Shown: positions 1-64,000 of the stretch, piece by piece | How the letters are laid out: each line of letters starts with the position of its first letter | Numbering within the stretch: the first letter of the stretch is position 1 | Assembly: GCF_041886205.1 (NCBI RefSeq) | Contig: NZ_CP169029.1 | Strand: one strand, 5' to 3' | Origin: Escherichia coli | GTDB lineage: Bacteria > Pseudomonadota > Gammaproteobacteria > Enterobacterales > Enterobacteriaceae | Length of the DNA stretch: 64,000 bases | Translations under genes and position numbers: made by a program | Notes under the pieces: generated by a model | What the model saw: the letters and a program-made list of their open reading frames with translations, nothing else | Databases searched by the model: none | What the model was told of the DNA's origin: nothing

Positions 1-19
1 CCGCCGCGATTAAGCATTG

Positions 20-41
20 TGCCGGATGCAAACATCCGGCA
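20..41 (-). repeat. REP-like hairpin just downstream of ushA stop (TGCCGGATG / CATCCGGCA inverted repeat)
   Basis: Perfect 9-bp inverted repeat with 4-nt loop read directly; no T-tract follows, so REP-like rather than a classic intrinsic terminator. Confidence 0.4.
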
Positions 42-49
42 CTTTCGGA

Positions 50-1702
50 TTACTGCCAGCTCACCTCACCTTTCGGTTCATAAACACTCACATCCAGCGG
101 CGAGCTTTTCTGGATATACGCTTTCAGCACTTCGGCATCAATAAAGCCGGTATTCACATAGCCCGGTTTGTTATCAAGGCGCGGATATCCATCACCGCCG
201 GTGGCATTGAAGTTTAATGTCGCCATACGGTAAGTTTTCGCTGGATCGACCGGTTCGCCTTTGATTTTAAGGTCGTTCAGTTTGCCGTCTTTCGCCACAA
301 AGCTAACGTTGGCAAATTGCGGGTAGGCACCTGAATCTGGCTTCATCTGCGCGACGGCGGTCAGGTAATCAATCACCTCTTTACCGGTCATGTCGGCATA
401 CACCACCACATTGCCGAATGGCTGCACTTTCAGTACGTTTTTATAGCTGATATCGCCTGCTTCGATAGAATCACGAATTCCTCCTCCACTCATCACCGCA
501 AAGTCGGCACCAGTGCGATCCATTTGGGCTGCCAGAATCAACCGCCCCATATTGGTCTGTACAAAACGCACTTTGTCACGATCGCCTTCCAGACGACCAT
601 TGGTTTCGCCTATTTTCACTTCCAACTGCGCTTTGCCTTTGTTCTGGAACGGCGATAACAGCGAGATCATTTGCTGGTTTTCAGCGATTTCAGGGGTGTA
701 CAGCACGCGCTCGCTTTTCCCGTCTTCCCAGGTCACTTTCTTCTTCAGGTTCACCGGAATCAGCTGGTAGTTAACCATTTTCATTTCGCCATTACGAAAC
801 TCAAAATCAGCCCGTCCCACGTATTTGCCCCACTCATGCGCCTGCACAATCCAGATGCCGTTTTGTTGATCTGGTTTGCATGGCGTACCCGGCACGTAAT
901 CGACCTGTTTTTTGTTTTCTGCCGCCATGCAGACCGGATCTTGCGAGTGACCACCGACGATCATCGCCAGCGATCCGGCAGGCAGCGCGCGTGCCATCTC
1001 CACATCGCCCGGTGCGTTAGAGCCGTGCTCACCATTATCGTAATGCCCCATATGGGTCGCCGCGATAATAATGTCTGGCTTTTCTGTCTGTTGCAGCTCC
1101 TGAATCACCAGCTTCGCTTCATCGGCGGGCTTACGAAATTCGATATCAGTGAAGTATTCCGGGTTACCAATTTTTGCTGTGTCATCGGTTGTCAGCCCAA
1201 TAACGGCAATTTTCAGATCCTGACGCTTAAACAGCGCCCACGGTTTAAACAGGCGCTCGCCAGTACTTTTCTGGTAGATATTCGCGGAAAGCAACGGGAA
1301 CTTGGCCCACTTTTCCTGCTGGCGTAATACGGTGAGCGGATTATCAAATTCATGATTACCGATCGCCATCGCGTCATAGCCCACCAGATTCATACCGCGA
1401 AAATCAGGTTCGGCATCCTGTAAGTCAGACTCGGGCACGCCAGTGTTAATGTCGCCACCGGAAAGTAGCAGCACGCTACCGCCTTCAGCCGCAACCTCTT
1501 TGCGGATACCATCCACCAGCGTTTTTTGCGCCGCCAGACCATATTCGCCATATTCATTGCGCCAAAAATGCCCATGATGATCATTGGTATGCAGAACTGT
1601 AATTTTGTAGGTTTTATCCTGCTCATACGCCAGAGCAGTTTCACTCGCCAGTGTAAATGTGGTTAACAGCGCTAACGCCACGCCCCGCTGCAATAATTTC
1701 AT
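50..1702 (-). CDS. ushA: UDP-sugar hydrolase / 5'-nucleotidase, periplasmic
   Basis: 550-aa ORF with N-terminal signal peptide and metallophosphoesterase motifs (DHHGHF, GNHEFD); length matches E. coli UshA. Confidence 0.95.
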   Translation of the reverse strand: MKLLQRGVALALLTTFTLASETALAYEQDKTYKITVLHTNDHHGHFWRNEYGEYGLAAQKTLVDGIRKEVAAEGGSVLLLSGGDINTGVPESDLQDAEPDFRGMNLVGYDAMAIGNHEFDNPLTVLRQQEKWAKFPLLSANIYQKSTGERLFKPWALFKRQDLKIAVIGLTTDDTAKIGNPEYFTDIEFRKPADEAKLVIQELQQTEKPDIIIAATHMGHYDNGEHGSNAPGDVEMARALPAGSLAMIVGGHSQDPVCMAAENKKQVDYVPGTPCKPDQQNGIWIVQAHEWGKYVGRADFEFRNGEMKMVNYQLIPVNLKKKVTWEDGKSERVLYTPEIAENQQMISLLSPFQNKGKAQLEVKIGETNGRLEGDRDKVRFVQTNMGRLILAAQMDRTGADFAVMSGGGIRDSIEAGDISYKNVLKVQPFGNVVVYADMTGKEVIDYLTAVAQMKPDSGAYPQFANVSFVAKDGKLNDLKIKGEPVDPAKTYRMATLNFNATGGDGYPRLDNKPGYVNTGFIDAEVLKAYIQKSSPLDVSVYEPKGEVSWQ

Positions 1703-1919
1703 ACTTCTCTCCCTGACCTGATTTCAACGTGTTGAAAAATAGTATGACGCGACATCATAGACAAGTCTGCGTCCGGTGAAGATAAATCTGCATCCAGATT
1801 AGAAATTCTGTATTCGGCGTTGAGACTTCCTTCAGACGACGCATACAGGTATGTTAGTCGGGTAATAATCACAAATAAGATCATTCTTTACATCGCAACC
1901 CTGAAAAAGTGACTTTCCT

Positions 1920-3140
1920 ATGGCAATGAGTGAACAACCCCAGCCTGTGGCGGGCGCGGCTGCGTCAACGACCAAGGCCCGAACATCGTTTGGTATTTTA
2001 GGTGCTATCAGCCTCTCGCATCTGCTGAACGACATGATCCAATCGCTGATTCTGGCGATTTATCCGCTGCTTCAGTCAGAATTTTCTCTGACATTTATGC
2101 AGATTGGCATGATAACCCTCACCTTCCAGCTCGCCTCTTCGCTACTGCAACCAGTGGTCGGCTACTGGACCGATAAATATCCGATGCCGTGGTCGTTGCC
2201 AATTGGCATGTGCTTTACCTTAAGTGGTCTGGTGCTGCTTGCGCTGGCGGGCAGTTTTGGCGCAGTTCTGCTGGCGGCGGCGCTGGTCGGTACCGGTTCA
2301 TCGGTCTTTCATCCGGAATCTTCTCGCGTGGCCCGTATGGCTTCCGGCGGGCGGCATGGCCTGGCACAATCTATCTTTCAGGTCGGCGGCAACTTTGGCA
2401 GTTCCCTGGGACCCTTGCTGGCGGCGGTGATTATCGCGCCTTATGGCAAAGGCAACGTTGCCTGGTTTGTGCTTGCGGCACTGCTGGCGATCGTGGTGTT
2501 GGCACAAATCAGCCGTTGGTACTCGGCACAGCACCGAATGAATAAAGGAAAACCCAAAGCGACGATAATCAATCCACTGCCGCGCAACAAAGTGGTACTG
2601 GCAGTCAGCATTCTGTTAATCCTCATTTTCTCGAAATATTTCTATATGGCGAGCATCAGCAGCTATTACACCTTTTATCTGATGCAAAAATTCGGATTAT
2701 CTATCCAGAATGCCCAGCTTCATCTGTTTGCCTTCCTGTTTGCCGTTGCGGCAGGTACGGTGATCGGCGGGCCTGTAGGGGATAAAATTGGACGGAAATA
2801 TGTGATTTGGGGCTCTATCCTCGGCGTTGCGCCGTTTACGCTGATTTTACCCTACGCCAGCCTGCACTGGACGGGGGTTTTAACGGTGATTATTGGATTT
2901 ATCCTCGCTTCGGCATTCTCTGCCATTCTGGTCTACGCTCAGGAGCTACTTCCGGGACGTATCGGTATGGTTTCTGGACTCTTTTTCGGTTTTGCTTTTG
3001 GCATGGGAGGTCTGGGAGCGGCAGTTCTGGGGCTTATCGCCGATCACACCAGCATCGAGTTAGTCTATAAAATCTGTGCTTTCCTGCCACTATTGGGGAT
3101 GTTGACCATATTCCTGCCTGATAACCGGCATAAAGACTGA
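1920..3140 (+). CDS. fsr: MFS transporter, fosmidomycin resistance protein
   Basis: 406-aa polytopic membrane ORF; recognised as Fsr; divergent from ushA as in K-12. Confidence 0.93.
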   Translation: MAMSEQPQPVAGAAASTTKARTSFGILGAISLSHLLNDMIQSLILAIYPLLQSEFSLTFMQIGMITLTFQLASSLLQPVVGYWTDKYPMPWSLPIGMCFTLSGLVLLALAGSFGAVLLAAALVGTGSSVFHPESSRVARMASGGRHGLAQSIFQVGGNFGSSLGPLLAAVIIAPYGKGNVAWFVLAALLAIVVLAQISRWYSAQHRMNKGKPKATIINPLPRNKVVLAVSILLILIFSKYFYMASISSYYTFYLMQKFGLSIQNAQLHLFAFLFAVAAGTVIGGPVGDKIGRKYVIWGSILGVAPFTLILPYASLHWTGVLTVIIGFILASAFSAILVYAQELLPGRIGMVSGLFFGFAFGMGGLGAAVLGLIADHTSIELVYKICAFLPLLGMLTIFLPDNRHKD

Positions 3141-3149
3141 TTTCATTGC

Positions 3150-3176
3150 AGCCAAAGGCAAACTTTGGCTGCATCG
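3150..3176 (+). terminator. hairpin downstream of fsr (GCAGCCAAAG...CTTTGGCTGC)
   Basis: 10-bp inverted repeat with 5-nt loop immediately after fsr stop, followed by a T-containing stretch. Confidence 0.5.
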
Positions 3177-3377
3177 TTTTACAGTCGCCATAAGCCTTTC
3201 CTCTGTTAAACCGCCTTCTGTTTTCCGATCCGTGCTTTTTTTGCAGCTAATTCCATTTTTCTGCAAAATTCAATAATTATTCATGAACATCATCAATGAA
3301 ATTGTCATAAACTATTACCTGTAATTTTGGTTTTCCCGGCCAAAAATGGACAATAACCACCAGGAAAAGGAGACGGA

Positions 3378-5054
3378 ATGCATCACGCCACCCCGCTTAT
3401 CACCACCATTGTTGGCGGCCTTGTGCTCGCCTTTATCCTCGGCATGCTGGCCAATAAACTACGTATTTCTCCTCTGGTGGGATATCTGTTAGCGGGTGTG
3501 CTGGCAGGACCATTCACTCCGGGCTTTGTTGCCGATACCAAGCTTGCCCCGGAACTGGCTGAACTGGGCGTCATTCTGTTGATGTTTGGCGTCGGTTTGC
3601 ACTTTTCGCTGAAGGATTTGATGGCGGTAAAGGCCATCGCCATTCCCGGTGCGATCGCCCAGATAGCCGTGGCGACGCTGCTGGGTATGGCGCTCTCTGC
3701 CGTGCTGGGCTGGTCGTTAATGACCGGTATCGTGTTCGGTTTATGTCTTTCCACCGCCAGTACCGTGGTGTTACTGCGCGCACTTGAAGAACGGCAATTA
3801 ATTGACAGTCAGCGTGGGCAAATCGCCATCGGTTGGTTGATTGTGGAAGACCTGGTAATGGTTCTGACGCTGGTGTTGCTGCCCGCAGTGGCAGGAATGA
3901 TGGAACAGGGCGATGTGGGCTTTGCCACTCTTGCAGTCGATATGGGGATCACCATCGGCAAAGTGATCGCATTTATCGCCATTATGATGCTGGTAGGTCG
4001 CCGTCTGGTGCCGTGGATTATGGCACGCAGCGCGGCAACCGGTTCTCGCGAGCTGTTTACCCTGTCGGTGCTGGCGCTGGCGTTAGGGGTTGCCTTTGGT
4101 GCGGTAGAGCTGTTTGATGTCTCCTTTGCACTCGGTGCGTTCTTTGCCGGGATGGTACTGAACGAGTCTGAACTGAGTCACCGTGCCGCCCACGATACGC
4201 TGCCATTGCGCGACGCGTTTGCGGTGCTGTTTTTTGTCTCCGTCGGGATGTTGTTTGATCCGTTAATTCTGATTCAGCAACCGCTGGCAGTGCTGGCGAC
4301 GCTGGCGATTATTCTGTTTGGTAAGTCGTTAGCCGCATTTTTCCTGGTGCGACTGTTTGGTCACTCCCAACGTACGGCATTAACCATCGCCGCCAGCCTG
4401 GCGCAGATTGGTGAGTTCGCGTTTATCCTGGCGGGACTGGGAATGGCATTGAATTTACTGCCGCAGGCCGGACAAAACCTGGTACTGGCAGGGGCGATCC
4501 TGTCGATTATGCTCAACCCGGTACTGTTCGCACTACTGGAGAAATATCTGGCGAAGACCGAAACGCTGGAAGAGCAGACGCTGGAAGAGGCAATCGAAGA
4601 AGAGAAGCAGATCCCAGTGGATATTTGCAACCATGCGCTACTGGTGGGTTACGGTCGTGTAGGCAGCCTGCTGGGGGAGAAATTGCTCGCCTCTGATATT
4701 CCGCTGGTGGTGATTGAGACGTCACGAACCCGTGTTGATGAGCTGCGAGAGCGCGGGGTCCGCGCAGTATTGGGCAATGCGGCGAACGAAGAAATTATGC
4801 AACTGGCGCATCTGGAATGTGCAAAATGGCTGATCCTGACGATTCCCAACGGTTATGAAGCGGGTGAGATTGTGGCATCTGCCCGCGCGAAAAATCCGGA
4901 TATTGAGATTATTGCCCGCGCCCATTATGACGATGAAGTGGCGTATATCACCGAACGTGGTGCGAATCAGGTAGTGATGGGCGAGCGTGAAATCGCCCGT
5001 ACCATGCTGGAACTGCTGGAAACGCCACCGGCGGGTGAGGTGGTGACGGGGTAA
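3378..5054 (+). CDS. ybaL: CPA2-family cation:proton antiporter with C-terminal TrkA-N (NAD-binding) domain, KefC-like
   Basis: 558-aa ORF; N-terminal multi-TM domain, C-terminal GYGRVG Rossmann motif; matches YbaL length. Confidence 0.93.
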   Translation: MHHATPLITTIVGGLVLAFILGMLANKLRISPLVGYLLAGVLAGPFTPGFVADTKLAPELAELGVILLMFGVGLHFSLKDLMAVKAIAIPGAIAQIAVATLLGMALSAVLGWSLMTGIVFGLCLSTASTVVLLRALEERQLIDSQRGQIAIGWLIVEDLVMVLTLVLLPAVAGMMEQGDVGFATLAVDMGITIGKVIAFIAIMMLVGRRLVPWIMARSAATGSRELFTLSVLALALGVAFGAVELFDVSFALGAFFAGMVLNESELSHRAAHDTLPLRDAFAVLFFVSVGMLFDPLILIQQPLAVLATLAIILFGKSLAAFFLVRLFGHSQRTALTIAASLAQIGEFAFILAGLGMALNLLPQAGQNLVLAGAILSIMLNPVLFALLEKYLAKTETLEEQTLEEAIEEEKQIPVDICNHALLVGYGRVGSLLGEKLLASDIPLVVIETSRTRVDELRERGVRAVLGNAANEEIMQLAHLECAKWLILTIPNGYEAGEIVASARAKNPDIEIIARAHYDDEVAYITERGANQVVMGEREIARTMLELLETPPAGEVVTG

Positions 5055-5059
5055 ACGGT

Positions 5060-5180
5060 GGTTGCCGGATGTAAAATATGAAAAATATGTAGGCATGATA
5101 AGACGCGCCAGCGTCGCATCAGGCATCGAGAGCCAAATGCCAGATGCGGCGTGAACGCCTTATCTGGCCTACGAACCGAC
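5060..5180. repeat. REP/BIME cluster between ybaL and gsk
   Basis: Two or more REP units with the GCCTGATGCGACGC / GCCAGATGCGGCGTGAACGCCTTATCTGGCCTAC motif read directly. Confidence 0.6.
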
Positions 5181-5186
5181 GATAAC

Positions 5187-6491
5187 TTAACGATCCCAGT
5201 AAGACTCTTCCAGGCTGTCTTCACGCTCCGGCAAGCCGCGCGTTAAACGAGGTGAATGCTGGTTCAGTACCTGATAGCTCACACGGTTAGCATATTTACA
5301 CACCTGCGCTAACGATGAATAAGTTAACCAGGTGAATTTATGTTTGCTGGAGTTTGGTACGTTGCTACGATGGTAGCTGTTGGCGGTAATGTCATGCAGC
5401 AACGCTGCCAATGCGCCATCCCCCGCTCCATTAGTGTTCATGATTTTTTCCGGCCCGCCCATGTACGGCGCAATGTGCGAATATACACGCAGCGGATTCT
5501 GGCAATCCTTGTGGCGCATGGCGCGGCTAAACTCATACTGGTTGAATTCCGCTATAGCGCCCGGCAGCAGCGGATGCTGGGTTTTACGTTTCGCTTCGTC
5601 TTCGGTAAAGCCCGCCATATACAAGCCGATTGGCCCTGCAGTGCACAGCACCAGATCAACCCAGTCCAGCGCCTTGTCAGATGCTAACAACGGATCGCTT
5701 TCTCCGGTCAACGCTTCGGCTTCATCTTCGTTCATCGCAAGGATAGAGACGTGGTCTTTGAGGAATTGCTGCCACCACTGCGGATTCTCGGCAATGACAA
5801 ACTTGGTGCCCAGCGTCAGCACCACCGGTACGTTATATTTCTTCGCGTACTCAATGGCTTTCATGGTTGCTTCCGGCATGGGTTCACCCGGCTTGCAACG
5901 CACCAGATAAGAGGTGAGAACCAGTGCCGAGGCTCCGGCAATCACATCTTCCGGAATGCTTTCAGCCCGCAGCTGGTTCATGTGGCCAGGACTGATAGCA
6001 AAGGTACGTTCCCCGGACTCGCCAATCAGCGTAAAGCAACGACCAATCGGACCATCCACGCCTTGTAGATAGTTAAGATCGGTACGGCTGGAGGTGTTAC
6101 ACAGGTAACGATAGGCATAGCTGCCAATTTCAATATTGCTGCACATCACACCCAGCAGCACCGAACGGTCGTCCGCGAGCACCGAGTAGTTGTGCATGGT
6201 GTTGCCAATGGTGCCACCCGCAAACTGATGGGTAATCAGGTTTTTCTGTTTTAGTTCCTGATAAAGCGCTTCGGCTACGTCATCCTCAATCACCAGTGAA
6301 TGCCCGGCGCTTAATCCATAACGCTCAATGAATTCATCATCCACTTTCGCTTCAATATCGACCAGCGTCTGGTCAATACCTACGACCCAGGCGGCGCTGG
6401 TTTCGTTTTCTGGCTGGAATTGCTGAAGCAGCGGATCGCGTGCATTTACAGGGAAGTAATGTTTGGATTTACGTTTACCGGGAAATTTCAT
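5187..6491 (-). CDS. gsk: inosine-guanosine kinase
   Basis: 434-aa ORF recognised as Gsk (PfkB-family sugar kinase); K-12 synteny. Confidence 0.95.
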   Translation of the reverse strand: MKFPGKRKSKHYFPVNARDPLLQQFQPENETSAAWVVGIDQTLVDIEAKVDDEFIERYGLSAGHSLVIEDDVAEALYQELKQKNLITHQFAGGTIGNTMHNYSVLADDRSVLLGVMCSNIEIGSYAYRYLCNTSSRTDLNYLQGVDGPIGRCFTLIGESGERTFAISPGHMNQLRAESIPEDVIAGASALVLTSYLVRCKPGEPMPEATMKAIEYAKKYNVPVVLTLGTKFVIAENPQWWQQFLKDHVSILAMNEDEAEALTGESDPLLASDKALDWVDLVLCTAGPIGLYMAGFTEDEAKRKTQHPLLPGAIAEFNQYEFSRAMRHKDCQNPLRVYSHIAPYMGGPEKIMNTNGAGDGALAALLHDITANSYHRSNVPNSSKHKFTWLTYSSLAQVCKYANRVSYQVLNQHSPRLTRGLPEREDSLEESYWDR

Positions 6492-6642
6492 GGTTGTTTT
6501 TACGGGTGGTTAACTGAGCGGCGAATGTTAACACAATCTGACGGGAGCGCGCGAGACGCAGCCAGTTTCAATATCAGCAGGCGGGATCGCATTTTCATGG
6601 CAGTGGTTCCTTACAATGACCTCATTTGAAAGGAGTTTTTGC

Positions 6643-7602
6643 ATGAAGCCGGAAAACAAATTACCCGTTCTGGACCTTATCTCTGCTGAAATGAAGACCG
6701 TTGTGAATACTCTTCAGCCGGATTTACCGCCCTGGCCTGCAACGGGAACGATTGCTGAGCAACGACATTATTACACGCTTGAGCGCCGATTCTGGAATGC
6801 GGGCGCTCCAGAAATGGCAACCAGCGCTTACATGGTTCCAACAAAATATGGGCAGGTGGAAACACGTCTCTTTTGTCCGCAGCCAGATAGTCCGGCGACG
6901 CTATTTTATTTGCATGGCGGCGGTTTTATTCTCGGCAATCTCGATACCCACGATCGCATCATGCGCCTTTTGGCAAGCTACAGCCAATGTACGGTGATTG
7001 GCATTGATTACACCCTTTCACCTGAAGCGCGTTTTCCGCAAGCGATAGAGGAAATTGTGGCTGCCTGTTGTTATTTCCACCAGCAGGCGGAGGATTATCA
7101 AATCAATGTGTCCCGCATTGGCTTTGCCGGTGATTCCGCAGGTGCCATGCTGGCGCTCGCCAGTGCGTTGTGGTTGCGTGATAAACAGATCGATTGCGGT
7201 GAAGTTGCGGGCGTTTTGCTGTGGTATGGGCTTTACGGATTACGGGATTCCGTGACACGTCGTCTGTTGGGCGGTGTCTGGGATGGCTTAACGCAACAGG
7301 AGTTGCAGATGTATGAAGAGGCGTATTTAAGCAACGACGCGGACCGCGAGTCGCCGTATTACTGTCTGTTTAATAACGATCTCACTCGCGAAGTTCCGCC
7401 CTGTTTTATTGCCGGGGCGGAGTTCGATCCGCTGCTGGATGACAGTCGTCTGCTTTACCAGACGTTAGCGGCGCATCAGCAGCCCTGTGAGTTCAAACTC
7501 TATCCAGGCACGCTGCACGCCTTTTTGCATTATTCACGGATGATGAAAACCGCCGACGAGGCTCTTCGCGACGGCGCTCAGTTCTTTACCGCTCAGCTTT
7601 AG
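6643..7602 (+). CDS. aes: acetyl esterase (alpha/beta hydrolase, HSL family)
   Basis: 319-aa from [10 protein letters not shown] with AAGGAG RBS 9 nt upstream; HGGGF and GDSAG motifs; the ORF-track start at 6616 is an N-terminal over-extension. Confidence 0.93.
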
Positions 7603-8561
7603 CGATACGCGGCAACAAGATTAGCCATCATTTCAATATGTTCCGGCGTGGCATTAAGCGACGGAATATACTCATATTTTTTCCCGCCCGCACCGAGGAA
7701 GACCTCACGGTTTTGCTCAGCAATCTCTTCCAGCGTCTCCAGACAATCCGCAGCAAAGCCCGGGCACATCACCTGAATATGACCTACGCCTTTTTCTCCG
7801 AGCATTTTCAGCGTTTCGTCGGTATAAGGCATCAGCCAGGGTTCCCGACCAAAGCGCGACTGAAAGGTCATCATCACTTTTTCCGGTGCCATCCCCAGTG
7901 CGGAAGCCAGTTCGCGAGTCGTTGTGCGGCAACGTTGCGGGTAATCATCGCCTTCATCGGCATAACGCTGGGGAATGCCATGATAAGAGAGCAGCAGCAG
8001 ATCCGGTTCGCCATGTTTGGCAAAAGAAGCGCGTACGCTGTTCGCCAGTGCATTAATGTAATCGTGGTTATCGGCGTAATCACGAATAAACGATATGCCC
8101 GGAATGCTACGTTTGCGCGCCAGAATGCGTGCCAGTTCATCCCATACCGCACCGACCGTAGAACAGGAGAATTGCGGATAAAGCGGCAGCACCACAATAT
8201 GATCTACATGCTCTGCCAGGAGTTCATCTACGGCGCTTTCCAGTGATGGCGAGCCGTAGCTCATTCCCAGCGCTACGGGCGTCTCCGGTAAACGTTGTGC
8301 CAGCGCCTGCTGTTGCTGGCGGCTGTAAACCATCAGCGGCGAGCCACCTTCCATCCAGACAGAGGCATACAGCTTCGCCACACGCGGCGAGCGCAGCGGC
8401 AAAATCACGCCGCGTAATAAGGGCCACCATAACAGTCGTGAGGTATCGACCACACGTCTGTCGCTTAAAAATTGTTTCAGGTAGCGTTTTACCGCTTCAG
8501 GAGTGGGGGCATCGGGTGTACCCAGGTTTGCCAGCAGAATACCAGTTTTAGTCTGACGCAT
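7599..8561 (-). CDS. hemH: ferrochelatase
   Basis: 320-aa ORF recognised as HemH; convergent 4-nt overlap with aes. Confidence 0.95.
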
Positions 8562-8692
8562 TACCGCCTCTTATCGATTCAACTTGTTGATAATTGTAGC
8601 GGAAAAGTGAAGAAGAAGAACTAATTGCTGTAAGAGGTATTGCCTGAGGAGGATGAGCAGACCTGCCCGAAAGCAGATCTGCTGCGGCTTGA

Positions 8693-9409
<717 letters not shown>

Positions 9410-9517
9410 TCAAGAAAGGCACCTGGGGCTGAAACGGTTAATGGCGAGATAAATTGCGGAAAGTGCAGATGATGAAAAGAAAAATGCCGGATGACACGAA
9501 GGTCATCCGGCATGACA

Positions 9518-11392
9518 TCAGGAAACCAGCAGCTGGTTCATACGACGAATAAACAGGTTCGGATCTTCCAGCGTGCCGCGTTCTGCCAGCAGCGCCTGAT
9601 CCAGCAGCAGTTCTACCCACTCGCTGAACTTCGCTTCATCTTCAGTATCTGCCGCACGTTTCACCAGTACGTGATCCGGGTTCAGTTCGAAGATGTATTT
9701 CACTTCCGGCACTTTCTGGCCCGCTGCGGCAAACAGTTTCGCCATCTGAGTGCTCATTTCGTCCGCATCGGTAGAGACAATCGCTGGCGTATCGGTCAGA
9801 CGGTGAGTCAGACGGACATCTTTCACGCGCTCGCCGAGCAGGGCTTTCACACGGTCGATGAACGGAGTCAGTGCTTTCTCCGCTTCTTTCGCGCTCTCAT
9901 CAACTTCGTCAGCCAGTTTTTCCAGCGACTCGTCAACTTTAGACACCGACTGGAACGGTTTACCGTCGAACTCAGTCAGATAGTTCATCATCCACTCATC
10001 GATGCGGTCGGAAAGCAGCAGAACTTCGATGCCTTTCTTACGCAGCAGTTCCAGGTGCGGGCTGCTCTTCGCTGCCGCATAGCTGTCTGCAGTGATGTAG
10101 TAGATTTTCTCCTGCCCTTCTTTCATGCGGGAAACGTAGTCTTCCAGAGACACGGTCTGCGCAGAAGAATCGGTATGAGTAGAAGCAAAACGCAGCAGTT
10201 TGGCGATCGCTTCCTGGTTAGCGAAATCTTCCGCCGGACCTTCTTTCAGTACCAGGCCAAACTGTTGCCAGAAGGTCTGGTATTTTTCCGCGTCGTCTTT
10301 GGCCAGTTTTTCCAGCATTTGCAACACACGCTTGGTCAGCGCATTGCGCAGGTTACGCGTTACCGTGCTGTCCTGGAGGATTTCACGGGAAACGTTCAGC
10401 GGCAGATCGCTGGAGTCAATCAGACCACGCACGAAGCGCAGATAGTTCGGCATGAACTGTTCTGCGTCGTCCATGATGAACACGCGCTGGACGTACAGTT
10501 TCAGGCCGTGTTTATGATCGCGGTTCCACATATCCCACGGAGCCTGGGACGGGATGTACAGCAGGCTGGTGTACTCCTGCTTACCTTCAACACGGTTGTG
10601 GCTCCAGGTCAGCGGATCGTTAAAGTCGTGGGCGATGTGTTTGTAGAACTCTTTGTACTCTTCATCGGTGATTTCCGACTTGTTACGAGTCCACAGCGCC
10701 TGCGCTTTGTTAATTTTCTCCCAGGAGATAACGGTTTCGCCGTCTTTCTCTTCGCGTTTTTCGATCTCTACCGGCAGCGCGATATGGTCGGAGTATTTGC
10801 TGATGATGGAACGCACACGCCAGTCATCGAGGAACTCGTCTTCGCCTTCACGCAGATGCAGGGTGATTTCAGTACCACGATCTTCTTTGGTGATGTCGGC
10901 AACGGTGTATTCACCTTCGCCAGCCGATTCCCAGAACACGCCATTTTCTGGTTTTTCGCCTGCCGCGCGAGTACGCACGGTCACTTTGTCGGCCACGATA
11001 AACGCAGAGTAGAAGCCAACACCAAACTGACCGATCAGCTGGCTGTCTTTCGCCTGGTCAGAACCCAGCGATTCAAGGAATGATTTGGTGCCGGATTTAG
11101 CGATAGTCCCCAGATGGTCAATCACTTCGTCGCGGGTCATCCCCACGCCGTTATCGGAGATGGTCAGCGTACGCTTGTCTTTATCGAAAGAGACACGAAC
11201 GCGTAGTTCGCCATCACCTTCGTACAGGTCCGGGTTAGAGAGCGCGCGGAAACGCAGCTTGTCCGCCGCATCGGAGGCGTTAGAGATAAGCTCACGCAGG
11301 AAGATTTCTTTATTGGAATAGAGAGAATGGATCATCAGGTGCAGAAGCTGTTTCACTTCTGACTGAAAACCACGAGTTTCTTGTCCTTTCAT
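9518..11392 (-). CDS. htpG: Hsp90-family chaperone HtpG
   Basis: 624-aa ORF with GHKL ATPase N-terminus; recognised as HtpG. Confidence 0.96.
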
Positions 11393-11468
11393 GTAGGTCT
11401 ACCTCAATAATGCCATTTTAAGGTTAAAAACAGGATGAGGGAGAGATGGGGACAAGGGAGAATAATTT

Positions 11469-11493
11469 CAAGCGAGAGCAGGTGATCCTGCTC
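11469..11493 (-). terminator. hairpin between recR and htpG
   Basis: Inverted repeat GCGAGAGCAGG...CCTGCTCTCGC read directly downstream of recR stop. Confidence 0.45.
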
Positions 11494-11501
11494 TCGTTTG
11501 C

Positions 11502-12106
11502 TTAAAAACGAATCTTATGACGCCCGGCAAGGGAGTGTGACAGCGTGGTGCCATCGACCATTTCCAGTTCGCCGCCAACCGGTACGCCATGAGCGATTCG
11601 GCTGGCTTCCACGTCATATTGCGCGCAAAGCTCGGCAATGTAGTTAGCGGTAGCTTCACCTTCAACCGTGGGATTGGTGGCGAGGATCACTTCAGTGATT
11701 TTTTCCTCTGCCAGACGCTGTTCCAGACGATCAAGCCCGATATCATCCGGACCGATGCCGTCCAGCGGTGACAGATGCCCCATCAACACAAAATAACGAC
11801 CTGAAAACTGCCCCGTCTGCTCAATGGCGTAAATGTCCGCCGGACTCTCCACCACACAGATTTGACCGTTTTCCTGACGACGCGGATTCGAACAGATGTT
11901 ACAGACTTCCTGTTCGGTGAAAGTGCGGCAATCGGCGCAGTGGCCGATTTCCGACATCGCCCGGGTGAGCGCCTGCGCCAGACGCATCCCGCCGCTACGA
12001 TCGCGCTGAAGCAGCGTGAACGCCATACGCTGCGCCGACTTCGGGCCAACGCCCGGCAGACAGCGCAGTGCTTCCATAAGCTGTGTTAACAGCGGGCTGG
12101 TTTGCA

Positions 12107-12107
<1 letters not shown>
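11502..12107 (-). CDS. recR: recombination protein RecR
   Basis: 201-aa ORF with C4 zinc finger and Toprim region; start overlaps ybaB stop. Confidence 0.95.
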
Positions 12108-12451
<344 letters not shown>

Positions 12452-12488
12452 TCACGTTAAGGATGACGAACGTAAGCTGTGCTTACGA

Positions 12489-14420
12489 TCAAATGGGGCG
12501 GATACTTTCTTCATCCAGCTCCGCATCGAAAAACCGACGCAGGGTCTGAATATTATTATCCGCAATAATGGACTCGCGCGCCTGCGCAAGTTTTTCTTCG
12601 TATATCGCCTGACGCCACTCCAGCGGCGTACGCACCGCGGGATTATCATCTTCAACGATAGTCAGTTCAACCGTTGAACCTTTTAACATGCTCAACGCTT
12701 CAGCCAGTTTTTGCTGTGCACCGCGGTTGTTCAAATGCCGCTGAGAGGAGCGCAAATGCAGACATACTGCGTTGTCGCTCTCCTCTTTCCAGGCATTTAA
12801 CGCCACCTGTTCGACCAGTTTTGGTAGCGAAAGTTGGCTCACCTGTGCCGCCCACGGGTCGCGCTCAATGGCTTCTGCCGCCAGCTTCGCCGCCAGTTCC
12901 GGCGTTTTTTCATGTTCCAGCGCTTTTTTCAGCGCCTTCGGCGTGGCGACCACTTCTTTTTGCTGCATCACTGGAGTGGTAGCCTTCCAGCGATACGCTT
13001 CTTTTTTGGCTGGCGCTTTTTCCAGCGCCGATGGCACCGGACGCGCCTGAACGCGATCGGTGACCGAAGCCAGTCTTTCCAGCGCAGCGTTATTCACCGG
13101 CCGCGCGCGGGTAGCGGCTGCCGGTTCACTCTTTTTTGCTTTGGTTGCTCCCTGCACGCGCTGCAACTGCTGGCGCGCCGCCAGCACCTGGCTGGTGGTT
13201 TCCGGGAGCGGTACAGTCGGTGCCTGCTGCGGCGCTGATTGCGGTTGCGGCGGCACCTGGGTTGGCGTCATTACTGCCGTTGGCGCGACGGGCGCAAAGG
13301 ACTGGCGTGGCACTTCTGGCTCAGGCAGAGGCATACGTGGATGGAACGCCAGCGCGCGCAGCAGCGTCATCTCAACGCCCATGCGGCGGTCCGGCGCATA
13401 CGGTAATTCTTTGCGACCAATCAACAGCGTCTGATAGTAAAGCTGAATATCCGTCGGCGGTATGGTGCGCGCCAGTTCACGCATCCGCAGCTCAATGGCG
13501 GCCATGTCGTTGCCAAGTGCAGCAGGCGAAAGTTGTACCATCGCAATACGATGCAACAGGCCGAGCATTTCCACCAGCAACGCTTCCCACTCGATACCAC
13601 GGGCAGCGGCTTCATTAATCAGCGCCATTACGCGCTCGCCGTTGGCCTCGACCATCGCTTCAACCAGCGACAGCGCCTGATCGTCATCAAGCGTACCCAG
13701 CATCGCACTGACTGCCTGGGTTGAAACCTGGCCGTCACCGCTGGCAATCGCCTGGTCGGTCAGACTTAAGGCATCTCGCAGGCTGCCTTCAGCGGCGCGC
13801 GCCAGCAATTGCAACGCCCGCGGCTCGTGAGCGATATGTTCTTCGTTGAGGATGTGCTCAAGTTGATGGCGAATTTGCTCGACATCCAGCGCCTTGAGAT
13901 GAAATTGCAAACAGCGCGACAAAATCGTCACCGGCAATTTCTGTGGATCGGTCGTCGCCAGCAGAAACTTAACGTGCTCCGGCGGCTCTTCAAGGGTTTT
14001 TAACAGTGCGTTAAAGCTGTGGCGCGACAGCATATGCACTTCGTCGATCAGATAAACTTTGAAACGACCACGCGCCGGAGCGTACTGGACGTTATCCAGC
14101 AGGTCGCGGGTATCTTCAACTTTGGTGCGCGAGGCGGCGTCGATTTCAATCAGATCGACAAAGCGCCCCTGCTCGATTTCACGACAGTTATCGCACACGC
14201 CGCACGGCGTCGCGGTAATGCCGGTTTCGCAGTTTAGCCCCTTCGCCAGCAGTCGGGCGATAGAGGTTTTTCCGACGCCACGGGTGCCGGAAAAAAGATA
14301 AGCATGATGAATACGCCCTAACGACAAGCCGTTCGCCAGTGCGGTCAGCACATGTTCCTGGCCGACGACGTCAGCAAAGGTTTGTGGGCGCCATTTTCGG
14401 GCTAAGACCTGATAACTCAT
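12489..14420 (-). CDS. dnaX: DNA polymerase III tau subunit (gamma by programmed frameshift)
   Basis: 643-aa ORF with AAA+ clamp-loader motifs; recognised as DnaX. Confidence 0.96.
   Translation of the reverse strand: MSYQVLARKWRPQTFADVVGQEHVLTALANGLSLGRIHHAYLFSGTRGVGKTSIARLLAKGLNCETGITATPCGVCDNCREIEQGRFVDLIEIDAASRTKVEDTRDLLDNVQYAPARGRFKVYLIDEVHMLSRHSFNALLKTLEEPPEHVKFLLATTDPQKLPVTILSRCLQFHLKALDVEQIRHQLEHILNEEHIAHEPRALQLLARAAEGSLRDALSLTDQAIASGDGQVSTQAVSAMLGTLDDDQALSLVEAMVEANGERVMALINEAAARGIEWEALLVEMLGLLHRIAMVQLSPAALGNDMAAIELRMRELARTIPPTDIQLYYQTLLIGRKELPYAPDRRMGVEMTLLRALAFHPRMPLPEPEVPRQSFAPVAPTAVMTPTQVPPQPQSAPQQAPTVPLPETTSQVLAARQQLQRVQGATKAKKSEPAAATRARPVNNAALERLASVTDRVQARPVPSALEKAPAKKEAYRWKATTPVMQQKEVVATPKALKKALEHEKTPELAAKLAAEAIERDPWAAQVSQLSLPKLVEQVALNAWKEESDNAVCLHLRSSQRHLNNRGAQQKLAEALSMLKGSTVELTIVEDDNPAVRTPLEWRQAIYEEKLAQARESIIADNNIQTLRRFFDAELDEESIRPI
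13131..13137 (-). promoter_or_regulatory. dnaX: dnaX programmed -1 ribosomal frameshift heptamer A AAA AAG (gives gamma subunit)
   Basis: Plus-strand cttttttgc at 13131-13139 is the reverse complement of GCAAAAAAG; encoded ...AKKSEP...; GC-rich stem-loop follows on the mRNA (13101-13128). Confidence 0.8.
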
Positions 14421-14548
14421 TGGCAGGCTCTGAAACGCTGGAAGGTGGATTCACGAAGGGGTAATGCTAACACAGCCCCGTCAGAACGGCGAGGCTGAAT
14501 GCACATCTTGTGCTGTCCGTAGCGTGGGCAGCACAAGACTGGCGATAA

Positions 14549-15100
14549 TTAATGGCCCGGGAACGGGACAAGGCTGTAGCTGGTAATGCCCTGTTTTTCG
14601 AGACGCTGTTCGCCGCCGAGATCGAACAGGTTGATAATGAACGCAGCGTCAGCCACTTCACCACCCAGACGACGGATCAGTTTAACGGTCGCTTCAATAG
14701 TGCCGCCGGTTGCCAGCAGATCGTCCACCACCAGAACTTTGTCGCCCGGTTTGATGGCATCAACGTGGATCTCCAGCTGATCGGTGCCGTATTCCAGATC
14801 GTAAGTTTCACTGATAGTTTCACGCGGCAGTTTGCCCGGTTTACGGACCGGCACAAAGCCAACGCCCAGACCCAGAGCTACCGGAGCGCCAAACAAGAAG
14901 CCACGCGCTTCGGTGCCGACAACTTTGGTAATGCCCGCATTTTTGTAACGCTCAACCAGCAAGTCGATGCTGAGAGCGTAAGCTTTCGGGTCTTCCAGTA
15001 AGCTGGTGACATCGCGGAAAAGAATGCCGGGTTTTGGGTAGTCCTGAATGCTTTTGATGCTATTTTTGAGATACTCAAGCTGCTGTGCAGTCGCGGTCAT
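14549..15100 (-). CDS. apt: adenine phosphoribosyltransferase
   Basis: 183-aa from [13 protein letters not shown] with PRPP-binding motif [13 protein letters not shown]; ORF-track start at 15154 is over-extended. Confidence 0.95.
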
Positions 15101-15252
15101 AAGTGTATGCCTGCTTGTTACGGTGGTACTCACGGCGCGTTTTAAACGTATCAAAAGTAACAGTTGTTTAACCTTTGACCGCCTGCGCCTGTGCTCGAAA
15201 ACGCCAGAATGTACTGGCTGTACGCAATAATTGCAACTGCGATTGTTGTGCT

Positions 15253-15630
15253 TCAGTGCTTTTCTTGCTTTTCATCAATCACCGGAATTCGCCACATATA
15301 GAAAAGCAAACAGGCGAGAATTACCAGCAACATGATGCGCACCCATGGCATCTGGACGAACCACAGAGAAATGGCAAACGTGAGCAAAATAAGCAAAATC
15401 GCCCGCGGTTTGACGCCGCGCGGCATCGCATGATGTTTCTGCCAGAAACGTAGATAGCTGCCAAACCATGAGCGGTACAGCAACCAGGCGTGAAAGCGCG
15501 GGGAAGAACGGGCAAAGCACCAGGCCGCCAGCAGGATAAACGGCGTCGTCGGTAATACCGGTAATACCACGCCCAGCGTACCCAGCACTACCGCCAGCCA
15601 GCCAATGATGATTAAAATGATTCGTTGCAT
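15253..15630 (-). CDS. ybaN: inner membrane protein YbaN (DUF454)
   Basis: 125-aa hydrophobic ORF; K-12 synteny between apt and priC. Confidence 0.9.
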
Positions 15631-15699
15631 ATTGAGTGTTGTCAGCTTACAGAGTGGCTACTTTAGCATAACAATTATCATTTTCATTGAGGTCTTATC

Positions 15700-16227
15700 G
15701 TGAAAACCGCCCTGCTGCTGGAAAAACTGGAAGGACAGCTCGCTACGCTGCGTCAGCGTTGTGCCCCGGTGTCACAGTTCGCCACGCTAAGTGCTCGTTT
15801 CGACAGGCATCTTTTTCAGACTCGTGCGACAACACTACAGGCTTGTCTCGACGAGGCGGGCGATAATCTGGCTGCGCTTCGTCATGCAGTTGAGCAGCAA
15901 CAGCTGCCGCAAGTGGCCTGGCTGGCGGAACATCTGGCGGCACAACTGGAAGCCATCGCGCGTGAAGCCTCCGCCTGGTCATTGCGCGAGTGGGACAGTG
16001 CGCCACCGAAAATTGCCCGCTGGCAGCGTAAACGTATTCAGCATCAGGATTTTGAGCGGCGGCTACGTGAGATGGTTGCCGAACGCAGAGCCCGCCTGGT
16101 GCGGGTGACCGATCTCGTGGAACAGCAAACGCTGCATCGTGAAGTGGAAGCCTATGAAGCGCGCCTGGCACGCTGCCGCCATGCGCTGGAAAAAATCGAA
16201 AACAGGCTAGCGCGCTTAACCCGCTAG
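15700..16227 (+). CDS. priC: primosomal replication protein N'' (PriC)
   Basis: 175-aa ORF, apparent GTG start at 15700; recognised as PriC. Confidence 0.9.
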
Positions 16228-16240
16228 CAATGGAGAGAGT

Positions 16241-16402
16241 ATGTCACTTGAAAATGCCCCTGACGATGTCAAACTGGCTGTCGATTTGATTGTGCTGCTG
16301 GAAGAAAATCAGATCCCAGCCCGCACCGTGCTGCGCGCGCTGGATATTGTAAAACGCGATTATGAAAAGAAATTAACGCGCGATGATGAGGCGGAAAAGT
16401 GA
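16241..16402 (+). CDS. ybaM: small uncharacterised protein YbaM (53 aa)
   Basis: Hand-translated [53 protein letters not shown]; below the 60-aa cutoff so absent from the ORF track; position matches K-12 ybaM. Confidence 0.75.
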
Positions 16403-16454
16403 GAAATAAATGGGGCCGCTAAATGTCCCCTAAGATTGTGGGCAAACGCAAAAC

Positions 16455-16553
16455 TGCCTGATGCGCTACGCTTATCAGGCCTACACCGCTCCTGCAATAT
16501 ATTGAATTCTTGCGGTTTCGTAGGCCGGATAAGGCGGTCACGCCGCATCCGGC
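16455..16553. repeat. REP/BIME cluster between ybaM and mscK
   Basis: REP units GCCTGATGCGCTACGCTTATCAGGCCTAC and TAGGCCGGATAAGGCGGTCACGCCGCATCCGGCA read directly. Confidence 0.6.
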
Positions 16554-16613
16554 ATGAACAACGCGCACTTTGTCAGTAATCTCGGGGCAACTAAATGTCG
16601 CCCCCTTTGGTTA

Positions 16614-19600
16614 TTACCCAACCGCTGGTGTCGGATCGTCGCCTTTGTAGTCGCGTTTTACTTCCGTCACCTCATCGCCCTTCTCGTTGTGCAGATGCAC
16701 TTCAAGCTGGTTAAAGGCAATGTTGATGTCGTTTTCACGGCACAGCTGATCGATAGTACGGTTCAGCTCATCGACAGTACGACTACGGTCACGCAGTTCA
16801 CGCACATACAGACGCAGCTCATGATCCAACGTGCTGGCACCAAACGCCGTAAAGAAGACTTCCGGCATTGGTTCGTGCATCACTCTTGGGTGCTCAGTCG
16901 CCGCCTTCAGTAACACTTTACGCACTTTTTCCAGATCGGAGCCATAGGCCACGCCGAGACGGATCACCAGACGCGTAGTAGTGTCAGTCAACGACCAGTT
17001 GATCAGACGCTCGGTAACAAACGCTTTGTTCGGGATGATCACTTCTTTGCGATCGAAATCGGTAATCGTTGTCGCACGAATACGGATCTTACTTACCGTC
17101 CCCGAGAAGCTACCAATGGTTACCGTATCGCCAATACGCACCGGACGTTCGAATAGAATGATCAAACCGGAGACGAAGTTACCGAAAATTTCTTGTAAAC
17201 CAAAACCAAGACCTACGGATAATGCTGCGGCCAGCCACTGGAGTTTATCCCAAGAGACGCCCAGCGATCCGAACACCGTCATCGCACCAACAGCAATAAT
17301 GATGTAGTTAAGGATGGTAGTAATGGCATACGACGCGCCCTGGCGCATATTCAGTCGCGAGAGCACCAGCACTTCCAGTAAACCAGGCAGGTTGCGAATC
17401 AACGCCCAGGCCACCATTGAGGCGATAATCGCAAACAACAGACTGCCCATGGTGACGTTTTTCACCACCGCAGCGCCAGCTTCAGTGCCGTTGTAATGCC
17501 AGAGCGTGATGCTGTCGAGATAGCTGAACACGGTGATCAAATCGGACCAAATTGCCCAGAACATGACACCGAACAGCGCAAACATCAGCAACATGGTAAT
17601 ACGCAGCGTCTGCTGGTTAACTTGCTCCAGTGCAATGGTGGGTTCTTCCGGCGGTTCAGCACCTTCTGCGCCCTCTTTCACCAGATTCTGCCGACGCGCC
17701 AGCGCACGACGCCAGGCGATACGCCGCGCCGCTACGCTTAAGCCACGCAGTACCGTCTGGTACAGCAGGTTCCAGATGATCACCAGATAAACGGTTTCAA
17801 TCCAGCGTCCTGCCAGACGCAGCGTAGTGTAGAAGTAGCCTGTAGCAGTCAGCACCATCAGCGCAATCGGGATTATCGACAGCACGGTAATGGTGACCAG
17901 TCGCATGGTGTGCGACTCTTTATCACGCCAGCTTTCGCGGCACATCGGCCATACCAGGAAGGCAATCAGCAGCAGGTTGAAGAAAATCATCGCTTGCCCC
18001 AGCACATCATCCATCAGATGCAGCGGGGAAAGTTCTGCCACCACAGACCAGAAATGGATAGGCAGCAATGCGAGACTGATGCGGACAATTTGCCGACGCC
18101 AGTGGCTGGTCTGCTGTTCCGGCATGCCGAAGTGACGTACGGCAACGCCGTTTTTCTCCAGTACCTTCCAGCACAGGCCAAACACCAGCCAGAATATCGC
18201 CAGTTTTTTGCTGAACGACCATAGCAGTTCGCTGATGTTGAGCTGCATGGTCAACAGAATCAGGCCAACCGCGAGAATAATCAGGCACACCGGCAGCGCA
18301 CGGATCAGGTCGATAAGGATCGCTTTTGGTGTGTTGAGCTGGCTGTCGTTACGCAGGGAACCCACAGCGGAAGCCAGTTTTTGTTGATACGCTTTCAGCC
18401 AGCCCAGACGCCAGTGGATCAGCCCGGCAATCAACAGCAGCGGCAAACCAGCGAGGAAAGCGATAAAAACGGCGGGCCAGGCTTTTTGCCAGTTCACCGT
18501 GATTTTCATCGACTTAAATTCATCTTTCAGGCTTTGCGGGAACGCTTTGATCCAGTCCCAGTCCATTGGACGGTTACTGTTCACCCAAAAGATTTGCTGA
18601 GTCAGGATGGATTTCAGGTTTTTCGACACACTCATTAACTGCTGCTGGTTGATTTGCAGGTTAATGGCCATCATCAGCTGGTTACCCAACTGTTTGTTGA
18701 GTTGATCCAGCAATTCGCGACGCATATCAACCACTTGCAATAACGCATCGTGAACTTCGCTGTTGACTTCGTTGGTGTGACCTTCTTCCAGTTTGTTGAC
18801 GAACGCATCGCTCTGGAAGAGTGCATCACGCTGCTGGTTAACTTCAAACTGTTCGAGACGCAAATCCGCGATGCGGTTGGTCATGTTTTCCAGTTCATCC
18901 GCCGAGGGCAGCGTTTGTTGTTGCTGGTAAAGGATACGAGACAACAGCAGGCTGCCCTTCAGGACGGCAATCTGCTCTTTAATATTGCGTTCCGATTGCA
19001 GCGCCCGCTCCAGCCAGTTTTTGACTTTAATGTTTTGCTGCATCAACTGATTACCGTTTTCAGTCGCGGTAATCAGACGCTGACTTAACTGCTGGTTAAT
19101 TTCCAGTTCCTGCTTCACCAGCGGATTAGCCTGAATACGCGCGGCTTCATCCGGGGAGACGGCTTCCTGCGCCGTTTTTTCGGTTAAAGTCAGGCGCTTG
19201 CTGTTTACCGCTTCTTGCAACAGTTGTAACTGGTGCTCCAGACGAGCGCTGTTCGCCGTCACGTAATCACGTTGCTTTTGCAAGGTATCCTGCAAGACGG
19301 TGTTCCCTTCCAGGCTTTTACGCTGCTGGTCAATCTCCGCATTCAGCAACGCCTGCTGGGCCTGCATTAACACTTTCTGGCTGGGACGTAAGGCTGTCTC
19401 GCCGACATCAGTCCCATCCAGACGACTGCGAATTTGTTGCAGCTGCTGCGAAGCGTTATACATCGCATTTTGCACGCGTTCGGGCTGCGTCTGTAACGAA
19501 ACCAGCTGGCTGTTATAAGACGCCAGATCGTTTTGTGCGTTTTGCAAATCGTCCAGCGCCTGGGCAACGCGAGTTTCCAGCTGGCGCAACGAAAGCGTGC

Positions 19601-19976
19601 TCAGAATTTTGCGCGTTTCTTCGTCGTTATCGACATCGCTAAGTGCTGTTAACGCCGCGGTCGCCTGGCGCATTTTTTCCGGCGCTTCAGCGACTTTTTG
19701 CCGTAGCTGAACTGTCTCTTCTTTTATGCGATCGATTTTATCGAGGGTGGCTAATGTATCTGTCAGATCCTGCTGCACCAGTTTGTCCTGAGCAGAAAGA
19801 TCTTTTTGTTTATTTAGTGAGTCAAGTTGCGCCTGCAGGTCCGCTTTTGTCGGCAGATCACCATTCGATGACGCCCGCGCAAACGCCGTGTTCTGGCATA
19901 ACAAGACAAAAACAAAAGCAATAAATGCTGAAAAAACAAAATGCCGTGATCGTTTGTAATACTGGAACATAGTCAT
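16614..19976 (-). CDS. mscK: potassium-dependent mechanosensitive channel MscK (KefA)
   Basis: 1120-aa ORF with signal peptide, long coiled-coil periplasmic region and C-terminal MscS-like domain. Confidence 0.95.
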   Translation of the reverse strand: MTMFQYYKRSRHFVFSAFIAFVFVLLCQNTAFARASSNGDLPTKADLQAQLDSLNKQKDLSAQDKLVQQDLTDTLATLDKIDRIKEETVQLRQKVAEAPEKMRQATAALTALSDVDNDEETRKILSTLSLRQLETRVAQALDDLQNAQNDLASYNSQLVSLQTQPERVQNAMYNASQQLQQIRSRLDGTDVGETALRPSQKVLMQAQQALLNAEIDQQRKSLEGNTVLQDTLQKQRDYVTANSARLEHQLQLLQEAVNSKRLTLTEKTAQEAVSPDEAARIQANPLVKQELEINQQLSQRLITATENGNQLMQQNIKVKNWLERALQSERNIKEQIAVLKGSLLLSRILYQQQQTLPSADELENMTNRIADLRLEQFEVNQQRDALFQSDAFVNKLEEGHTNEVNSEVHDALLQVVDMRRELLDQLNKQLGNQLMMAINLQINQQQLMSVSKNLKSILTQQIFWVNSNRPMDWDWIKAFPQSLKDEFKSMKITVNWQKAWPAVFIAFLAGLPLLLIAGLIHWRLGWLKAYQQKLASAVGSLRNDSQLNTPKAILIDLIRALPVCLIILAVGLILLTMQLNISELLWSFSKKLAIFWLVFGLCWKVLEKNGVAVRHFGMPEQQTSHWRRQIVRISLALLPIHFWSVVAELSPLHLMDDVLGQAMIFFNLLLIAFLVWPMCRESWRDKESHTMRLVTITVLSIIPIALMVLTATGYFYTTLRLAGRWIETVYLVIIWNLLYQTVLRGLSVAARRIAWRRALARRQNLVKEGAEGAEPPEEPTIALEQVNQQTLRITMLLMFALFGVMFWAIWSDLITVFSYLDSITLWHYNGTEAGAAVVKNVTMGSLLFAIIASMVAWALIRNLPGLLEVLVLSRLNMRQGASYAITTILNYIIIAVGAMTVFGSLGVSWDKLQWLAAALSVGLGFGLQEIFGNFVSGLIILFERPVRIGDTVTIGSFSGTVSKIRIRATTITDFDRKEVIIPNKAFVTERLINWSLTDTTTRLVIRLGVAYGSDLEKVRKVLLKAATEHPRVMHEPMPEVFFTAFGASTLDHELRLYVRELRDRSRTVDELNRTIDQLCRENDINIAFNQLEVHLHNEKGDEVTEVKRDYKGDDPTPAVG

Positions 19977-20103
19977 GATGAATGAAGGTTTCTGAACCTG
20001 AAGAACGACCTGAAAAAGTCAAACCGCAAGAATATCACGACGCAGTGAACCAGAATAGCAACGACGAAAATGTCCAGGAAAAATCCTGGAGTCAGATTCA
20101 GGG

Positions 20104-20751
20104 TTATTCGTTAGTGGCAGGATTACGAAGCGTGGGGCACAGGAGATACATCTCCAGTAAGATGGCAACGTAATCGCGGGCTTCTTTTTTAAGATCAAAA
20201 GATTGCGGGGCAAAGAGCCAGTTTTCCATCAGGCCGGAAATATAGCCGCGCATAATAATTGCTGCGCGACGCGTCATTAAATCCGCAGGCAACATTTTCG
20301 CTTCAATACAATGTTTTAACGTTTGTTCTATACGGTCATAACTTTCCAGACAGAGATTACGTTGTGCCTGTTGCACAACAGCCATTTCTCCGACAAATTC
20401 GCATTTGTGGAATATAATCTCCATCAATAATCGACGCCGTTCTTCTGTCACCGTGGATTCAAGAACATGAATTAATATCTCTCTTAATACTGAGAGTGGA
20501 TCGCCAGGGAATTTTGCCTGATACTCAAGCTCTAGTTCACCAATATTGGATTCTGACAGTTCCCAGATCTCACTGAACAAATCCGACTTGTCTTTAAAAT
20601 GCCAGTAGATTGCACCGCGCGTAACGCCAGCTGCTTTTGCAATCTCGCCCAGCGAGGTGGATGATACCCCCTGCTGTGAGAAAAGACGTAGAGCCACATC
20701 GAGGATGTGTTGGCGCGTTTCTTGCGCTTCTTGTTTGGTTTTTCGTGCCAT
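20104..20751 (-). CDS. acrR: TetR-family repressor of acrAB
   Basis: 215-aa ORF with N-terminal TetR HTH; divergent from acrA. Confidence 0.95.
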
Positions 20752-20779
20752 ATGTTCGTGAATTTACAGGCGTTAGATT

Positions 20780-20803
20780 TACATACATTTGTGAATGTAT
20801 GTA
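20780..20803. promoter_or_regulatory. AcrR operator, 24-bp palindrome TACATACATTTGTGAATGTATGTA
   Basis: Perfect 10-bp inverted arms around a 4-bp centre in the acrR/acrA divergent promoter region; matches the known AcrR binding site. Confidence 0.8.
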
Positions 20804-20892
20804 CCATAGCACGACGATAATATAAACGCAGCAATGGGTTTATTAACTTTTGACCATTGACCAATTTGAAATCGGACACTCGAGGTTTACAT

Positions 20893-22086
20893 ATGAACAA
20901 AAACAGAGGGTTTACGCCTCTGGCGGTCGTTCTGATGCTCTCAGGCAGCTTAGCCCTAACAGGATGTGACGACAAACAGGCCCAACAAGGTGGCCAGCAG
21001 ATGCCCGCCGTTGGCGTAGTAACAGTCAAAACTGAACCTCTGCAGATCACAACCGAGCTTCCGGGTCGCACCAGTGCCTACCGGATCGCAGAAGTTCGTC
21101 CTCAAGTTAGCGGGATTATCCTGAAGCGTAATTTCAAAGAAGGTAGCGACATCGAAGCAGGTGTCTCTCTCTATCAGATTGATCCTGCGACCTATCAGGC
21201 GACATACGACAGTGCGAAAGGTGATCTGGCGAAAGCCCAGGCTGCAGCCAATATCGCGCAATTGACGGTGAATCGTTATCAGAAACTGCTCGGTACTCAG
21301 TACATCAGTAAGCAAGAGTACGATCAGGCTCTGGCTGATGCGCAACAGGCGAATGCTGCGGTAACTGCGGCGAAAGCTGCCGTTGAAACTGCGCGGATCA
21401 ATCTGGCTTACACCAAAGTCACCTCTCCGATTAGCGGTCGCATTGGTAAGTCGAACGTGACGGAAGGCGCATTGGTACAGAACGGTCAGGCGACTGCGCT
21501 GGCAACCGTGCAGCAACTTGATCCGATCTACGTTGATGTGACCCAGTCCAGCAACGACTTCCTGCGCCTGAAACAGGAACTGGCGAATGGCACGCTGAAA
21601 CAAGAGAACGGCAAAGCCAAAGTGTCACTGATCACCAGTGACGGCATTAAGTTCCCGCAGGACGGTACGCTGGAATTCTCTGACGTTACCGTTGATCAGA
21701 CCACTGGGTCTATCACCCTACGCGCTATCTTCCCGAACCCGGATCACACTCTGCTGCCGGGTATGTTCGTGCGCGCACGTCTGGAAGAAGGGCTTAATCC
21801 AAACGCTATTTTAGTCCCGCAACAGGGCGTAACCCGTACGCCGCGTGGCGATGCCACCGTACTGGTAGTTGGCGCGGATGACAAAGTGGAAACCCGTCCG
21901 ATCGTTGCAAGCCAGGCTATTGGCGATAAGTGGCTGGTGACAGAAGGTCTGAAAGCAGGCGATCGCGTAGTAATAAGTGGGCTGCAGAAAGTGCGTCCTG
22001 GTGTCCAGGTAAAAGCACAAGAAGTTACCGCTGATAATAACCAGCAAGCCGCAAGCGGTGCTCAGCCTGAACAGTCCAAGTCTTAA
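20893..22086 (+). CDS. acrA: multidrug efflux periplasmic adaptor (membrane fusion lipoprotein) AcrA
   Basis: 397-aa from MNKNRGFTPLAVVLMLSGSLALTGC (lipobox); ORF-track start at 20857 is over-extended. Confidence 0.95.
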   Translation: MNKNRGFTPLAVVLMLSGSLALTGCDDKQAQQGGQQMPAVGVVTVKTEPLQITTELPGRTSAYRIAEVRPQVSGIILKRNFKEGSDIEAGVSLYQIDPATYQATYDSAKGDLAKAQAAANIAQLTVNRYQKLLGTQYISKQEYDQALADAQQANAAVTAAKAAVETARINLAYTKVTSPISGRIGKSNVTEGALVQNGQATALATVQQLDPIYVDVTQSSNDFLRLKQELANGTLKQENGKAKVSLITSDGIKFPQDGTLEFSDVTVDQTTGSITLRAIFPNPDHTLLPGMFVRARLEEGLNPNAILVPQQGVTRTPRGDATVLVVGADDKVETRPIVASQAIGDKWLVTEGLKAGDRVVISGLQKVRPGVQVKAQEVTADNNQQAASGAQPEQSKS

Positions 22087-22105
22087 CTTAAACAGGAGCC
22101 GTTAA

Positions 22106-25258
<3,153 letters not shown>

Positions 25259-25277
25259 TACAACGTGTAATCACTAA

Positions 25278-25299
25278 GGCCGCGTAAGCGGCCTTTTTT
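25278..25299 (+). terminator. rho-independent terminator of acrB (GGCCGC-GTAA-GCGGCC + T6)
   Basis: 6-bp GC stem, 4-nt loop and TTTTTT tract 20 nt after the acrB stop. Confidence 0.7.
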
Positions 25300-25423
25300 A
25301 TGCATAACCTACGAACATTAAGGAGTAATTGAACCACCAACTCAGGATCTCATACGAAAACCAGTATTAACCTCGCATAAAATTCATAAAAAATACTGAT
25401 TGTTAGTTAATTTATATTAAGTA

Positions 25424-25432
25424 GCGCTAATA
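25424..25432. repeat. IS1 target-site duplication, left copy (GCGCTAATA)
   Basis: 9 bp immediately outside the IS1 end, identical to 26201-26209. Confidence 0.9.
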
Positions 25433-25447
25433 GGTAATGACTCCAAC

Positions 25448-25951
25448 TTATTGATAGTGTTTTATGTTCAGATAATGCCCGATGACTTTGTCATGCAGCT
25501 CCACCGATTTTGAGAACGACAGCGACTTCCGTCCCAGCCGTGCCAGGTGCTGTCTCAGATTCAGGTTATGCCGCTCAATTCGCTGCGTATATCGCTTGCT
25601 GATTACGTGCAGCTTTCCCTTCAGGCGGGATTCATACAGCGGCCAGCCATCCGTCATCCATATCACCACGTCAAAGGGTGACAGCAGGCTCATAAGACGC
25701 CCCAGCGTCGCCATAGTGCGTTCACCGAATACGTGCGCAACAACCGTCTTCCGGAGCCTGTCATACGCGTAAAACAGCCAGCGCTGGCGCGATTTAGCCC
25801 CGACATAGCCCCACTGTTCGTCCATTTCCGCGCAGACGATGACGTCACTGCCCGGCTGTATGCGCGAGGTTACCGACTGCGGCCTGAGTTTTTTAAATGG
25901 CGGAAAATCGTGTTGAGGCCAACGCCCATAATGCGGGCGGTTGCCCGGCAT
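25448..25951 (-). CDS. insB: IS1 InsB' reading frame (expressed as InsAB' transposase by -1 frameshift at A6C motif)
   Basis: 167-aa frame recognised as IS1 InsB; slippery A AAA AAC motif on the minus strand at about 25887-25896 (plus-strand gttttttaaa). Confidence 0.88.
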
Positions 25952-26145
25952 CCAACGCCATTCATGGCCATATCAATGATTTTCTGGTGCGTACCGGGTT
26001 GAGAAGCGGTGTAAGTGAACTGCAGTTGCCATGTTTTACGGCAGTGAGAGCAGAGATAGCGCTGATGTCCGGCGGTGCTTTTGCCGTTACGCACCACCCC
26101 GTCAGTAGCTGAACAGGAGGGACAGCTGATAGAAACAGAAGCCAC
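25870..26145 (-). CDS. insA: IS1 InsA (transposition inhibitor / N-terminal part of InsAB' transposase)
   Basis: 91-aa [23 protein letters not shown]... zinc-finger/HTH protein, recognised as IS1 InsA. Confidence 0.92.
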
Positions 26146-26200
26146 TGGAGCACCTCAAAAACACCATCATACACTAAATCAGTAAGTTGGCAGCATCACC

Positions 26201-26209
26201 GCGCTAATA
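26201..26209. repeat. IS1 target-site duplication, right copy (GCGCTAATA)
   Basis: 9 bp immediately outside the IS1 end, identical to 25424-25432. Confidence 0.9.
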
Positions 26210-26580
26210 GATTTAATAATCCATAATCATTTAGAGGCTATTCTTAATTATTTGCGGTAATTCTTTATTCATTCCTCGGTTATTACGTCATATTCAGAGC
26301 AATCCTGGTATTAGTGTCACCAATGTCATCTGGCGATAATCCTGAAATGTTATGAACTGTTCGAGCAAACTGCTTTTACCTACTGCGGGTTGGTGCTAGT
26401 ATGAAAAAGTGAGTCCTGTCCTGCTTCCTTCCTAATTGTAATTTTTCGTAATAATGCGATGAAAACCTGCAAAGAGTGGCTTATAGTTAAGCTAACAAAC
26501 GAGAGGGCAAGTCTAGGTCAGTAAGTTTTTTCCATCCCGAAAGGTGTCCGTTAGTTCAACCACTAAGAAGGGGACGCGTT

Positions 26581-26955
26581 ATGGATGAATACTCACCCAA
26601 AAGACATGATATCGCACAGCTTAAGTTTCTCTGTGAAACCCTGTATCATGACTGCCTTGCAAACCTTGAAGAAAGCAATCATGGCTGGGTAAACGACCCA
26701 ACCTCGGCGATCAACCTCCAGTTGAATGAACTGATTGAGCATATTGCGACCTTCGCACTTAATTACAAAATTAAGTATAATGAAGACAATAAGCTCATTG
26801 AGCAGATCGACGAATATCTGGATGACACCTTTATGTTGTTCAGTAGTTATGGTATTAATATGCAGGATCTTCAGAAATGGCGGAAGTCAGGTAATCGACT
26901 ATTCCGTTGTTTTGTCAATGCGACGAAAGAGAATCCTGCGAGTTTATCTTGTTAG
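26581..26955 (+). CDS. tomB: Hha toxicity modulator TomB (YbaJ)
   Basis: 124-aa ORF recognised as TomB; directly upstream of hha. Confidence 0.93.
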
Positions 26956-26980
26956 AATTATTACAACCATGGGTAGAAGT

Positions 26981-27199
26981 ATGTCCGAAAAACCTTTAAC
27001 GAAAACCGATTATTTAATGCGTTTACGTCGTTGCCAGACAATTGACACGCTGGAGCGTGTTATCGAGAAAAATAAATACGAATTATCAGATAATGAACTG
27101 GCGGTATTTTACTCAGCCGCAGATCACCGCCTCGCCGAATTGACCATGAATAAACTGTACGACAAGATCCCTTCCTCAGTATGGAAATTTATTCGCTAA
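26981..27199 (+). CDS. hha: haemolysin expression-modulating protein Hha (H-NS co-regulator)
   Basis: 72-aa [35 protein letters not shown]...; the ORF-track frame 26735-27199 is over-extended upstream. Confidence 0.93.
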
Positions 27200-27370
27200 T
27201 AAATAATTCGCTTTCGGAGCTATAACCGGCTGTTTATTAAGAATTTTATACTTTTTCGCCATGAAGACATACCCTATGTGATCTTTATCACACAGATGTA
27301 ATGGGAACGTTCTCTTCACTGACTTTTCGTCTTACTGTGTTGCCGCATTTTCAGCAACCAGAGGTCAGTA

Positions 27371-27958
27371 ATGAGCACAGAAAAAGAAAAGATGATTGCT
27401 GGTGAGTTGTATCGCTCGGCAGATGAGGCGTTATCTCGCGATCGCCTGCGCGCTCGTCAGCTTATTCACCGATACAATCATTCCCTGGCGGAAGAGCACA
27501 CATTACGCCAGCAAATTCTCGCTGATCTATTCGGTCAGGTGACAGAGGCTTATATTGAGCCAACGTTTCGCTGTGACTATGGCTATAACATCTTTCTCGG
27601 CAATAATTTTTTCGCCAACTTCGATTGCGTGATGCTTGATGTCTGCCCTATTCGCATCGGTGATAACTGTATGCTGGCACCAGGCGTTCATATCTACACG
27701 GCAACACATCCCATCGACCCTGTAGCACGTAATAGCGGTGCTGAACTGGGGAAACCCTTCACCATCGGTAATAACGTCTGGATTGGCGGACGCGCGGTCA
27801 TTAACCCTGGTGTGACCATTGGTGATAACGTCGTGGTAGCCTCAGGTGCAGTTGTCACAAAAGATGTCCCGGACAACGTTGTCGTGGGCGGTAATCCAGC
27901 CAGAATAATTAAAAAATTGCAATCGGTTTTTCGCAACTGTTATGCAAAATTGTGGTAA
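27371..27958 (+). CDS. maa: maltose O-acetyltransferase (left-handed beta-helix acyltransferase)
   Basis: Recognised as Maa; ORF here is 195 aa, 12 codons beyond the 183-aa K-12 length as I recall it (sense codon CAA at 27920-27922 where a stop is expected). Confidence 0.9.
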
Positions 27959-28037
27959 ATCTGTTACTTTCCCTCTACTATTCCCACGTTAAAATAGGGT
28001 GTTCCCTAGAAAGTTGCAGATACCACGAAGGCAAACG

Positions 28038-28508
28038 ATGACCGAAATACAACGCCTGCTGACCGAAACGATTGAGTCTCTGAATACCCGCGAAAAACGC
28101 GATAACAAACCCCGCTTTAGTATCAGTTTTATCCGTAAACATCCGGGGCTGTTTATCGGTATGTATGTTGCTTTTTTTGCCACCCTGGCGGTGATGTTGC
28201 AGTCCGAAACGCTTTCAGGCTCTGTCTGGTTACTGGTTGTATTATTTATCCTGCTTAATGGTTTCTTCTTTTTCGATGTCTACCCACGCTACCGCTATGA
28301 AGATATCGACGTGCTGGATTTCCGCGTTTGCTATAACGGCGAATGGTACAACACGCGCTTTGTACCTGCCGCGCTGGTTGAAGCCATCTTGAACTCTCCG
28401 CGTGTCGCGGATGTTCAAAAAGAACAACTGCAAAAAATGATCGTCCGTAAAGGTGAATTGTCTTTTTACGATATTTTTACCCTTGCTCGCGCCGAATCAA
28501 CATCTTAA
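28038..28508 (+). CDS. ylaC: inner membrane protein YlaC
   Basis: 156-aa from [15 protein letters not shown] with two hydrophobic helices; ORF-track start at 27999 is over-extended. Confidence 0.88.
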
Positions 28509-28665
28509 GTTAGAGTTACATACCAGGCGTAAAGCTCTGCGCCTGGTCAAATGACAACGTTCGTTTCCACCCATCACTTCATGAAATACCGGTTCTACCT
28601 CCTTATCTCCTGCCAGCCTTTTTCCACAATCGGATATACTTTCTCTACACTGTGTTAATAAGGAT

Positions 28666-30222
28666 ATGCTGGTGAGAACACGACATCTGGTCGGCCTTAT
28701 TTCGGGAGTACTGATTCTTTCAGTATTGCTGCCTGTCGGCTTAAGCCTCTGGCTGGCCCATCAGCAGGTAGAAACATCATTTATTGAAGAGCTGAATACC
28801 TATTCCTCCCGCGTCGCTATTCGGGCCAATAAGGTGGCGATACAAGGGAAAGATGCGCTGCAAGAGCTGGAAAGATGGCAAGGCGCTGCCTGTAGCGAAG
28901 CCCATCTCATGGAAATGCGTCGGGTATCTTACAGTTATCGCTATATTCAGGAAGTGGTTTATATCGATAACAACGTTCCCCAGTGTTCGTCTCTGGAGCA
29001 TGAAAGCCCGCCCGATACCTTCCCCGAGCCAGGTAAAATTTCGAAAGATGGTTATCGTGTCTGGTTAACATCGCATAACGATTTAGGCATTATCCGTTAC
29101 ATGGTCGCCATGGGAACGGCACATTATGTCGTCATGATCGACCCCGCTTCCTTTATTGATGTCATTCCCTATAGCTCATGGCAAATTGATGCCGCCATTA
29201 TTGGCAATGCCCATAACGTTGTGATAACCAGCAGCGATGAAATTGCTCAGGGAATTATTACCAGGCTACAAAAAACACCCGGTGAGCATATCGAAAATAA
29301 TGGAATCATTTACGATATCCTGCCCTTCCCGGAGATGAATATTTCGATCATCACCTGGGCTTCAACGAAAATGTTGCAGAAAGGCTGGCATTGGCAAGTC
29401 TTTATTTGGTTACCGCTCGGGTTGGTGATTAGCCTGCTGGCAGCGATGTTTGTGCTGCGTATTTTGCGCCGTATCCAGTCACCGCATCATCGGCTGCAGG
29501 ATGCTATCGAAAATCGTGATATTTGCGTGCACTATCAGCCAATTGTCTCCTTAGCCAATGGCAAAATTGTCGGTGCTGAGGCACTGGCGCGCTGGCCGCA
29601 GACAGACGGTAGTTGGTTGTCACCAGATAGTTTTATTCCGCTGGCACAGCAAACGGGCCTTTCTGAGCCATTGACGCTACTGATTATAAGAAGCGTCTTT
29701 GAAGATATGGGCGACTGGCTGCGTCAGCATCCACAGCAGCATATTTCGATCAATCTTGAATCCACCGTGCTCACCTCGGAAAAAATCCCGCAATTGCTGC
29801 GTGAAATGATCAATCACTATCAGGTTAATCCCAGACAGATCGCGCTTGAACTCACTGAACGCGAGTTTGCCGATCCGAAGACAAGCGCCCCGATAATTTC
29901 TCGCTACCGGGAGGCGGGCCATGAAATTTATCTTGATGATTTTGGTACGGGATATTCAAGTTTAAGTTATTTACAGGATCTGGATGTCGACATTCTGAAG
30001 ATCGATAAATCTTTCGTTGATGCGCTGGAATATAAAAATGTCACGCCGCATATCATCGAAATGGCAAAAACACTGAAACTGAAAATGGTAGCGGAGGGAA
30101 TCGAAACCAGTAAACAAGAAGAGTGGCTACGCCAGCATGGCGTGCACTACGGTCAGGGCTGGCTCTACAGCAAGGCATTACCGAAAGAAGATTTCTTACG
30201 CTGGGCCGAGCAACATTTGTGA
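28666..30222 (+). CDS. pdeB: c-di-GMP phosphodiesterase PdeB (YlaB), CSS-sensor plus EAL domain
   Basis: 518-aa ORF with N-terminal TM/periplasmic sensor and C-terminal EAL motifs (EALAR, DDFGTGYSSL). Confidence 0.92.
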   Translation: MLVRTRHLVGLISGVLILSVLLPVGLSLWLAHQQVETSFIEELNTYSSRVAIRANKVAIQGKDALQELERWQGAACSEAHLMEMRRVSYSYRYIQEVVYIDNNVPQCSSLEHESPPDTFPEPGKISKDGYRVWLTSHNDLGIIRYMVAMGTAHYVVMIDPASFIDVIPYSSWQIDAAIIGNAHNVVITSSDEIAQGIITRLQKTPGEHIENNGIIYDILPFPEMNISIITWASTKMLQKGWHWQVFIWLPLGLVISLLAAMFVLRILRRIQSPHHRLQDAIENRDICVHYQPIVSLANGKIVGAEALARWPQTDGSWLSPDSFIPLAQQTGLSEPLTLLIIRSVFEDMGDWLRQHPQQHISINLESTVLTSEKIPQLLREMINHYQVNPRQIALELTEREFADPKTSAPIISRYREAGHEIYLDDFGTGYSSLSYLQDLDVDILKIDKSFVDALEYKNVTPHIIEMAKTLKLKMVAEGIETSKQEEWLRQHGVHYGQGWLYSKALPKEDFLRWAEQHL

Positions 30223-30262
30223 ATTTTTGGGCTGACGGCACGCCGCACAGCCCGTCCGCTAC

Positions 30263-30616
30263 CTATTCGTCGATGATTGACTCGAATCCGCCATAGATCA
30301 TTCGCTTGCCGTCAAACGGCATGGACTCGCCGAACTCTTTCATCCGTGGGTCCGACATCATCTTTTGATTAGCAGCGTCGCGGACCTCTTTTGAAGGGTA
30401 TTCAATCCAGCTAAAGACAACCTCTTCATTCTCTTCCGCTTTCACCGCCATACGAAAATCGGTCACTTTGCCATCCGGTACATCGCTGGCCCAGCATTCG
30501 ACAATACGAAGCGCGCCAAACTCTTTAAACAATGGCGCAGCCTTAGCGGCCATTTCCCGATAGGCATCCTTTTTATCGGCAGGAACGGCAACCACAAAAC
30601 CATCAACATACTTCAT
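30263..30616 (-). CDS. ybaA: DUF1428-family protein YbaA
   Basis: 117-aa ORF; K-12 synteny adjacent to ffs. Confidence 0.9.
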   Translation of the reverse strand: MKYVDGFVVAVPADKKDAYREMAAKAAPLFKEFGALRIVECWASDVPDGKVTDFRMAVKAEENEEVVFSWIEYPSKEVRDAANQKMMSDPRMKEFGESMPFDGKRMIYGGFESIIDE

Positions 30617-30726
30617 CAGACATACCTCCGAAGCGTACTGCGCAGCCAGACAATTCTTGCGACGTCAGTTGTGGTTAAAGTTTAGCCATGTTGGGATTTT
30701 TTGACGAAACGGTGGGAGGCAGAAAT

Positions 30727-30840
30727 GGGTGGGGGCCCTGCCAGCTACATCCCGGCACACGCGTCATCTGCCTTGGCTGCTTCCTTCCGGACCTGACCTG
30801 GTAAACAGAGTAGCGTTGCGGGAGAACCAACAGAGCCCCC
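30727..30840 (-). ncRNA. ffs: 4.5S RNA (signal recognition particle RNA)
   Basis: Plus strand 30727-30840 is the exact reverse complement of the 114-nt E. coli 4.5S RNA as I recall it (GGGGGCUCUGUUGGUUCUCCCGCAACGC...GGCAGGGCCCCCACCC). Confidence 0.95.
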
Positions 30841-30916
30841 ATTGAGAGCGTTGAGAACCAACGCGCAGGCGCATTATCACTGCTGCCCCGGCTAATTGCA
30901 ACCCATCGCGTGCCAG

Positions 30917-31306
30917 ATGCTGGTTTCTTGCGCAATGCGACTTCACTCGGGCGTTTTTCCAGATTATGCTGAAAAATTACCTCAGGAAGAAAAGATGGAA
31001 AAAGAAGATTCATTTCCCCAACGCGTCTGGCAAATCGTCGCCGCTATTCCCGAAGGCTATGTCACCACTTACGGTGATGTGGCGAAACTGGCGGGATCGC
31101 CCCGCGCCGCGCGCCAGGTGGGCGGTGTGTTAAAGCGTCTCCCTGAAGGCAGCACCTTACCCTGGCACCGGGTGGTTAATCGCCACGGCACAATTTCGCT
31201 AACCGGACCGGATTTACAGCGTCAGCGACAGGCATTACTGGCAGAAGGTGTGATGGTATCGGGAAGCGGGCAAATCGACTTGCAGCGTTATCGCTGGAAC
31301 TACTAA
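30917..31306 (+). CDS. atl: alkyltransferase-like DNA-binding protein ATL (YbaZ)
   Basis: 129-aa from MLVSCAMRLHSGVF; Ada/Ogt-like C-terminal fold with the conserved motif but no active-site cysteine; ORF-track start at 30896 is over-extended. Confidence 0.9.
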   Translation: MLVSCAMRLHSGVFPDYAEKLPQEEKMEKEDSFPQRVWQIVAAIPEGYVTTYGDVAKLAGSPRAARQVGGVLKRLPEGSTLPWHRVVNRHGTISLTGPDLQRQRQALLAEGVMVSGSGQIDLQRYRWNY

Positions 31307-31336
31307 CCCTCTCCGGGCGGAGAGGGTTAACGTCGC

Positions 31337-31909
31337 TTAATATTGCGTAGGAGCTGGAACTGCCGAAGACGGATTCACCTGAGTTGGTGAAGTCGAAGGT
31401 ACGGTAGTCGTTGCACCACCGCTGGCCTGAACCGGCACGGCGGTTTGCTGCACCGGCACCAATGTCAGGTCGGCTTTAGTTCCGCCCTTGTTGATCACCG
31501 GCTGAACGGTATCGGTAATAAATACCAGTTTGTCATTCACGGTAATCGCCGCACTCAACAGAATACGCGCGTTCGGCTGAACATCTGCCGGGTTAAATGG
31601 CAGAACAAAGCTGAATGGTGACTGTTTACCTTCGGTACGCACCGCTTTCTGCGCCAGCACTTTTGACGGTGCATCGGCTAACGACGCGTCAGAAAGTGTC
31701 ACGGTCAGCACAGCATCAGGCGGCAGTGCGACTTTCTGACGGATCCAGACGGTACCGGAGACATTCGGTTGCTGGATAGCAGGTTGTTGTGTTGCTGAAA
31801 TAGACGTATTTGCAGCCGGGGCTGGCGTCTGAATATCCGCGCTTTTATCTGCGCAAGCCGCCAACGCAATCGCAACCGCTAAACCACTGGCCATGTGCAC
31901 GAGTTTCAT
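31337..31909 (-). CDS. ybaY: lipoprotein YbaY
   Basis: 190-aa ORF with lipobox LAACA; K-12 synteny. Confidence 0.9.
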   Translation of the reverse strand: MKLVHMASGLAVAIALAACADKSADIQTPAPAANTSISATQQPAIQQPNVSGTVWIRQKVALPPDAVLTVTLSDASLADAPSKVLAQKAVRTEGKQSPFSFVLPFNPADVQPNARILLSAAITVNDKLVFITDTVQPVINKGGTKADLTLVPVQQTAVPVQASGGATTTVPSTSPTQVNPSSAVPAPTQY

Positions 31910-32126
31910 TCATTTCTCCTTATTATCAATGCACCAGCGGGCTAACTTTCCTCGCCGGAAGAGTGGTTAACAAAATAGTAACGTCAATAAGTGTGGCACA
32001 CATCACGCATTTCTGCCTGTAATTAGCCCGTAATTCAGATTATTGCACCCATCGGACCAGTGGCAAATTTGCGTTATACTCAACTCACTTTGGCTTGCTG
32101 CGGCAGCTTTGTTACTGGAGAGTTAT

Positions 32127-32987
32127 ATGAGTCAGGCGCTAAAAAATTTACTGACATTGTTAAATCTGGAAAAAATTGAGGAAGGACTCTTTCGCGGCCA
32201 GAGTGAAGATTTAGGTTTACGCCAGGTGTTTGGCGGCCAGGTCGTGGGTCAGGCCTTGTATGCTGCAAAAGAGACCGTCCCGGAAGAGCGGCTGGTACAT
32301 TCGTTTCACAGCTACTTTCTTCGCCCAGGCGATAGTAAGAAACCGATTATTTATGATGTCGAAACGCTGCGTGACGGTAACAGCTTCAGCGCCCGCCGGG
32401 TTGCTGCTATTCAAAACGGCAAACCGATTTTTTATATGACGGCCTCTTTCCAGGCACCAGAAGCGGGTTTCGAACATCAAAAAACAATGCCGTCCGCGCC
32501 AGCGCCTGATGGCCTGCCTTCGGAAACGCAAATCGCCCAATCGCTGGCGCACCTGCTGCCGCCAGTGCTTAAAGATAAATTCATCTGCGATCGTCCGCTG
32601 GAAGTCCGTCCGGTGGAGTTTCATAACCCACTGAAAGGTCACGTCGCAGAACCACATCGTCAGGTGTGGATCCGCGCAAATGGTAGCGTGCCGGATGACC
32701 TGCGCGTTCATCAGTATCTGCTCGGTTACGCTTCTGATCTTAACTTCCTGCCGGTAGCTCTACAGCCGCACGGCATCGGTTTTCTCGAACCGGGGATTCA
32801 GATTGCCACCATTGACCATTCCATGTGGTTCCATCGCCCGTTTAATTTGAATGAATGGCTGCTGTATAGCGTGGAGAGCACCTCGGCGTCCAGCGCACGC
32901 GGCTTTGTGCGCGGTGAGTTTTATACCCAGGACGGCGTGCTGGTTGCCTCGACCGTTCAGGAAGGGGTAATGCGTAATCACAATTAA
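32127..32987 (+). CDS. tesB: acyl-CoA thioesterase II
   Basis: 286-aa from [30 protein letters not shown]; ORF-track start at 32043 is over-extended. Confidence 0.95.
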
Positions 32988-32993
32988 AAAAAT

Positions 32994-33025
32994 AGCCGGA
33001 GGTGAAAACCGTCCGGCTGTTTTTT
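32994..33025. terminator. bidirectional intrinsic terminator between convergent tesB and amtB
   Basis: Hairpin AGCCGGA...TCCGGCT flanked by an A-run on one side and a T-run on the other. Confidence 0.6.
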
Positions 33026-33035
33026 GCAGTGCTTG

Positions 33036-34322
33036 TTACGCGTTATAGGCATTCTCGCCGTGACTGTTGACGTCCAGCCCTTCTCGCTCCTGTTCTTCCG
33101 GCACACGCAGGCCAACCGTCAGATCCGCCAGTTTGTAGCCAATAAATGCCACCACACCGGACCAGACGATCGTAATGGCGATGCTTTCCAGCTGTACCAG
33201 CAACTGATGGCCCATCGTCACACCTTCAGCGAAGCCCACGCCGCCCAGCGAGCTGGCAGCAAAAATCCCGGTCATGATACAGCCGACAATGCCACAAACG
33301 CCGTGCACACCGAAGACATCGCAGGGATCATCCACCCGCAGCAAGCGTTTGAGCATGGTAACGCCCCACAAGCCCGCCAGACCAGCTACCACGCCGATAA
33401 TCAACGCGCCGCCAACACCAATGTAGCCACACGCTGGCGTCACGCCGACCAGACCGGCAATCGCGCCAGAACACGCCCCCAGCAGTGAAGGCTTACCACG
33501 CAGCGCCCATTCACCGAAGATCCAGCCAAGAATTGCCGCCGCCGTTGCGACCACAGTATTCACAAATGCCAGTGCTGCGATTTCATTCGCCGTGCCCGCT
33601 GACCCGGCATTAAAGCCAAACCAACCGATATAGAGAATGGCAGTCCCGGTGAAGACCATCGGCAGGTTGTGCGGTTTAAACGCCTCTTTGCCGAAGCCCA
33701 CGCGTTTGCCTACCAGATATGCGCCCACCAGACCGGCGATTGCGGCGTTAATGTGCACCACCGTGCCACCCGCGAAATCCAGTGCACCGTGAGAAGCCAG
33801 CAAACCGCCGCCCCAGACCATATGCGCAATCGGAATGTAGGAGAGCGTCAGCCATACCACCACGAAAATCAACACAGCTGAGAAGCGGATTCGTTCCGCC
33901 AGTGCTCCAACTATCAAGCCGACGGTAATGCAGGCAAACGAGCCCTGAAACGCCACGTGGATATACTGATAAATGCTGCCCATCACCGCCGTCAGTTCGA
34001 TGTTTTTTAGCATCAACCAGTTAATGTTGCCGAAGAAGTTGTTGCCCTCACCAAACGCCAGCGAGTAACCGTAAACCACCCAGAGAATACAGACCAGTGC
34101 AAACGTCACCGTCACCTGCGTCAGCATCGACAGCACGTTTTTGCCGCGAATCAACCCACCGTAAAACAGGGCAATCCCCGGAATAGTCATAAACAGCACC
34201 AGCGCAGTACAAATCATCATAAACGCATTGTCGGCTTTATCGGCCACCGCAGGTGCAGCCATTACCAGTCCCGGCAGCATCGCCAGTGAAGCAAGCCCAG
34301 TTTTTATCGTCGCTATCTTCAT
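33036..34322 (-). CDS. amtB: ammonium transporter AmtB
   Basis: 428-aa ORF with signal peptide and Amt/Rh-family TM core. Confidence 0.96.
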   Translation of the reverse strand: MKIATIKTGLASLAMLPGLVMAAPAVADKADNAFMMICTALVLFMTIPGIALFYGGLIRGKNVLSMLTQVTVTFALVCILWVVYGYSLAFGEGNNFFGNINWLMLKNIELTAVMGSIYQYIHVAFQGSFACITVGLIVGALAERIRFSAVLIFVVVWLTLSYIPIAHMVWGGGLLASHGALDFAGGTVVHINAAIAGLVGAYLVGKRVGFGKEAFKPHNLPMVFTGTAILYIGWFGFNAGSAGTANEIAALAFVNTVVATAAAILGWIFGEWALRGKPSLLGACSGAIAGLVGVTPACGYIGVGGALIIGVVAGLAGLWGVTMLKRLLRVDDPCDVFGVHGVCGIVGCIMTGIFAASSLGGVGFAEGVTMGHQLLVQLESIAITIVWSGVVAFIGYKLADLTVGLRVPEEQEREGLDVNSHGENAYNA

Positions 34323-34351
34323 TTTTCGTTCCTGTTGCTGTGTGCCAGAGA

Positions 34352-34690
34352 TTACAGCGCCGCTTCGTCGGCTTCGCCGGTACGAATACGAATGACGCGT
34401 TGCAATTCAGCGACGAAGATTTTGCCGTCGCCAATTTTTCCGGTGTAAGCCGCCTTACTGACGATATCGATCACTTCATCGAGTTGGTCATCAGCAATCG
34501 CCACATCAATTTTTACTTTTGGCAGGAAGTTGACGCTGTATTCCGCCCCCCGGTACAGCTCGGCATGCCCTTTCTGACGCCCGAAACCTTTCACTTCGGT
34601 GACGGTCAAGCCCTGAATACCAATGGAAGATAACGCTTCACGAACGTCTTCCAGCTTGAATGGTTTGATTATCACGGTCACCAGCTTCAT
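34352..34690 (-). CDS. glnK: PII nitrogen regulatory protein GlnK
   Basis: 112-aa from MKLVTVIIKPFKLEDVREAL; the ORF-track frame to 34828 is over-extended. Confidence 0.96.
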   Translation of the reverse strand: MKLVTVIIKPFKLEDVREALSSIGIQGLTVTEVKGFGRQKGHAELYRGAEYSVNFLPKVKIDVAIADDQLDEVIDIVSKAAYTGKIGDGKIFVAELQRVIRIRTGEADEAAL

Positions 34691-34743
34691 AGATCCCCTC
34701 CGGTCAGAATTCGGTAATGGTTCTGCTACACGAAGAAGGTATT

Positions 34744-34759
34744 GCAAGCGGTGTGCCAG
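34744..34759 (-). promoter_or_regulatory. sigma-54 (-24/-12) promoter of glnK-amtB: TGGCAC-N5-TTGCA
   Basis: Minus-strand TGGCACACCGCTTGCA read directly about 55 nt upstream of the glnK start; glnK-amtB is known to be NtrC/sigma-54 dependent. Confidence 0.75.
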
Positions 34760-34870
34760 AAATGAAAAACGAGAAAGAGAGCAGGAAGTTAAGAAGATTG
34801 AAAATGAAAACGCACTATGACAGTGCACAGTGCGTTACATTTTTGCACCAACGATGAAATATTGCGCTAT

Positions 34871-38417
<3,547 letters not shown>

Positions 38418-38446
38418 GCGTTGTGTCCTGACCTGATTCTGGATAT

Positions 38447-38905
38447 TTATTCGATGGGTAAAGAAGTGGTGTATTTAATCTGTTCCATCGCGAAGCTGGA
38501 AGTGACGTCCGACAGCCCCGGCACGCTGTTTACCAGACGCTTATAAAACTCGTCGTAGCGTTTCATGTCGGCAACCTGGACGCGCATCAGATAATCGTAT
38601 TCACCGGCCATGCGCCAGAACCCCAGCACTTCTGGCATTTCGGTAACCACCGTGACAAAGCGGCAATACCATTCGCTGCTGTGATGTTGCGTTTTTATCA
38701 GCACAAAAGCGGTCAGGCCGAGGCCTATTTTTTCCGGATCCAGCAGGGCGACTTTGCCGATAAGGATACCGTCGTCCTCCAGCCGTTTCAGGCGCTTCCA
38801 GCAAGGGGTGGTTGTCAGATTAACGGCTTCAGCCAGTGCCTGCAAAGAGAAGGTGCAATCCTGCTGCAGTAAGGCCAGCAGCTTACGGTCAATTTTATCT
38901 AACAT
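38447..38905 (-). CDS. decR: Lrp/AsnC-family transcriptional regulator DecR (YbaO)
   Basis: 152-aa from [16 protein letters not shown]; the ORF-track 228-aa frame is over-extended. Confidence 0.9.
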
Positions 38906-39057
38906 AGCCCTTCCACAGAGAATTTTTTTCTCTTTTAATTCTATTTTAAAGGTGAAATCACGACAATTTATTCTGTGCGGTTTAAACACCACGGCACAAA
39001 ATGACAAATTCAACGCAAAAAAAACCGGGCAATTGCCCGGTGCTGGAAGGGATCTCA

Positions 39058-39876
39058 TTATTCGGGGGAATAAGGTAGATGTGGATAGTCCAGCCAGTGC
39101 GTCAAATAGTGAGAGACAGCCTGATTTCGGCAATGTCCAATCACCGGTAAATGCGGGAGCTCCGCGCGCAGTTGCGGCATCGCATTGCCCATAATAAACC
39201 CGCTACCGACGCTGCCTAACATTTCGCGATCGTTCATCGCATCACCAAAGGCCATGCAATCGCGCAACGATAAACCTAAATGTTGGGTCAGCACCGTCAA
39301 TGCAGCGCCTTTATTGCAGCCCACCGGCAGCACTTCGAGGCAATCCGTGGCGGAAAAACACAAATGTGCACGCTCGCCTAATGCTTCGTATAGCTGGATC
39401 TGCAAGCGTGTAAGATCGTCGTGATCGCCACAGAAGCAGATCTTGGTGACGCTGCCGAGTGGCATTTTTTTGACATCGATTATCTGATAACGAAAACCGC
39501 TATAGACAAATGCCTGCAACAACGCAGGGATCTCTTTCCCGGTAAACCAACCGTCGTCATTGAAGATATGCATGCTGGCTCGGGTATCCCATTGCTGATA
39601 CAGCACCAGCTCCGCGACATCCGCAGGTAAATCATCACGATGTAAAAGTTCACCTTCCAGAGAATGCACGCGCGTTCCGTTGCCGGTAATCAAATATGCA
39701 TCCAGCGATAGCGCCCCGAGAATATGCTGCATCTCCAGCGCATGACGCCCCGTGACAAAAGTGAGGGTAATGTCGCGTTCACGCAGTCGCGCCAAAGTAG
39801 AGAGGGTTTTCTCACCTAAATGATGGTCAGGCATCAATAAAGTGCCATCCATATCAAATGCTGCCAGACGAGCCAT
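39058..39876 (-). CDS. cof: HMP-PP phosphatase Cof (HAD superfamily)
   Basis: 272-aa from [14 protein letters not shown] (HAD motif I DxDGT). Confidence 0.92.
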
Positions 39877-39975
39877 TTCTTTCTCCACTCTGTGACACGG
39901 TTAATGGTGATTGAGTATCACCTGATATATACGGAAGTAATAGTGAATAGTTAAATAATATTGTTCCGGGTTTAT

Positions 39976-41676
39976 ATGCGATTGCTCAACCGTCTTAACC
40001 AGTATCAACGTCTGTGGCAACCTTCCGCCGGAAAGCCGCAAACCGTCACCATCAGCGAACTGGCCGAACGCTGTTTTTGCAGCGAACGCCATGTTCGTAC
40101 GCTGTTGCGTCAGGCACAGGAGGCGGGATGGCTGGAGTGGCAGGCGCAGTCAGGACGCGGAAAGCGCGGACAATTACGCTTTCTGGTCACGCCGGAATCG
40201 CTACGCAATGCGATGATGGAACAGGCACTGGAAACCGGAAAGCAGCAAGATGTGCTGGAGCTGGCGCAACTGGCCCCAGGTGAGCTGCGCACTCTGTTAC
40301 AGCCGTTTATGGGCGGACAATGGCAAAACGATACACCCACGTTGCGTATTCCCTACTATCGCCCGCTCGAACCGCTACAACCAGGCTTTTTGCCCGGCCG
40401 TGCCGAGCAGCATCTCGCCGGGCAGATATTTTCCGGCCTGACCCGCTTCGATAATAATAATCAGCGCCCGATTGGCGATTTAGCGCATCACTGGGAAACC
40501 TCTACTGACGGGTTACGCTGGGACTTTTATCTTCGTTCAACCCTACACTGGCATAACGGCGATGCAGTAAAAGCCTCACACTTACACCAGCGATTATTGA
40601 TGCTGTTACAACTGCCAGCACTGGATCAATTATTTATTAGCGTGAAGCGTATTGAGGTCACCCATCCGCAGTGTCTGACCTTCTTTTTACATCGCCCCGA
40701 TTACTGGCTTGCGCACCGGCTGGCGAGCTATTGCAGCCATCTGGCGCATCCGCAATTCCCACTGATCGGCACGGGTCCTTTTCGCTTAACACAATTCACA
40801 GCGGAGCTGGTGCGCCTGGAAAGCCATGATTATTACCATTTGCGTCATCCGCTGCTTAAAGCGGTTGAGTACTGGATAACTCCGCCGCTTTTCGAAAAAG
40901 ATTTGGGAACCAGTTGTCGGCATCCCGTGCAAATCACTATCGGCAAACCTGAGGAGCTGCAACGGGTCAGCCAGGTCAGTAGTGGCATCAGTTTAGGTTT
41001 TTGCTATTTAACGTTGCGCAAAAGTCCCCGACTGTCCCTCTGGCAGGCGCGAAAAGTGATCTCCATTATTCATCAATCCGGTTTATTACAAACGTTAGAA
41101 GTCGGAGAAAACCTGATCACCGCCAGTCATGCATTACTGCCAGGCTGGACTATTCCGCATTGGCAAGTACCGGATGAAGTCAAACTACCGAAAACCTTGA
41201 CGCTGGTTTATCACCTACCGATAGAACTTCATACCATGGCAGAACGCCTACAGGCGACACTGGCAGCGGAAGGCTGTGAACTCATAATTATTTTTCATAA
41301 CGCAAAAAACTGGGACGACACGACCCTACTGGCACACGCAGACCTCATGATGGGCGACAGATTAATTGGCGAAGCACCGGAATATACTCTGGAGCAATGG
41401 CTACGTTGCGATCCACTGTGGCCACATGTTTTCGACGCTCCAGCATATGCACATCTGCAATCGACGCTGGACGCGGTGCAAGTAATGCCTGATGAGGAAA
41501 ACCGATTTAATGCCCTGAAAGCGGTTTTTAGCCAGTTAATGGCAGACGCGACGCTGACGCCGCTGTTCAACTATCACTATCGCATTAGTGCCCCTCCCGG
41601 CGTGAACGGTGTGCGACTGACACCGCGCGGCTGGTTTGAATTTACCGAAGCCTGGCTTCCCGCGCCGTCGCAATGA
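39976..41676 (+). CDS. ybaE: uncharacterised YbaE (SgrR-like N-terminus plus solute-binding-protein-like domain)
   Basis: 566-aa from MRLLNRLNQYQRLWQP; K-12 synteny; domain assignment from memory, moderately certain. Confidence 0.88.
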   Translation: MRLLNRLNQYQRLWQPSAGKPQTVTISELAERCFCSERHVRTLLRQAQEAGWLEWQAQSGRGKRGQLRFLVTPESLRNAMMEQALETGKQQDVLELAQLAPGELRTLLQPFMGGQWQNDTPTLRIPYYRPLEPLQPGFLPGRAEQHLAGQIFSGLTRFDNNNQRPIGDLAHHWETSTDGLRWDFYLRSTLHWHNGDAVKASHLHQRLLMLLQLPALDQLFISVKRIEVTHPQCLTFFLHRPDYWLAHRLASYCSHLAHPQFPLIGTGPFRLTQFTAELVRLESHDYYHLRHPLLKAVEYWITPPLFEKDLGTSCRHPVQITIGKPEELQRVSQVSSGISLGFCYLTLRKSPRLSLWQARKVISIIHQSGLLQTLEVGENLITASHALLPGWTIPHWQVPDEVKLPKTLTLVYHLPIELHTMAERLQATLAAEGCELIIIFHNAKNWDDTTLLAHADLMMGDRLIGEAPEYTLEQWLRCDPLWPHVFDAPAYAHLQSTLDAVQVMPDEENRFNALKAVFSQLMADATLTPLFNYHYRISAPPGVNGVRLTPRGWFEFTEAWLPAPSQ

Positions 41677-41740
41677 ATAGCTGGTCCGGGTTAATCGCAG
41701 GCGTTACCATAACGCTTTTATTGTTCAAGCAGGATTATCT

Positions 41741-42436
41741 ATGAAACGTGCTGTCGTTGTGTTCAGTGGAGGCCAGGATTCCACCACCTGTCTGGTGCAG
41801 GCATTACAACAATATGATGAAGTCCATTGCGTGACGTTCGATTACGGTCAGCGGCATCGCGCAGAAATCAACGTGGCACGCGAACTGGCGCTGAAACTGG
41901 GGGCACGCGCGCATAAGGTGCTGGATGTCACCCTGCTCAACGAGCTGGCGGTCAGTAGCCTGACGCGTGACAGCATTCCGGTGCCTGATTATGAACCTGA
42001 AGCCGATGGCATCCCGAATACGTTTGTCCCAGGGCGTAATATTTTGTTCCTGACGCTGGCGGCAATATATGCGTATCAGGTAAAAGCAGAAGCCGTAATT
42101 ACCGGCGTCTGTGAAACGGATTTCTCCGGCTACCCGGATTGCCGCGATGAGTTTGTGAAAGCACTAAACCATGCCGTCAGTTTGGGCATGGCGAAAGATA
42201 TTCGTTTTGAAACGCCGCTGATGTGGATTGATAAAGCGGAAACCTGGGCGCTGGCAGATTATTACGGCAAACTGGATTTAGTCCGTAACGAAACGTTGAC
42301 CTGCTATAACGGCATGAAAGGCGACGGTTGCGGTCATTGTGCGGCATGTAATTTACGCACCAACGGTTTGAATCATTATCTGGCCGATAAACCGACGGTG
42401 ATGGCCGCGATGAAGCAGAAAACCGGGTTGAAGTAA
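41741..42436 (+). CDS. queC: 7-cyano-7-deazaguanine synthase QueC
   Basis: 231-aa ORF with PP-loop SGGQDS and C-terminal Zn-binding cysteines. Confidence 0.95.
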
Positions 42437-42487
42437 TTATTCCGGGTGTCGCCGGATGCGGCTTGAGCATCCGGCACCACAAAACGT

Positions 42488-42886
42488 TTACTTAACCATC
42501 TGCTCCAGCTTTTCGCGCAATTCCCCTTCCAGAGCTAATGCTTTCTGCGTTTTAAGATCAATACAAACAAACGTAATAAGCGCATCCGCTACCACCTGCC
42601 CTTCCGGCTCCAGTGTAATGACCTGGCTTAAGATGCCGCTTTTACCGTTTAATTGCTGCAACTGACTGGTAATAGTTAACAGGTCGCTTAATACCGCTGG
42701 GCGACGATAGTTAATATTGATATTCACCACCACGAAGGCGATGTTATGGGCCGTCATCCACTGAAAACTCTCACTATTTTCCAACCCATCCCAGCGGGCT
42801 TCTTCGAGGAATTCAAGGTAGCGAGCGTTGTTGACGTGCTGGTAAACGTCGAGATGATATCCACGAACTTTGATTTGTGTTTGCAT
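42488..42886 (-). CDS. fadM: long-chain acyl-CoA thioesterase FadM (YbaW), hotdog fold
   Basis: 132-aa ORF recognised as FadM. Confidence 0.92.
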   Translation of the reverse strand: MQTQIKVRGYHLDVYQHVNNARYLEFLEEARWDGLENSESFQWMTAHNIAFVVVNININYRRPAVLSDLLTITSQLQQLNGKSGILSQVITLEPEGQVVADALITFVCIDLKTQKALALEGELREKLEQMVK

Positions 42887-42939
42887 AGCGCAATAACCTT
42901 ACGTTGTTGTTATAAGAACTGTTATAAGTACAGAGGTCA

Positions 42940-45385
<2,446 letters not shown>

Positions 45386-45577
45386 GGTGTAACAACACTC
45401 CGCTGTAGATGACTGTGTACCTCACGCAACGTATCGATGCGCGCAAAGGCCTATTGTGACAAGAAACGGGGGCAATTGTCAGCCCACAAGACACAGAAAG
45501 TCACCGAATACAAATAAAAAAGGCACATCAGTAGATGCGCCCCTTGAACTTCGTCACATCCCCACTGGGGACAACGC

Positions 45578-45850
45578 TTAGTTTACCGCGTCTTTCAGTG
45601 CTTTACCTGCACGGAAGCTCGGTACTTTAGCAGCAGCGATGGTGATCTCTTTACCGGTCTGCGGGTTGCGGCCAGTACGGGCAGCACGCTCTTTAACGGC
45701 AAAAGTACCAAAACCTACCAGTGCTACATCATCCCCTTCTTTCAGAGATTCAGTTACGGAAGCAATAATAGCATCTAACGCACGGCCAGCCGCAGCTTTA
45801 GAGATATCAGCCCCTGCAGCAATCTTGTCGATCAATTGAGATTTATTCAC
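45578..45850 (-). CDS. hupB: DNA-binding protein HU-beta
   Basis: 90-aa [50 protein letters not shown]... Confidence 0.96.
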
Positions 45851-46058
45851 TCTTCTCTTCCTCTTTATAATTTATATCGCACTTGAATCCTTCAAGGTAC
45901 GAACGCGCAGCAGTTATATCAGGCCAGCCATCCCCTTACAACACCCCTTAATAAGGGCAAGCCCGATCCGCCATCTAACTTAGCGAGACAAAAAAAGGCT
46001 GGCAAGCCCGAATTAGCCTGCCAGCCCTGTTTTTATTAGTGCATTTTGCGCGAGGTCA

Positions 46059-48413
46059 CTATTTTGCAGTCACAACCTGCATGCCAGACGGTTCATTTTG
46101 CAGCGCCAGAGTCAGAACTTCCTCAATGCGCTTCACAGGATGAATGTCCAGATCGGCAATTACGTTGTCAGGAATCTCTTCCAGATCGCGTTTATTTTCG
46201 AACGGAATTAACACTGTTTTAATCCCGCCGCGATGCGCTGCCAGGAGTTTTTCTTTCAAACCACCGATCGGCAGTACCTGACCACGCAGAGTGATCTCAC
46301 CGGTCATTGCCACATCGGCACGAACCGGGTTACCGGTCAGGCAAGAAACCAGCGCGGTGCACATAGCAATACCGGCACTCGGACCATCTTTCGGCGTCGC
46401 ACCTTCCGGTACGTGGACGTGGATGTCGCGTTTTTCGTAAAAATCAGGGTTGATCCCCAGTTTTTCCGCACGCGCACGAACCACCGTTAACGCCGCCTGA
46501 ATGGACTCCTGCATCACTTCGCCGAGCGAACCGGTATAGGTCAGTTTGCCTTTACCCGGAACACATGCGGTTTCAATGGTCAGCAAGTCACCGCCCACTT
46601 CCGTCCACGCCAGACCGGTTACCTGACCGACACGGTTTTCGTTATCCGCGCGACCATAGTCGAAACGCTGAACACCGAGATAGTCATGCAGGTTATCGCC
46701 GTTAATTTCGATATGTTTTAATGACTTATCGAGCAGTAACTGCTTAACCGCTTTGCGACACAGTTTGGAGATTTCACGCTCCAGACCACGCACGCCCGCC
46801 TCACGGGTGTAGTAACGAATAATGCCGATAATGGCGCTATCGTCGACGGTCAGCTCACCTTTTTTCAGTGCATTACGTTCAATCTGCTTCGGCAGCAGGT
46901 GACGTTTGGCGATGTTCAGTTTTTCATCTTCGGTATAACCGGAGAGGCGAATCACTTCCATACGATCCAGCAGCGGTGCCGGAATGTTCATGGAGTTCGA
47001 CGTCGCGACAAACATCACGTCGCTGAGATCGTAATCCACTTCCAGGTAGTGGTCGCTGAACGCTACGTTCTGCTCTGGATCCAGCACTTCAAGCAGTGCG
47101 GAGGCCGGATCGCCACGCATGTCAGAAGACATTTTGTCGATCTCATCGAGCAGGAACAGCGGATTTTTCACGCCCACTTTCGCCATTTTCTGGATCAGTT
47201 TACCCGGCATAGAACCGATGTAAGTACGGCGGTGACCACGGATTTCCGCTTCATCACGCACGCCGCCCAGCGCCATACGGACATATTTACGCCCGGTGGC
47301 TTTGGCAATAGACTGACCAAGAGAGGTTTTACCTACCCCCGGCGGCCCTACCAGGCAGAGGATCGGTCCCTTGATTTTGTTGACACGGCTTTGAACCGCA
47401 AGGTACTCAAGGATTCGATCTTTCACGCGCTCCAGACCATAATGGTCGGTATCAAGGATTTCCTGCGCCTGACGCAGGTCTTTTTTGACCTTGCTACGCG
47501 CATTCCACGGCACCTGTACCATCCAGTCGATATAACCACGCACTACGGTCGCTTCTGCCGACATCGGAGACATCATTTTCAGCTTCTGCAACTCTGCTTC
47601 CGCTTTCTCTTTTGCCTCTTTCGGCATCTTCGCCGCGTCGATTTTGCGCTTCAGGGCTTCGTTTTCGTCCGGCGCGTCGTCCATTTCACCGAGTTCTTTC
47701 TGAATAGCTTTCATTTGCTCGTTCAGATAGTACTCACGCTGGGATTTCTCCATCTGCTTTTTAACGCGGTTGCGAATGCGTTTCTCAACCTGCAGCAGAT
47801 CGATTTCCGATTCCATCATTGCCATCAGATATTCCAGACGTTCGTTAACGTCGGACATCTCCAGAACGGACTGTTTGTCAGCCAGTTTCAGCGGCATATG
47901 TGCAGCAATGGTATCCGCCAGACGCGCCGGATCGTCGATGCTATTCAACGACGTCAGCACTTCTGGTGGGATTTTTTTGTTCAGCTTGATGTAGCCTTCG
48001 AACTGGCTGATTGCAGTACGCACCAGCACTTCCTGTTCCCGCTCATCAATGGTCGGCGACTCCAGATACTCCGCCTTCGCAGAAAAGTGTTCGCCATTGT
48101 CAGAGAGCGCAGAAATACGCGCGCGCTGTAACCCCTCGACCAGCACTTTGACGGTGCCGTCAGGCAGTTTCAGCATCTGCAATATAGAGGCCACGGTCCC
48201 GACGGTGAAAAGATCGTTTACACCCGGCTCATCCGTTGAAGCTTCTTTCTGCGCGACCAGCATAATTTTTTTATCATGGTCCATCGCCGCTTCCAGACAA
48301 CGGATAGATTTTTCCCGCCCGACAAATAAGGGGATGACCATGTGCGGATAAACCACCACATCGCGCAGCGGCAATACGGGGATTTCAATGCGTTCAGAAC
48401 GCTCAGGATTCAT
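46059..48413 (-). CDS. lon: ATP-dependent Lon protease
   Basis: 784-aa from [18 protein letters not shown]; Walker [10 protein letters not shown], catalytic Ser in PKDGPSAG; ORF-track start at 48458 is over-extended. Confidence 0.96.
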
Positions 48414-48600
48414 AGAGCTCTCTCTTAGTTTAATTTCCGCCAGGTAATCAGATGACACGACTGTGCTTCACGCCATCTATTAACATGTACGTCAGTATAT
48501 GGGGATGTTTCCCCCACATTCAACGCCGAGAATAGAGGAAAAATTAAAGGGGAGATAAAATCCCCCCTTTTTGGTTAACTAATTGTATGGGAATGGTTAA

Positions 48601-49875
48601 TTATTCACCAGATGCCTGTTGCGCTTCCGGCTTGCCATAAATCAGCAACGGTTTGCTTTGACCATCAATTACCGACTCGTCGATAACCACTTTTTCGACA
48701 TCTTCCATGGACGGCAGATCGTACATGGTATCGAGCAGTGCGGCTTCTACGATGGAACGCAGGCCACGGGCACCGGTTTTACGCGCCATCGCTTTCTTAG
48801 CGATAGCATCCAGCGCCTCGTCACGGAATTCCAGATCCACGCCTTCCAGATTAAACAGCGCCTGATACTGCTTGGTCAGGGCGTTTTTCGGCTCTTTGAG
48901 GATCTGAATCAGAGCTTCTTCGCTCAGTTCATTCAACGTTGCGACAACCGGCAGACGACCAATAAACTCAGGGATAAGACCAAACTTGATCAGATCTTCC
49001 GGTTCAACCTGCGCCAGCAGCTCGCCTTCACTTGCTTTGTCGGACTTCGCTTTTACCGTCGCGCCAAAACCAATGCCGGAGCCGGTTTCTACACGATGGG
49101 AAATCACTTTATCCAGACCGGCAAACGCACCGCCACAAATAAACAGGATCTTAGAGGTATCAACCTGCAAGAATTCCTGCTGCGGATGTTTACGCCCACC
49201 TTGCGGTGGAACAGCAGCTACCGTACCTTCGATCAGTTTCAACAGTGCCTGCTGTACGCCTTCACCGGAAACGTCTCGGGTAATGGACGGGTTGTCTGAC
49301 TTACGAGAAATCTTGTCGATTTCATCGATGTAGACAATCCCGCGCTGCGCTTTCTGTACGTCGTAATCGCACTTTTGCAACAGCTTCTGAATGATGTTTT
49401 CAACGTCTTCGCCCACATAACCGGCTTCGGTCAGCGTGGTTGCGTCGGCCATGGTGAACGGGACGTCCAGCAGGCGCGCCAGCGTTTCAGCCAGCAGCGT
49501 TTTACCGGAACCGGTCGGACCGATCAGCAGAATGTTACTTTTGCCCAACTCGACACCATTGCTGGTATCGCCGTTGCGCAGACGTTTGTAATGGTTGTAT
49601 ACCGCGACCGCCAGCACTTTTTTCGCCTGTTCCTGGCCGATAACGTAATCGTCCAGGTGGTTGCGAATTTCATGCGGCGTCGGTAGCGCACTGCGTTCAC
49701 GATGCGGTGCAACTTCTTTAATCTCTTCGCGAATGATGTCGTTACATAAATCAACACATTCGTCGCAGATATACACGGATGGACCGGCAATCAGCTTGCG
49801 CACTTCATGCTGGCTTTTGCCGCAAAAAGAGCAGTACAGCAATTTGCCTGAGCCATCTTTGCGTTTATCTGTCAT
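48601..49875 (-). CDS. clpX: ClpX ATPase/unfoldase
   Basis: 424-aa ORF with N-terminal zinc-binding C4 and AAA+ Walker A GPTGSGKT. Confidence 0.97.
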
Positions 49876-50000
49876 GGGTCAAAACCTCTTCTTTGTTCTT
49901 TGTGCCGCACACGACGACGCAAATGCCATTCTCAGGCGCAAGCCGCTTACAGCGTTGTGCCGCCCTGGATAAGTATAGCGGCACAGTTGCGCCTCAGGCA

Positions 50001-50624
50001 TCAATTACGATGGGTCAGAATCGAATCGACCAGACCGTATTCCACCGCTTCAGGGGCGGAAAGGAAGCGATCGCGCTCGGTATCACGTTCAATCTGTTCT
50101 AATGATTGACCCGTATGAAGCGCCATAAGTTCATTCATGCGCCCTTTAACTTTCAGAATTTCACGGGCATGAATTTCGATATCGGTCGCCTGGCCCTGGT
50201 AGCCGCCCAACGGCTGGTGAATCATCACGCGCGAATTCGGCAGGCAAAAACGTTTACCTTTTGCCCCTGCGGTCAGCAAGAAAGCGCCCATCGAGGCCGC
50301 CTGGCCCATACAGATGGTGCTGACATCAGGCTTGATAAACTGCATGGTGTCATAGATAGACATCCCGGCAGTGATCACCCCGCCTGGGGAGTTAATGTAC
50401 AGATAGATATCTTTTTCTGGGTTTTCCGCTTCCAGGAACAGCATCTGCGCCACAATCAGGTTAGCCATGTGGTCTTCAACCTGGCCAGTCAGAAAAATGA
50501 CGCGTTCCTTAAGTAGACGAGAATAGATATCAAAAGAGCGCTCACCGCGTGAGGTCTGTTCAATGACCATCGGCACCAGCGCCATATGGGGTGCAAAGTT
50601 ATCTCGTTCGCCGCTGTATGACAT
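50001..50624 (-). CDS. clpP: ClpP protease subunit
   Basis: 207-aa ORF with Ser-His-Asp triad context (GQAASMGA). Confidence 0.97.
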
Positions 50625-50869
50625 TTCCGTCTCCTGGATAAAATTGAAAAAACCTGCTGTACCGATTGTAACCTTATGGACGGATTATCAGCTAGTCCCT
50701 GTGTTATGGGTACGGCATCACCATATTTCAAGCATAACAATCTTTTGTTGTTACGCTAACACCGAAAGAGGCTTTTCGCACGGTTCCATGCAAAATTCAT
50801 GACAAAAAAAAACCCACCACCTGGCGGTGACGGGCCTTTGTGCGAATTTAGCGCGTTATGCTGCGTAAA

Positions 50870-52177
<1,308 letters not shown>

Positions 52178-52511
52178 TCAAAAAATCACAGTGCTCGGTC
52201 AACTCTTACCCCGCAAGCACAGGTTGTTGGCTTCGCGGAACCGGGATGTTCTTATAATCAATCACATTCCCTGTTACCAGAATCATCCCGAAAGCATTCA
52301 AATAGGACGCGGCATTATAGCGGCATCACTTTTATGAGTCGAGAACGGTTATTGCGCGCTGTCGCGTATTTTTTCACAATTCCCGGGCAATTTTCGTCTG
52401 AATGCTGGGCAAAAAGCGCAAAATCCAGACAAAACAAAACGGCCCGCAGGCCGTTTTTCATAAAATCTTTAGCAACATACTGGAAAAGCGCCGACAGTTG
52501 CAAATGCGTTT

Positions 52512-52829
52512 TTACGCGATGCTTCCTGCTCCACGACAGGGAGGAGAGGCAAAGACGGTGTCCTGCAACCCTTCCCACTCCTTAATAGTGTAAGTATGCA
52601 GAGCCAGCGCATGAACGGTAGTAGAGAGTTCCTCCGCTAAAGTACTGTAAATCATTCGATGACGATTCAGAAAACGTTCACCCGTAAAACGATCGCTGAC
52701 CAGCACAACTTTAAAATGGCTTTCAGAGCCGGCTGGGACATTGTGACGATAGCTTTCATCCACTACTTCGAGGAATACGGGTTGGAACGCCGCCCTTAAT
52801 TTTTCTTCTATCCGCTCACGTATCATCAT
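52512..52829 (-). CDS. bolA: stress/morphogene regulator BolA
   Basis: 105-aa from [26 protein letters not shown]; ORF-track start at 52862 is over-extended. Confidence 0.92.
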
Positions 52830-53133
52830 GAAATATCTCCTCCGACAACGCTGAGATGTCATCCATCCCTTTAAATACTAGCCGCTTTTACCGTTTCCAT
52901 TGCAGCTTAACAACAAATATTTAGGTTTCGTCCTGGTTTTTCCGTCAAGCGTATGAAGTTTACTGATTTAAAGATTGAAACACAGGCCTCGCATCAGCGT
53001 TTCTTTTACCAGGGGCGATTATTTCGTCAACATGATGAATTTACATGCCTTACCCACTTCCCCTCGCCGTTGGCAATGTTATGATGGCGAGAATTTTTAC
53101 CAAACACGCTTAAGAGTCTCTGAGAGCCCGAAC

Positions 53134-53712
53134 ATGTTCAAAAAAATCCTCTTCCCGTTAGTTGCTCTGTTTATGCTTGCAGGATGCGCAAAACCGCCAA
53201 CAACTATTGAAGTTTCCCCGACGATTACACTGCCACAGCAGGATCCAAGCCTGATGGGCGTCACCGTAAGCATTAATGGTGCCGATCAGCGTACCGATCA
53301 GGCGCTGGCAAAAGTCACCCGCGATAATCAAATCGTTACCCTGACCGCCTCCCGCGATCTGCGTTTCCTGCTGCAAGAAGTGCTGGAAAAACAGATGACC
53401 GCGCGTGGTTACATGGTTGGTCCGAATGGCCCGGTTAATCTGCAAATCATCGTTAGCCAACTGTATGCTGACGTGTCCCAGGGCAACGTGCGCTACAACA
53501 TCGCGACCAAAGCGGATATCGCCATCATCGCTACCGCGCAGAATGGCAACAAAATGACCAAAAACTATCGTGCCAGCTACAACGTTGAAGGTGCGTTCCA
53601 GGCCTCCAACAAAAATATCGCCGATGCGGTTAACAGTGTGCTGACCGATACCATCGCTGATATGTCTCAGGACACCAGCATCCACGAATTCATCAAGCAG
53701 AACGCGCGTTAA
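53134..53712 (+). CDS. yajG: lipoprotein YajG
   Basis: 192-aa from MFKKILFPLVALFMLAGC (lipobox); the ORF-track frame from 52975 is over-extended. Confidence 0.9.
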   Translation: MFKKILFPLVALFMLAGCAKPPTTIEVSPTITLPQQDPSLMGVTVSINGADQRTDQALAKVTRDNQIVTLTASRDLRFLLQEVLEKQMTARGYMVGPNGPVNLQIIVSQLYADVSQGNVRYNIATKADIAIIATAQNGNKMTKNYRASYNVEGAFQASNKNIADAVNSVLTDTIADMSQDTSIHEFIKQNAR

Positions 53713-53755
53713 TTTCTGCCCTCTGGCCCGGTGCAAGCCGGGCCTGTAGACGCCC

Positions 53756-55231
53756 ATGTCCAGTCAATATTTACGTATTTTTCAACAGCCGCGTTCAGCC
53801 ATATTGCTGATCCTGGGTTTTGCTTCCGGGCTACCGCTCGCCCTGACATCCGGTACCTTACAGGCCTGGATGACGGTCGAGAATATTGATCTCAAAACCA
53901 TTGGTTTCTTCTCTCTGGTAGGCCAGGCTTACGTTTTTAAATTCCTCTGGTCACCGCTGATGGACCGCTACACGCCCCCATTTTTTGGGCGGCGGCGCGG
54001 TTGGCTGCTCGCCACGCAAATCCTGTTATTAGTCGCCATTGCGGCGATGGGTTTTCTCGAACCTGGCACCCAACTCCGCTGGATGGCGGCACTGGCAGTG
54101 GTGATCGCTTTTTGCTCGGCCTCCCAGGATATTGTCTTCGATGCGTGGAAAACCGATGTGCTCCCGGCAGAAGAACGTGGTGCGGGCGCGGCAATCAGCG
54201 TGCTGGGTTACCGTTTAGGGATGCTGGTTTCCGGCGGCCTAGCCCTGTGGCTGGCAGATAAATGGCTGGGCTGGCAGGGCATGTACTGGTTGATGGCGGC
54301 GCTGTTGATCCCCTGTATTATCGCGACGTTGCTTGCACCAGAACCGACCGACACCATTCCTGTGCCAAAAACGCTGGAACAAGCGGTTGTTGCACCTCTG
54401 CGAGATTTCTTTGGTCGCAATAATGCCTGGCTTATTTTGCTTCTTATCGTGCTGTATAAGCTGGGCGACGCATTCGCCATGAGCCTGACAACCACGTTTT
54501 TGATTCGCGGCGTCGGGTTTGATGCGGGTGAAGTAGGCGTGGTTAACAAAACGCTTGGCTTACTAGCAACCATTGTTGGCGCATTGTACGGTGGGATTTT
54601 GATGCAGCGCCTGTCACTGTTCCGGGCACTGCTGATTTTCGGCATTTTACAAGGTGCGTCTAACGCTGGTTACTGGCTGCTGTCGATTACTGATAAGCAT
54701 CTCTACAGCATGGGCGCAGCCGTCTTTTTCGAAAACCTCTGTGGCGGGATGGGCACATCAGCCTTTGTCGCGCTGTTAATGACGCTATGTAATAAGTCAT
54801 TTTCCGCTACTCAATTTGCCCTGCTCTCAGCGCTTTCTGCTGTAGGGCGAGTTTATGTCGGCCCCGTGGCGGGTTGGTTTGTTGAAGCACACGGCTGGTC
54901 GACATTCTATCTATTCTCCGTCGCCGCTGCCGTACCGGGGCTTATTTTGCTGCTGGTTTGCCGCCAGACGCTTGAATATACACGAGTAAATGACAACTTT
55001 ATCTCCCGTACCGAATATCCGGCAGGTTATGCCTTTGCCATGTGGACACTGGCGGCGGGCGTCAGCCTGTTGGCCGTGTGGTTACTGCTGTTGACGATGG
55101 ACGCGCTGGATTTGACGCACTTCTCTTTCCTGCCTGCACTGTTGGAAGTCGGGGTTTTAGTCGCCCTTTCTGGCGTCGTGCTTGGTGGTTTACTGGATTA
55201 TCTGGCGCTACGAAAAACGCATCTGACGTAA
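53756..55231 (+). CDS. ampG: muropeptide (anhydromuropeptide) permease AmpG, MFS
   Basis: 491-aa polytopic membrane ORF recognised as AmpG. Confidence 0.93.
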   Translation: MSSQYLRIFQQPRSAILLILGFASGLPLALTSGTLQAWMTVENIDLKTIGFFSLVGQAYVFKFLWSPLMDRYTPPFFGRRRGWLLATQILLLVAIAAMGFLEPGTQLRWMAALAVVIAFCSASQDIVFDAWKTDVLPAEERGAGAAISVLGYRLGMLVSGGLALWLADKWLGWQGMYWLMAALLIPCIIATLLAPEPTDTIPVPKTLEQAVVAPLRDFFGRNNAWLILLLIVLYKLGDAFAMSLTTTFLIRGVGFDAGEVGVVNKTLGLLATIVGALYGGILMQRLSLFRALLIFGILQGASNAGYWLLSITDKHLYSMGAAVFFENLCGGMGTSAFVALLMTLCNKSFSATQFALLSALSAVGRVYVGPVAGWFVEAHGWSTFYLFSVAAAVPGLILLLVCRQTLEYTRVNDNFISRTEYPAGYAFAMWTLAAGVSLLAVWLLLLTMDALDLTHFSFLPALLEVGVLVALSGVVLGGLLDYLALRKTHLT

Positions 55232-55691
55232 TCTGTAAATATTATTTAGCCGTAGTAATCACTCGCCGTAATTATTACGACTAAATAAACATCAGCATCG
55301 CTTATTAATATTTGTTCTTTTGTGCGGCTTAGCGTCTGGAAATTATTGACGCCATTTATGAATTCTATTTTTCTTACACGATTCAGCTAATGAGTCTTTA
55401 TTTTCTCACCACCCGGTTGTCACCTTAATGATAATTTTTTGTTAAATAATTGTTTTATTTTTCTATTGGTTATACCAATTACCCGCCCAAACTCCTACTG
55501 CACTCCCCTTTCGTTATAACGCCCTTTTGCAACAGCTTCTTAAAATCAACCCGATATGTTTTGCAACATATGTGACCTGACAGCCAAATCCAAGTAACAG
55601 GAATTTAATCATGTTTACAGTAATGTAACCTTCCCGTAAAATGCCCACACACTTTAAACGCCACCAGATCCCGTGGAATTGAGGTCGTTAA

Positions 55692-56639
<948 letters not shown>

Positions 56640-56648
56640 AGGGGTTGA

Positions 56649-59585
<2,937 letters not shown>

Positions 59586-59596
59586 GAGCGGCGGTT

Positions 59597-60487
59597 ATGA
59601 TGTTTAAGCAATACCTGCAAGTAACGAAACCAGGCATCATCTTTGGCAACCTGATCTCGGTGATTGGGGGATTCCTGCTGGCCTCAAAGGGCAGCATTGA
59701 TTATCCCCTGTTTATCTACACGCTGGTTGGGGTGTCACTGGTTGTGGCGTCGGGTTGTGTGTTTAACAACTACATCGACAGGGATATCGACAGAAAGATG
59801 GAAAGGACGAAGAATCGGGTGCTGGTTAAAGGCCTGATCTCTCCTGCTGTCTCGCTGGTGTACGCCACCTTGCTGGGTATTGCTGGCTTTATGCTGCTGT
59901 GGTTTGGCGCGAATCCGCTGGCCTGCTGGCTGGGGGTGATGGGCTTTGTGGTTTATGTCGGCGTTTATAGCCTGTACATGAAACGCCACTCAGTCTACGG
60001 CACATTGATTGGTTCGCTCTCCGGCGCTGCGCCGCCGGTGATTGGCTACTGTGCAGTAACCGGCGAGTTCGATAGCGGCGCAGCGATCCTGCTGGCTATC
60101 TTCAGCCTGTGGCAAATGCCTCACTCCTATGCCATCGCCATTTTCCGCTTTAAGGATTACCAGGCGGCAAACATTCCGGTATTGCCAGTGGTAAAAGGCA
60201 TTTCGGTGGCGAAGAATCACATCACGCTGTATATCATCGCCTTTGCCGTTGCCACGCTGATGCTCTCTCTTGGCGGTTACGCTGGGTATAAATATCTGGT
60301 GGTCGCCGCGGCGGTTAGCGTCTGGTGGTTAGGTATGGCTCTGCGCGGTTATAAAGTTGCTGATGACAGAATCTGGGCGCGCAAGCTGTTCGGCTTCTCT
60401 ATCATCGCCATCACTGCCCTCTCGGTGATGATGTCCGTTGATTTTATGGTGCCGGACTCGCATACGCTGCTGGCTGCTGTGTGGTAA
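59597..60487 (+). CDS. cyoE: protohaem IX farnesyltransferase (haem O synthase)
   Basis: 296-aa from [18 protein letters not shown]; ORF-track start at 59552 is over-extended. Confidence 0.95.
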
Positions 60488-60506
60488 CACAACCTCTCAG
60501 TTAAAA

Positions 60507-60527
60507 AGGTGCTACGGCACCTTTTTT
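60507..60527 (+). terminator. rho-independent terminator of the cyo operon (AGGTGC-TACG-GCACCT + T6), A-run upstream so potentially bidirectional
   Basis: 6-bp stem, 4-nt loop, TTTTTT tract 20 nt after the cyoE stop. Confidence 0.7.
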
Positions 60528-60544
60528 ATTGTCTGAGATCAGAG

Positions 60545-60563
60545 ATACGGCTAATAACCGTAT
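60545..60563. promoter_or_regulatory. inverted repeat IR-A (ATACGG-N7-CCGTAT), candidate operator upstream of the antitoxin promoter -35
   Basis: Perfect 6-bp arms with 7-bp spacer read directly; same architecture as IR-B 55 bp downstream. Confidence 0.5.
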
Positions 60564-60566
60564 GTC

Positions 60567-60595
60567 TTGACAGAGTGAGCAGATGAACATAAATT
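60567..60595 (+). promoter_or_regulatory. candidate sigma-70 promoter of the antitoxin-toxin operon (-35 TTGACA, 17-bp spacer, -10 TAAATT)
   Basis: Consensus -35 hexamer at 60567-60572 and plausible -10 at 60590-60595, about 75 nt upstream of the antitoxin start. Confidence 0.5.
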
Positions 60596-60599
60596 AATC

Positions 60600-60618
60600 A
60601 TACGGTTGATAGCCGTAT
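60600..60618. promoter_or_regulatory. inverted repeat IR-B (ATACGG-N7-CCGTAT), candidate operator overlapping the predicted transcription start
   Basis: Perfect 6-bp arms with 7-bp spacer just downstream of the -10; contains the spurious ATG of the ORF-track frame at 60606. Confidence 0.5.
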
Positions 60619-60671
60619 TATGTATGAGATCGACTCCCTACGATTTCATTCAGTTAATCAAAGAGGTCATA

Positions 60672-60983
60672 ATGCCTGGAAAAACAGCCACTCTACCCGA
60701 TGTCGATAAAACGCTGAAAAATGCGCGGGTCGAACTCAAAACTAGTCCCGACGCCAAAAACAAACTTCGTGAAGCTGCGCAAGCCGTTGGGGTAGATTTA
60801 AGCGCTTTTATTTTGAGCGCTGCTATGGAACGCGCCGAAAGTGTGCTTGATAACCAACGTCGCCGTGAGCTTTCGAATCAAAGCTGGGAACTGATGAACC
60901 AACTCATCGCTGAACCTGCTCAACCGACGCTCGCCCTCAAGGCGTTAATGAAAAGGAAAAACAGCGATGGTCGACAAGCATGA
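60672..60983 (+). CDS. ribbon-helix-helix (DUF1778-like) antitoxin of a GNAT-type toxin-antitoxin pair
   Basis: 103-aa from MPGKTATLPDVDK, RBS AAAGAGG 6-7 nt upstream; RHH-like N-terminus (RVELKTSPDAKNKLREAAQAVGVDLSAFILSAAMERAESVL) resembling TacA/AtaR/KacA-type antitoxins; overlaps the toxin gene by 17 nt. Confidence 0.8.
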   Translation: MPGKTATLPDVDKTLKNARVELKTSPDAKNKLREAAQAVGVDLSAFILSAAMERAESVLDNQRRRELSNQSWELMNQLIAEPAQPTLALKALMKRKNSDGRQA

Positions 60984-61509
60984 AGAGATTACTCTGCCCA
61001 TAGTCCTCTCCTGTAATTATCAGTCTGATATTACTTATCCTGGGCAAAAACAGTTTGATTGCGGTAACCCTGTTATCGATAAATTTGTACGCGCATCGCT
61101 AAAGAAAAGTGTGCGTAATAGCGACTGTGCGGCTAAAGCACTTATTGACAGACAAAGTGGTGAACTGATCGGCATCTGTACTTTTACGGCATATTCGCTG
61201 GAAAAACAACGCGTTTCTGGCGTCCTTCAGGGTTCACAACCTTCAGAAATTGGTGTTGTCAGATTAGTCATGTTGGGGGTAGCACGGAAGTATCAAAAGC
61301 GGGGCTTTGGTCAGGACCTACTATGTGATTTTTTTGAACATGTAAAAATAATTCACCAGGCATTACCAATTAAAGGGGTTTATCTTGATGCTGACCCTGC
61401 CGCCATTAATTTTTATGCTCGTCTCGGCTTTGTTCAGCTTTCAGCGACACCAAATGCTTTTGGTGCTGTACCTATGTTTTTGGCGATTCAGCATATTCTC
61501 GCGGCTTAG
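60967..61509 (+). CDS. GNAT-family acetyltransferase toxin (TacT/AtaT/ItaT/KacT-like, probable aminoacyl-tRNA acetyltransferase)
   Basis: 180-aa ORF with acetyl-CoA-binding motif A (VRLVMLGVARKYQKRGFG), motif B (AINFYARLGF) and N-terminal FDCGNPVIDKFV typical of GNAT toxins; immediately downstream of and overlapping an RHH antitoxin. Confidence 0.85.
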   Translation: MVDKHEEITLPIVLSCNYQSDITYPGQKQFDCGNPVIDKFVRASLKKSVRNSDCAAKALIDRQSGELIGICTFTAYSLEKQRVSGVLQGSQPSEIGVVRLVMLGVARKYQKRGFGQDLLCDFFEHVKIIHQALPIKGVYLDADPAAINFYARLGFVQLSATPNAFGAVPMFLAIQHILAA

Positions 61510-61564
61510 ATTATTATCGCCACCCGCCAGGGCAAGTTTTGCCTCAGCCGGGGGCTGAGCAGCG

Positions 61565-62500
61565 TTACCACTTTTGTTCAATTGCCCCCGCTTTCAGCAA
61601 CTCCACATCCTTGCCGTTAATGGTTGCCGTTGCGGCAACGATTGTGGTCCTTACAGTTGCACAAGATTTTCGCTCAAATTCCGGTTTATAAAGAATAAGA
61701 GACGAATTACTGGTAAATGAACCAAATAGGTAATCAGTAAAGCTAATATTCAGCCGGTTTAAACCGAAAGGCGCGAAGCCAACCGTTTGGTTAATCTCCT
61801 TACCGGATGGGCGACGAATGCTGAATGTCACGCGAAGGTTGGCCACTTCGCCTAATTTATTGGTGGTGGCGAAGAGGCTATCCATGCAGGAAAAACCTTC
61901 ATCTAAAAAATTATCCCGCATCCCAGAACGGGTAACCGTGATCACGGGTAACGTATCGTCAACCGTTTTTCTGTCAATCATGTCTTTTCGACAAGTAGCC
62001 AGAAAGTCTTCCGGGCCACCATAAATGTGGACACCTTTATCAAGATATTCCTTCGCTTTCTTACAATCTACCTCAACATACTGACCATTGGCGTACATCA
62101 TGCCCAACCTGGACCATGCTAAATTCACACCGTATTGCGCGGCCTGATTAAATAGCGCATACGCTTTGGCATAATCCACCCGCACCTGCTCGCCGTCGTA
62201 GTAGATACTCCCCAGCGCTAACGGTGCTTCTCTGTCACCGTGTTTAGCGGCTAACTCGAACCATTTAATCGCTTCCTGAACATCAGGTTTGGTATCATAG
62301 CGAGGCTGATAATATTCCCAGCCTAACAGGCTCTGCGCGTCGGCACCCCCCGATTCAGCCATTTTATGCAGTGTATTTATAACATTGGGCGCAGGTTTAC
62401 CACCGTATATGCTGTCATACAATTCATGTGCTTTCTCGCTTGCCACCACGCCTGGTGAAACTATTAGCATTAAAGAAAATAGTATTCTTTTAGTTAACAT
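61565..62500 (-). CDS. secreted Sel1-like repeat (TPR-like) protein with uncharacterised C-terminal domain of about 150 aa
   Basis: 311-aa from MLTKRILFSLMLIVSPGVVASE (Sec signal peptide, AAAGG RBS upstream); about three Sel1-like repeats (e.g. AIKWFELAAKHGDREAPLALGSIYYDG, YAKAYALFNQAAQYGVNLAWSRLGMMYANGQ); C-terminal half not recognised; the ORF-track start at 62560 is probably over-extended. Confidence 0.8.
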   Translation of the reverse strand: MLTKRILFSLMLIVSPGVVASEKAHELYDSIYGGKPAPNVINTLHKMAESGGADAQSLLGWEYYQPRYDTKPDVQEAIKWFELAAKHGDREAPLALGSIYYDGEQVRVDYAKAYALFNQAAQYGVNLAWSRLGMMYANGQYVEVDCKKAKEYLDKGVHIYGGPEDFLATCRKDMIDRKTVDDTLPVITVTRSGMRDNFLDEGFSCMDSLFATTNKLGEVANLRVTFSIRRPSGKEINQTVGFAPFGLNRLNISFTDYLFGSFTSNSSLILYKPEFERKSCATVRTTIVAATATINGKDVELLKAGAIEQKW

Positions 62501-62907
62501 GTATACCTTTATGTTCTCTCTGTCATATATTTCCATAATAATTAACCACCAAACATCCATTTAATGAATAAATACAGTGCCATAAAGGCCCAAGTAATAA
62601 GCACACATTTAACCTGAAACATTATCATCGATGTCACCAAATCGTTTATTTAGTGAGATAAAAATAGCATGTTCGTAAGATAAAAAATGCACATAGCAAT
62701 CAAGAAATAATATTATTACTTTTGATGTAAAACTATTTAGCTTTAAGATTCATTTTTTTCAACATATAGAGCATTCATTTTATGAATGCAAAATAAACAT
62801 ACCTGACACACAAACTATTCTCCTCTGTAATATTTTCTCATTAACACTCTGTTTACCCAACATGCGCTCCGCACTACACTATGTGGGCATTTTTTTAAGG
62901 GGTGGTA

Positions 62908-64000
62908 ATGAACGATTATAAAATGACGCCAGGTGAGAGGCGCGCGACCTGGGGTTTAGGGACCGTATTCTCGTTGCGCATGCTGGGCATGTTTATGGTT
63001 CTGCCGGTTCTGACCACGTACGGCATGGCTCTGCAAGGTGCCAGCGAAGCATTAATCGGTATTGCCATTGGTATTTATGGTCTGACTCAGGCCGTTTTTC
63101 AGATTCCGTTTGGCCTGCTTTCCGACCGCATTGGTCGCAAACCATTAATTGTCGGTGGGCTGGCGGTGTTTGCCGCCGGTAGCGTTATCGCTGCGCTTTC
63201 CGACTCCATCTGGGGAATTATTCTGGGCCGGGCGCTACAAGGCTCTGGAGCAATTGCCGCCGCCGTTATGGCGCTGCTTTCCGATCTCACGCGCGAACAA
63301 AACCGCACCAAAGCGATGGCGTTTATCGGCGTGAGCTTTGGCATTACCTTTGCCATTGCGATGGTGCTTGGCCCGATCATCACTCACAAACTTGGGCTGC
63401 ACGCGCTGTTCTGGATGATCGCTATTCTGGCAACAACCGGCATTGCGTTGACCATTTGGGTTGTGCCCAACAGTAGCACTCACGTACTTAATCGTGAATC
63501 CGGGATGGTGAAAGGCAGTTTCAGTAAAGTACTGGCGGAACCGCGACTGCTGAAACTCAACTTTGGCATTATGTGTCTGCATATTTTGCTGATGTCGACG
63601 TTTGTTGCCCTGCCAGGGCAACTGGCTGATGCGGGGTTCCCGGCGGCTGAACACTGGAAGGTCTACCTGGCAACGATGTTAATCGCCTTTGGCTCGGTCG
63701 TGCCTTTCATTATCTACGCTGAAGTTAAGCGCAAAATGAAGCAAGTCTTTGTCTTCTGCGTCGGGTTGATCGTGGTTGCGGAAATTGTGTTGTGGAACGC
63801 ACAAACGCAGTTCTGGCAACTGGTGGTCGGCGTGCAGCTTTTCTTTGTGGCGTTTAATTTGATGGAAGCCCTTCTGCCCTCACTTATCAGTAAAGAGTCG
63901 CCAGCAGGTTACAAAGGTACGGCGATGGGTGTCTACTCCACCAGCCAGTTTCTTGGCGTGGCGATTGGCGGTTCGCTGGGCGGCTGGATTGACGGCATGT
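62908..64000 (+). CDS. yajR: MFS transporter YajR, N-terminal part (CDS runs off the window end)
   Basis: Open frame from ATG 62908 (MNDYKMTPGERRATWGLGTVFSLRMLGMFMVLPVLTTYG...) to window end without a stop; absent from the ORF track; recognised as YajR. Confidence 0.93.
   Translation, partial: MNDYKMTPGERRATWGLGTVFSLRMLGMFMVLPVLTTYGMALQGASEALIGIAIGIYGLTQAVFQIPFGLLSDRIGRKPLIVGGLAVFAAGSVIAALSDSIWGIILGRALQGSGAIAAAVMALLSDLTREQNRTKAMAFIGVSFGITFAIAMVLGPIITHKLGLHALFWMIAILATTGIALTIWVVPNSSTHVLNRESGMVKGSFSKVLAEPRLLKLNFGIMCLHILLMSTFVALPGQLADAGFPAAEHWKVYLATMLIAFGSVVPFIIYAEVKRKMKQVFVFCVGLIVVAEIVLWNAQTQFWQLVVGVQLFFVAFNLMEALLPSLISKESPAGYKGTAMGVYSTSQFLGVAIGGSLGGWIDGM

Follow-up and report, generated by a model that had tools for sequence, protein, structure and literature searches.

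REP doublets in two convergent-gene spacers of Escherichia coli: a single BIME-2-type unit at ybaL-gsk and a BIME-1 (REP43) at rsmS-mscK, with natural IS621 insertions at both sites in other genomes

Two spacers between convergent genes in a 64-kb stretch of an Escherichia coli chromosome (the window, meaning that whole stretch) carry REP doublets (BIMEs), i.e., standard enterobacterial extragenic palindromes, an identification that is virtually certain. Typed on sequence, the element of the ybaL-gsk spacer (locus 1) is one Y-S-Z2 BIME-2-type unit, and that of the ybaM/rsmS-mscK spacer (locus 2) is a BIME-1, REP43 of K-12, composed of Z1-L-Y and short family flanks. In other genomes, both REP pairs are natural landing sites of IS621. 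As a package, the identity of the elements together with the working proposed for them below is considered highly probable. REPs as a class have been studied since 1984, and both loci are already known, catalogued K-12 repeats (REP43 and its neighbour). The initial annotation had described the two clusters as ordinary for E. coli, a description that fits a catalogued class whose REP pairs are here unchanged from K-12. The present analysis adds the precise typing of both elements, a broader extent of the family unit at locus 2, direct evidence that both are natural IS621 landing sites and a description of their presence/absence alleles.

The window is a chromosome segment collinear with approximately 442 to 506 kb of K-12 MG1655, in reverse orientation, with an identity of 98.5 to 99.4% in the segments compared and of approximately 99% overall. 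The genes ybaL and gsk converge on a spacer of 132 bp, and ybaM (now rsmS) and mscK converge on one of 211 bp. The ORF map, the comparison with K-12 and a REP scan agree that REP-family palindromes occupy both of these convergent spacers, as the initial annotation had proposed, and all four REPs lie between stop codons and are extragenic (Table 1). Two larger segments of the window are absent from K-12. One, at 25433-26201, is an IS1 copy of approximately 768 bp with InsA and InsB verified through Pfam; it separates the 3' end of acrB from the tomB-hha operon. A 2.37-kb insert (60530-62901) between cyoE and yajR encodes a TacA-like antitoxin (60606-60983), a GNAT acetyltransferase (60967-61509) that overlaps the antitoxin ORF and may be a TacT-type toxin, and, on the minus strand, a Sel1-repeat protein (61565-62560).

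Table 1. Genes, repeats and other features at the two convergent spacers (window coordinates)
Feature	Position	Strand	Sequence	Basis or remark
ybaL	3378-5054	+		ORF map and K-12 annotation
REP-head fragment, 10 nt	5062-5071	+	TTGCCGGATG	Sequence reading
One-base variant of IS621 target, tail of REP A	5089-5099	-	ATCATGCCTAC	Definition in PMC11208160
REP A, long Z-type (Z2)	5089-5124	-	GCCTGATGCGACGCTGGCGCGTCTTATCATGCCTAC	Consensus scans and alignment
Rfam RF02564 (naRNA4) match, Y-linker-Z2	5092-5169	-		Covariance model; gsk-sense strand
Linker between REP A and REP B, 14 nt	5125-5138	.		Sequence reading; head-to-head, short S-type
REP B, Y-type with compensatory A-T stem pair	5139-5172	+	GCCAGATGCGGCGTGAACGCCTTATCTGGCCTAC	Scan and alignment
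gsk	5187-6491	-		ORF map and K-12 annotation; stop codon 5187-5189
ybaM (now rsmS)	16241-16402	+		ORF map and K-12 annotation
Hairpin-like single-copy segment	16412-16430	+	GGGGCCGCTAAATGTCCCC	Direct repeat of 16584-16602
Left family flank of BIME-1	16443-16454	+	CAAACGCAAAAC	Common to paralogues at fruA-psuK and nagD-asnB
REP C, short Z-type (Z1)	16456-16484	+	GCCTGATGCGCTACGCTTATCAGGCCTAC	Scan and alignment
Exact IS621 target with CT core, tail of REP C	16474-16484	+	ATCAGGCCTAC	Definition in PMC11208160
L linker, 35 nt	16485-16519	.		Sequence reading; tail-to-tail
IHF-consensus-like site in L linker	16495-16507	-	ATTCAATATATTG	Sequence reading; 12/13 against WATCAANNNNTTR
REP D, Y-type	16520-16553	-	GCCGGATGCGGCGTGACCGCCTTATCCGGCCTAC	Scan and alignment
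Right family flank of BIME-1	16555-16568	+	TGAACAACGCGCAC	Common to paralogous BIME-1 copies
Hairpin	16584-16604	+	GGGGCAACTAAATGTCGCCCC	9 nt downstream of mscK stop codon on mscK transcript
mscK	16614-19976	-		ORF map and K-12 annotation

REPs were sought over the whole 64-kb window with a head motif (GCCKGATGCG) and a tail motif (TTATCMGGCCTAC) separated by a loop of free length, and membership was judged on the same head with the tail CTTATCMGGCCTAC, which includes the GTAG/CTAC tetranucleotide. Exactly four full REPs were found, two per locus, against 0.02 expected by chance, as estimated by resampling the window 100 times under a first-order Markov model. The Stern consensus at fixed spacing, with up to three mismatches allowed, gave no match in shuffles and recovered REP A alone; it misses the other three because loop lengths differ among Y, Z1 and Z2 forms, and, having caught one REP in four, it was dropped as a detector in favor of the head/tail scan. 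Stem-loops with the REP head motif that are not full REPs occur at 21-45 (GCCGGATGCAAACATCCGGC) and 42451-42475 (GCCGGATGCGGCTTGAGCATCCGGC).

The four window REPs were aligned formally with three published reference REPs and with the REPs beside rayT of K-12, and every one of them aligned to a Y, Z1 or Z2 reference, which settles the consensus check proposed for the initial annotation in its favor. REP A matches the long Z reference at 35 of 36 positions and is identical to the Z2 upstream of K-12 rayT; REP C matches the short Z reference throughout (29/29); and the two Y-type elements match the Y reference at 32 of 35 (REP B, including a compensatory change of a G-C to an A-T stem pair) and 33 of 35 positions (REP D). 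No variation among window REPs and references was seen at head positions GCC-GATGCG, in the tail CTTATC or in the foot CCTAC. A tail G that is otherwise nearly invariant is replaced by T in REP A, as it is in the Z2s flanking rayT. The positions that form the stem mismatch (GATGCG against CTTATC) are likewise invariant, and the window REPs are thus imperfect-palindrome hairpins with the conserved two-base stem mismatch. Against shuffles, the folds were far more stable, with z-scores of -6.4 and -6.7 (locus 1) and -3.5 and -4.5 (locus 2). Used as queries, the window REPs found a median of 10 to 19 matching places per E. coli genome, as is characteristic of a high-copy repeat. The long Z form was assigned to Z2, since it is the form found in the rayT-flanking BIME-2s of K-12 and in the Rfam naRNA4 consensus; an assignment of long Z to Z1 and short Z to Z2 was reversed on the same two grounds.

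The arrangement of the REPs differs from that described in the initial annotation, which had called them tandem: they are inverted doublets, head-to-head at locus 1 and tail-to-tail at locus 2. BIME-1 elements combine z1 and y REPs in single copy around a long conserved L linker, often with an IHF site, and BIME-2 elements combine z2 and y REPs with a short linker, usually in tandem arrays (Ton-Hoang et al., PMC3333891).

At locus 1, the pair spans 5089-5172 and consists of a Z2 and a Y joined by a short linker, as in BIME-2. Multiple tandem copies and s, l or r flanks, which also characterize BIME-2, are absent from locus 1, and the AT-rich sequence to the left of the Z2 does not resemble the 17-nt linker that joins REPs tail-to-tail in the rayT BIME-2s. 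Being a lone unit that has none of the s, l or r flanks, the element is best called a single BIME-2-type unit or an atypical BIME. The interval originally assigned to this REP cluster, 5060-5180, does contain the pair, but its first 29 nt hold just the 10-nt REP-head fragment, which is possibly a REP remnant or a product of chance. In the alternative ybaL-gsk allele carried by 568 genomes, a complete REP opens with these same 10 nt. REP B ends 14 nt from the gsk stop codon, or 17 nt if the count runs to the base at which pairing begins in the Y hairpin. The naRNA4 covariance model matches locus 1 on the minus strand over its full length (model positions 1 to 77 of 77) with 74.3 bits, against a gathering score of 59.5, and scores 51.6 bits on the opposite strand. 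Elsewhere in the window, Rfam matches above the gathering score were sraA (48485-48580, plus strand), the dnaX frameshift element (13092-13156, minus strand) and 4.5S (SRP) RNA (30736-30832, minus strand), all of which are expected in a K-12-like region.

Locus 2 holds one Z1 and one Y in inverse orientation and in single copy, with a long, well-conserved L linker of 35 nt, as in BIME-1. Pair and linker together cover about 16455-16554, and the initial coordinates of this cluster (16455-16553) were good: K-12 REP43 (489960-490057; the name comes from a preprint supplement) maps to 16455-16552 of the window. The K-12 RefSeq record that was examined carries no annotated repeat feature for either spacer. 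An E. coli genome has a median of 16 places with the tail-L-tail segment. In the paralogues, the linker core CCTGCAATATATTGAATT is invariant, and the copies at fruA-psuK and nagD-asnB can be aligned with locus 2 over the full element. Similarity to the paralogues continues beyond the REP pair for 12 nt on the left and 14 nt on the right, and the BIME-1 family unit therefore extends over about 16443-16568; beyond it, the outer flanks are locus specific and single copy in the genome. The naRNA4 model stayed below its gathering score at locus 2, where the local match of the Y half in REP D reached 35.4 bits, and Rfam hits to ES036 and Ysr224, far under their gathering scores, were disregarded.

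The BIME-1 is flanked by a 19-nt direct repeat with 84% identity between copies 172 nt apart, a score reached in 1 of 2,000 shuffles. The downstream copy lies in the hairpin at 16584-16604, which folds on the minus strand with -16.9 kcal/mol (z, -2.2). A reading of the direct repeats as the target-site duplication of a mobile element of approximately 170 bp was set aside as unsupported as a family property, given that the outer flanks are single copy and only 12 to 14 nt per side recur in the paralogues. In Escherichia sp. E1V33 (L025:1590-1830), the two BIME-1 flanks form a 45-nt inverted repeat (0 of 2,000 shuffles), so that the whole spacer there is an extended quasi-palindrome; in the window, the corresponding 45-nt inverted repeat is not significant in the shuffle test.

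IS621 has an 11-nt natural target with a CT core that is read by a bridge RNA and is found mostly in REPs (Durrant et al., PMC11208160). The tails of both Z-type REPs carry this target, exactly in REP C and with one base changed in REP A, and these REPs are thus natural landing sites of IS621. In strain EC01, a 1,279-bp IS621 interrupts the locus 2 orthologue between ATCAGGC-CT on one side and CT-AC on the other, and the same junction is present in 173 of 5,426 genomes. At locus 1, strain GPEC856 has IS621 between GTAG and GCATGAT, corresponding to the target ATCATGC-CT-AC, and 36 genomes share this junction. The 11-nt target is therefore in natural use, with insertions at both orthologous REPs, and the potential for IS targeting raised in the initial annotation is realized in orthologues of REP C (173 genomes) and REP A (36). 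In the window itself, IS621 is absent from these two sites.

A comparison with K-12 was also proposed in the initial annotation, and it revealed the same REP copy number and REP sequence at both loci. Window and K-12 agree at 132 of 132 bases in the ybaL-gsk spacer, and the rsmS-mscK spacers differ by eight substitutions, all of them in the flanks, with no difference in the BIME. Among 5,426 complete E. coli genomes, over which all population counts were taken, the window-type spacer at locus 1 is present in 4,658, and a different, 83-bp spacer with one REP in plus orientation is present in 568 (approximately 10%); 36 genomes have IS621 in REP A. The locus-specific flanks of locus 2 were found in 4,058 genomes, 3,880 of which have the intact 211-bp spacer, and 173 genomes have IS621 in REP C. 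A BIME-less spacer of 38 bp with one hairpin and no REP, accompanied by an altered RsmS C terminus, occupies the same position in 1,365 genomes (approximately 25%), including O157:H7. Both elements are thus naturally dispensable, with 1,365 of 5,426 genomes BIME-less at rsmS-mscK and 568 reduced to a single REP at ybaL-gsk.

The divergent patch of the BIME-less allele extends only from approximately rsmS codon 44 to the mscK stop codon. RsmS of the window and of K-12 has the 53-aa form (C terminus at 16370-16402), the form linked to the BIME-less spacer has 54 aa and ends in KKLQSDEASQSE (L006:371-406), and RsmS of other Escherichia species ends in TRDDEA(Q/K)SEK. Removal of the 172 nt between the 19-nt repeats would leave 39 bp, one base more than the BIME-less spacer of 38 bp. 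It is conceivable, although improbable, that two long-lived rsmS-mscK haplotypes, the 211-bp BIME-1 form and the 38-bp one-hairpin form with its different RsmS C terminus, are kept by selection as the BIME alters 3'-end formation and mutual antisense read-through. If true, the haplotype pair would offer a natural setting in which to test REP-mediated tuning of convergent genes, and the 19-nt direct repeats around the insert would point to the way in which the short form was generated.

E. albertii, E. whittamii and two other Escherichia species also have a BIME-1 at the corresponding site of the rsmS-mscK spacer, and the element therefore predates E. coli. Window and E. albertii share 98% identity in the BIME-1 core, compared with 81 to 86% in its flanks and 90 to 94% in nearby coding DNA, a pattern that could result from constraint or from concerted evolution of REP copies. 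The Y REP is decaying in E. whittamii. In a divergent lineage, the E. coli-like strain E69 (L015:2900-3100), a boxC-like G/C-rich palindromic repeat replaces BIME-1 between the same hairpin-like flanks, and small repeats of different kinds seem to have landed repeatedly in the rsmS-mscK spacer. Another presence/absence polymorphism of small repeats is found in the adk-hemH spacer (8638-8692), where K-12 has 157 bp with the boxC-like repeat CCCCTCACCCTAACCCTCTCCCCGAGGGGGCGAGGGG and the window instead has 53 bp with the hairpin GCAGACCTGCCCGAAAGCAGATCTGC.

For the function of these elements, a role in the 3' untranslated regions, as terminators and stabilizers at these particular loci, is somewhat favored by comparison with characterized REPs. 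Both converging transcripts would read into the palindromes at each locus. The G+C-rich REP hairpins, which are devoid of a U-tract, would pause RNA polymerase and aid Rho-dependent termination just beyond, and they may then halt 3'-to-5' exonucleases, giving stable 3' ends to the transcripts of gsk and ybaL and of mscK and rsmS. Rho-dependent transcripts end at stable hairpins without U-tracts that block PNPase and RNase II, and REPs are among these hairpins (Dar and Sorek). A 2026 preprint lists REP43 among the REPs with an overlapping Rho-binding region determined in vitro, here 490047-490172 on the mscK-sense strand and immediately beyond the BIME. The same preprint describes REP325 as a dual element, a partial Rho-dependent terminator and a stabilizer, and reports higher expression of convergent pairs with a REP genome-wide; it also describes effects of REPs on half-life as context dependent, with terminal REPs not generally tied to longer half-lives. 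A REP within 15 nt of a stop codon stalls terminating ribosomes, according to a rule as quoted in a citing paper (PMC12306157), and REP B, 14 nt past the gsk stop codon, would lie at the edge of this window of up to 15 nt.

At the DNA level, roles of IHF at locus 2 and of gyrase at locus 1, both suggested in the initial annotation, are inferred from the element types. The L linker of locus 2 is of the BIME-1 motif type that binds IHF and might do so here, with the 12/13 consensus match on its own being weak evidence. The Y REP of locus 1 is of the type that gyrase prefers and could attract it; gyrase cleaves the BIME-2 class, and strong gyrase sites are multi-unit BIME-2s. As to their origin, the REPs would be non-autonomous elements handled by the RAYT/TnpA-REP transposase.

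Alternatively, the REPs might be selfish or neutral passengers (REPIN/BIME), spread and homogenized by RAYT and gene conversion and useless to the flanking genes here, which is possible but rather unlikely. Presence/absence and copy-number polymorphism within E. coli would be expected of passengers, and so would the tolerance of IS621 disruption (173 genomes at locus 2 and 36 at locus 1), the boxC-like repeat in place of BIME-1 in the E69 lineage, the decay of the Y REP in E. whittamii and the activity of RAYT on BIMEs in vitro (PMC3333891). The persistence of BIME-1 at one site since before the split of E. coli and E. albertii, with a core that has diverged less than its flanks and the nearby coding DNA, is less easily reconciled with uselessness, although concerted evolution could mimic it; the overlap of REP43 with a Rho-binding region in vitro and the higher expression of REP-bearing convergent pairs genome-wide also argue for a function. 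The palindromes might also be intrinsic, Rho-independent bidirectional terminators of the convergent pairs, which is quite unlikely. Their hairpins are strong on both strands, a U-rich run (AUAUUUUUCAUAUUUU, 5088-5073) follows the REP pair by 4 nt on the gsk strand, and the preprint places approximately 40% of the REPs between convergent genes inside predicted bidirectional terminators. However, a terminator consensus scan found no intrinsic-terminator pattern (hairpin plus T-run) in either spacer, U-tracts do not directly follow the REP stems, most REPs have no poly-U tract according to the literature, and REP43 coincides with a region bound by Rho.

The full-length RF02564 match above the gathering score and the original report of naRNA4 (PMC4550694) raise the further question of whether locus 1 is a naRNA4-type small RNA gene, whose Y-Z2 transcript would condense the nucleoid together with HU. 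This is very improbable. The Rfam family represents one BIME-2 unit, so that any Y-linker-Z2 doublet would match it, and no promoter-like site was detected in either spacer, the sole one in the scan of 4900-5350 falling within the ybaL coding sequence. In addition, the 2026 preprint, which has an author in common with the original report, saw neither compaction of the nucleoid nor a stable HU-RNA-DNA complex nor contacts between REPs. Because the nucleoid role is contradicted by this later work, the match at 5092-5169 should be annotated as one BIME-2 unit and not as an sRNA gene. A negligible probability attaches to the idea that the palindromes are due to chance or that the short ORFs across them are real genes. 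ORFs of 47 to 134 aa do cross both spacers, but the number of REP matches expected by chance is close to zero, the sequences recur at 10 to 19 places per genome, and the ORFs consist of REP sequence and the antisense of ybaL, gsk, rsmS or mscK. None of the spacer-crossing ORFs has a Pfam match, whereas RsmS matches DUF2496, and none is annotated in the RefSeq records examined at the two loci, six of which cover rsmS-mscK. The suggestion in the initial annotation that REPs explain spurious ORFs applies to 16360-16548 (minus strand), which starts in REP D and traverses the BIME, but only marginally to 16554-16913 (plus strand), for which the edge of the REP supplies just the ATG and the remainder is mscK antisense. 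Short ORFs across these spacers should therefore not be called genes.

Both sites are predictable landing pads for IS621 and places of structural variation from strain to strain, which can confuse assembly and typing, and their presence/absence alleles are ready natural controls for the effects of REPs on convergent genes.

Compared with known systems, locus 2 is like the BIME-1 elements (also RIP or RIB) in being a single Z1-L-Y unit at the 3' ends of genes, with no difference of substance. Locus 1 resembles BIME-2 and naRNA4 (the REP325 repeat) in its Y and long Z2, joined head-to-head by a 14-nt linker. Linkers of the same length join the head-to-head REPs of the rayT-flanking BIME-2s, but their sequence differs from that at locus 1, and the linker sequence of REP325 is also unlike it. 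Furthermore, BIME-2s typically form tandem arrays, whereas locus 1 is one unit with a compensatory A-T pair in its Y REP; strong gyrase sites are likewise multi-unit, which counts against a gyrase role at this single unit. With respect to the IS621 target sites described in REPs (Choi 2003; Durrant 2024), the target is exact in REP C, the CT core is used in orthologues of both Z-type REPs, and the target in REP A has G replaced by T at position 5, in contrast to the position-4 variant discussed by Durrant et al. (PMC11208160).

Follow-up and report, generated by a model that had tools for sequence, protein, structure and literature searches.

Frameshifting on the dnaX mRNA of Escherichia coli is described as 50% shifting into the −1 frame with termination one codon later, giving tau and gamma in a 1:1 ratio (PMC5009743), and efficiencies of 50 to 80% have also been reported (PMC8861025). 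E. coli has a sole tRNA-Lys (with a modified U34) that reads both AAA and AAG and that binds AAA more strongly than AAG, which favors re-pairing in the −1 frame (PMC5009743). Slippage of two tRNAs occurs mainly during hairpin-hindered translocation, and a slower, one-tRNA “hungry” route is taken only under aminoacyl-tRNA limitation (PMC6771820). According to a published description (PMC8861025), the hairpin has 11 bp, two bulges, and a UACCC loop, and the spacer is five nucleotides long. When the Shine-Dalgarno (SD)-like box is mutated, the hairpin is deleted, or the heptamer is made nonslippery, efficiency falls stepwise to about 50%, 20%, and 2%, and replacement of AGGGAG by AUAUCA is among the changes that reduce frameshifting (PMC5389563).

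Tau and a shorter gamma are also made from one dnaX gene, at approximately 1:1, in Thermus thermophilus and Caulobacter crescentus (PMC5009743). The locus reported here is like those in its two predicted products but unlike Thermus, which uses transcriptional slippage, and Caulobacter, which uses proteolysis, in that it has no long A-run and carries ribosomal signals. A further point of comparison is the insA-insB′ pair of the insertion sequence IS1, where an A-rich X_XXY_YYZ heptamer is likewise read by tRNA-Lys and a −1 shift into an overlapping frame gives a second product; however, the IS1 shift extends the protein into an InsAB′ fusion, whereas the dnaX shift truncates it. Frameshifting on IS1 is of low efficiency compared with the roughly 50% of dnaX.

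Here, we analyzed a frameshift site within a 64,000-nt stretch of E. coli DNA, referred to below as the window. We identify the region, almost certainly, as the canonical cassette for programmed −1 ribosomal frameshifting in E. coli dnaX, and no feature of the sequence speaks against this reading. It is like the K-12 element in its host gene, in the phase of the heptamer, in an SD-like box at 10 nt, in a 5-nt spacer, in an 11-bp hairpin with a UACCC loop, and in a Glu-stop ending. Nothing within the element is unlike K-12, and the surrounding gene differs by synonymous substitutions. Coordinates of the cassette, of its products, and of other features in the window are collected in Table 1.

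The open reading frame that hosts the site is dnaX, as judged from nucleotide identity and Pfam domains. Several complete E. coli genomes have an annotated dnaX with 100% nucleotide identity to its 643 codons, and a nucleotide search matched the open reading frame in 5424 of 5426 complete E. coli genomes. Compared with K-12 MG1655, there are 18 synonymous and 0 nonsynonymous differences, and the tau protein is identical; the 65-nt frameshifting element contains none of them, the closest being 137 nt away on its upstream side and 111 nt away on its downstream side. Translation across the shift predicts a gamma protein of 431 amino acids (47.5 kDa) with the C terminus ...ATKAKKE. In the K-12 RefSeq record, gamma is a two-piece joined coding sequence of 1295 bases, which corresponds to 14420..13126 of the window and is equal to it in length. 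The slip site, at codon 430, lies close to where Pfam tau domain IV begins and ahead of domain V, so gamma would retain the clamp-loader core (the ATPase and domain III), whereas domain V would be missing entirely and domain IV for the most part.

As a side observation on the genome collection (ecoli_genomes), 2 of the 5424 dnaX matches were on plasmid-typed records, and two to three complete genomes labeled “E. coli” had no match to dnaX or to the element. Both are probably assembly or labeling oddities.

Table 1. Positions of the dnaX frameshift cassette, its protein products, and other features of the 64,000-nt window.
Feature	Position	Strand	Details
dnaX zero-frame CDS (tau)	12489..14420	−	643 aa, 71.1 kDa; ORF list and nucleotide comparison
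Gamma coding range	13126..14420	−	zero frame to Lys430, −1 slip on 13137..13131, then GAG, UGA
Pfam DNA_pol3_delta2	dnaX residues 20-178		clamp-loader ATPase
Pfam DNAX_ATPase_lid	dnaX residues 182-230		
Pfam DNA_pol3_gamma3	dnaX residues 232-358		gamma/tau domain III
Pfam tau_4	dnaX residues 417-498		tau domain IV, DnaB-binding
Pfam tau_5	dnaX residues 500-640		tau domain V, alpha-binding
Rfam RF00382, “DnaX ribosomal frameshifting element”	13092..13156	−	65 nt; also PGAP “DnaX frameshifting element”
Internal SD-like stimulator AGGGAG	13148..13153	−	10 nt upstream of heptamer; within Rfam match
Slippery heptamer A_AAA_AAG	13131..13137	−	third base of Ala428, then Lys429, Lys430; phase calculation
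Spacer AGUGA	13126..13130	−	5 nt; includes −1-frame UGA stop, 13128..13126
Frameshift-stimulating hairpin	13096..13125	−	11 bp; MFE and centroid folds, Rfam consensus structure, covariation
Hairpin lower stem	13125-13120 with 13101-13096	−	six pairs, ACCGGC with GCCGGU
Hairpin mismatch	A(13119)/G(13102)	−	between lower and upper stems
Hairpin upper stem	13118-13114 with 13108-13106 and 13104-13103	−	five pairs; bulged C 13105
Hairpin loop UACCC	13113-13109	−	
naRNA4	5092-5169	−	Rfam above threshold; ybaL-gsk intergenic by PT62 collinearity
acrR	20104-20751	−	intact, 215 aa
IS1	about 25434..26200		between acrB and tomB; 23-nt imperfect terminal inverted repeats
Direct repeat GCGCTAATAG	25424-25433 and 26201-26210		flanking IS1
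IS1 insB ORF	25448-25951	−	
IS1 insA	25870-26145	−	
IS1 −1 frameshift heptamer A_AAA_AAC	25894..25888	−	in phase with insA
ffs/4.5S SRP RNA	30736-30832	−	Rfam above threshold
sraA sRNA	48485-48580	+	Rfam above threshold; between lon and clpX by PT62 collinearity
DUF1778 protein ORF	60606-60983	+	PT62 collinearity
GNAT N-acetyltransferase ORF	60967-61509	+	PT62 collinearity; overlaps DUF1778 ORF

A preliminary description of the window, made from its sequence, had placed the slippery heptamer at 13131-13137 on the minus strand, and this position is exact and in phase with dnaX. The zero frame reads GCA_AAA_AAG, in which codon 428 (GCA) ends with the first A of the heptamer, and this gives the X_XXY_YYZ phase; positions 13139..13131 reverse-complement to GCAAAAAAG in the dnaX frame, as that description required. 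The same reading had predicted a short ending of Glu and a stop after the shift, and translation of the −1 frame from 13137 indeed gives K-K-E-stop, in which a single Glu (GAG, 13131..13129) is added before the UGA. The surrounding minus-strand sequence, 13160..13085, is CGCGUGCAGGGAGCAACCAAAGCAAAAAAGAGUGAACCGGCAGCCGCUACCCGCGCGCGGCCGGUGAAUAACGCUG.

The heptamer sequence by itself is not enriched, with 18 occurrences of AAAAAAG in the window versus 14.5 ± 3.7 expected, and we dropped its frequency as a line of evidence. Two more copies of AAAAAAG lie within the tau-specific part of dnaX, at 13001-13007 and 12923-12929 on the minus strand. Both were rejected as slip sites: their phase is AAA_AAA_G, which is not tandem-slippery, and they are past the gamma stop.

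Around the heptamer are two stimulatory signals, of which the preliminary description had named the hairpin and omitted the upstream AGGGAG box (13153..13148). This box could, we presume, pair with the 3′ terminus of 16S rRNA (3′-UUCCUC-5′) at six positions, including one G-U pair. The hairpin begins 5 nt after the heptamer and has a free energy of −19.1 kcal/mol in both the minimum free energy (MFE) and the centroid folds; the consensus structure of Rfam RF00382 is identical to the folded hairpin. A G+C-rich stem-loop is thus present, as had been claimed, but the range first given for it, 13101-13128, is off by approximately 4 to 5 nt: it includes the UGA stop and the spacer and ends 5 nt short of the end of the 3′ arm, so that the true extent is 13125..13096. 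Compared with shuffled sequences, the isolated 32-nt hairpin has a z-score of −2.47, whereas a fold of the 76-nt context, which has a G+C-rich background, is indistinguishable from shuffles (z = −0.86). We therefore did not use the shuffle score of the 76-nt context as evidence; it is the isolated hairpin and the covariance model that discriminate. The hairpin of the window agrees with the published description of the dnaX hairpin (PMC8861025).

The run of A's at the slip site could also be read in another way, namely that gamma arises through slippage of RNA polymerase during transcription, for which Thermus thermophilus dnaX is a precedent (PMC5009743). However, the run consists of only six A's versus the 9 A or T described for bacteria (PMC5009743), and a conserved hairpin at 5 nt together with an SD-like box at 10 nt are features that stimulate the ribosome and not the polymerase. 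Furthermore, the shift has been reproduced by in vitro translation of defined dnaX mRNA (PMC5389563, PMC8861025). We consider transcriptional slippage extremely improbable at this site and retain programmed ribosomal frameshifting as the preferred explanation.

The window's element matches the Rfam family RF00382 over its full length (model positions 1-65 of 65), with a score of 96.8 bits against a gathering threshold of 35 and an E value of 1.9e-21; a scan of the whole window against Rfam recovered the match at dnaX again. Sequence and structure together are, by this match, far beyond chance, and both the above-threshold, full-length score and the location inside dnaX place the element in the family. 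The locus also has the two features of a canonical bacterial −1 programmed frameshift site, an in-phase X_XXY_YYZ heptamer and a stable structure within 5 to 9 nt downstream, and those of the E. coli type of dnaX, an SD-like box approximately 10 nt upstream and a near-immediate −1 stop that yields gamma without the C-terminal tau domains.

Within the species, 5423 of 5426 complete E. coli genomes contain the 65-nt element, and in 5372 of them it is ≥99% identical. Every E. coli record among the matches listed, as well as strain PT62, has the PGAP annotation “DnaX frameshifting element” over the same 65 nt. Alignment with K-12 dnaX had been proposed as a check on the site, and the element proved base-for-base identical to that of MG1655. 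With three known cis signals at canonical spacing and a full-length RF00382 match, the earlier characterization of an intact textbook recoding site holds. The frameshift site of the window is thus already known, routinely annotated, and the same as in the reference strain.

We next considered the hairpin across Enterobacterales. As a test of the hairpin that does not depend on Rfam, one genome per species was scanned with the pattern AGGGAG-N10-AAAAAAGAGTGA, with the stem left unconstrained, which gave at least 120 loci. Given that the SD-like box, heptamer, and AGUGA are constants of the pattern, this set informs on conservation of the stem and not on those three elements. Enterobacterial genera among the matches listed were Escherichia, Citrobacter, Enterobacter, Kluyvera, Kosakonia, Pluralibacter, Trabulsiella, Siccibacter, Buttiauxella, Pseudescherichia, Pantoea, Erwinia, Mixta, and Serratia, and no enterobacterial match among those listed was without a downstream CCGG stem. 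Non-enterobacterial matches to the pattern (Collinsella, Pirellulaceae, Thermoplasmata, and others) were set aside as unrelated, none having a downstream CCGG stem.

We aligned the 57 distinct Enterobacterales sequences among the matches listed, including that of the window. The closing pair of the hairpin is A-U in 38 and G-C in 17 of these 57 distinct sequences. Apart from this pair, the lower stem is invariant except for one G-C to A-U change (in Mixta, L023), and one G-C to A-U change occurs in the upper stem (in L054). Of the cells compared, 87% are paired, versus 29 to 53% when the 3′ partner is slid by 1 to 3 columns, and the covariation score was reached by none of 500 shuffles. Third-codon positions in the 3′ arm (columns 50, 53, and 56) are invariant, whereas an unpaired third position (column 35) varies. 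Judged from these alignments, the hairpin is maintained by compensatory changes across genera.

Above the lower stem, the structure varies in register, sequence, and length (the loop is 3, 5, or 8 nt long). Even so, the fold of each of the 57 versions has a hairpin, and its distance from the heptamer is the same. An apparent loss of upper-stem pairs 38-48 and 39-47, which are unpaired in 32 to 34 of the 57 sequences under the E. coli pairing, was rejected, because stem registers and loop lengths differ and each sequence folds on its own. Escherichia coli and Citrobacter have 5 bp in the upper stem, one bulged C, and a loop of 5 nt; Enterobacter, Buttiauxella, and Serratia have 4 bp and an 8-nt loop; and Pantoea and Erwinia have 4 to 5 bp and a 3- to 5-nt loop. 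In Candidatus Pantoea persica (L053:2972-3033, minus strand), a 12-nt in-frame deletion in dnaX relative to other Pantoea has removed the upper stem. The hairpin that remains has 7 bp and a loop of 3 nt, and the spacer is 4 nt long; this dnaX still has the SD-like box, the heptamer, and the −1 stop. From its sequence, this cassette is a natural short-stem variant.

Two other observations came from the same scan. Loci in Collinsella (L003, L004, L013, and at least about 35 more) share a highly conserved CTATGAAGGGAGAATCTGTGCCAAAAAAGAGTGAGAGC with no downstream hairpin, which, judged from its sequence, resembles a ribosome-binding site ahead of a GTG start and is unrelated to dnaX. In addition, a contig labeled “Chryseobacterium sp. 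18061” carries a Citrobacter-like dnaX cassette (L066:3024-3085, plus strand). A nearly identical cassette occurs in “Citrobacter sp. 18056” (L063), a product of the same study, and this suggests that the Chryseobacterium assembly is contaminated or mislabeled.

Conservation of the hairpin bears on the proposal that the short product comes mainly from proteolysis of tau, as it does in Caulobacter crescentus (PMC5009743), with the heptamer and hairpin being incidental. Against that precedent stand the −1 stop one codon past the heptamer, a hairpin kept through compensatory change in several genera, the full-length RF00382 match, and frameshifting of the exact same sequence measured at 50 to 80% (PMC5009743, PMC8861025); we regard proteolysis as a most improbable main source of gamma. 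That the motifs merely co-occur by chance in coding sequence, with no recoding role, would fit the unremarkable heptamer count and the 76-nt fold score, but we exclude it with near certainty because of the Rfam E value and the pattern of conservation and covariation (the phase of the heptamer is exact, the element is ≥99% identical in 5372 E. coli genomes versus 18 synonymous changes elsewhere in the gene, stem third-codon columns 50, 53, and 56 are invariant in 57 sequences, and the closing pair covaries).

Programmed ribosomal frameshifting at this cassette would proceed as follows. A ribosome would arrive at A_AAA_AAG with tRNA-Lys in both the P and A sites, where translocation would be slowed by the 11-bp hairpin, which begins 5 nt downstream and would sit at the mRNA entry channel, while AGGGAG, 10 nt upstream, paired with the 3′ end of 16S rRNA. 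In the stalled translocation, both tRNA-Lys molecules would re-pair one base back (AAA_AAG to AAA_AAA). Shifted ribosomes would then read GAG (Glu) and stop at UGA, producing the 431-amino-acid gamma, and unshifted ribosomes would produce the 643-amino-acid tau. Because its site is identical to the one studied experimentally in K-12, this strain is predicted to produce both tau and gamma; the slip itself, an efficiency of approximately 50%, and the kinetic mechanism are likewise expected from what has been published on the K-12 sequence. The trans-acting components, namely the single tRNA-Lys and the 16S anti-SD, are outside the window, and no tRNA genes are present in its 64,000 nt.

Elsewhere in the window, the −1 frame from the A_AAA_AAC heptamer of IS1 runs on into the insB ORF, so that, with the dnaX heptamer, the window has two programmed −1 frameshift sites. 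Insertion of IS1 at the acrB-tomB site is rare: among 5426 complete E. coli genomes, 11 have the insertion in one place, and it is absent between acrB and tomB in strain PT62. The dnaX of PT62 is 100% identical to that of the window, with identity of 99.0 to 99.6% elsewhere, and its acrR, unlike the intact copy of the window, is split by ISApl1 (IS30-like), so the window does not come from PT62 itself. The DUF1778 and GNAT ORFs form a pair between cyoE and yajR, followed by a gene for a TPR protein on the opposite strand. We take this pairing to resemble a type II toxin-antitoxin module.

For E. coli, the site makes dnaX one gene with two essential-replisome proteins, of which a six-frame or single-ORF view overlooks gamma; the relevance of the finding for this strain is correct annotation only. 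Beyond the window, in other genomes, the variants of the stem in different genera would provide a natural mutant series for studies relating hairpin geometry to frameshift efficiency. It is possible, if rather unlikely, that the at least three structural classes of upper stem and loop could set genus-specific tau:gamma ratios, as opposed to a universal 1:1.

Follow-up and report, generated by a model that had tools for sequence, protein, structure and literature searches.

The acrR-acrAB divergent control region of an Escherichia coli genome and the IS1 element downstream of acrB

Does the acrR-acrAB locus of this Escherichia coli strain carry a lesion in the repressor gene or its operator, of the kind described from resistant isolates, or is its local control that of the wild type? 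We addressed this question in a 64-kb stretch of E. coli DNA (64,000 nucleotides, hereafter the window), for which the original prediction had proposed a repressor of wild-type length, an intact operator and no sign of a loss-of-function change in either. We conclude with high confidence that this is the acrR-acrAB divergent control region of E. coli in its canonical, unmutated form, and nothing in the window sequence contradicts this reading. It is built on nucleotide and protein identity, domain content, the published operator string and the position of a nearby IS1 element; promoter positions and levels of repression we infer. The control region is in this sense already known biology, and it gives no local sign of efflux-based resistance.

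The repressor gene and the divergent spacer

The locus contains the following features.

20104-20751, minus strand: acrR, coding for the TetR-family local repressor of acrAB (215 aa), assigned from its open reading frame and translation
20732-20751, minus strand: MarA/SoxS/Rob-type activator box ATGGCACGAAAAACCAAACA, read from the sequence as its reverse complement and located within acrR, at the first 20 nt of its coding sequence
20752-20892, no strand: acrR-acrA divergent spacer, 141 bp, identical to K-12
20780-20803, no strand: AcrR operator, 24 bp, TACATACATT-TGTG-AATGTATGTA, an exact match to the published string
20778-20807, plus strand: predicted acrAB sigma-70 promoter (TTTACA, 18-nt spacer, TACCAT), from a consensus scan only
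20819-20846, minus strand: putative acrR promoter (TTAATA, 16-nt spacer, TATATT), from a consensus scan only
20893-22086, plus strand: acrA, periplasmic adaptor, 397 aa, without nucleotide differences from K-12, named after the K-12 annotation
22109-25258, plus strand: acrB, RND pump subunit, 1049 aa, intact

Translation of the acrR open reading frame gave the full 215 amino acids with no internal stop, as had been claimed. Pfam places an N-terminal TetR-type helix-turn-helix DNA-binding domain at residues 16-62 (PF00440, TetR_N; 70.2 bits, with the cutoff at 24). Residues 84-202 form a C-terminal domain for ligand binding, of the AcrR/MAATS type (PF08361, TetR_C_2; 179.8 bits, with the cutoff at 22). 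The E. coli AcrR structures in the PDB (2QOP/3BCG) match the protein over residues 1-215 with 471.7 bits. The gene occupies the minus strand and its target, acrA-acrB, the plus strand, and the two diverge from a gap of 141 bp.

The prediction had left open whether point substitutions known to inactivate AcrR might be present, and had proposed an alignment of acrR and the intergenic region to K-12. On base-by-base comparison with K-12 MG1655, acrR showed no nucleotide and no amino acid differences. The identity extends over window positions 19594-23064 (K-12 MG1655, NZ_CP032667.1), which take in acrR, the spacer and acrA without a single nucleotide difference; when 5,426 complete E. coli genomes were searched with positions 20104-20895, K-12 MG1655 and C600 were among the many that matched at 100% identity. 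The locus therefore carries neither a substitution in AcrR nor a frameshift, an insertion or an altered operator, whether described before or not, and the claim that repressor and operator are free of lesions is borne out. With respect to the K-12 locus, the nucleotide sequence of acrR, spacer and acrA, the operator, the activator box and the divergent layout are all the same; what differs lies further on, namely 16 base changes and one substitution (A794S) in acrB and an IS1 element that is absent from K-12.

Since acrR occupies positions up to 20751 and the ATG of acrA is at 20893, positions 20752-20892 are exactly the 141-bp spacer. The operator 24-mer within it, TACATACATTTGTGAATGTATGTA, was found once in the 64-kb window, even with three mismatches allowed, and none of 100 dinucleotide-preserving shuffles gave a match, so that none is expected by chance. 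An inverted-repeat scan returned its two arms (20780-20789 and 20794-20803) as 10 nt each, 100% complementary and separated by 4 nt. The operator had been called a perfect palindrome. This description holds for the arms, which form a perfect inverted repeat; it does not hold for the central TGTG, which is not self-complementary, and the 24-mer therefore differs from its own reverse complement. Exactly this string is given as the site at which AcrR binds the acrAB promoter by two studies that used this promoter as a positive control in gel-shift assays and that credit the operator to an earlier study (PMC9769551, PMC10597343). Because the locus is identical to the K-12 locus of these assays, AcrR would be expected to bind the operator and to repress acrAB in this strain as well.

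According to the consensus scan, the operator covers the predicted acrAB promoter from the -35 through the -10 hexamer, and this position agrees with the placement of the operator "in the acrAB promoter" in the literature (PMC9769551). Transcription starting at the putative acrR promoter would likewise cross the operator. Besides the operator, the spacer contains a second, imperfect inverted repeat, ATAAACGCA / TGGGTTTAT, at 20822-20843 (9 nt, 89% complementary, 4-nt gap), which overlaps the putative acrR promoter and is identical in K-12. To our knowledge no regulator has been assigned to it, and it may be due to chance. A scan of positions 19900-27000 against Rfam, with E-values up to 1, returned no RNA family match, indicating that neither the control region nor the spacer between acrB and tomB contains a known structured RNA.

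The activator box fits the asymmetric 20-bp marbox/soxbox pattern AYNGCACNNWNNRYYAAAYN upstream of acrA and is identical to that of K-12. As it lies inside acrR, the functional control region reaches 20 nt past the spacer. E. coli is not known to carry ramA, and here the box would serve MarA, SoxS and Rob. In Salmonella Typhimurium the same 20-mer, ATGGCACGAAAAACCAAACA, stands at the same distance upstream of acrA, -161 to -142 from the ATG, where it was mapped as a soxbox-like RamA-binding site (PMC2527123). By analogy, activators may be expected to bind the E. coli box.

Taken together, these elements point to a simple scheme of local control. AcrR would bind the 24-bp inverted repeat at 20780-20803, which overlaps the predicted -35 and -10 hexamers of acrAB and closely follows, on its downstream side, the predicted promoter of acrR. 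Bound there, the repressor would occlude the acrAB promoter and limit its own synthesis, damping transcription of both acrAB and acrR, and ligand binding to AcrR would relieve the repression. The MarA/SoxS/Rob-type box at the first acrR codons would provide a global, stress-inducible input. As neither the repressor gene nor any of the cis elements differs from K-12, local regulation should be that of the wild type.

Lesions in other strains and regulators elsewhere in the genome

We then asked how common an intact region is. Of 5423 complete E. coli genomes, 5419 matched the 164-bp control region at 20732-20895, comprising the spacer and the activator box, with an identity of 99% or more, and of 30 genomes taken at regular intervals along the ranking, 28 matched it at 100%. 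The weakest of these sampled matches belongs to a genome in which an IS481-family element has entered next to the operator. With acrR as query, genomes in which the gene is split by IS1 occur among the matches listed, and 40 of 5423 records had no single place covering 80% of the query. As the intact region is near-universal in E. coli, finding it intact carries little information; it is the departures from this near-invariant region that are the informative events.

Several kinds of departure have been documented. Insertions of IS1, IS5 and IS3-IS629 in acrR have been described (PMC11753663, PMC3514110, PMC3662882), a Klebsiella isolate overproducing AcrAB carries a T-to-C change in the first operator half-site (bioRxiv 10.1101/138248), and acrR loss is frequent across 60,472 E. 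coli genomes (PMC10401003). These lesions of resistant isolates fall in the same locus and, in the Klebsiella case, in the same half-site, TACATACATT; neither an insertion in acrR, nor loss of the gene, nor the half-site change is seen in the window. An example of the kind of control-region lesion that the window lacks was encountered in strain Z1323CEC0008 (NZ_CP148461.1), a chicken isolate in which the acrR-acrA spacer has taken up an IS481-family transposase. The match of this strain starts at query position 42, corresponding to window position 20773, immediately adjoining the AcrR operator.

The conclusion that acrAB is not derepressed is strictly local, as marR, soxR, rob and acrS/envR all lie outside the window. 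It could thus be true of the locus and yet misleading on phenotype, if AcrAB were overexpressed anyway through lesions in trans-acting regulators (marR, soxR, rob) elsewhere in the genome. Lesions in marR, soxR and lon have been reported to raise AcrAB independently of acrR (PMC3662882, PMC11753663, PMC10401003). The sole such locus that can be judged here is the following.

46059-48413, minus strand: lon, 784 aa, the only distant AcrAB modulator in the window

Lon protease degrades MarA, and lon lesions are among the changes in antibiotic-selected E. coli mutants with decreased tigecycline susceptibility (PMC11753663). In the window, the 784-aa Lon protein and the 187-bp clpX-lon spacer show no differences from K-12; the lon region is colinear with K-12, with no insertion and no insertion element in the promoter region. 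Lon, together with its promoter region, is thus wild type. Bear faeces and a human sample are the sources of the nearest relatives, and no information retrieved on these has a bearing on resistance. With no positive evidence in its favour, we consider a trans-acting lesion unlikely. Because there is no local lesion and no lon lesion, any efflux-mediated resistance of this strain would have to originate in regulators outside the window. For resistance calling from genotypes, the negative result is of use: acrR, the operator, the activator box and lon are all free of lesions.

The IS1 element downstream of acrB

The features on the 3' side of acrB are listed below.

25276-25295, plus strand: terminator-like hairpin 3' of acrB, 8-pair stem with 6 G-C pairs, followed by TTTTAT
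25424-25432 and 26201-26209: IS1 target duplications GCGCTAATA, a 9-bp direct repeat
25433-26200, minus strand (insA/insB): IS1, 768 bp
26581-27199, plus strand: tomB-hha, the next transcription unit, with both proteins identical to K-12

The element has the features expected of IS1, namely a length of about 768 bp, inverted repeats at its ends (GGTAATGACTCC... and ...GGCAGCATCACC), a 9-bp target duplication, and the insA and insB frames. Annotated IS1 copies of other genomes match it at 96-99.6% identity. In both K-12 and strain wlxctx60 the site is unoccupied, and GCGCTAATA occurs there once. IS1 starts 175 bp past the acrB stop (25258) and 138 bp past the terminator-like hairpin, that is, beyond both, and the earlier statement that it does not interrupt acrAB is correct. 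In the proposed scheme the element is a separate insertion placed after the acrB terminator. It sits in the region upstream of tomB-hha, ending 380 bp before the tomB ATG (371 bp when counted from the end of the duplication); a literature search for a mapped tomB-hha promoter found none.

Could IS1 alter acrAB expression from this position, either by minus-strand antisense transcription into the 3' end of acrB or by changing the stability of the mRNA 3' end? Its transposase genes do point toward acrB, and only 138 bp separate it from the hairpin. However, the element leaves both the coding sequence of acrB and the terminator-like hairpin intact, and the insertion is in an A+T-rich spacer (37.6% G+C), the kind of DNA that IS1 prefers as a target. 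We regard such an effect as very improbable.

IS1 insertions at the acrB-tomB-hha locus were found in 11 other genomes, i.e. in at least 11 of 5426 complete E. coli genomes, a lower bound given that the search detects one IS1 orientation only. Seven genomes, the window included, carry a 768-bp IS1 with 9-bp duplications between +168 and about +199 after the acrB stop. The duplications in this interval are distinct: +168 (LHM10-1, CP52E), +171 (TUM1857), +174 (the window), about +187 (Nord58, B19695) and about +199 (AVS0968). Further copies of IS1 lie at about +389, within tomB (+723 and +753), at +980 in the tomB-hha gap and at +1060 within hha. The insertions at this locus in other E. coli genomes are likewise 768-bp elements with 9-bp duplications, and the window differs from them in its duplication: GCGCTAATA at +174 is shared with none of the 11 other genomes, so that the IS1 of the window represents a separate insertion event. 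In complete genomes, IS1 has thus entered a stretch of about 30 bp independently at least five times.

The simplest explanation of these insertions, which recur in unrelated genomes, is the preference of IS1 for A+T-rich DNA. Hha is a partner of H-NS in gene silencing, and one could suppose that the recurrence reflects selection for altered TomB-Hha expression and not only the A+T preference; we think this improbable. In all 11 other genomes the element has the same orientation as in the window. We do not take this as a finding, since the search joins pieces on one strand only and copies in the opposite orientation go uncounted.

AcrB, the closest genome and other loci in the window

The acrB gene differs from that of K-12 at 16 nucleotides, has no internal stop and encodes one amino acid change, A794S (T at position 24488, G in K-12; codon 794). 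This is the sole amino acid difference from K-12 across acrR, acrA and acrB, and it is common to strain wlxctx60, which has no mismatches across acrB. That the substitution, and not regulation, changes efflux in this lineage is hardly credible: the change stands out as the only one in the three proteins, but it is conservative, it is found in wlxctx60 too, no link to resistance was found, and residue 794 would, going by the domain boundaries of AcrB, lie outside the drug-binding pockets. A794S is probably a neutral lineage marker.

Strain wlxctx60 (NZ_AP045833.1) is the closest genome. It is colinear with the window, and IS1 is the only structural difference between the two; there are no mismatches in the left 25,433 bases and five in the right 37,800 bases. 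These are the only single-base differences across the shared approximately 63.2 kb, which corresponds to the window minus IS1 and its duplicated 9-mer. Their coordinates place one each in glnK (34609), decR (38851) and yajR (62965), and two in the cyoA-ampG spacer (55280 and 55536).

Two further loci in the window depart from K-12. The maltose O-acetyltransferase gene maa (27371-27958) encodes 195 aa, as compared with a K-12 protein of 183 aa; reading continues past the position of the K-12 stop and adds 12 C-terminal residues, and the protein carries the substitutions T20A and V129F. Its length in the wlxctx60 annotation is the same as in the window. Between cyoE and yajR, at about 60672-62500, lies an accessory island with genes for a tetratricopeptide-repeat protein, a GNAT-family acetyltransferase and a DUF1778/TacA-type antitoxin; the latter two genes look like a TacAT-like toxin-antitoxin pair. 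The island is absent from K-12, in which the cyoE end alone matches. A query spanning it gave matches at 80% coverage or more in 1367 of 5426 genomes.

Follow-up and report, generated by a model that had tools for sequence, protein, structure and literature searches.

The window analysed here, a 64-kb stretch of E. coli DNA, carries a complete copy of the insertion sequence IS1 in the spacer between acrB and the tomB-hha genes. The upstream neighbour acrB (22109-25258, plus strand) codes for a protein of 1049 aa and was assigned from its open reading frame and from the acrB annotation found in every homologous locus. A terminator scan placed the intrinsic terminator of acrB, a hairpin followed by a T run, at 25276-25295 (plus strand); this terminator is intact, and 137 bp separate it from the nearer end of IS1. 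On the other side of the element, tomB (26581-26955, plus strand, 124 aa) is intact, and its DNA is identical to that coding for TomB (WP_000344800.1) of strain wlxctx60; hha (26981-27199, plus strand, 72 aa) is likewise intact, its coordinates having been transferred from wlxctx60 with 0 mismatches. IS1 lies 174 bp past the acrB stop codon and 380 bp ahead of the tomB ATG, which are the distances given in the original prediction.

The element spans 768 bp (25433-26200) with its transposase genes on the minus strand, and was classified as IS1B by its 99.9% identity to IS1B copies and by transposase matches. An end search located the right terminal inverted repeat (IRR, 25433-25455), which faces acrB, and the left one (IRL, 26178-26200), which faces tomB. 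The two repeats, GGTAATGACTCCAACTTATTGAT and GGTGATGCTGCCAACTTACTGAT, match at 18 of 23 positions, and no other IS1 ends were detected in the 64-kb window, where 0 are expected by chance. A length of about 768 bp and imperfect terminal repeats of about 23 bp with the pattern GGTRATG...CCAACTTAYTGAT are characteristic of the IS1 family, and both are found here. The open reading frame list contains insA (25870-26145, minus strand), which starts with GTG and encodes 91 aa, and the insB' reading frame (25448-25951, minus strand; also seen in translation), which is shifted by -1 relative to insA. Both frames are joined by the A6C programmed -1 frameshift site (AAAAAAC, 25888-25894, minus strand), which is positioned in the insA frame, and a -1 shift at this heptamer results in an open InsAB' fusion of 232 aa. 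InsAB' scores 243.8 bits against the NCBIfam model NF033558 (IS1 family transposase; cutoff 100), also contains the N-terminal zinc-binding domain NF050000, and is letter for letter the protein named "IS1-like element IS1B family transposase" by NCBI. The intact 768-bp IS1 with both repeats, insA, insB' and A6C that had been proposed at this site was therefore confirmed by its ends, its reading frames and the transposase match. Among 5,426 complete E. coli genomes, the closest DNA copies are IS1B elements with 99.9% identity, and a private synonymous substitution (AGG to AGA, Arg; position 25553, minus strand) separates the window copy from the best-matching ones. The description of IS1 in PMC12428005 gives a length of 768 bp, a duplication of 8-9 bp and the InsA/InsAB' arrangement. 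The copy shares with the IS1B isoform of NCBI and ISfinder the length, the 23-bp imperfect repeats, the A6C -1 frameshift, the 9-bp duplication and an identical InsAB', and differs from it by the one private synonymous base and by its position. All the hallmarks of IS1 that are open to assessment in silico are present, and the copy is a member of the IS1B type and not a variant; the element and its mechanism are already known, and the position alone is new. All sequence components of the copy are intact, its protein is a widespread transposase, and the element is presumably active.

The element is flanked by two copies of the 9-bp target-site duplication GCGCTAATA (25424-25432 on the left and 26201-26209 on the right), which proved identical on re-inspection, as had been predicted. 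The duplication is exactly 9 bp long, the next outward bases being A on one side and C on the other, and identical 9-mers at fixed boundaries are expected by chance with a probability of about 4^-9 = 4e-6. The locus was compared with the empty sites of wlxctx60 (isolated from an Asiatic black bear, Japan), 6EVA (human) and K-12 MG1655, in all of which GCGCTAATA is present as a single copy. When IS1 and one repeat copy are removed from the window, the remaining sequence shows 0 mismatches to wlxctx60 over 5,600 bp covering acrB, tomB, hha, maa and ylaC. Both wlxctx60 and 6EVA match the empty site reconstructed in this way at 100% identity, and the same holds true for the 9.8-kb right flank. The corresponding spacer of K-12 MG1655 is 545 bp long, identical at 535 of 545 positions, and carries one GCGCTAATA at the same place and no IS, which agrees with the earlier statement that K-12 lacks an insertion here; an annotated K-12 feature at the place of insertion was not found. 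The insertion arose by simple transposition, the target being cut with a stagger of 9 bp, and nothing was deleted, inverted or co-mobilised, so that the original prediction of a transposition without rearrangement is borne out by the comparison with the wlxctx60 empty site. A composite transposon or rearrangement was ruled out, since this is the sole IS1 in 64 kb and its flanks are collinear. An origin from Shigella, which had been suspected from the abundance of IS1 there, was also rejected, as the flanks are 100% identical to those of E. coli strains.

None of the 5,426 complete E. coli genomes carries IS1 at this exact position, and the exact 29-nt junction had no match in the contigs of the metagenome collection. 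The absence of the exact site from these genomes indicates that the insertion is recent, simple and strain-specific; within the collections searched, it appears to be private to the strain. The element can thus serve as a marker of the strain, as had been proposed, and separates it cleanly from the near-identical wlxctx60 and 6EVA. It further suggests that an active IS1B has recently been mobile in this lineage.

The element had been predicted to separate the acrB terminator from the promoter region of tomB-hha, and both of these are indeed intact on either side of it. A promoter scan identified a candidate sigma-70 promoter of tomB-hha, ATGAAA-17-TATAGT, at 26459-26487 (plus strand), which begins 259 bp past the end of IS1. 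Shimada et al. (PMC3946193) give the same hexamers for the tomB/acrB spacer and mark this spacer as an H-NS site; their promoter was predicted beneath a SELEX peak and is not a mapped start site. With relaxed settings, a further candidate promoter, TTTACC-16-TAGTAT with a TG motif, was detected at 26375-26402, and all other promoter-like sites of the spacer are also still downstream of the IS. A promoter-like sequence (CTGCCA-16-TATGAT; 26166-26193, minus strand) is located inside IRL and points inward, away from tomB; we take it to be the left-end insA promoter of IS1. The left end of IS1 adjoins the tomB side, and transcription of insA consequently runs toward the 3' end of acrB. As the sole outward candidate across the junction, the relaxed scan also gave a hypothetical hybrid promoter composed of IS1 and flanking sequence, TTGGCA-15-TAGATT (26187-26213, plus strand), which would be directed toward tomB. 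Rfam searches at the gathering threshold revealed no known RNA in the spacer. A weak PdhR box has been reported for tomB (PMC7660256); disruption of this site was considered and rejected, because the box is situated some 230 bp ahead of the tomB ATG and thereby downstream of IS1.

Junction queries in both orientations against the 5,426 complete E. coli genomes revealed that IS1 has entered this region repeatedly, which had been missed in the original prediction. IS1 occupies the spacer or tomB itself in 9 genomes in the same orientation as in the window and in 18 genomes in the opposite orientation; the empty-site search added strain ET650, which brings the total to 28 of 5,426 genomes. An apparent restriction to the same orientation turned out to be an artefact of query design, as the 18 genomes were added by a query with reversed IS1. 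Twenty-five loci were retrieved and their IS1 ends mapped, which resulted in 24 distinct IS1 events, including that of the window, across about 730 bp. All events but one have their own 8-9-bp duplication, and the IS1 copies are 92-99.6% identical to the window copy; this spread of identities points to independent insertions by different IS1 isoforms in different backgrounds. Expressed as the number of nucleotides between the acrB stop codon and the IS1 end, with the orientation in brackets, the events in the spacer are located at 40 (-), 103 (+), 118 (+), 138 (+), 168 (-), 168 (+), 171 (-), 174 (-, the window), 187 (-), 193 (+), 194 (+), 195 (+), 199 (-), 265 (+), 273 (+), 275 (+), 292 (+), 389 (-) and 421 (+), and those inside tomB at 586 (+), 718 (+), 723 (-), 753 (-) and 773 (+). 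There is no orientation bias (9:15, p=0.31). Nine events fall within 32 bp (168-199 nt past the acrB stop codon), which is the part of the spacer with the lowest GC content (12-30% GC in 40-bp windows, compared with 51% for the whole window). The same search in the ampG-cyoA spacer (460 bp, 37% GC), a control of similar size and AT-richness that holds the cyo promoter and may be under stronger purifying selection, retrieved 0 genomes in either orientation. The 27-28 genomes observed compare with about 8-11 under uniform density (Poisson p 2e-7 to 4e-5), an estimate that counts genomes without correction for kinship and uses one control spacer. The acrB-tomB region is a hot spot for IS1, and the enrichment is real but modest. 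A search of the full-text literature retrieved no report of IS1 at acrB or tomB, the sole related item being a mini-Tn10 insertion (PMC5010248).

In TUM13773 (NZ_CP128912.1), an IS1 in the opposite orientation (locus L026, 1630-2455) lacks a target duplication and is accompanied by an adjacent deletion of about 385 bp. Spacer positions 104-488 are lost, among them the putative tomB-hha promoter, and 57 bp remain ahead of the tomB ATG; expression of tomB-hha in this strain probably depends on read-through from IS1. The coding sequence of tomB is interrupted by IS1 in five strains, namely COL60J (L001), FCI23 (L002), SC516 (L015), Ec-RL2-1X (L017) and SY033 (L020). These insertions occur in both orientations, each with a 9-bp duplication and with hha intact; they look like natural knock-outs of an antitoxin-like partner, and the downstream hha is probably subject to polar effects. 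The copy of ET650 (NZ_CP100936.1; locus L027, 1667-2433) is a divergent IS1 of 767 bp with 95.8% identity, which interrupts the terminator of acrB within its T tract, 40 nt past the stop codon, and is flanked by the 8-bp duplication GCCTTTTT. The 9-bp target TAAGTAGCG, which is located 6 bp upstream of the target used in the window, was used twice independently, once in LHM10-1/CP52E (L004/L005) and once in SEV1 (L019), in opposite orientations and by different IS1 variants. This reuse indicates that insertions cluster tightly around a GC island, GTAGCGC, inside the AT tract.

The insertion is best explained as a recent, simple transposition of IS1B into an AT-rich tract of the spacer, guided by AT content and H-NS and with a near-neutral outcome, to which we assign a probability of roughly 80%. 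An intact IS1B copy entered the acrB-tomB spacer, reportedly bound by H-NS, in the tract with the highest AT content; the target was cut with a 9-bp stagger and GCGCTAATA duplicated during repair, the flanks being neither lost nor rearranged. The location would be set by the preference of IS1 for AT-rich DNA, a preference that has been known for a long time (Zerbib et al. 1985, cited in PMC9330008). It would probably be reinforced by the property of H-NS-bound DNA to act as a transposon sink, and a non-coding, non-essential region beside a non-essential operon would tolerate the insertion. H-NS-bound DNA has been described as a transposition hot spot and transposon sink for elements of the IS5 family (PMC11335895), and by analogy H-NS may have had the same role in the targeting of IS1. 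As in that system, many independent insertions are found in a short AT-rich region for which H-NS binding has been reported (PMC3946193); however, the elements studied there are of the IS5 family (ISAba13, IS903, insH3), and a corresponding behaviour of IS1 would be an extension of those results. Since the site lies inside a regional IS1 hot spot, the AT-rich preference is the best explanation for its location, and the recurrence of IS1 makes passive target preference likelier than a special event.

With regard to expression, the element leaves the acrB terminator on one side and the tomB-hha promoter on the other untouched and is transcribed toward acrB, so that at most a modest effect is to be expected. 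We assume that the effect on tomB-hha would be near-neutral; if there is one, it would be at most modest and would arise from the separation of the upstream AT tract from the promoter. Through the insertion, the promoter is set apart from the upstream half of the AT tract by an additional 777 bp of DNA with 53.5% GC. A regulatory effect on tomB-hha, with the pleiotropic consequences through H-NS that had been proposed, is possible, with little positive support from the sequence, and the plausible route that remains is an architectural one, in which the nucleation or bridging of H-NS could be altered. The activation of bgl by IS1 or IS5 (PMC9678765) is a similar case insofar as the IS enters AT-rich, H-NS-associated DNA upstream and leaves the promoter untouched. 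However, the bgl insertions were selected as Bgl+ and lie within about 100 bp of the promoter, whereas the IS is 259 bp upstream here; furthermore, bgl is silenced by H-NS, and tomB-hha is not known to be silent.

The same spacer could also be read as a site of adaptive regulatory change, in which IS1 splits the AT-rich H-NS tract from the promoter by 777 bp of GC-richer DNA, alters silencing by H-NS in the manner of IS1 and IS5 upstream of bgl, and so shifts the dosage of Hha and TomB, the recurrence of insertions then reflecting parallel selection. The 24 independent events in about 730 bp would fit this proposal, as would the five events that disrupt tomB, the 385-bp deletion that removes the promoter, and the lack of any event in the interval from the putative -35 hexamer to the tomB start codon. 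H-NS binding to the spacer has been reported (PMC3946193), loss of tomB-hha changes bladder colonisation (PMC3464220), and a mini-Tn10 insertion in the same spacer was found among the clones left after 700 generations of competition, although the authors of that study saw no obvious reason for an advantage (PMC5010248). However, the insertions are nearly all tip singletons and none has become fixed in a clade; both orientations are represented, and the events concentrate in the tract with the lowest GC content, as target preference alone predicts; and the window copy is 259 bp away from the promoter and disrupts nothing known. We therefore regard an adaptive origin as unlikely. The more general proposal that the spacer and tomB form a locus of parallel evolution, at which natural lineages repeatedly retune or switch off Hha/TomB and hence H-NS silencing of foreign genes by means of IS1, the window insertion being one such regulatory allele, is doubtful to a similar or slightly greater degree.

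A role of IS1 as a new outward promoter, in which the -35-like TTGGCA of IRL and the flanking TAGATT would drive tomB-hha, appears very improbable. The hybrid sequence matches 9 of 12 positions in the relaxed scan, but its 15-bp spacer is suboptimal, the site was not reported by the standard scan (16-18 bp), and a leader of about 360 nt would have to be transcribed through the native promoter region. InsA binds the terminal region of IS1 (IRL). The -35 element overlaps both the inward IS1 promoter and the binding site of InsA/InsAB', and should therefore be occluded. IS1 fusion promoters have been documented for bla by Prentki et al. (1986) and for acrEF by Olliver et al. (2005), both cited in PMC9330008, and share with the present site the outward TTGGCA 8 bp from the IS1 tip; the flank here, in contrast, offers TAGATT at a spacing of 15 bp, and tomB follows at a distance of 380 bp, preceded by a promoter of its own. 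Least probable of all, with hardly any chance of being correct, is the suggestion that the insertion is an artefact of the assembly or belongs to a more extensive rearrangement, for example a composite transposon, an inversion or a deletion endpoint. IS1 is a multicopy element, repeats are a classic source of misassembly, and the related genome TUM13773 does have an IS1-adjacent deletion at this locus. However, such an origin is at odds with the perfect 9-bp duplication, with the collinearity and 100% identity of both flanks to IS-free relatives, and with the single pair of IS1 ends in 64 kb, and the private SNP within the copy argues against a collapsed consensus repeat.

The recent transposition of IS1B into the AT-rich tract thus remains the preferred explanation, and the insertion is that of a known element, real but ordinary. 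Its wider interest lies in the observation that the acrB-tomB spacer draws many independent IS1 insertions. If these were to change the levels of Hha and TomB, they would constitute a recurrent natural route to altered H-NS/Hha silencing, biofilm formation or persistence; such a reading is not called for by anything in the sequence.

Some further features were noted elsewhere in the window. The maltose O-acetyltransferase gene maa (27371-27958, plus strand) encodes 195 aa, compared with 183 aa for the K-12 protein and the NCBIfam model; the difference is a C-terminal extension of 12 residues, and the annotation of wlxctx60 has the protein at this greater length as well. Rfam matches at the gathering level were obtained for naRNA4 (5092-5169, minus strand), the dnaX frameshift element (13092-13156, minus strand), the small SRP RNA ffs (30736-30832, minus strand) and sraA (48485-48580, plus strand), all four of which are expected for this chromosomal region. 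An accessory segment (60606-62560) is located directly past cyoE, and the low-GC DNA extends to about 62850. It includes a gene for a TacA-like antitoxin (PF08681; 60669-60983), which overlaps that of a GNAT acetyltransferase (60967-61509), and the pair looks like a toxin-antitoxin system of the TacAT type. The segment also codes for a repeat protein of 331 aa (61565-62560, minus strand), the DNA of which has a GC content of about 31%.

Follow-up and report, generated by a model that had tools for sequence, protein, structure and literature searches.

The closest described relatives of the gene considered here are the maltose O-acetyltransferase Maa of Escherichia coli K-12 and its paralogue LacA. 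The maa gene of K-12 MG1655 (b0459) is 552 nt long, corresponding to 183 codons and a stop, and encodes a protein of solved structure (PDB 1ocx, 6ag8) that ends with the residues KKL. It is part of the gene order tomB-hha-maa-ylaC-pdeB and is non-essential in the laboratory. LacA (b0342, 203 aa; PDB 1kqa) is 42% identical to Maa and has the same hexapeptide-repeat fold, but naturally runs 20 residues past the point equivalent to the Maa stop. The hexapeptide repeats are conserved and His113-Pro114 is invariant across an alignment of Escherichia Maa proteins and LacA; we take His113 (Maa numbering) to be the catalytic histidine of the Maa/LacA group.

The window, a 64,000-nucleotide stretch of E. 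coli DNA, has maa in the orthologous chromosomal position (hha-maa-ylaC, as in MG1655) and in the same wider neighbourhood as K-12, and its product belongs to the same NCBIfam equivalog above cutoff; it differs from K-12 in having CAA in place of the TAA stop, adding 12 residues, and in a V130F substitution private to the window lineage (Table 1). A first-pass annotation had read the frame as 195 aa, gave K-12 Maa as 183 aa with a KKL end, and proposed a single-nucleotide TAA to CAA change at codon 184. All three points hold: the list of open reading frames and the translation agree on 195 aa, MG1655 maa has the stated length and does not read through to the downstream stop, and pairwise alignment with the K-12 gene, ungapped at the 3′ end, identifies one causal substitution (C in the window, T in MG1655 at 27920) and no indel. 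Within the 36 nt 3′ of the lost stop the sole other difference from MG1655 is a G to A change at 27958, a common polymorphism also present in O145, B2 and other haplotypes, which converts the downstream stop from TAG to TAA. The orthologous stop has been changed to a sense codon by a point substitution, and the extension is closed by an in-frame stop that lies ahead of ylaC. Because a stop is expected approximately every 21 codons, the 12-codon run is of chance length, and the notable feature is therefore the loss of the stop alone and not the length of the extension.

Table 1. Coordinates of the extended maa gene, its distinguishing sites, its downstream neighbour and the RNA elements of the window.
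Feature	Position	Strand	Remarks
naRNA4	5092-5169	-	RNA element, usual place
dnaX frameshifting element	13092-13156	-	RNA element, usual place
maa ribosome-binding site AGAGG	27360..27364	+	Presumed Shine-Dalgarno site, being 6 nt upstream of the ATG; the other haplotypes compared all have GGAGG
Extended maa CDS	27371..27958	+	195 codons and TAA stop; from ORF list, RefSeq annotation and NCBIfam NF007499
Codon 20, GCG (Ala)	27428..27430	+	ACG (Thr) in K-12; shared polymorphism, also in B2 haplotypes
Codon 130, TTC (Phe)	27758..27760	+	In place of GTC (Val); missense change linked to the stop-loss and confined to the window lineage
Codon 184, CAA (Gln)	27920..27922	+	TAA stop in K-12 and nearly all E. 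coli; T to C at 27920
12-codon extension	27920..27955	+	3′ untranslated spacer in other strains; outside the 183-position profile
New stop, TAA	27956..27958	+	TAG in K-12 (variable-site table)
ylaC	28038..28508	+	Downstream neighbour; RefSeq annotation of identical sequence mapped onto the window
SRP RNA ffs	30736-30832	-	RNA element, usual place
sraA	48485-48580	+	RNA element, usual place

By all of the sequence-based criteria tested, the window gene is assigned as the maltose O-acetyltransferase gene maa. Its product scores 391.6 bits against NCBIfam NF007499 (the PRK10092 equivalog; curated cutoff 314), with profile positions 1–183 aligning end to end to residues 1–183 and residues 184–195 falling outside the profile, which places the extension 3′ of the hexapeptide-repeat domain as the first-pass annotation had it. 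Residues 1–183 are collinear with K-12 Maa and contain two differences (T20A and V130F), and the 183-residue enzyme core is intact.

The 12-residue tail has a net charge of +2, a GRAVY of −0.28, four aromatic residues and one cysteine; an aromatic, partly hydrophobic and Cys-bearing segment of this kind could promote misfolding or proteolysis. Tails encoded by 3′-UTRs drive aggregation in mammalian cells, a different system that provides loose context only (PMC7144920). An AlphaFold2 model of the 195-aa form, built on a 6-sequence alignment, has a mean pLDDT of 50.6, with the tail at ~30, values too low for the tail to be placed. An added C-terminal segment is structurally plausible, since E. 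coli Maa was solved folded in PDB 6ag8 with 8 extra C-terminal residues past KKL (chain length 191, residue 184 seen directly; presumably an affinity tag), and LacA carries its 20 further residues. By analogy with these two proteins the tail is probably tolerated.

The explanation that we consider very probably correct as a whole is a stop-loss extension with an intact core and a tolerated tail, near-neutral or mildly deleterious in effect. The T to C transition at 27920 turned the maa stop TAA into the glutamine codon CAA, and ribosomes would then read on across what was 3′ spacer, adding 12 codons before they meet an in-frame TAA. The predicted product is a maltose O-acetyltransferase with its 183-residue core intact and a 12-residue tail that would hang off the C-terminal end of the β-helix and be tolerated there, and the allele would have a neutral or mildly deleterious effect and leave the regulation of ylaC unchanged. 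It is probably a rare, ordinary and near-neutral polymorphism, and the earlier suggestion that it may be neutral is consistent with the evidence. The understanding of Maa is unchanged by it.

Among the 5,426 complete E. coli genomes, 5,424 have the locus at 95–100% identity. Carriers were counted with short megablast probes centred on 27920, for which a 28-nt exact word is needed, so that genomes with T cannot be seeded. A 41-mer probe from the window identified C in five of the 5,426 genomes, and a 48-mer tolerant of SNPs just to the right of 27920 found the same five; a probe of the same design with a B2-type left flank and C substituted found no carriers among the 5,426. The corresponding K-12 41-mer seeded 3,680 genomes. 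Five divergent haplotypes (B2 and other types) were sampled from the genomes not seeded, and each has TAA and a maa annotated at 552 nt. With the K-12-like and B2-like flanks tested, 5,421 of the 5,426 genomes are without the C allele, every non-carrier examined has TAA, and the C allele is present in 0.09% of complete genomes.

All five carriers have a 588-nt maa in RefSeq, in agreement with the earlier claim of a real allele difference, and RefSeq already lists the annotated allele under three protein accessions. One of these, WP_000102544.1, is the exact 195-aa window protein, and is annotated as maa in strains wlxctx60, ET201 and 6EVA. In a collection of 15 billion proteins WP_000102544.1 is present on 204 public contigs and two other stop-loss Maa variants on 175 and 5, compared with at least 1,000 contigs for the K-12 form; the recovery of these exact 195-aa proteins indicates that the stop-loss persists in successful clones. 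A literature search found no paper tying maa to a stop-codon polymorphism. A single base is involved, as it would be if the true base at 27920 were T, misread in sequencing or assembly, and the gene were of the normal 183-codon form. However, the same base occurs in five independently sequenced complete genomes (Japan, China, Singapore and USA), position 27920 is outside any homopolymer (the nearby A-run ends 4 nt upstream), and the two further variants also carry the stop-loss. The independent carrier assemblies and the 204 contigs with the exact protein exclude an error for practical purposes, leaving it next to no probability, and the 195-aa annotation reflects a genuine allele, with its stop called correctly.

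Variable-site tables place the C allele on three haplotype backgrounds. The first is the window haplotype, common to wlxctx60, 6EVA and ET201 and marked by A at 27360, G at 27428, C at 27592, 27601 and 27674, and T at 27758; the Maa proteins of these three strains are identical to that of the window. Over ~40 kb, and apart from an IS1 element (below), the window differs from wlxctx60 (from bear faeces, Japan) at 2 bases, 34609 and 38851, both A in the window and G in wlxctx60; there are 8 differences from 6EVA and 141 from ET201. On this similarity the window is placed in one clone with wlxctx60 and 6EVA.

The second background is that of the enterotoxigenic (ETEC) O6:H16 strain 2014EL-1346-6, whose protein (WP_023486916.1) has the same T to C change and 12-codon extension on a K-12-type haplotype, without T20A or V130F. 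This carrier differs from MG1655 at 2 of 1,420 sites (27345 and 27920), which indicates an independent origin; recombinational import of C would need a tract of less than 199 bp (between the markers at 27758 and 27958). The third is Z142-6 (WP_096271889.1), an O145-type haplotype with C at 27920 and the same extension, again without T20A or V130F, and with a private C to T change at 27932 that gives R188C in the tail; C may have been imported into Z142-6 on a recombination tract of less than 345 bp. Judging from the variable sites, the T to C change at 27920 has arisen at least two times, and probably three. Such recurrence is unremarkable for a one-site transition over thousands of genomes, and it is very unlikely that repeated loss of the same maa stop on two or three backgrounds reflects selection, whether on Maa stability, CoA binding or ylaC expression. 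The stop-loss is a clean natural bacterial polymorphism, lasting in at least two widespread clones including ETEC O6:H16, and could serve to mark lineages, or as a modest model case for the tolerance of C-terminal read-through tails.

The TAA stop of maa is placed as the ancestral state and CAA as the derived one, since C is present in only 5 of 5,426 genomes, the non-carriers examined have TAA, and Maa has 183 aa and a KKL end in E. ruysiae as well as in the other Escherichia of that protein cluster. The solved Maa orthologues of Geobacillus, Bacillus anthracis and Clostridioides have their C-termini 1–2 residues from the same point. The polarity would be reversed if the 195-codon form were ancestral and the K-12 form a derived nonsense truncation, with the 36 nt past the K-12 stop a coding relic comparable to the longer C-terminus of LacA. 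Both phmmer and BLASTP carry the Maa-LacA alignment through tail residues 184–193, and the in-register BLOSUM62 score is matched by only 3.4% of shuffles. Yet when any register is allowed, 61% of shuffled tails match the LacA C-terminus equally well, and the 36-nt stretch has 9 variable sites among 13 haplotypes, as non-coding DNA would. Against the frequency of C, the non-carrier stops and the common end-point of the Escherichia proteins and the distant structures, an ancestral 195-codon form has a vanishingly small probability. Homology of the tail to the LacA C-terminal segment was rejected, the similarity being at chance level and the orthologues from distant phyla ending at the same point. 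In the sister species E. albertii, one Maa (WP_149451388.1, one contig only) has 185 aa and ends with KKLQP, a small displacement of this stop codon distinct from the one described here.

Three other differences from K-12 are linked to the stop-loss in the window lineage, one of them the shared polymorphism T20A. Among 13 haplotypes, T at 27758 (G to T, V130F) is confined to the window, wlxctx60, ET201 and 6EVA, and the G to A change at 27360, in the presumed ribosome-binding site, is confined to the same four among 10 haplotypes. Residue 130 is Val in four solved Maa alignments and in every other Escherichia protein read, and Ile in LacA; from the register of the hexapeptide repeat it appears to be a small inward-pointing residue of the β-helix. 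With V130F and the weaker AGAGG site linked to the stop-loss, the whole gene might be impaired in the window lineage, and together the changes could reflect relaxed constraint on maa in the window clone. The stop-loss would then be one of several degenerative changes in a gene under relaxed selection, a reading to which the three lineage-private changes on one haplotype, each able to reduce function, lend support, as do the otherwise uniform Val or Ile at residue 130 in each orthologue and paralogue alignment examined, the laboratory dispensability of Maa, and the occurrence of frameshifted maa forms (206 and 222 aa) in the public collection. However, maa keeps an uninterrupted reading frame and His113, its family score exceeds the cutoff by a wide margin, and the gene of the O6:H16 carrier has the stop-loss but none of the other changes and otherwise matches K-12. 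Gene decay is on balance unlikely, and a near-neutral or mildly deleterious extension of an intact enzyme is preferred.

Downstream, ylaC is not overlapped by the extension, since its ATG is 79 nt past the new maa stop. The + strand of the maa-ylaC spacer has no promoter-like or terminator-like site with either allele, and no Rfam family was found in the spacer. On the minus strand, antisense to maa, K-12 has a 9/12 promoter-like match whose −10-like hexamer (TACAAT, positions 27917–27922) is changed to TGCAAT by the stop-loss SNP; the match is at chance level (1 found, 1.9 expected). A promoter or terminator effect of the stop-loss was rejected on these grounds. The spacer RNA (27923–28045) has a predicted folding energy of −34.7 kcal/mol (z = −2.9 versus shuffles), with helices that pair tail codons with the ylaC start region. 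SNPs in B2 and other haplotypes disrupt predicted pairs without compensation, and in B2 haplotypes the same fold is weaker, at roughly −21 to −24 kcal/mol; a functional RNA structure was rejected given these uncompensated natural SNPs and the lack of an Rfam family.

The spacer fold, the presence of C on two to three haplotype backgrounds and the two widespread carrier clones (204 and 175 contigs) would fit an adaptive or regulatory allele, for which the tail itself, or translation of the extra 36 nt, is beneficial; examples would be a change in the turnover of Maa, or translational coupling by which the ylaC initiation region becomes accessible. The uncompensated helices argue against this, as do the frequency of just 0.09% and the change already present in the Z142-6 tail (R to C), which speaks against constraint on the tail; the few recurrences are no more than thousands of genomes would yield. 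An adaptive or regulatory role is extremely improbable.

Elsewhere in the window, a complete 768-bp IS1 is located at 25433–26200 between acrB and tomB, ~380 bp upstream of where tomB begins. Its insA and insB genes are on the minus strand, its terminal inverted repeats are 23 nt long, and a target duplication of 9 bp (GCGCTAATA) flanks it at 25424–25432 and 26201–26209. The insertion is recent, as it is absent from the otherwise near-identical wlxctx60, 6EVA and ET201, and it could have an effect on tomB-hha expression.

A small upstream ORF (MGTFSSLTF...) at 27301–27405 overlaps the maa start, near which there is an A-rich run at ~27379–27391. In the public 206-aa 'Maa' forms this ORF is fused to maa through a 5′ frameshift in the A-rich run, with the KKL end kept; the 222-aa form is frameshifted in the A-run close to the 3′ end. 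Both cluster members were rejected as stop-losses, being frameshift forms, and may be either homopolymer sequencing errors or real frameshift alleles. The length difference of hupB in the wlxctx60 annotation corresponds to a start-site call only, the DNA there being the same as in ET201.

Follow-up and report, generated by a model that had tools for sequence, protein, structure and literature searches.

The single-copy ffs gene for 4.5S RNA in an Escherichia coli chromosomal stretch, and two chance open reading frames that overlap it in sense

Introduction

The mature 4.5S RNA scaffolds the interaction between Ffh and FtsY in co-translational membrane targeting. Structured RNA genes can also give rise to false proteins, and open reading frames (ORFs) called over them are among the entries collected in AntiFam. 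In E. coli K-12, the 4.5S RNA is encoded by ffs (b0455), a gene of the Rfam family RF00169 located between atl/ybaZ and ybaA. Its precursor carries a 5′ leader that is removed by RNase P (PMC7049720, PMC5499578). By RNA-seq, the 5′ ends of pre-4.5S RNA were found mainly at −26, with minor ends near −127 and −153, while an older estimate gave a leader of 22 nt and the substrate used in vitro had one of 23 nt (PMC5499578). The binding of Ffh and the stimulation of the Ffh-FtsY GTPase cycle are also documented in the literature, on a K-12 sequence identical to the one described here (PMC7049720, PMC5499578).

Here the analysis concerns a window of 64,000 nt from the E. coli contig NZ_CP169029.1, to which all coordinates below refer unless another record is named. 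A sequence-only reading of this window had assigned positions 30727–30840 to the canonical 114-nt ffs 4.5S RNA in the ybaA-atl intergenic region, and had dismissed as almost certain artefacts two overlapping minus-strand ORFs of 112 aa (30675–31013) and 60 aa (30764–30946).

Results

Identity and genomic context of the RNA gene

Read directly, the reverse complement of window positions 30727–30840 (minus strand) is a 114-nt sequence running from GGGGGCUCUGUUGGUUCUCCCGCAACGC to GGCAGGGCCCCCACCC, the complete RNA being GGGGGCUCUGUUGGUUCUCCCGCAACGCUACUCUGUUUACCAGGUCAGGUCCGGAAGGAAGCAGCCAAGGCAGAUGACGCGUGUGCCGGGAUGUAGCUGGCAGGGCCCCCACCC. The surrounding 401 nt (30600–31000) showed 100% identity to E. 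coli K-12 MG1655, whose RefSeq record carries a single feature here, “ffs: signal recognition particle sRNA small type”, and no CDS over ffs. The gene lies, as had been proposed, between ybaA (30263–30616, minus strand; DUF1428, Pfam E = 2e-48) and the MGMT-family gene atl (30995–31306, plus strand; Pfam DNA_binding_1, E = 2e-27; RefSeq start at 30995). The local order in the RefSeq K-12 record is amtB, tesB, ybaY, the MGMT-family protein gene (atl/ybaZ), ffs, ybaA, pdeB and ylaC, and the synteny tesB-ybaY-atl-ffs-ybaA-pdeB, together with the ffs sequence and promoter, is identical in the window. Nothing distinguishes the locus from K-12 ffs in sequence (over the 401 nt), neighbours, fold or domain IV motif, although the window presents it in the reverse orientation of the standard K-12 map. 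Both the identity to MG1655 and the gene order support orthology with the experimentally characterized E. coli ffs. The sequence-only reading had left the strand of the RNA gene unstated; it is the minus strand, the same as that of the 112-aa and 60-aa ORFs, both of which are therefore sense overlaps.

Family membership was examined with Rfam, the scan that had been suggested as a check on the assignment. The RF00169 model (Bacteria_small_SRP) matched 30736–30832 on the minus strand with 68.1 bits (E = 5e-14), well above the gathering score of 40 and over the full model (positions 1–97 of 97), and the same match was recovered at ffs when the whole window was scanned. These 97 nt are also what RefSeq/PGAP annotates as ffs, the SRP_RNA feature at positions 2669–2765 of the locus mapping to window 30832–30736, and the mature RNA is longer than this feature by 8 nt at its 5′ end and by 9 nt at its 3′ end.

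In its minimum free energy fold (−57 kcal/mol, z = −3.15), the 114-nt RNA forms one long hairpin with a GGAA tetraloop at its tip. The domain IV (helix 8) core, GGUCAGGUCCGGAAGGAAGCAGCC, occurs as an exact 24-mer at 30775–30798 (minus strand) with the tetraloop at RNA positions 53–56, and its apex combines the GGAA tetraloop with a short closing helix and conserved internal-loop flanks. The sequence-only reading had tied its assignment to an Rfam match and an undisrupted domain IV hairpin; the core proved intact, in a locus identical to K-12 throughout. It is well established that the Ffh M domain binds this core. When the genomes of 100,044 species were scanned with the core GGTCAGGTCCGGAAGGAAGCAGCC as query, the identical domain IV 24-mer was found at at least 120 loci in very diverse bacteria, the matches listed spanning Proteobacteria, Actinobacteria, Firmicutes, Chloroflexi, Planctomycetes and others.

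Covariation was analyzed with RNAalifold on an alignment of 102 distinct small-type SRP RNA sequences from diverse bacteria. The single extended hairpin was recovered, with double compensatory changes in 12 of its 18 consensus pairs. Paired cells amounted to 91.8% as against 76.4% in shuffled alignments, double-change cells numbered 263 against 76, and the covariation score was 0.427 against 0.158, with controls in which the pairing partner was slid giving 0.09–0.19 (maximum 0.194); none of 500 shuffles matched the observed values for pairing, double changes or covariation. The pair at alignment columns 44/69, which flanks domain IV, illustrates this covariation (CG 39, GC 28, UA 26, AU 4). 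Seven apex pairs are invariant by ascertainment, having been fixed by the search pattern, and are uninformative either way. The 4.5S RNA is under RNA-level selection.

Copy number and conservation

Among 5,426 complete E. coli genomes, the 114-nt RNA was present at full length and once per genome in 5,424, with at least 99% identity in 5,420 of them. These counts bear on the reading of the locus as a non-functional extra copy or pseudogene of ffs, for which no supporting point was found; with one place per genome in the 5,424 genomes, and with sequence, promoter and synteny identical to K-12, its probability is negligible. The longer 401-nt stretch including both flanks (30600–31000) also found a match in 5,424 of the 5,426 genomes, with an identity of only 95–99% in 450.

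Some departures from this pattern were observed. The ffs match was missing in two of the 5,426 genomes and lay on a plasmid-labelled record in two others; because ffs is essential, the genomes lacking a match probably reflect assembly or labelling problems. For the 401-nt region, 64 E. coli genomes had no match at 80% and some had two places, which suggests insertions in the flanks.

Four Enterobacteriaceae relatives were aligned to the locus: E. albertii, Citrobacter werkmanii, Enterobacter sp. Bisph1 and Superficieibacter electus. Identity to E. coli was 97–100% over the mature RNA, 75–93% over the promoter and leader, 49–83% with indels upstream of the −35 hexamer, and 35–77%, again with indels, directly 3′ of CACCCATTT. 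Conservation extends through CACCCATTT and then collapses to 35–37% identity with indels. Seven substitutions fall within the RNA in the close relatives, and at least four of them keep the RNA base pair intact. Specifically, G27-C80 is replaced by A-U in Citrobacter and U38-A68 by C-G in Enterobacter, while Superficieibacter has the wobble pairs G27-U80 and U38-G68 at the same two positions, pairing in the predicted fold being kept in every case.

The 112-aa open reading frame

The larger ORF (30675–31013, minus strand, ATG start) exists exactly as had been described, and its 5′ end overlaps the first 19 nt of atl in antisense (30995–31013). It could be taken for a real protein gene, read from 31013 to 30675 and overlapping ffs in sense, which would make this a dual-coding locus. 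The frame begins with ATG and is open not only in E. coli but also in Citrobacter werkmanii (117 aa) and Enterobacter sp. Bisph1 (119 aa), and a few GenBank genomes list the 112-aa sequence as a “hypothetical protein” (e.g. AFG39350.1, CAR01799.1 and ANK05803.1), the depositions coming from E. coli P12b, S88 and O25b:H4 and from Shigella dysenteriae. However, the corresponding protein cluster has 9 members, whereas more than 5,400 complete genomes contain the DNA, and RefSeq calls no CDS. In E. albertii and Superficieibacter, the frame is no longer than 59 aa.

The way in which the sequence changes among relatives also argues against a protein. In the 112-aa frame, each of the seven substitutions within the RNA is non-synonymous and affects the first or second codon position (R>H, R>C, Y>H, R>G, R>E). 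Purifying selection on a protein would have left the reverse pattern. In the flanks conservation is lost and indels are not multiples of three; in Enterobacter, the part upstream carries such indels and the translation is unrelated outside the RNA and promoter.

No family match was obtained for the 112-aa sequence, either in Pfam at E ≤ 1 or in NCBIfam. With 18 long window genes as the training set for codon log-odds, the ORF scored −0.22 bits/codon in frame, with shifted frames no worse, whereas the control genes ybaA, atl, ybaY, pdeB and tesB had positive in-frame scores (+0.15 to +0.35) and negative ones in the other frames. The ATG corresponds to position −173, upstream of all reported transcript 5′ ends (−26, −127 and −153), and GGGGAA abuts the ATG, too close for good ribosome-binding-site spacing. 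The open frame in Citrobacter and Enterobacter and the few hypothetical-protein deposits do not outweigh these other tests, and a protein gene at this position is very improbable. The 112-aa ORF is a chance open frame with no coding signal.

The 60-aa open reading frame

The smaller ORF (30764–30946, minus strand, GTG start) was likewise found exactly as described. Here the alternative is a small protein translated from the minor, upstream-initiated ffs transcripts. Transcripts starting near −127 and −153 (PMC5499578) would contain the GTG, which lies at −106, and E. albertii keeps the ORF intact. Against this, the ORF is absent from the three other relatives, Citrobacter, Enterobacter and Superficieibacter having no start codon and the first two also having a stop in this frame 55 nt upstream of the domain IV motif. 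No Shine-Dalgarno sequence was found upstream of the GTG (AATCTGGAAAAACGCCCGA-GTG), and the very stable 4.5S hairpin would enclose the 3′ part of the ORF.

For the 60-aa ORF there was no Pfam hit at E ≤ 1 and a single noise match in NCBIfam (E = 0.14; 11 bits, the cut-off being 70), the exact 60-aa sequence was absent from a collection of 15 billion proteins, and the in-frame codon log-odds were −0.21 bits/codon, with shifted frames no worse. A small protein of this kind is thus a most doubtful proposition, and translation of the minor transcripts (starting ~127–153 nt upstream; PMC5499578) from the GTG at 30946 is one to which we give hardly any weight. If true, it would make ffs a dual-function RNA/small-protein locus restricted to Escherichia. 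Rather, the 60-aa ORF is, like the larger one, a frame open by chance with no coding signal.

Taken over both ORFs, neither family homology, nor a frame kept with synonymous bias, nor gene-like codon usage was found. Family searches, frame conservation, substitution pattern, codon usage and RefSeq annotation all point to non-coding sequence, in line with the sequence-only judgement that the ORFs are artefacts. Sense ORFs over the SRP RNA were common among 103 diverse loci, and which frame is open varies by taxon (42, 41 and 17 loci per frame), as is expected of chance frames in G+C-rich, stop-poor sequence.

Promoter, leader and transcript ends

A consensus scan identified a sigma-70 promoter-like site at 30873–30901 on the minus strand (9 of 12 matches), consisting of the −35 hexamer TTGCAA (30901–30896), a 17-nt spacer and the −10 hexamer GATAAT (30878–30873). 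Both hexamers are conserved in five Enterobacteriaceae, and we infer that TTGCAA-17-GATAAT is the ffs promoter. Directly 3′ of the −10 hexamer is a G+C-rich stretch, GCGCCTGCG (in the region 30848–30872, minus strand), which presumably resembles the discriminators of stringently controlled stable-RNA promoters. The reported start at −26 corresponds to window position 30866, 7 nt past the −10 hexamer, so that the position of the putative promoter agrees with the published 5′ end (PMC5499578). The precursor 5′ leader of ~22–26 nt, removed by RNase P, occupies 30841–30866 on the minus strand (PMC5499578, PMC7049720). Within this region a small hairpin is predicted at 30848–30864 (minus strand), its stem GCGTTG/CAACGC being invariant and its loop variable in five Enterobacteriaceae.

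At the other end of the gene, the terminator scan found no canonical terminator downstream of ffs. The sequence AUUUCUG directly following the mature 3′ end (30720–30726, minus strand) is the probable end of the primary transcript, a placement near the mature 3′ end that was chosen because conservation stops right after CACCC-ATTT. At its 3′ end, the primary transcript is probably only a few nucleotides longer than the mature RNA, and 3′ exonucleases would then trim it. A terminator-like site at 30849–30835 was rejected as a chance match; it spans the leader/mature junction inside the gene, and 0.8 such sites were expected in shuffled sequence.

The flank shared by ffs and atl

Upstream of the ffs −35 hexamer, three blocks are conserved in five Enterobacteriaceae. 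The first, at 30913–30936, is a near-palindrome formed by ATTGCGCAAG with AAACCAGCAT, and the two others are GTGAAG (30941–30946) and CAGCATAA (30963–30970). On the plus strand, the latter two read as TTCACT-17-TATGCT, a plausible candidate for the atl promoter, and the near-palindrome could be a regulator site shared by the divergent ffs and atl. Upstream of its RefSeq start at 30995 (103 aa), atl has two further possible starts, a TTG at 30896 (136 aa) and an ATG at 30917, and a long form of Atl would overlap the ffs promoter. The conserved block at 30913–30936 was considered as support for a longer Atl N-terminus, but this reading was rejected: in Enterobacter and Superficieibacter, indels that are not multiples of three (5 and 8 alignment columns) lie between the ATG at 30917 and that at 30995.

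Other RNA elements and SRP RNA loci

The Rfam scan of the window also returned, above the gathering scores, the sraA sRNA (48485–48580, plus strand, 106.7 bits), the dnaX programmed-frameshift element (13092–13156, minus strand, 96.8 bits) and naRNA4 (5092–5169, minus strand, 74.3 bits), three elements that this part of the E. coli chromosome is expected to contain. A tRNA/tmRNA scan of the window found nothing.

A search of a phage collection with the ffs region gave a single match, to positions 301–471 of the unannotated 9,135-bp record OR845144.1 (Escherichia phage EC22.5-2), at 100% identity. At these positions the record probably carries a piece of the host chromosome, packaged or mis-assigned, and not a phage gene; the match has no bearing on the ffs finding.

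Two copies of the SRP RNA, ~10 kb apart and in the same orientation, were observed in Stutzerimonas urumqiensis T3 (NZ_RBZQ01000004.1; positions 2829–4458 of locus L108 and 832–945 of locus L109). The first copy is complete, and its upstream sequence can be aligned with the region preceding the SRP RNA gene in P. asuensis, while the second is without the first ~8 nt and the upstream region, leaving a direct repeat of ~106 nt. A 481-aa ORF right after the first copy is a tyrosine integrase (PF00589, E = 2e-12, with a SAM-like domain and DUF6538). The arrangement looks like an integrated island of ~10 kb that used ffs as its attachment site. A phage attachment site in ffs was described as novel in Enterococcus in 2025 (PMC12540744).

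Discussion

We put the probability at about 98% that 30727–30840 on the minus strand is ffs, the single-copy 114-nt gene for mature 4.5S RNA, the RNA subunit of the bacterial signal recognition particle, and that both overlapping ORFs are chance frames which are not translated. Its identity as ffs draws on the sequence, the K-12 identity, the copy count and the fold, and was demonstrated here along with the family membership, the covariation and the lack of coding signal in the ORFs.

For the steps from transcription to function, a scheme may be proposed that combines the locus sequence with the literature. Transcription would start at the sigma-70 promoter TTGCAA-17-GATAAT (30901–30873), giving a precursor with a 5′ leader of ~22–26 nt that RNase P cuts off; this processing, like the SRP function, is taken from the literature. 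The promoter and the end point of transcription are deduced from consensus and conservation, and the trimming from general knowledge, with the transcript ending perhaps a few nucleotides past the hairpin before its 3′ end is trimmed. In the mature hairpin, the apical domain IV, with its GGAA tetraloop and internal loops, binds the Ffh M domain to form the signal recognition particle, and this particle brings ribosomes making membrane proteins to FtsY at the membrane.

Both ORFs are open by chance over an RNA gene that is G+C-rich, stop-poor and invariant in sequence, and over its promoter. In this they resemble the AntiFam-type spurious ORFs over structured RNA, which are likewise sense frames on a conserved non-coding RNA, at times named “hypothetical protein”, without coding signal.

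The ffs gene is already known as a textbook essential RNA gene, and its presence here brings no new biology for the window. The value of the finding lies in quality control: mechanical ORF tracks over ffs, and the few “hypothetical proteins” deposited there, should be discarded.

Follow-up and report, generated by a model that had tools for sequence, protein, structure and literature searches.

The 180-bp region between mdlB and glnK is almost certainly glnKp, the single nitrogen-regulated σ54/NtrC promoter of the Escherichia coli glnK-amtB operon. It occupies exactly positions 34691-34870 of the window, the whole 64,000-nucleotide stretch of E. coli DNA that was analyzed, in which the genes follow the order mdlB, glnK, amtB on the minus strand. 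The open reading frames and the K-12 annotation place the upstream gene mdlB at 34871-36652 (−), with its stop codon at 34871-34873. The same combination of evidence places glnK, encoding the 112-amino-acid PII-2 nitrogen regulator, at 34352-34690 (−) with its ATG at 34690, and the co-transcribed ammonium transporter gene amtB at 33036-34322 (−). A glnK-amtB promoter with an NtrC enhancer is already known, and the operon has been described as having a single promoter (PMC4958250). A 701-bp query across the spacer finds matches in 5423 of 5426 complete E. coli genomes, where the genes are annotated mdlB, glnK and amtB; this bears out the assignment to glnK-amtB in an earlier, sequence-only reading of the region. 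The whole window is the reverse complement of K-12 ~445.6-506.6 kb at ~99% identity and derives from a non-K-12 strain. Its spacer differs from that of K-12 MG1655 at one base, a T at 34797 (A in K-12) inside the segment that would loop between enhancer and promoter, and a second difference in the same 241-base alignment falls within mdlB. Against the complete E. coli genomes that match best (99.9% identity across the 701 bp), glnK carries one synonymous change at 34609 (Leu28, CTG to TTG).

The σ54 core promoter, TGGCAC-ACCGC-TTGCA (TGGCACACCGCTTGCA), lies at 34743-34758 (−), with the −24 GG at 34757-34756 and the −12 GC at 34745-34744. With up to 1 mismatch allowed, the 64-kb window contains no other match, and the number of exact TGGCAC-N5-TTGCA matches expected from dinucleotide shuffles is 0.05. 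The sequence-only reading had reported an exact element of this form on the minus strand. The element and its strand stand, but its position, given as 34744-34759, was one base off. A matrix scan for RpoN sites, which that reading had proposed as a check, agrees with the assignment. The matrix was built from 131 published ChIP-seq motifs, with the four lying in this window left out, and it scores the glnK element at 14.55 bits, rank 2 in the window and near the median of bound sites (14.3). Ranks 3-5 are the published high-stringency sites at yajG, clpP and acrR, all of them excluded from the matrix, and the top five scores in the window all belong to ChIP-supported sites.

From the motif geometry, we infer a transcription start at the C at 34732 (−), which lies 12 nt past the −12 C and leaves a leader of 42 nt. 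The start has likewise been predicted 42 nt from glnK (PMC4591121 Table 1), and the status of the promoter in EcoCyc as of 2015 was only ‘predicted’. The literature searched yielded no experimentally mapped glnK 5′ end. Among the entries listed in the Cappable-seq tables there is no glnK start nearby, which is uninformative, as the promoter is off in nitrogen-rich media. Within the leader, a Shine-Dalgarno region (CGGAGGGG) can be read from the sequence at 34695-34702 (−), 4 nt before the ATG, and a search against Rfam found no known RNA family there.

Published data on the near-identical K-12 sequence establish σ54 occupancy, NtrC occupancy and NtrC dependence. In the σ54 ChIP-seq study of Bonocora et al. 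2015, site OS03 has the motif CTGGCACACCGCTTGCA and a signal 18-fold above threshold; its center, 471761 (U00096.2), corresponds to window position 34751, and its predicted start is 42 nt from glnK. The K-12 glnKp is thus the same locus with the same motif, its spacer differs at one base, and nothing functional differs. A published conservation table reports that the σ54 element scores well in 19 of 21 genomes. Brown et al. found an NtrC ChIP-seq peak of 39.7-fold at glnK-amtB, and in their glnG deletion glnK mRNA was not readily detected, while complementation restored it. In the gSELEX data of Shimada et al., the mdlB-glnK spacer gives an RpoN holoenzyme peak of 61% and an NtrC peak of 56%. 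Schumacher et al. describe glnKp as a ‘simpler’ promoter that depends solely on NtrC~P, with NtrC-specific activity 400-fold higher under ammonium starvation than under ammonium-rich conditions. The published NtrC-dependent mRNA and starvation activity back the control by nitrogen limitation that the sequence-only reading had ascribed to the operon. The NtrC ChIP interval of Brown et al. maps to window 34691-34771, covering the core promoter and the leader at ~40 bp from the proximal dyad described below. Limited resolution, or cross-linking by way of the loop, could account for this position; NtrC ChIP-seq and gSELEX resolve ~100 bp and do not distinguish individual NtrC sites. The glnH and gltI intervals in the same study likewise lie within ~40 bp of the published σ54 motif centers.

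Upstream of the core promoter, a putative proximal NtrC site (TGCACTGTCATAGTGCG) lies at 34811-34827 (−), its center at −87 from the predicted start. It agrees at 10 of 14 positions with TGCACCA-N3-TGGTGCA (4/14 mismatches), a weak match in which the GCAC-N7-GTGC core (34812-34826) is intact. On the plus strand, the dyad string gcactatgacagtgcacagtgc noted earlier is present, at 34812-34833 and not, as had been written, near 34815-34840. Farther upstream, a distal NtrC-like element can be read in two ways, each with 5 or 6 of 14 mismatches to the NtrC consensus. Reading A (ATTTCATCGTTGGTGCA) lies at 34844-34860 (−), centered at −120 and 33 bp from the proximal site; its right half, TGGTGCA, is perfect and its left half is degenerate, and the Citrobacter homologue is ATCAACAATCTGGTGCA. 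Reading B (TGCAAAAATGTAACGCA) lies at 34831-34847 (−), centered at −107 and 20 bp from the proximal site. Because the two readings share TGCA, only one of them could be occupied at a time, and both are candidates.

Whereas the promoter element is significant by itself, the dyads needed further evidence. The core GCAC-N7-GTGC occurs twice in the window, the other copy lying inside lon, versus 1.63 expected, and was therefore rejected as a stand-alone statistic; it is meaningful only by its position, ~87 bp upstream of the σ54 start, and by its conservation. The scan for NtrC sites that had been suggested alongside the RpoN scan gave a divided answer. A search with the full consensus TGCACCAnnnTGGTGCA at ≤3 mismatches returned 7 matches in the window and none at the glnK locus. 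We therefore used tests based on the core dyad and on orthologs, and in the orthologs 17-mers of the NtrC type are enriched.

For the ortholog comparison, 120 Enterobacterales loci were gathered with a degenerate pattern covering glnK codons 1-16, which kept the sampling free of bias toward the promoter. Sufficient upstream DNA was available for 119 of them, and 118 of these carry TGGCA[CT]-N5-TTGC, in which the N5 varies freely; the element begins in most cases 64-71 nt ahead of the ATG (68 nt in the window). In one locus, from Kluyvera genomosp. 3, the strict σ54 motif is absent within 300 bp upstream of glnK. The upstream neighbor is mdlB in 110 of 121 Enterobacterales loci, and the mdlB-glnK spacer ranges from 178 to 876 bp, with the 180 bp of E. 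coli near the minimum. Unusually long spacers, which may contain insertions, occur in Pseudocitrobacter (876 bp) and Yersinia similis (663 bp). Upstream of the promoter, NtrC-type 17-mers with ≤4 mismatches number 1.30 per locus versus 0.042 in shuffles, a 31-fold enrichment. The letters of GCAC (positions 2-5) and GTGC (positions 13-16) are unchanged in 107 or more of the 111 promoter-proximal sites, while the three bases at the center vary. When mismatch counts are followed relative to the proximal site in 110 orthologs, they dip sharply only at offsets −20 and −33, against a background of 10-12. At −20 the mean is 6.3 mismatches, with ≤6 mismatches in 76/110 loci and a TGCAC-type left half in Pantoea, Serratia and Yersinia. 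At −33 the mean is 6.7, and the second element is kept in 57/110 loci. Phylogenetic footprinting thus speaks for the promoter as well as for the NtrC sites upstream of it. The earlier suggestion that the upstream dyads fit an NtrC enhancer architecture finds its support in this footprint, though the consensus matches are weak.

The footprint also has a regular geometry. Across genera, the centers of the proximal sites fall into six classes, at −87, −97, −108, −118, −130 and −141, separated by steps of 10.1-11.9 bp with a best period of 10.9 bp (p = 0.0026 at class level). Most widespread is the −141 class; several genera of Enterobacteriaceae have shorter distances, with Escherichia and Leclercia at −87. 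The enhancer-promoter distance is therefore quantized in whole helical turns across Enterobacterales. The E. coli proximal site lies nearest the promoter and, with its 4 mismatches, is one of the weakest matches to the consensus. In the literature searched we found no earlier report of helical quantization for glnK. Since tolerance of whole-turn changes has already been reported for the Vibrio qrr genes, the phasing at glnK, a computational observation, is a mildly new example of a known rule. In that study (Brunwasser-Meirom et al. 2016, 61 genes), the σ54 enhancers of Vibrio qrr likewise differ between species by distance steps of about one turn; the systems differ in the regulon (NtrC/glnK versus LuxO/qrr) and in the order, here Enterobacterales. 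Between enhancer and promoter in the window lies a pyrimidine-rich segment (TTTTCATTTTCAATCTTCTTAACTTCCTGCTCTCTTTCTCGTTTTTCATTTC; 34759-34810 (−), defined from the sequence), within which the IHF consensus has no match at ≤1 mismatch.

These features suggest how glnKp would work. σ54 RNA polymerase would bind TGGCAC-N5-TTGCA (34743-34758, −) as a closed complex that is unable to open alone. Under nitrogen limitation, phosphorylated NtrC would bind a two-part enhancer, made of the proximal site at −87 and a second site at −107 and/or −120. NtrC would then oligomerize on the enhancer, reach the polymerase by looping the ~50 bp of pyrimidine-rich DNA without IHF, and spend ATP to open the promoter, so that transcription would begin at ~34732 and yield the 42-nt leader. 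The 17-mers contacted by NtrC and the looping geometry, like the exact start, are what we infer from motif positions. The closest comparison within E. coli is glnAp2, with NtrC sites at −108 and −140. Both promoters have a σ54 core and two dyads on the same helical face, and glnKp, like glnAp2, would be activated by looping without IHF. In contrast to glnAp2, the glnK sites are closer (−87 and −107/−120), lie 20 or 33 bp apart instead of 32, and match the consensus more weakly, and an overlapping σ70 promoter was not found at glnK. In work attributed to Atkinson and colleagues in 2002, glnK is said to turn on later than glnA, only at high NtrC~P. The poor matches of the E. coli sites fit such late activation.

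Several other explanations of the region have to be weighed against, or added to, glnKp. It is extremely improbable that the σ54 motif matches by chance or marks a non-productive σ54 site, with glnK-amtB driven from elsewhere. In favor of this view, many E. coli σ54 ChIP sites, including many intragenic ones, have no known productive promoter, and neither the literature nor the Cappable-seq tables gave a mapped start for glnK. However, the chance expectation for the exact motif is only 0.05, its orientation and 42-nt distance to glnK are as expected, the −24/−12 element is kept in 118/119 loci while the spacer varies, glnK mRNA is NtrC-dependent and induced by nitrogen starvation in published work, and no alternative σ70-like promoter was found in 34200-35300. 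The rarity of the motif, its conservation and the NtrC-dependent mRNA effectively refute the view. Much more weight attaches to the possibility, which we judge evenly balanced between true and false, that the dyads act chiefly, or additionally, as the intrinsic terminator of the mdlA-mdlB operon, in which AACGCACUGUG...CAUAGUGCGUU followed by UUCAUUUUCA stops read-through. In the dual version of this idea, one and the same DNA is the NtrC enhancer and its transcript is the terminator. A terminator scan predicts a terminator-like hairpin at 34799-34836 (−) that begins 34 nt past the mdlB stop codon and overlaps the NtrC sites. Its stem, AACGCACTGTG/CATAGTGCGTT (34836-34809), has 11 pairs and is followed by the U-rich tail TTCATTTTCA (34808-34799); the 46-nt segment folds at −17.3 kcal/mol (z = −4.65), and none of 200 shuffles is as stable. 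In the orthologs, a T-run of at least 7/8 stands directly 3′ of the proximal site in 55/111 loci, at any promoter distance from −87 to −141; loci from Enterobacter, Citrobacter, Salmonella and Escherichia belong to this group. Where at least 6/8 T follow the site, its right half ends in a stem-strengthening G in 57/60 loci, versus 21/51 loci elsewhere, although this association is confounded by phylogeny. Other observations weigh against a terminator. The U-tract of the tail (UUUUCAUUUUC) is interrupted by CA, and the supplements of two Term-seq papers have no mdlB/glnK entry and no coordinate 47247x-47250x among the entries listed, mdlAB being weakly expressed. Beyond mere complementarity, the specific letters GCAC and GTGC are conserved, and they and their phasing are kept in genera that have no T-run (Pantoea, Serratia, Yersinia). 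The site is also phased relative to the promoter, and the region is bound by NtrC in published work. As an exclusive explanation of the dyads, the terminator fails, since letters and phasing are kept in genera without the T-run; the predicted hairpin may add to the NtrC enhancer but cannot replace it. The apparent overlap between the two, as seen in these computations, is a mildly new observation.

The region could also be a translational insulator, a view we find plausible while leaning slightly against it. Here, CT-rich stretches, notably CUUCUUCG, would pair with the glnK Shine-Dalgarno on RNA reading through from mdlB, and GlnK and AmtB would be made only from the σ54 transcript, which is without the CT-rich stretch. 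This anti-Shine-Dalgarno stretch lies at 34731-34738 (−), covering −6 to +2, and would be present only on RNA reading through from upstream. The idea goes back to Levy et al. 2017 (bioRxiv 10.1101/086108), for whose insulators in σ54 promoters glnKp is the founding example. They found that placing 50 bp of glnKp ahead of a reporter silences it ~10-fold on read-through RNA, in a manner that is rpoN-independent and orientation-dependent, and that mutations in a 7-nt CT-rich region centered at −4 relieve the silencing. Those experiments, however, relied on synthetic constructs whose ribosome-binding site was foreign. The predicted pairing is also obtained with the native sequence: in the predicted fold of the read-through RNA, CUUCUUCG (34738-34731) pairs with the Shine-Dalgarno (34702-34695), and the predicted accessibility of the latter drops from 0.59 in the native σ54 transcript to 0.038 in the read-through RNA. 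Among the controls, composition-matched shuffles have a mean of 0.25 and reach a value this low in 5% of cases, and the reverse complement scores 0.53. In the set of 119 orthologs, by contrast, the native 60 nt upstream give 0.289 versus 0.306 for composition-matched shuffles (p = 0.2) and beat only their reverse complement. This shuffle control led us to reject the anti-Shine-Dalgarno structure as a conserved element. Since the real sequences do no better than shuffled ones, the predicted masking is best ascribed to pyrimidine-rich composition in general and not to any conserved structure, and in this respect our ortholog data differ from the specific structure in the picture of Levy et al. 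A working hairpin terminator would, in addition, leave little read-through RNA to insulate.

With glnKp as the primary function of the spacer, the additional signals can be combined into one tentative scheme, in which we place a little less belief than doubt. In Enterobacteriaceae, the proximal half of the enhancer may have been adapted also as the stem-loop of an mdlAB intrinsic terminator; signs of this are half-sites that end in a stem-strengthening G and a T5-T8 run added right behind the site. On this scheme a single 40-bp segment would serve activator binding as DNA and termination as RNA, with the CT-rich anti-Shine-Dalgarno stretch alongside as a second barrier to read-through. The module would have been shifted toward the promoter in whole turns, down to the minimum of −87 in Escherichia.

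Re-identifying a textbook regulatory region adds no new biology. Its value is that of a positive control, in that a reading from the letters alone placed a real σ54 promoter and its enhancer, the promoter to within one base. The glnK enhancer is also a clean natural case of a whole-turn spacing constraint across one bacterial order. Within the very short 180-bp spacer of E. coli, three signals appear to share the same bases: activator binding, a terminator-like hairpin and a stretch that counters the ribosome-binding site. Such overlapping signals matter when ‘glnKp’ is excised for synthetic circuits or when the spacer is edited.

Elsewhere in the window, the best match to the σ54 matrix is CTGGCATTATTAATGCT at 43161-43177 (+), which scores 16.5 bits, lies antisense inside ybaV and has the same sequence in K-12. 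As an unreported σ54 site it was rejected, being present in the low-stringency (not the high-stringency) ChIP-seq list of Bonocora et al. Other published σ54 ChIP-seq sites in the window are IA04, antisense in yajG (53269-53285, −), OS02, upstream of clpP (50789-50805, −), and IA05, antisense in acrR (20710-20726, +). Segments of the window also differ from K-12 in length. At 25434-26200, between tomB and acrB, an insertion of ~768 bp is an IS1 copy that encodes InsA (Pfam HTH_Tnp_IS1 and Zn_ribbon_InsA) and an InsB-like open reading frame; an alignment overlap of 10 bp suggests a target-site duplication, and the copy lies near the promoter side of hha-tomB and the 3′ end of acrB. At 60531-62900, a strain-specific insertion of ~2.3 kb takes the place of ~100 bp from the yajR-cyoE spacer of K-12. 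Its genes code for a TacA-like antitoxin (PF08681), for an overlapping GNAT acetyltransferase, a candidate toxin of the TacT type, and, on the other strand, for a Sel1-repeat protein. The adk-hemH spacer (8639-8691) is 53 bp long versus 158 bp in K-12 (497820-497978), which may be variation in a repetitive extragenic element. Finally, Rfam matches at gathering score comprise the sraA sRNA at 48485-48580 (+), the dnaX frameshift element at 13092-13156 (−), naRNA4 at 5092-5169 (−) and the 4.5S SRP RNA at 30736-30832 (−), all of them expected in this part of the E. coli chromosome.

Follow-up and report, generated by a model that had tools for sequence, protein, structure and literature searches.

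The window, by which the whole stretch of 64,000 nucleotides of Escherichia coli DNA analyzed here is meant, carries two 19-bp palindromes around the promoter of the toxin-antitoxin module itaRT, and, judging from the sequence, these palindromes are almost certainly the sites through which the ItaR-ItaT complex shuts off its own promoter. It is highly probable that both of them (hereafter O1 and O2) act as itaRT operators, each accommodating one ItaT-ItaR2-ItaR2-ItaT hexamer that blocks the polymerase, and that this block is relieved upon the loss of ItaR or an excess of the toxin. The view of the repeats as autoregulatory operators of the antitoxin or of the toxin-antitoxin (TA) complex had been put forward in the original prediction, and it is supported by the identity of the module as itaRT, by the published repression by ItaRT, by the match to the KacAT operator and by the phylogenetic footprint. 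The accompanying idea that a palindrome is bound by one ribbon-helix-helix (RHH) dimer has to be corrected, as in the operators of KacAT type one dimer occupies each arm, the two being joined in a T-A2-A2-T heterohexamer.

Operators of this kind are already known for TA systems, as are the crystallographically defined operator of KacAT in the sister clade and two-site promoters in TacAT, and the itaRT result leaves the overall view of type II TA autoregulation unchanged. The new points are the assignment of O1 and O2 to itaRT, their consensus, and the distinction between a twin-site ItaR clade and a single-site KacA/AtaR clade. They provide operator predictions at the base-pair level together with a testable model, namely one heterohexamer per palindrome and two per promoter.

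The itaRT locus and its promoter

The toxin encoded in the window, a GNAT aminoacyl-tRNA acetyltransferase, shares 179 of 180 residues with PDB 7BYY, the crystallized G115D construct of ItaT from E. coli (PMC7367177). The antitoxin matched the Pfam families TacA1 (PF08681, 1.3e-17) and NikA-like RHH (2.4e-5), its best PDB matches being KacA (3.6e-11) and AtaR (8.8e-9), and NCBIfam gave just a sub-threshold MobA RHH match for ItaR and none for ItaT. Since the toxin is nearly identical to ItaT and the antitoxin is an RHH protein of the TacA1/DUF1778 family, the locus is itaRT. Of 5426 complete E. coli genomes, 1368 carry the module, always after cyoE. In the window, the variable insert between cyoE and yajR (60672-62560) consists of itaRT and a divergent gene for a protein of 331 amino acids; in Pseudocitrobacter (L001) itaRT was found at the same place, after cyoE.

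Direct reading of the sequence gives ATACGGCTAATAACCGTAT (ATACGG-CTAATAA-CCGTAT) at 60545-60563 and ATACGGTTGATAGCCGTAT (ATACGG-TTGATAG-CCGTAT) at 60600-60618, both with perfect 6-bp arms and a 7-bp spacer and with a start-to-start distance of 55 bp (Table 1). A pattern search for ATACGG-N7-CCGTAT, with up to one mismatch allowed, returned two copies only within the 64-kb window; the expected count, taken as the mean of 100 dinucleotide shuffles, was 0.05 per window, and none of the 100 shuffles gave two or more copies. The twin 19-bp repeats noticed earlier are thus found exactly where they had been placed and far exceed the chance level, and their reported position on both sides of the hexamers TTGACA and TAAATT was borne out both by the sequence read and by the promoter scan. 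In that scan TTGACA-17-TAAATT was the sole sigma-70-like site in the interval 60300-60700, agreeing with the consensus in 10 of 12 positions. Transcription would accordingly start at about 60600-60603, under O2. Upstream, the itaRT control region is bounded by the intrinsic terminator at 60503-60526, which follows the end of cyoE at 60487.

Table 1. Features of the itaRT control region and the neighboring genes in the window
Feature	Position	Strand	Basis and remarks
cyoE (cyo operon) intrinsic terminator, hairpin followed by T-run	60503..60526	+	Terminator scan: 10-pair stem, T-rich tail
Operator O1 (distal), predicted site	60545..60563	.	Last base 3 bp ahead of the -35 hexamer
-35 hexamer TTGACA	60567..60572	+	Promoter scan; TTGAC invariant across genera
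-10 hexamer TAAATT	60590..60595	+	17 bp past -35; T, A and final T invariant in 13 promoters
Operator O2 (proximal), predicted site	60600..60618	.	First base 4 bp past -10; covers the predicted transcription start
Shine-Dalgarno sequence AGAGG of itaR	60662..60666	+	Sequence read; spacer 60667-60671 (5 nt) to ATG at 60672
itaR, RHH (DUF1778/TacA-family) antitoxin, 103 aa	60672..60983	+	Pfam TacA1 match
itaT, GNAT toxin, 180 aa	60967..61509	+	17-nt overlap with itaR; near-identical to PDB 7BYY
Tetratricopeptide repeat protein gene (annotated), 331 aa	61565-62560	minus	Divergent from itaRT

An 11-nt direct repeat (TGTCTGAGATC / TGTATGAGATC, window 60530-60540 and 60621-60631) brackets both operators, with 4 bp between its first copy and O1 and 2 bp between O2 and its second copy. 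Being kept only partly in Pseudocitrobacter and absent elsewhere, this repeat is probably a chance occurrence.

The function of the region is evidenced by the study in which the activity of ItaT was also published (Wilcox et al., 2018; PMC6125619). A 172-bp fragment from upstream of itaRT raised expression ~40-fold over a promoterless control; it was repressed to background by ItaR together with ItaT, whether wild type or catalytically dead, and ItaR without ItaT produced no repression (PMC6125619). If the designation '-183 to -11' counts from the ATG of itaR (i.e., 60489-60661), both palindromes and the promoter would lie inside this reporter. The need for the toxin fits the model of KacAT and AtaRT, because in these systems it is the toxin that brings the two RHH dimers into place for simultaneous contact with both arms, and the antitoxin alone binds weakly. 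The article of Wilcox et al. (2018; PMC6125619) mentions no EMSA, footprint, palindrome or operator, and in the itaRT literature found neither O1 nor O2 has been the subject of a binding, footprint or start-site experiment; the itaRT operators are, consequently, functionally implied by the published repression and unmapped in that literature.

Conservation of the sites in orthologous loci

The ItaR orthologues were collected and aligned, and a scan in which each species was represented by one genome yielded 22 loci in at least 14 other genera; together with two viral contigs they make up the 24 fetched loci. The beta-strand KNARVELKTS of ItaR, its predicted DNA reader, is essentially invariant in 26 orthologues. 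An ItaT orthologue was encoded downstream in all 22 genome loci, and the identity of the ItaR and ItaT orthologues ranged within 57-90%. A perfect RTACGG-N7-CCGTAY element was present upstream of the antitoxin gene in each of the 24 loci, amounting to 36 sites in all. The 22 genome loci (72 kb) accounted for 32 of these sites, every one within 350 bp upstream of the antitoxin gene, against 0.015 expected from base composition, and the two viral contigs with ItaR homologues contributed four further sites. The sites have evolved together with the antitoxin gene and accompany it from locus to locus, i.e., they form a clean phylogenetic footprint.

The order O1, -35, 17 bp, -10, O2 is kept in 14 of the 24 loci, with the surrounding DNA being unconserved. 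The twin layout was seen in ten loci belonging to Pseudocitrobacter, Edaphovirga, Rahnella (four loci), Buttiauxella, Chimaeribacter, Trabulsiella and Serratia, and, with O2 slightly degenerate, in Phytobacter and Kluyvera. When 13 twin-site promoters from 10 genera were aligned, the invariant columns comprised the O1 arms, TTGAC, the TA...T of the -10 hexamer and the O2 arms, and no conservation was observed in the flanks and the 17-bp promoter spacer. The geometry of these 13 promoters is also restricted: 3-4 bp separate O1 from the -35 hexamer, the distance from -35 to -10 is always 17 bp, and 3-9 bp separate the -10 hexamer from O2. Nine Xenorhabdus loci possess an O1-type site only and Superficieibacter an O2-type site only, which means that either site can stand alone.

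Within E. coli, most of the polymorphisms that distinguish four divergent alleles spare the arms. In strain TCM3e1 (L028) the left arm of O2, equivalent to window position 60601, reads ACACGG and not ATACGG; a perfect O2 is therefore not indispensable. This O2 is a candidate natural operator-down variant.

A scan of the viral_contigs set with TACGGCTNNNAGCCGTA returned 87 stretches, and two of the 80 fetched adjoin a DUF1778 gene; by a rough estimate, the others are judged to be chance matches.

Comparison with known systems and the proposed mechanism

The closest structural counterpart of the itaRT sites is the DNA of the KacAT co-crystal from K. pneumoniae (PDB 5ZGN; Qian et al., 2019, PMC6698736). 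This DNA, AAATGTACGGTTATTAACCGTACATGA, has the form GTACGG-N7-CCGTAC with an A/T-rich center, so that the itaRT repeats share with it the core TACGG-N7-CCGTA, the spacing and the A/T-rich center; the two modules also share the antitoxin family (DUF1778 RHH) and the toxin family (GNAT). In PDB 5ZGN one KacT-KacA2-KacA2-KacT heterohexamer lies over the palindrome, the beta-sheet of an RHH dimer being inserted into the major groove of each arm (PMC6698736). The residues R8, D10 and R12 of KacA contact the bases, and the substitutions R8A and R12A abolish binding (PMC6698736). In ItaR these positions align with R19, E21 and K23, which are invariant in the 26 orthologues; the replacements of D by E and of R by K are conservative, not identical. 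The overall identity of ItaR and KacA is 36%, and for this reason the hexamer architecture of ItaRT is an extrapolation.

The position of the palindrome relative to the promoter is also comparable. The kacAT palindrome was reported to extend across the transcription start (PMC6698736), and the native kacAT promoter (L023) reads TTGAGT-17-TATATT-AAAT-GTACGGAAAATAACCGTAC; in the ataRT promoter of E. coli O157:H7 (L126) the corresponding part is TATGCT-TAAT-GTACGGTGACATACCGTAC. In both modules the palindrome directly follows the -10 hexamer, i.e., it occupies the position of O2 in itaRT. Unlike itaRT, both have an O2-type site only, without a site upstream of the -35 hexamer. The ataRT promoter carries, right after -10, the single full palindrome TGTACGGTGACATACCGTACA and differs from itaRT in having, in addition, a lone ATACGG half-site 8 bp downstream. 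This ItaR-type half-site (CCGTACATATTATACGG) belongs to the segment 355-377 of L126, in E. coli O157:H7. AtaRT is described as a heterohexamer repressor with the toxin as a co-repressor and with weak binding by the antitoxin alone (Jurenas et al., 2019, as related in PMC6698736 and PMC8138530), and the weak binding of AtaR alone parallels the absent repression by ItaR alone.

In Salmonella enterica, EMSA revealed two separate sites within ~75 bp upstream of the tacAT antitoxin gene (VanDrisse et al., 2017, PMC5449658), and the promoter was bound by the TacA-TacT complex and not by TacA alone (PMC5449658). The tacAT module thus resembles itaRT in its two-site promoter and in the need for the complex. 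It differs in the antitoxin beta-strand, which in TacA is unlike that of ItaR (e.g., NERLSLRVS, PDB 7ZG5 chain C), and hence a different operator sequence is to be expected. More generally, the type II systems with RHH antitoxins RelBE, CcdAB, FitAB and ParDE employ palindromes overlapping the promoter, the toxin as a co-repressor and control by the toxin:antitoxin ratio (PMC8138530), which is the same general type of autoregulation as that proposed for itaRT. Their sites are adjacent and tandem or widely separated, in contrast to the proposed itaRT hexamer with its two dimers bridged on one 19-bp palindrome.

By analogy with these systems, each palindrome in the window would be a complete site for one ItaR4-ItaT2 hexamer. 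At each RTACGG arm, the beta-sheet of an ItaR dimer (R19, E21, K23) is expected to enter the major groove, the A/T-centered middle of the palindrome would absorb the bend, and ItaT would hold two ItaR dimers at a spacing that reaches both arms. As O1 lies directly against the -35 hexamer, and O2 directly against the -10 hexamer and over the predicted start, the bound complexes would keep RNA polymerase off the promoter. Derepression, in analogy to the relatives, would follow from the loss of ItaR or from a higher toxin:antitoxin ratio; the derepressing effect of excess toxin, known as conditional cooperativity, has been shown for KacAT and AtaRT (PMC6698736; PMC8138530).

Alternative explanations of the palindromes

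The original prediction had proposed looping or dual-site repression, and the two parts of this proposal fared differently: the spacing of 54-60 bp keeps no helical phase, which counts against looping, and promoter occlusion from two sites is the better reading. Cooperation of O1 and O2 through DNA looping, or through direct contact between the bound complexes, might be suspected from the occurrence in the window of two sites of identical type at a distance of 55 bp and from the Salmonella TacAT promoter, also two-site by EMSA (PMC5449658). However, we consider it distinctly unlikely, as the start-to-start spacing in the 13 orthologous promoters was 54, 55, 55, 56, 57 (seven times), 58 and 60 bp, which corresponds to 5.1-5.7 helical turns, and at the mode of 57 bp (5.43 turns) the sites face nearly opposite sides of the helix. 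In addition, the position of each site next to a promoter hexamer accounts for the spacing, a loop of ~55 bp costs much energy, and there exist single-site lineages with O1 only (Xenorhabdus) or with O2 only (Superficieibacter, kacAT, ataRT). A phase-dependent repression loop was rejected, since integral-turn spacing is not kept.

A function of the palindromes as nucleic-acid hairpins rather than protein sites, whether as a 5' stem-loop at O2 stabilizing the itaRT mRNA, as a terminator or as a cruciform, appears very improbable. It is true that O2, given a transcription start near 60600, would fold into a hairpin of 8 pairs at the 5' end of the mRNA, that the leader has a folding energy of -21.1 kcal/mol (z = -1.9), and that the terminator scan flagged the minus strand of O2 as weakly terminator-like. 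Nevertheless, the TACGG/CCGTA arms are invariant in 38 of 38 sites with zero compensatory substitutions, and the base at the outermost position changes irrespective of the one opposite, an A..C non-pair being found in 8 of the 34 sites counted. Besides, O1 is upstream of the promoter and so outside the transcript, neither site is followed by a T-run on the plus strand, and the same sequence is the crystallographically defined protein-binding site in KacAT. An RNA hairpin or terminator as the main function was rejected owing to the absent covariation, the A..C outer pairs and the location of O1; the O2 hairpin may have a secondary, minor influence on the stability of the mRNA.

Binding of a host transcription factor unrelated to ItaR, e.g., one tied to the cyo operon, is hardly credible and was rejected, for although the element directly follows cyoE in E. 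coli and Pseudocitrobacter, in other genera the sites are found with the module in unrelated surroundings (after ABC-transporter genes, in viral contigs, behind long leaders), they always accompany the antitoxin gene, and the region is absent from the E. coli genomes without itaRT.

Motif of the predicted operators and its possible specificity

With the sites regarded as operators of the ItaR-ItaT complex, their comparison permits a refinement of the motif. The 7-bp spacer is itself symmetric, of the form C-T-n-W-n-A-G, with C at position 1 in 26 of 34 sites, T at position 2 in 34 of 34, A at position 6 in 33 of 34 and G at position 7 in 29 of 34. What is conserved thus amounts to a near-palindrome of 19 bp in which only ~3 central bases are free, and the consensus of the itaRT sites is RTACGG-CT-nWn-AG-CCGTAY. 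In E. coli, both O1 and O2 combine one consensus half (TACGGCT) with one off-consensus half (TACGGTT).

At the level of half-sites, the ItaR clade is characterized by R-TACGG-C-T (C in 63 and T in 73 of 76), an A/T center and a free outer flank, and the KacA/AtaR clade by T-G-TACGG (T in 17 and G in 18 of 18) and a free spacer; in these counts only the positions outside 1-6 carry information, because the search pattern fixes positions 1-6. Plausibly, specificity is conferred by the shared 5-bp core being extended inward in the ItaR clade and outward in the KacA/AtaR clade.

The sister DUF1778 clade closest to ItaR (56% identity, beta-strand KDTRVELRTS, L032) was found on Klebsiella plasmids. 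In L032 (Klebsiella oxytoca IncFII plasmid CP056498.1) the 260 bp upstream of the DUF1778 gene contain no TACGG palindrome, the only palindrome there being the A/T palindrome AATTTTTTAATAAAAAAATT near the start codon. Operator choice can thus change within the family and the motif is not universal there; operator specificity seems to have been switched within DUF1778, as the sequences suggest.

Possible cross-talk with ataRT

A chimeric-query search of the E. coli genomes gave a match in 2599 genomes at 2994 places, from which it follows that itaRT and chromosomal ataRT occur together in ~395 complete E. coli genomes. About 410 would be expected if the modules were independent, so the co-occurrence reveals neither mutual exclusion nor attraction. 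Cross-occupancy is physically possible, because the TACGG core and the N7 spacing are shared and both modules are present in these ~395 genomes. It is a tentative and rather doubtful proposal that itaRT and ataRT are transcriptionally cross-regulated via the shared core, that the flanks insulate or tune this interaction and that the extra O1 provides a two-threshold response. If it were true, each repressor complex would partly occupy the promoter of the other module, and O1 would afford a two-threshold response that is lacking in the single-site kacAT and ataRT promoters. The clade-specific flanks (inward C-T for ItaR, outward T-G for AtaR/KacA) argue that such cross-talk would be at least partly insulated. 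Two antitoxin clades which are 36% identical and read the same 5-bp core with different flanks offer a natural example of the possible insulation, or its failure, between paralogous TA promoters.

Leader regions

The leader in the E. coli window is 53 nt long and is without a small ORF. In five other loci (L002, L003 and L010 from genomes, L089 and L099 from viral contigs) the twin-operator promoter is situated 210-245 bp upstream of the antitoxin gene, and the resulting long leader contains a small ORF of ~16-21 codons with its own SD-like sequence, e.g., MRNQSKALNFSRFIKLS, MKFTANVFNLNRFRCIF and MSLKKIQNLNNFKGIPFTGKR. This ORF could encode a leader peptide or represent a third gene of these five long-leader loci.

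Follow-up and report, generated by a model that had tools for sequence, protein, structure and literature searches.

The gene pair at positions 60672-61509 of the window, the whole stretch of 64,000 nucleotides of Escherichia coli DNA that was analysed, is, judged by its sequence, almost certainly the itaRT operon, a type II toxin–antitoxin system first characterised in E. coli HS; we put the probability of this assignment at about 97%. The module is not new, as it is already published for the identical sequence together with its biochemistry, structure and autoregulation. The only addition made here to what is known of ItaRT is a pair of palindromes around the candidate promoter, which provides a concrete and cheaply testable model of ItaRT autoregulation.

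Identification of the operon

The first gene of the pair, itaR (60672..60983, plus strand), extends from an ATG at 60672 to a TGA at 60983 and encodes a 103-aa DUF1778/TacA-family antitoxin, the N-terminal part of which is of the RHH type and the C-terminal part of which binds the toxin. The second gene, itaT (60967..61509, plus strand), runs from an ATG at 60967 to a TAG at 61509 and encodes a 180-aa GNAT toxin, an aminoacyl-tRNA N-alpha-acetyltransferase. Two ORFs of 103 and 180 aa overlapping by 17 nt had been described here in an earlier note, which was made from the letters alone, and the six-frame ORF list and the raw sequence confirmed both the ORFs and their 17-nt overlap on the same strand. 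The operon is bicistronic with the antitoxin gene in first position, one upstream promoter candidate and a Shine–Dalgarno sequence for each gene, namely AGAGG at 60662..60666 (plus strand, read from the sequence) for itaR and the Shine–Dalgarno-like AAGGA upstream of the itaT start at 60967.

The calculated masses of ItaR and ItaT are 11.36 and 19.80 kDa, respectively. These values agree with the published masses of 11.4 and 19.8 kDa (PMC6125619) and thereby support the identity of the two proteins. A longer, 125-aa form of itaR starting with TTG at 60606 is also contained in the mechanical ORF list. This start was rejected, as it lies just past the –10 hexamer and within the second of the palindromes described below. 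The 103-aa form is to be preferred, since it is annotated in RefSeq, since its mass fits the published 11.4 kDa and since the alternative TTG follows so closely on the –10 hexamer.

ItaR matches the Pfam family TacA1/DUF1778 (PF08681) with an E value of 1.3e-17 over model positions 1-78 of 80, and of the solved antitoxins it matches KacA (5ZGN_A, E 3.6e-11) and AtaR (6AJM_C, E 8.8e-09). ItaT matches the Pfam GNAT families Acetyltransf_7, _10 and _1 with E values of 1.6e-07 to 1.8e-05, and the Pfam search proposed in the earlier note therefore came out in its favour for both proteins. ItaT also has the two elements which the GNAT toxin class requires, a Q/RxxGxG/A acetyl-CoA loop (Q110-K-R-G113-F-G115, that is QKRGFG at residues 110-115) and the catalytic Tyr150, which is part of FYARLGF at residues 149-155; these are the motifs that had been named before, and both are present. 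Against the PDB chains of KacT, AtaT and TacT the E values were 1e-3 to 1e-6, at low identity. The solved structure nearest to ItaT besides ItaT itself is a 168-aa 'N-acetyltransferase' (PDB 9ILR/9ILS; 9ilr_A, E 2.3e-09), which is closer to ItaT than KacT, AtaT or TacT are.

As an alternative, we considered a housekeeping role for the 180-aa protein, as an acetyltransferase either RimI-like or acting on small molecules, with an upstream gene that codes for an unrelated RHH regulator and no toxin–antitoxin link. Such a reading could point to the annotation, as RefSeq labels the protein only 'GNAT family N-acetyltransferase' and NCBIfam gave no specific model but only sub-threshold matches to MshD, PaiA and generic GNAT. 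The 180-aa protein, however, is identical to ItaT, for which toxicity, neutralisation by ItaR and acetylation of aminoacyl-tRNA are all published, and TacA1/DUF1778 is matched over its full length by the upstream protein. Moreover, the best PDB matches apart from ItaT itself, as counted against this alternative, are GNAT toxins of toxin–antitoxin pairs (KacT, AtaT, TacT), whereas RimI is matched only with E 0.047. The housekeeping reading, which the earlier note had named as a possible refutation, is itself refuted by the published experiments on the identical sequence, and we regard the chance that the pair is of this kind as negligible.

The assignment to itaRT is carried by the comparison with the characterised proteins. 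ItaT aligns over all 180 residues with chain A of PDB 7BYY and is identical at 179 of them (E 4e-118), the sole difference being G115 here and an engineered D in the crystal. This match and the Pfam matches of both proteins are of a strength that chance would not produce. PDB 7BYY is ItaT(G115D) of E. coli HS, and the mutation was made to inactivate the toxin for crystallisation (PMC7367177). Consequently, the window encodes wild-type ItaT. When the HS locus (NC_009800) was translated, ItaR was found to be 100% identical to WP_001297137.1 and ItaT 100% identical to WP_000227784.1. The HS chromosome has the same order of genes as the window (cyoE / DUF1778 / GNAT / TPR / yajR). Within the 1077 bp that separate the cyoE stop from the Sel1 gene, the window and HS differ at only 3 nucleotides, all of them just past the cyoE stop, and the flanking 10.6 kb are 98.7% identical.

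With these results the suggestion that the module could be a divergent or uncharacterised member of its family falls, as both proteins show 100% identity to the characterised ItaRT of E. coli HS. The low identity to characterised members on which this suggestion was based does apply to KacT, AtaT and TacT, but not to ItaT; in the proposed comparison with TacT, AtaT, ItaT and KacT the 180-aa protein turned out to be ItaT and the others are distant. The class that had been assigned, an RHH/DUF1778 antitoxin with a tRNA-acetylating GNAT toxin as in TacAT, AtaRT and KacAT, was right, as borne out by Pfam, by the matches to KacA/KacT, AtaR/AtaT and TacA/TacT and by the identity to ItaR/ItaT. Its features are those of a textbook GNAT/DUF1778 toxin–antitoxin system, a class that was recognised correctly from the raw sequence.

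Published function of ItaRT

Because the protein sequences are identical, the published function of ItaRT carries over to the module of the window. Expression of itaT alone in E. coli MG1655 led to growth arrest and blocked the incorporation of methionine within minutes, whereas coexpression of itaR restored growth (PMC6125619). The exchange Y150A abolished toxicity, and ItaR and ItaT copurified as a stable complex (PMC6125619). Toxicity was reduced by the exchanges G115D and Y150F, and the structure of ItaT, solved at 2.8 A, is a dimer (PMC7367177). The experiments that had been proposed for this gene pair, expression of the toxin with and without the antitoxin, mutation of the catalytic tyrosine and acetylation of tRNA in vitro, have thus all been published already for the identical sequence.

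The substrate specificity, which had been thought not to be readable from the sequence, has likewise been measured for the identical protein, with Ile-tRNAIle as the primary substrate and Val- and Met-tRNA as additional ones (PMC7367177, PMC9177977). Acetylation of Ile-tRNAIle was reported for the E. coli HS protein, and Val-tRNAVal and Met-tRNAMet were described as further substrates (PMC7367177). By ribosome profiling it was found that ItaT pauses ribosomes at the Ile codons AUU and AUC, and peptidyl-tRNA hydrolase (Pth) counteracts its toxicity (PMC9177977). From the pausing at AUU/AUC and the effect of Pth, the physiological target of ItaT is concluded to be the elongator Ile-tRNAIle(GAU). 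The in vitro and in vivo reports differ in the breadth of specificity that they give to ItaT.

Regulation has been studied as well. A fragment upstream of itaR drives about 40-fold reporter expression; the ItaR–ItaT complex, with either active or inactive toxin, reduces the reporter to background, but ItaR alone does not (PMC6125619). ItaT was not observed to acetylate ItaR (PMC6125619). In the mechanism proposed for the module of the window, ItaT would act as a dimeric GNAT enzyme, and the acetylated aminoacyl-tRNAs would be barred from peptide-bond formation, with the consequence that ribosomes would stall at Ile codons and growth would stop. ItaR, a DUF1778/RHH protein, would bind ItaT tightly and neutralise it, and the ItaR–ItaT complex, rather than ItaR alone, would repress the promoter of the operon. 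These steps, acetylation, stalling, neutralisation and repression, are experimentally shown in the literature for the identical proteins.

Candidate promoter and operator of itaRT

The leader of the operon is 184 bp long. By a consensus scan a candidate promoter, PitaRT, was identified at 60567..60595 (plus strand), which is of the sigma-70 type with the sequence TTGACA-17 nt-TAAATT and matches the consensus in 10 of 12 positions. It is situated inside the upstream fragment for which the roughly 40-fold activity was reported (PMC6125619). Two copies of the palindrome ATACGG-N7-CCGTAT, which we infer to be candidate operators, are present in the same leader. Palindrome 1 (60545..60563, plus strand) lies just upstream of the –35 hexamer, and palindrome 2 (60600..60618, plus strand) lies just downstream of the –10 hexamer and over the predicted transcription start, which would fall near 60602, about 7 nt past TAAATT; the distance between the palindromes is 55 bp from start to start. 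These two are the only matches to ATACGG-N7-CCGTAT in the 64-kb window, as compared with 0.05 expected by chance.

By a distant blastn search against plasmids, itaRT-like operons were found in three other genera. The homologues are carried by plasmids of Citrobacter freundii (81% identity for ItaR and 78% for ItaT), Rahnella victoriana (65% and 71%) and Serratia marcescens (65% and 63%). All three have two palindromes of the form [A/G]TACGG-N7-CCGTA[T/C] around a TTGAC-type promoter, with start-to-start spacings of 55, 57 and 61 bp. The DNA matches of these homologues to the window start only within the coding sequence, yet the palindromes upstream are kept. In a four-way alignment of the leaders (one chromosome, three plasmids) the invariant columns are mostly those of the half-sites and the promoter hexamers, and the spacer between the hexamers has diverged. 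The two TACGG-N7-CCGTA palindromes bracketing the –35 and –10 hexamers are therefore probably the ItaRT operator, as far as can be judged from the leader sequences.

We also considered that the palindromes are not operators at all but remnants of a structural or recombinational kind, for example hairpins or the border of a mobile segment, and that ItaRT binds elsewhere in the 184-bp leader. In strain TR01 (see below) the left junction of the deletion coincides exactly with palindrome 1, which survives there without the operon, and a terminator scan also flagged palindrome 2 as a weak minus-strand hairpin. On the other hand, the palindromes occur in pairs flanking a sigma-70 promoter at four loci of differing context, with the TACGG/CCGTA half-sites and the N7 spacing invariant, while the bases around them diverge between the one chromosome and the three plasmids. 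In addition, RHH antitoxins of the DUF1778/TacA family bind palindromes at their own promoters, and the published fragment that gives ItaRT-dependent repression is part of the leader upstream of itaR, where both palindromes are found (PMC6125619). It is therefore rather unlikely that the palindromes are such remnants. As palindrome 1 is kept in TR01, which has lost the operon, its conservation within E. coli says little.

Taking the palindromes as the probable operator, we can ask how the repressor would be arranged on them. In KacAT and AtaRT a heterohexamer binds both arms of one palindrome (PMC6698736 for KacAT). By analogy with these systems, each of the two palindromes in front of itaR would be contacted by two RHH dimers of one toxin-bridged complex. 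Such an arrangement would also account for the lack of repression by ItaR on its own. We lean, with some reservation, towards a model in which ItaRT would repress by means of two toxin-bridged complexes that flank the promoter and possibly cooperate or loop the DNA, instead of using a single palindrome as described for KacAT and AtaRT. An operator or palindrome is mentioned neither in PMC6125619 nor in the searchable literature, the coverage of which is incomplete and does not prove novelty.

The variable segment between cyoE and yajR

The operon is part of a variable chromosomal segment of 2291 bp (60531..62821, delimited by BLAST against K-12), which comprises the two genes of the operon and, in convergent orientation, a gene for a Sel1-repeat protein. 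The segment is flanked by the terminator of cyoE on one side and the leader of yajR on the other, with cyoB, cyoC, cyoD and cyoE upstream and yajR downstream. The homology to K-12 stops at 60530 and resumes at 62822, and in K-12 a spacer of 17 bp is found at this place. The hairpin of the cyoE terminator (60503-60526) ends right before the edge of the segment. The GC content of the segment is 0.431 as compared with 0.528 in the flanks. A part at the right edge of the segment, from the start of the Sel1 gene to the yajR leader (62400-62999), is very AT-rich, with a GC content of 0.30-0.36 in a window of GC 0.51. Elsewhere in the window Rfam matches at the gathering threshold were obtained for the sraA sRNA (48485-48580, plus strand), the dnaX frameshift element (13092-13156, minus strand), naRNA4 (5092-5169, minus strand) and the small SRP RNA ffs (30736-30832, minus strand), all of which are ordinary features of the E. 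coli chromosome.

The itaRT operon was detected in 1367 of 5426 complete E. coli genomes, in 1238 of them with at least 99% identity, and in the carriers it is almost always found at a single chromosomal place. The empty spacer of the K-12 type is present in 4051 of the 5426 genomes. A different junction was found in the O157:H7 strain TR01 (NZ_CP033605.1), which has a private deletion of 2275 bp corresponding to positions 60564-62838 of the window; the promoter, itaRT and the Sel1 gene are removed by it. This junction occurs in one of the 5426 genomes, and it demonstrates that a carrier lineage can lose the toxin–antitoxin module. At least one other O157:H7 genome (PV15-279) has the spacer of the K-12 type. 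The idea that the differing spacers of K-12 and TR01 reflect repeated independent deletions was dropped in view of these frequencies (1 versus 4051 of 5426). Consequently, the locus is essentially biallelic, with one sporadic deletion in addition. This clean presence/absence polymorphism, with about 25% of the complete genomes on one side and about 75% on the other, could be used to probe the natural role of the module.

The Sel1-repeat neighbour gene

The third gene of the segment (61565..62500, minus strand) encodes a Sel1/TPR-repeat protein of 311 aa, annotated in RefSeq as 'tetratricopeptide repeat protein'; read from the first ATG at 62560 the protein would have 331 aa. It contains three PF08238 repeats at residues 73-175, its N-terminus resembles a signal peptide (MLTKRILFSLMLIVSPGVVASE...), and its C-terminal part of about 150 aa gave no Pfam match. 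A query wider than the operon matched 3478 genomes, which could suggest that the Sel1 gene is common in genomes lacking itaRT. This was not the case, as the excess over the 1367 genomes of the operon-only query comes only from the conserved flank with the cyoE terminator.

It might be argued that ItaR and ItaT cooperate with the convergent Sel1-repeat protein and that the module has three components. Both share one segment of 2.3 kb and always occur together in E. coli, the full 2.2-kb stretch being present in the same number of genomes (1367) as the operon. The gene is convergent, however, and hence belongs to a separate transcript, and the signal-peptide-like N-terminus of its product does not fit the cytoplasmic action of ItaT. 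Furthermore, it is missing beside the itaRT homologues of Citrobacter, Rahnella and Serratia, K-12 lacks it and yet ItaR alone fully neutralises ItaT there, and in some strains an IS3-family element interrupts the Sel1 gene while itaRT is still annotated. A contribution of the Sel1-repeat protein to the module is thus very improbable. Owing to its absence beside the homologues elsewhere and to the full protection by ItaR in K-12, we treat the Sel1 gene as a neighbour and not as a component of the toxin–antitoxin module.

Relatives outside the E. coli chromosome and comparison with defence models

The homologue from C. freundii (NZ_CP056338.1, 683-2327) is located directly downstream of a gene annotated as 'baseplate protein'. 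This plasmid is a non-mobilizable replicon of 98.8 kb, which may be a phage-plasmid, and its itaRT leader is about 115 nt longer than that of E. coli. In S. marcescens (plasmid NZ_OW849140.1, 1-2002) the homologue is found about 850 bp downstream of the gene for the replication initiator RepB, a position typical of plasmid addiction modules; the itaR homologue is annotated there as an N-terminally extended antitoxin of 120 aa. These locations, beside RepB and beside a 'baseplate protein', are in line with the mobile-element association usually seen for such modules, without establishing a function.

Matches of the E. coli sequence to 'plasmids' in PLSDB were discarded, as these records of 1.2 to 4.8 Mb are chromosomes or mis-typed replicons. 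Evidence for a phage-borne ItaT was not obtained either. In a tblastn search against phages a 100% identical itaT was obtained only in two 'Escherichia phage' records, OR845150.1 (6519 bp) and OR844664.1 (2270 bp), which are short and lack annotation and most likely represent packaged or contaminating host DNA; the remaining matches were only Streptococcus prophage GNATs with about 24% identity. Neither ItaR nor ItaT matched any of the PADLOC defence models, and hence a defence role is without support here.

Comparison with known GNAT/DUF1778 systems

The closest system is ItaRT of E. coli HS (Wilcox et al. 2018, PMC6125619; Zhang et al. 2020, PMC7367177; PMC9177977, 2022), which has the same gene order, the same 17-nt overlap and the same location between cyoE and yajR. 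Nothing of substance differs, the window being derived from another E. coli strain.

KacAT of Klebsiella pneumoniae (PDB 5ZGN, 5XUN; PMC6698736) likewise has its DUF1778/RHH antitoxin encoded ahead of its GNAT toxin. The antitoxins ItaR and KacA match with E 3.6e-11 and the toxins ItaT and KacT with E 2.7e-06, the toxin sequences being only distantly similar. KacAT is autoregulated through a palindromic operator at its promoter, described as a single palindrome that spans the transcription start (PMC6698736), whereas the candidate operator of itaRT comprises two separate palindromes around the promoter. Also, KacA alone binds its operator (PMC6698736), in contrast to ItaR, which alone does not repress (PMC6125619).

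AtaRT of E. coli O157:H7 (PDB 6AJM, 6AJN, 6GTS and related entries) belongs to the same family and acetylates the alpha-amine of aminoacyl-tRNA; the E values are 8.8e-09 for ItaR and AtaR and about 1e-05 for ItaT and AtaT. The toxins differ in specificity, as AtaT was first reported to act on Met-tRNAfMet and later found to be broad with a bias for Gly (PMC9177977), whereas ItaT acts on Ile. The two toxins were also assigned to different clades, AtaT to clade A and ItaT to clade B (PMC9177977).

The TacAT1-3 systems of Salmonella enterica (PDB 5FVJ, 7AK7-9 and related entries) combine a GNAT toxin with a DUF1778 antitoxin, for which the Pfam family is named TacA1, and as with ItaT their toxicity is counteracted by Pth (PMC9177977). 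The sequence matches to TacAT are weak (E 5e-4 to 0.1). Unlike ItaT, the TacT enzymes prefer Gly-tRNAGly (PMC9177977), and TacT acetylates its antitoxin TacA, whereas for ItaR no acetylation by ItaT was detected (PMC6125619).
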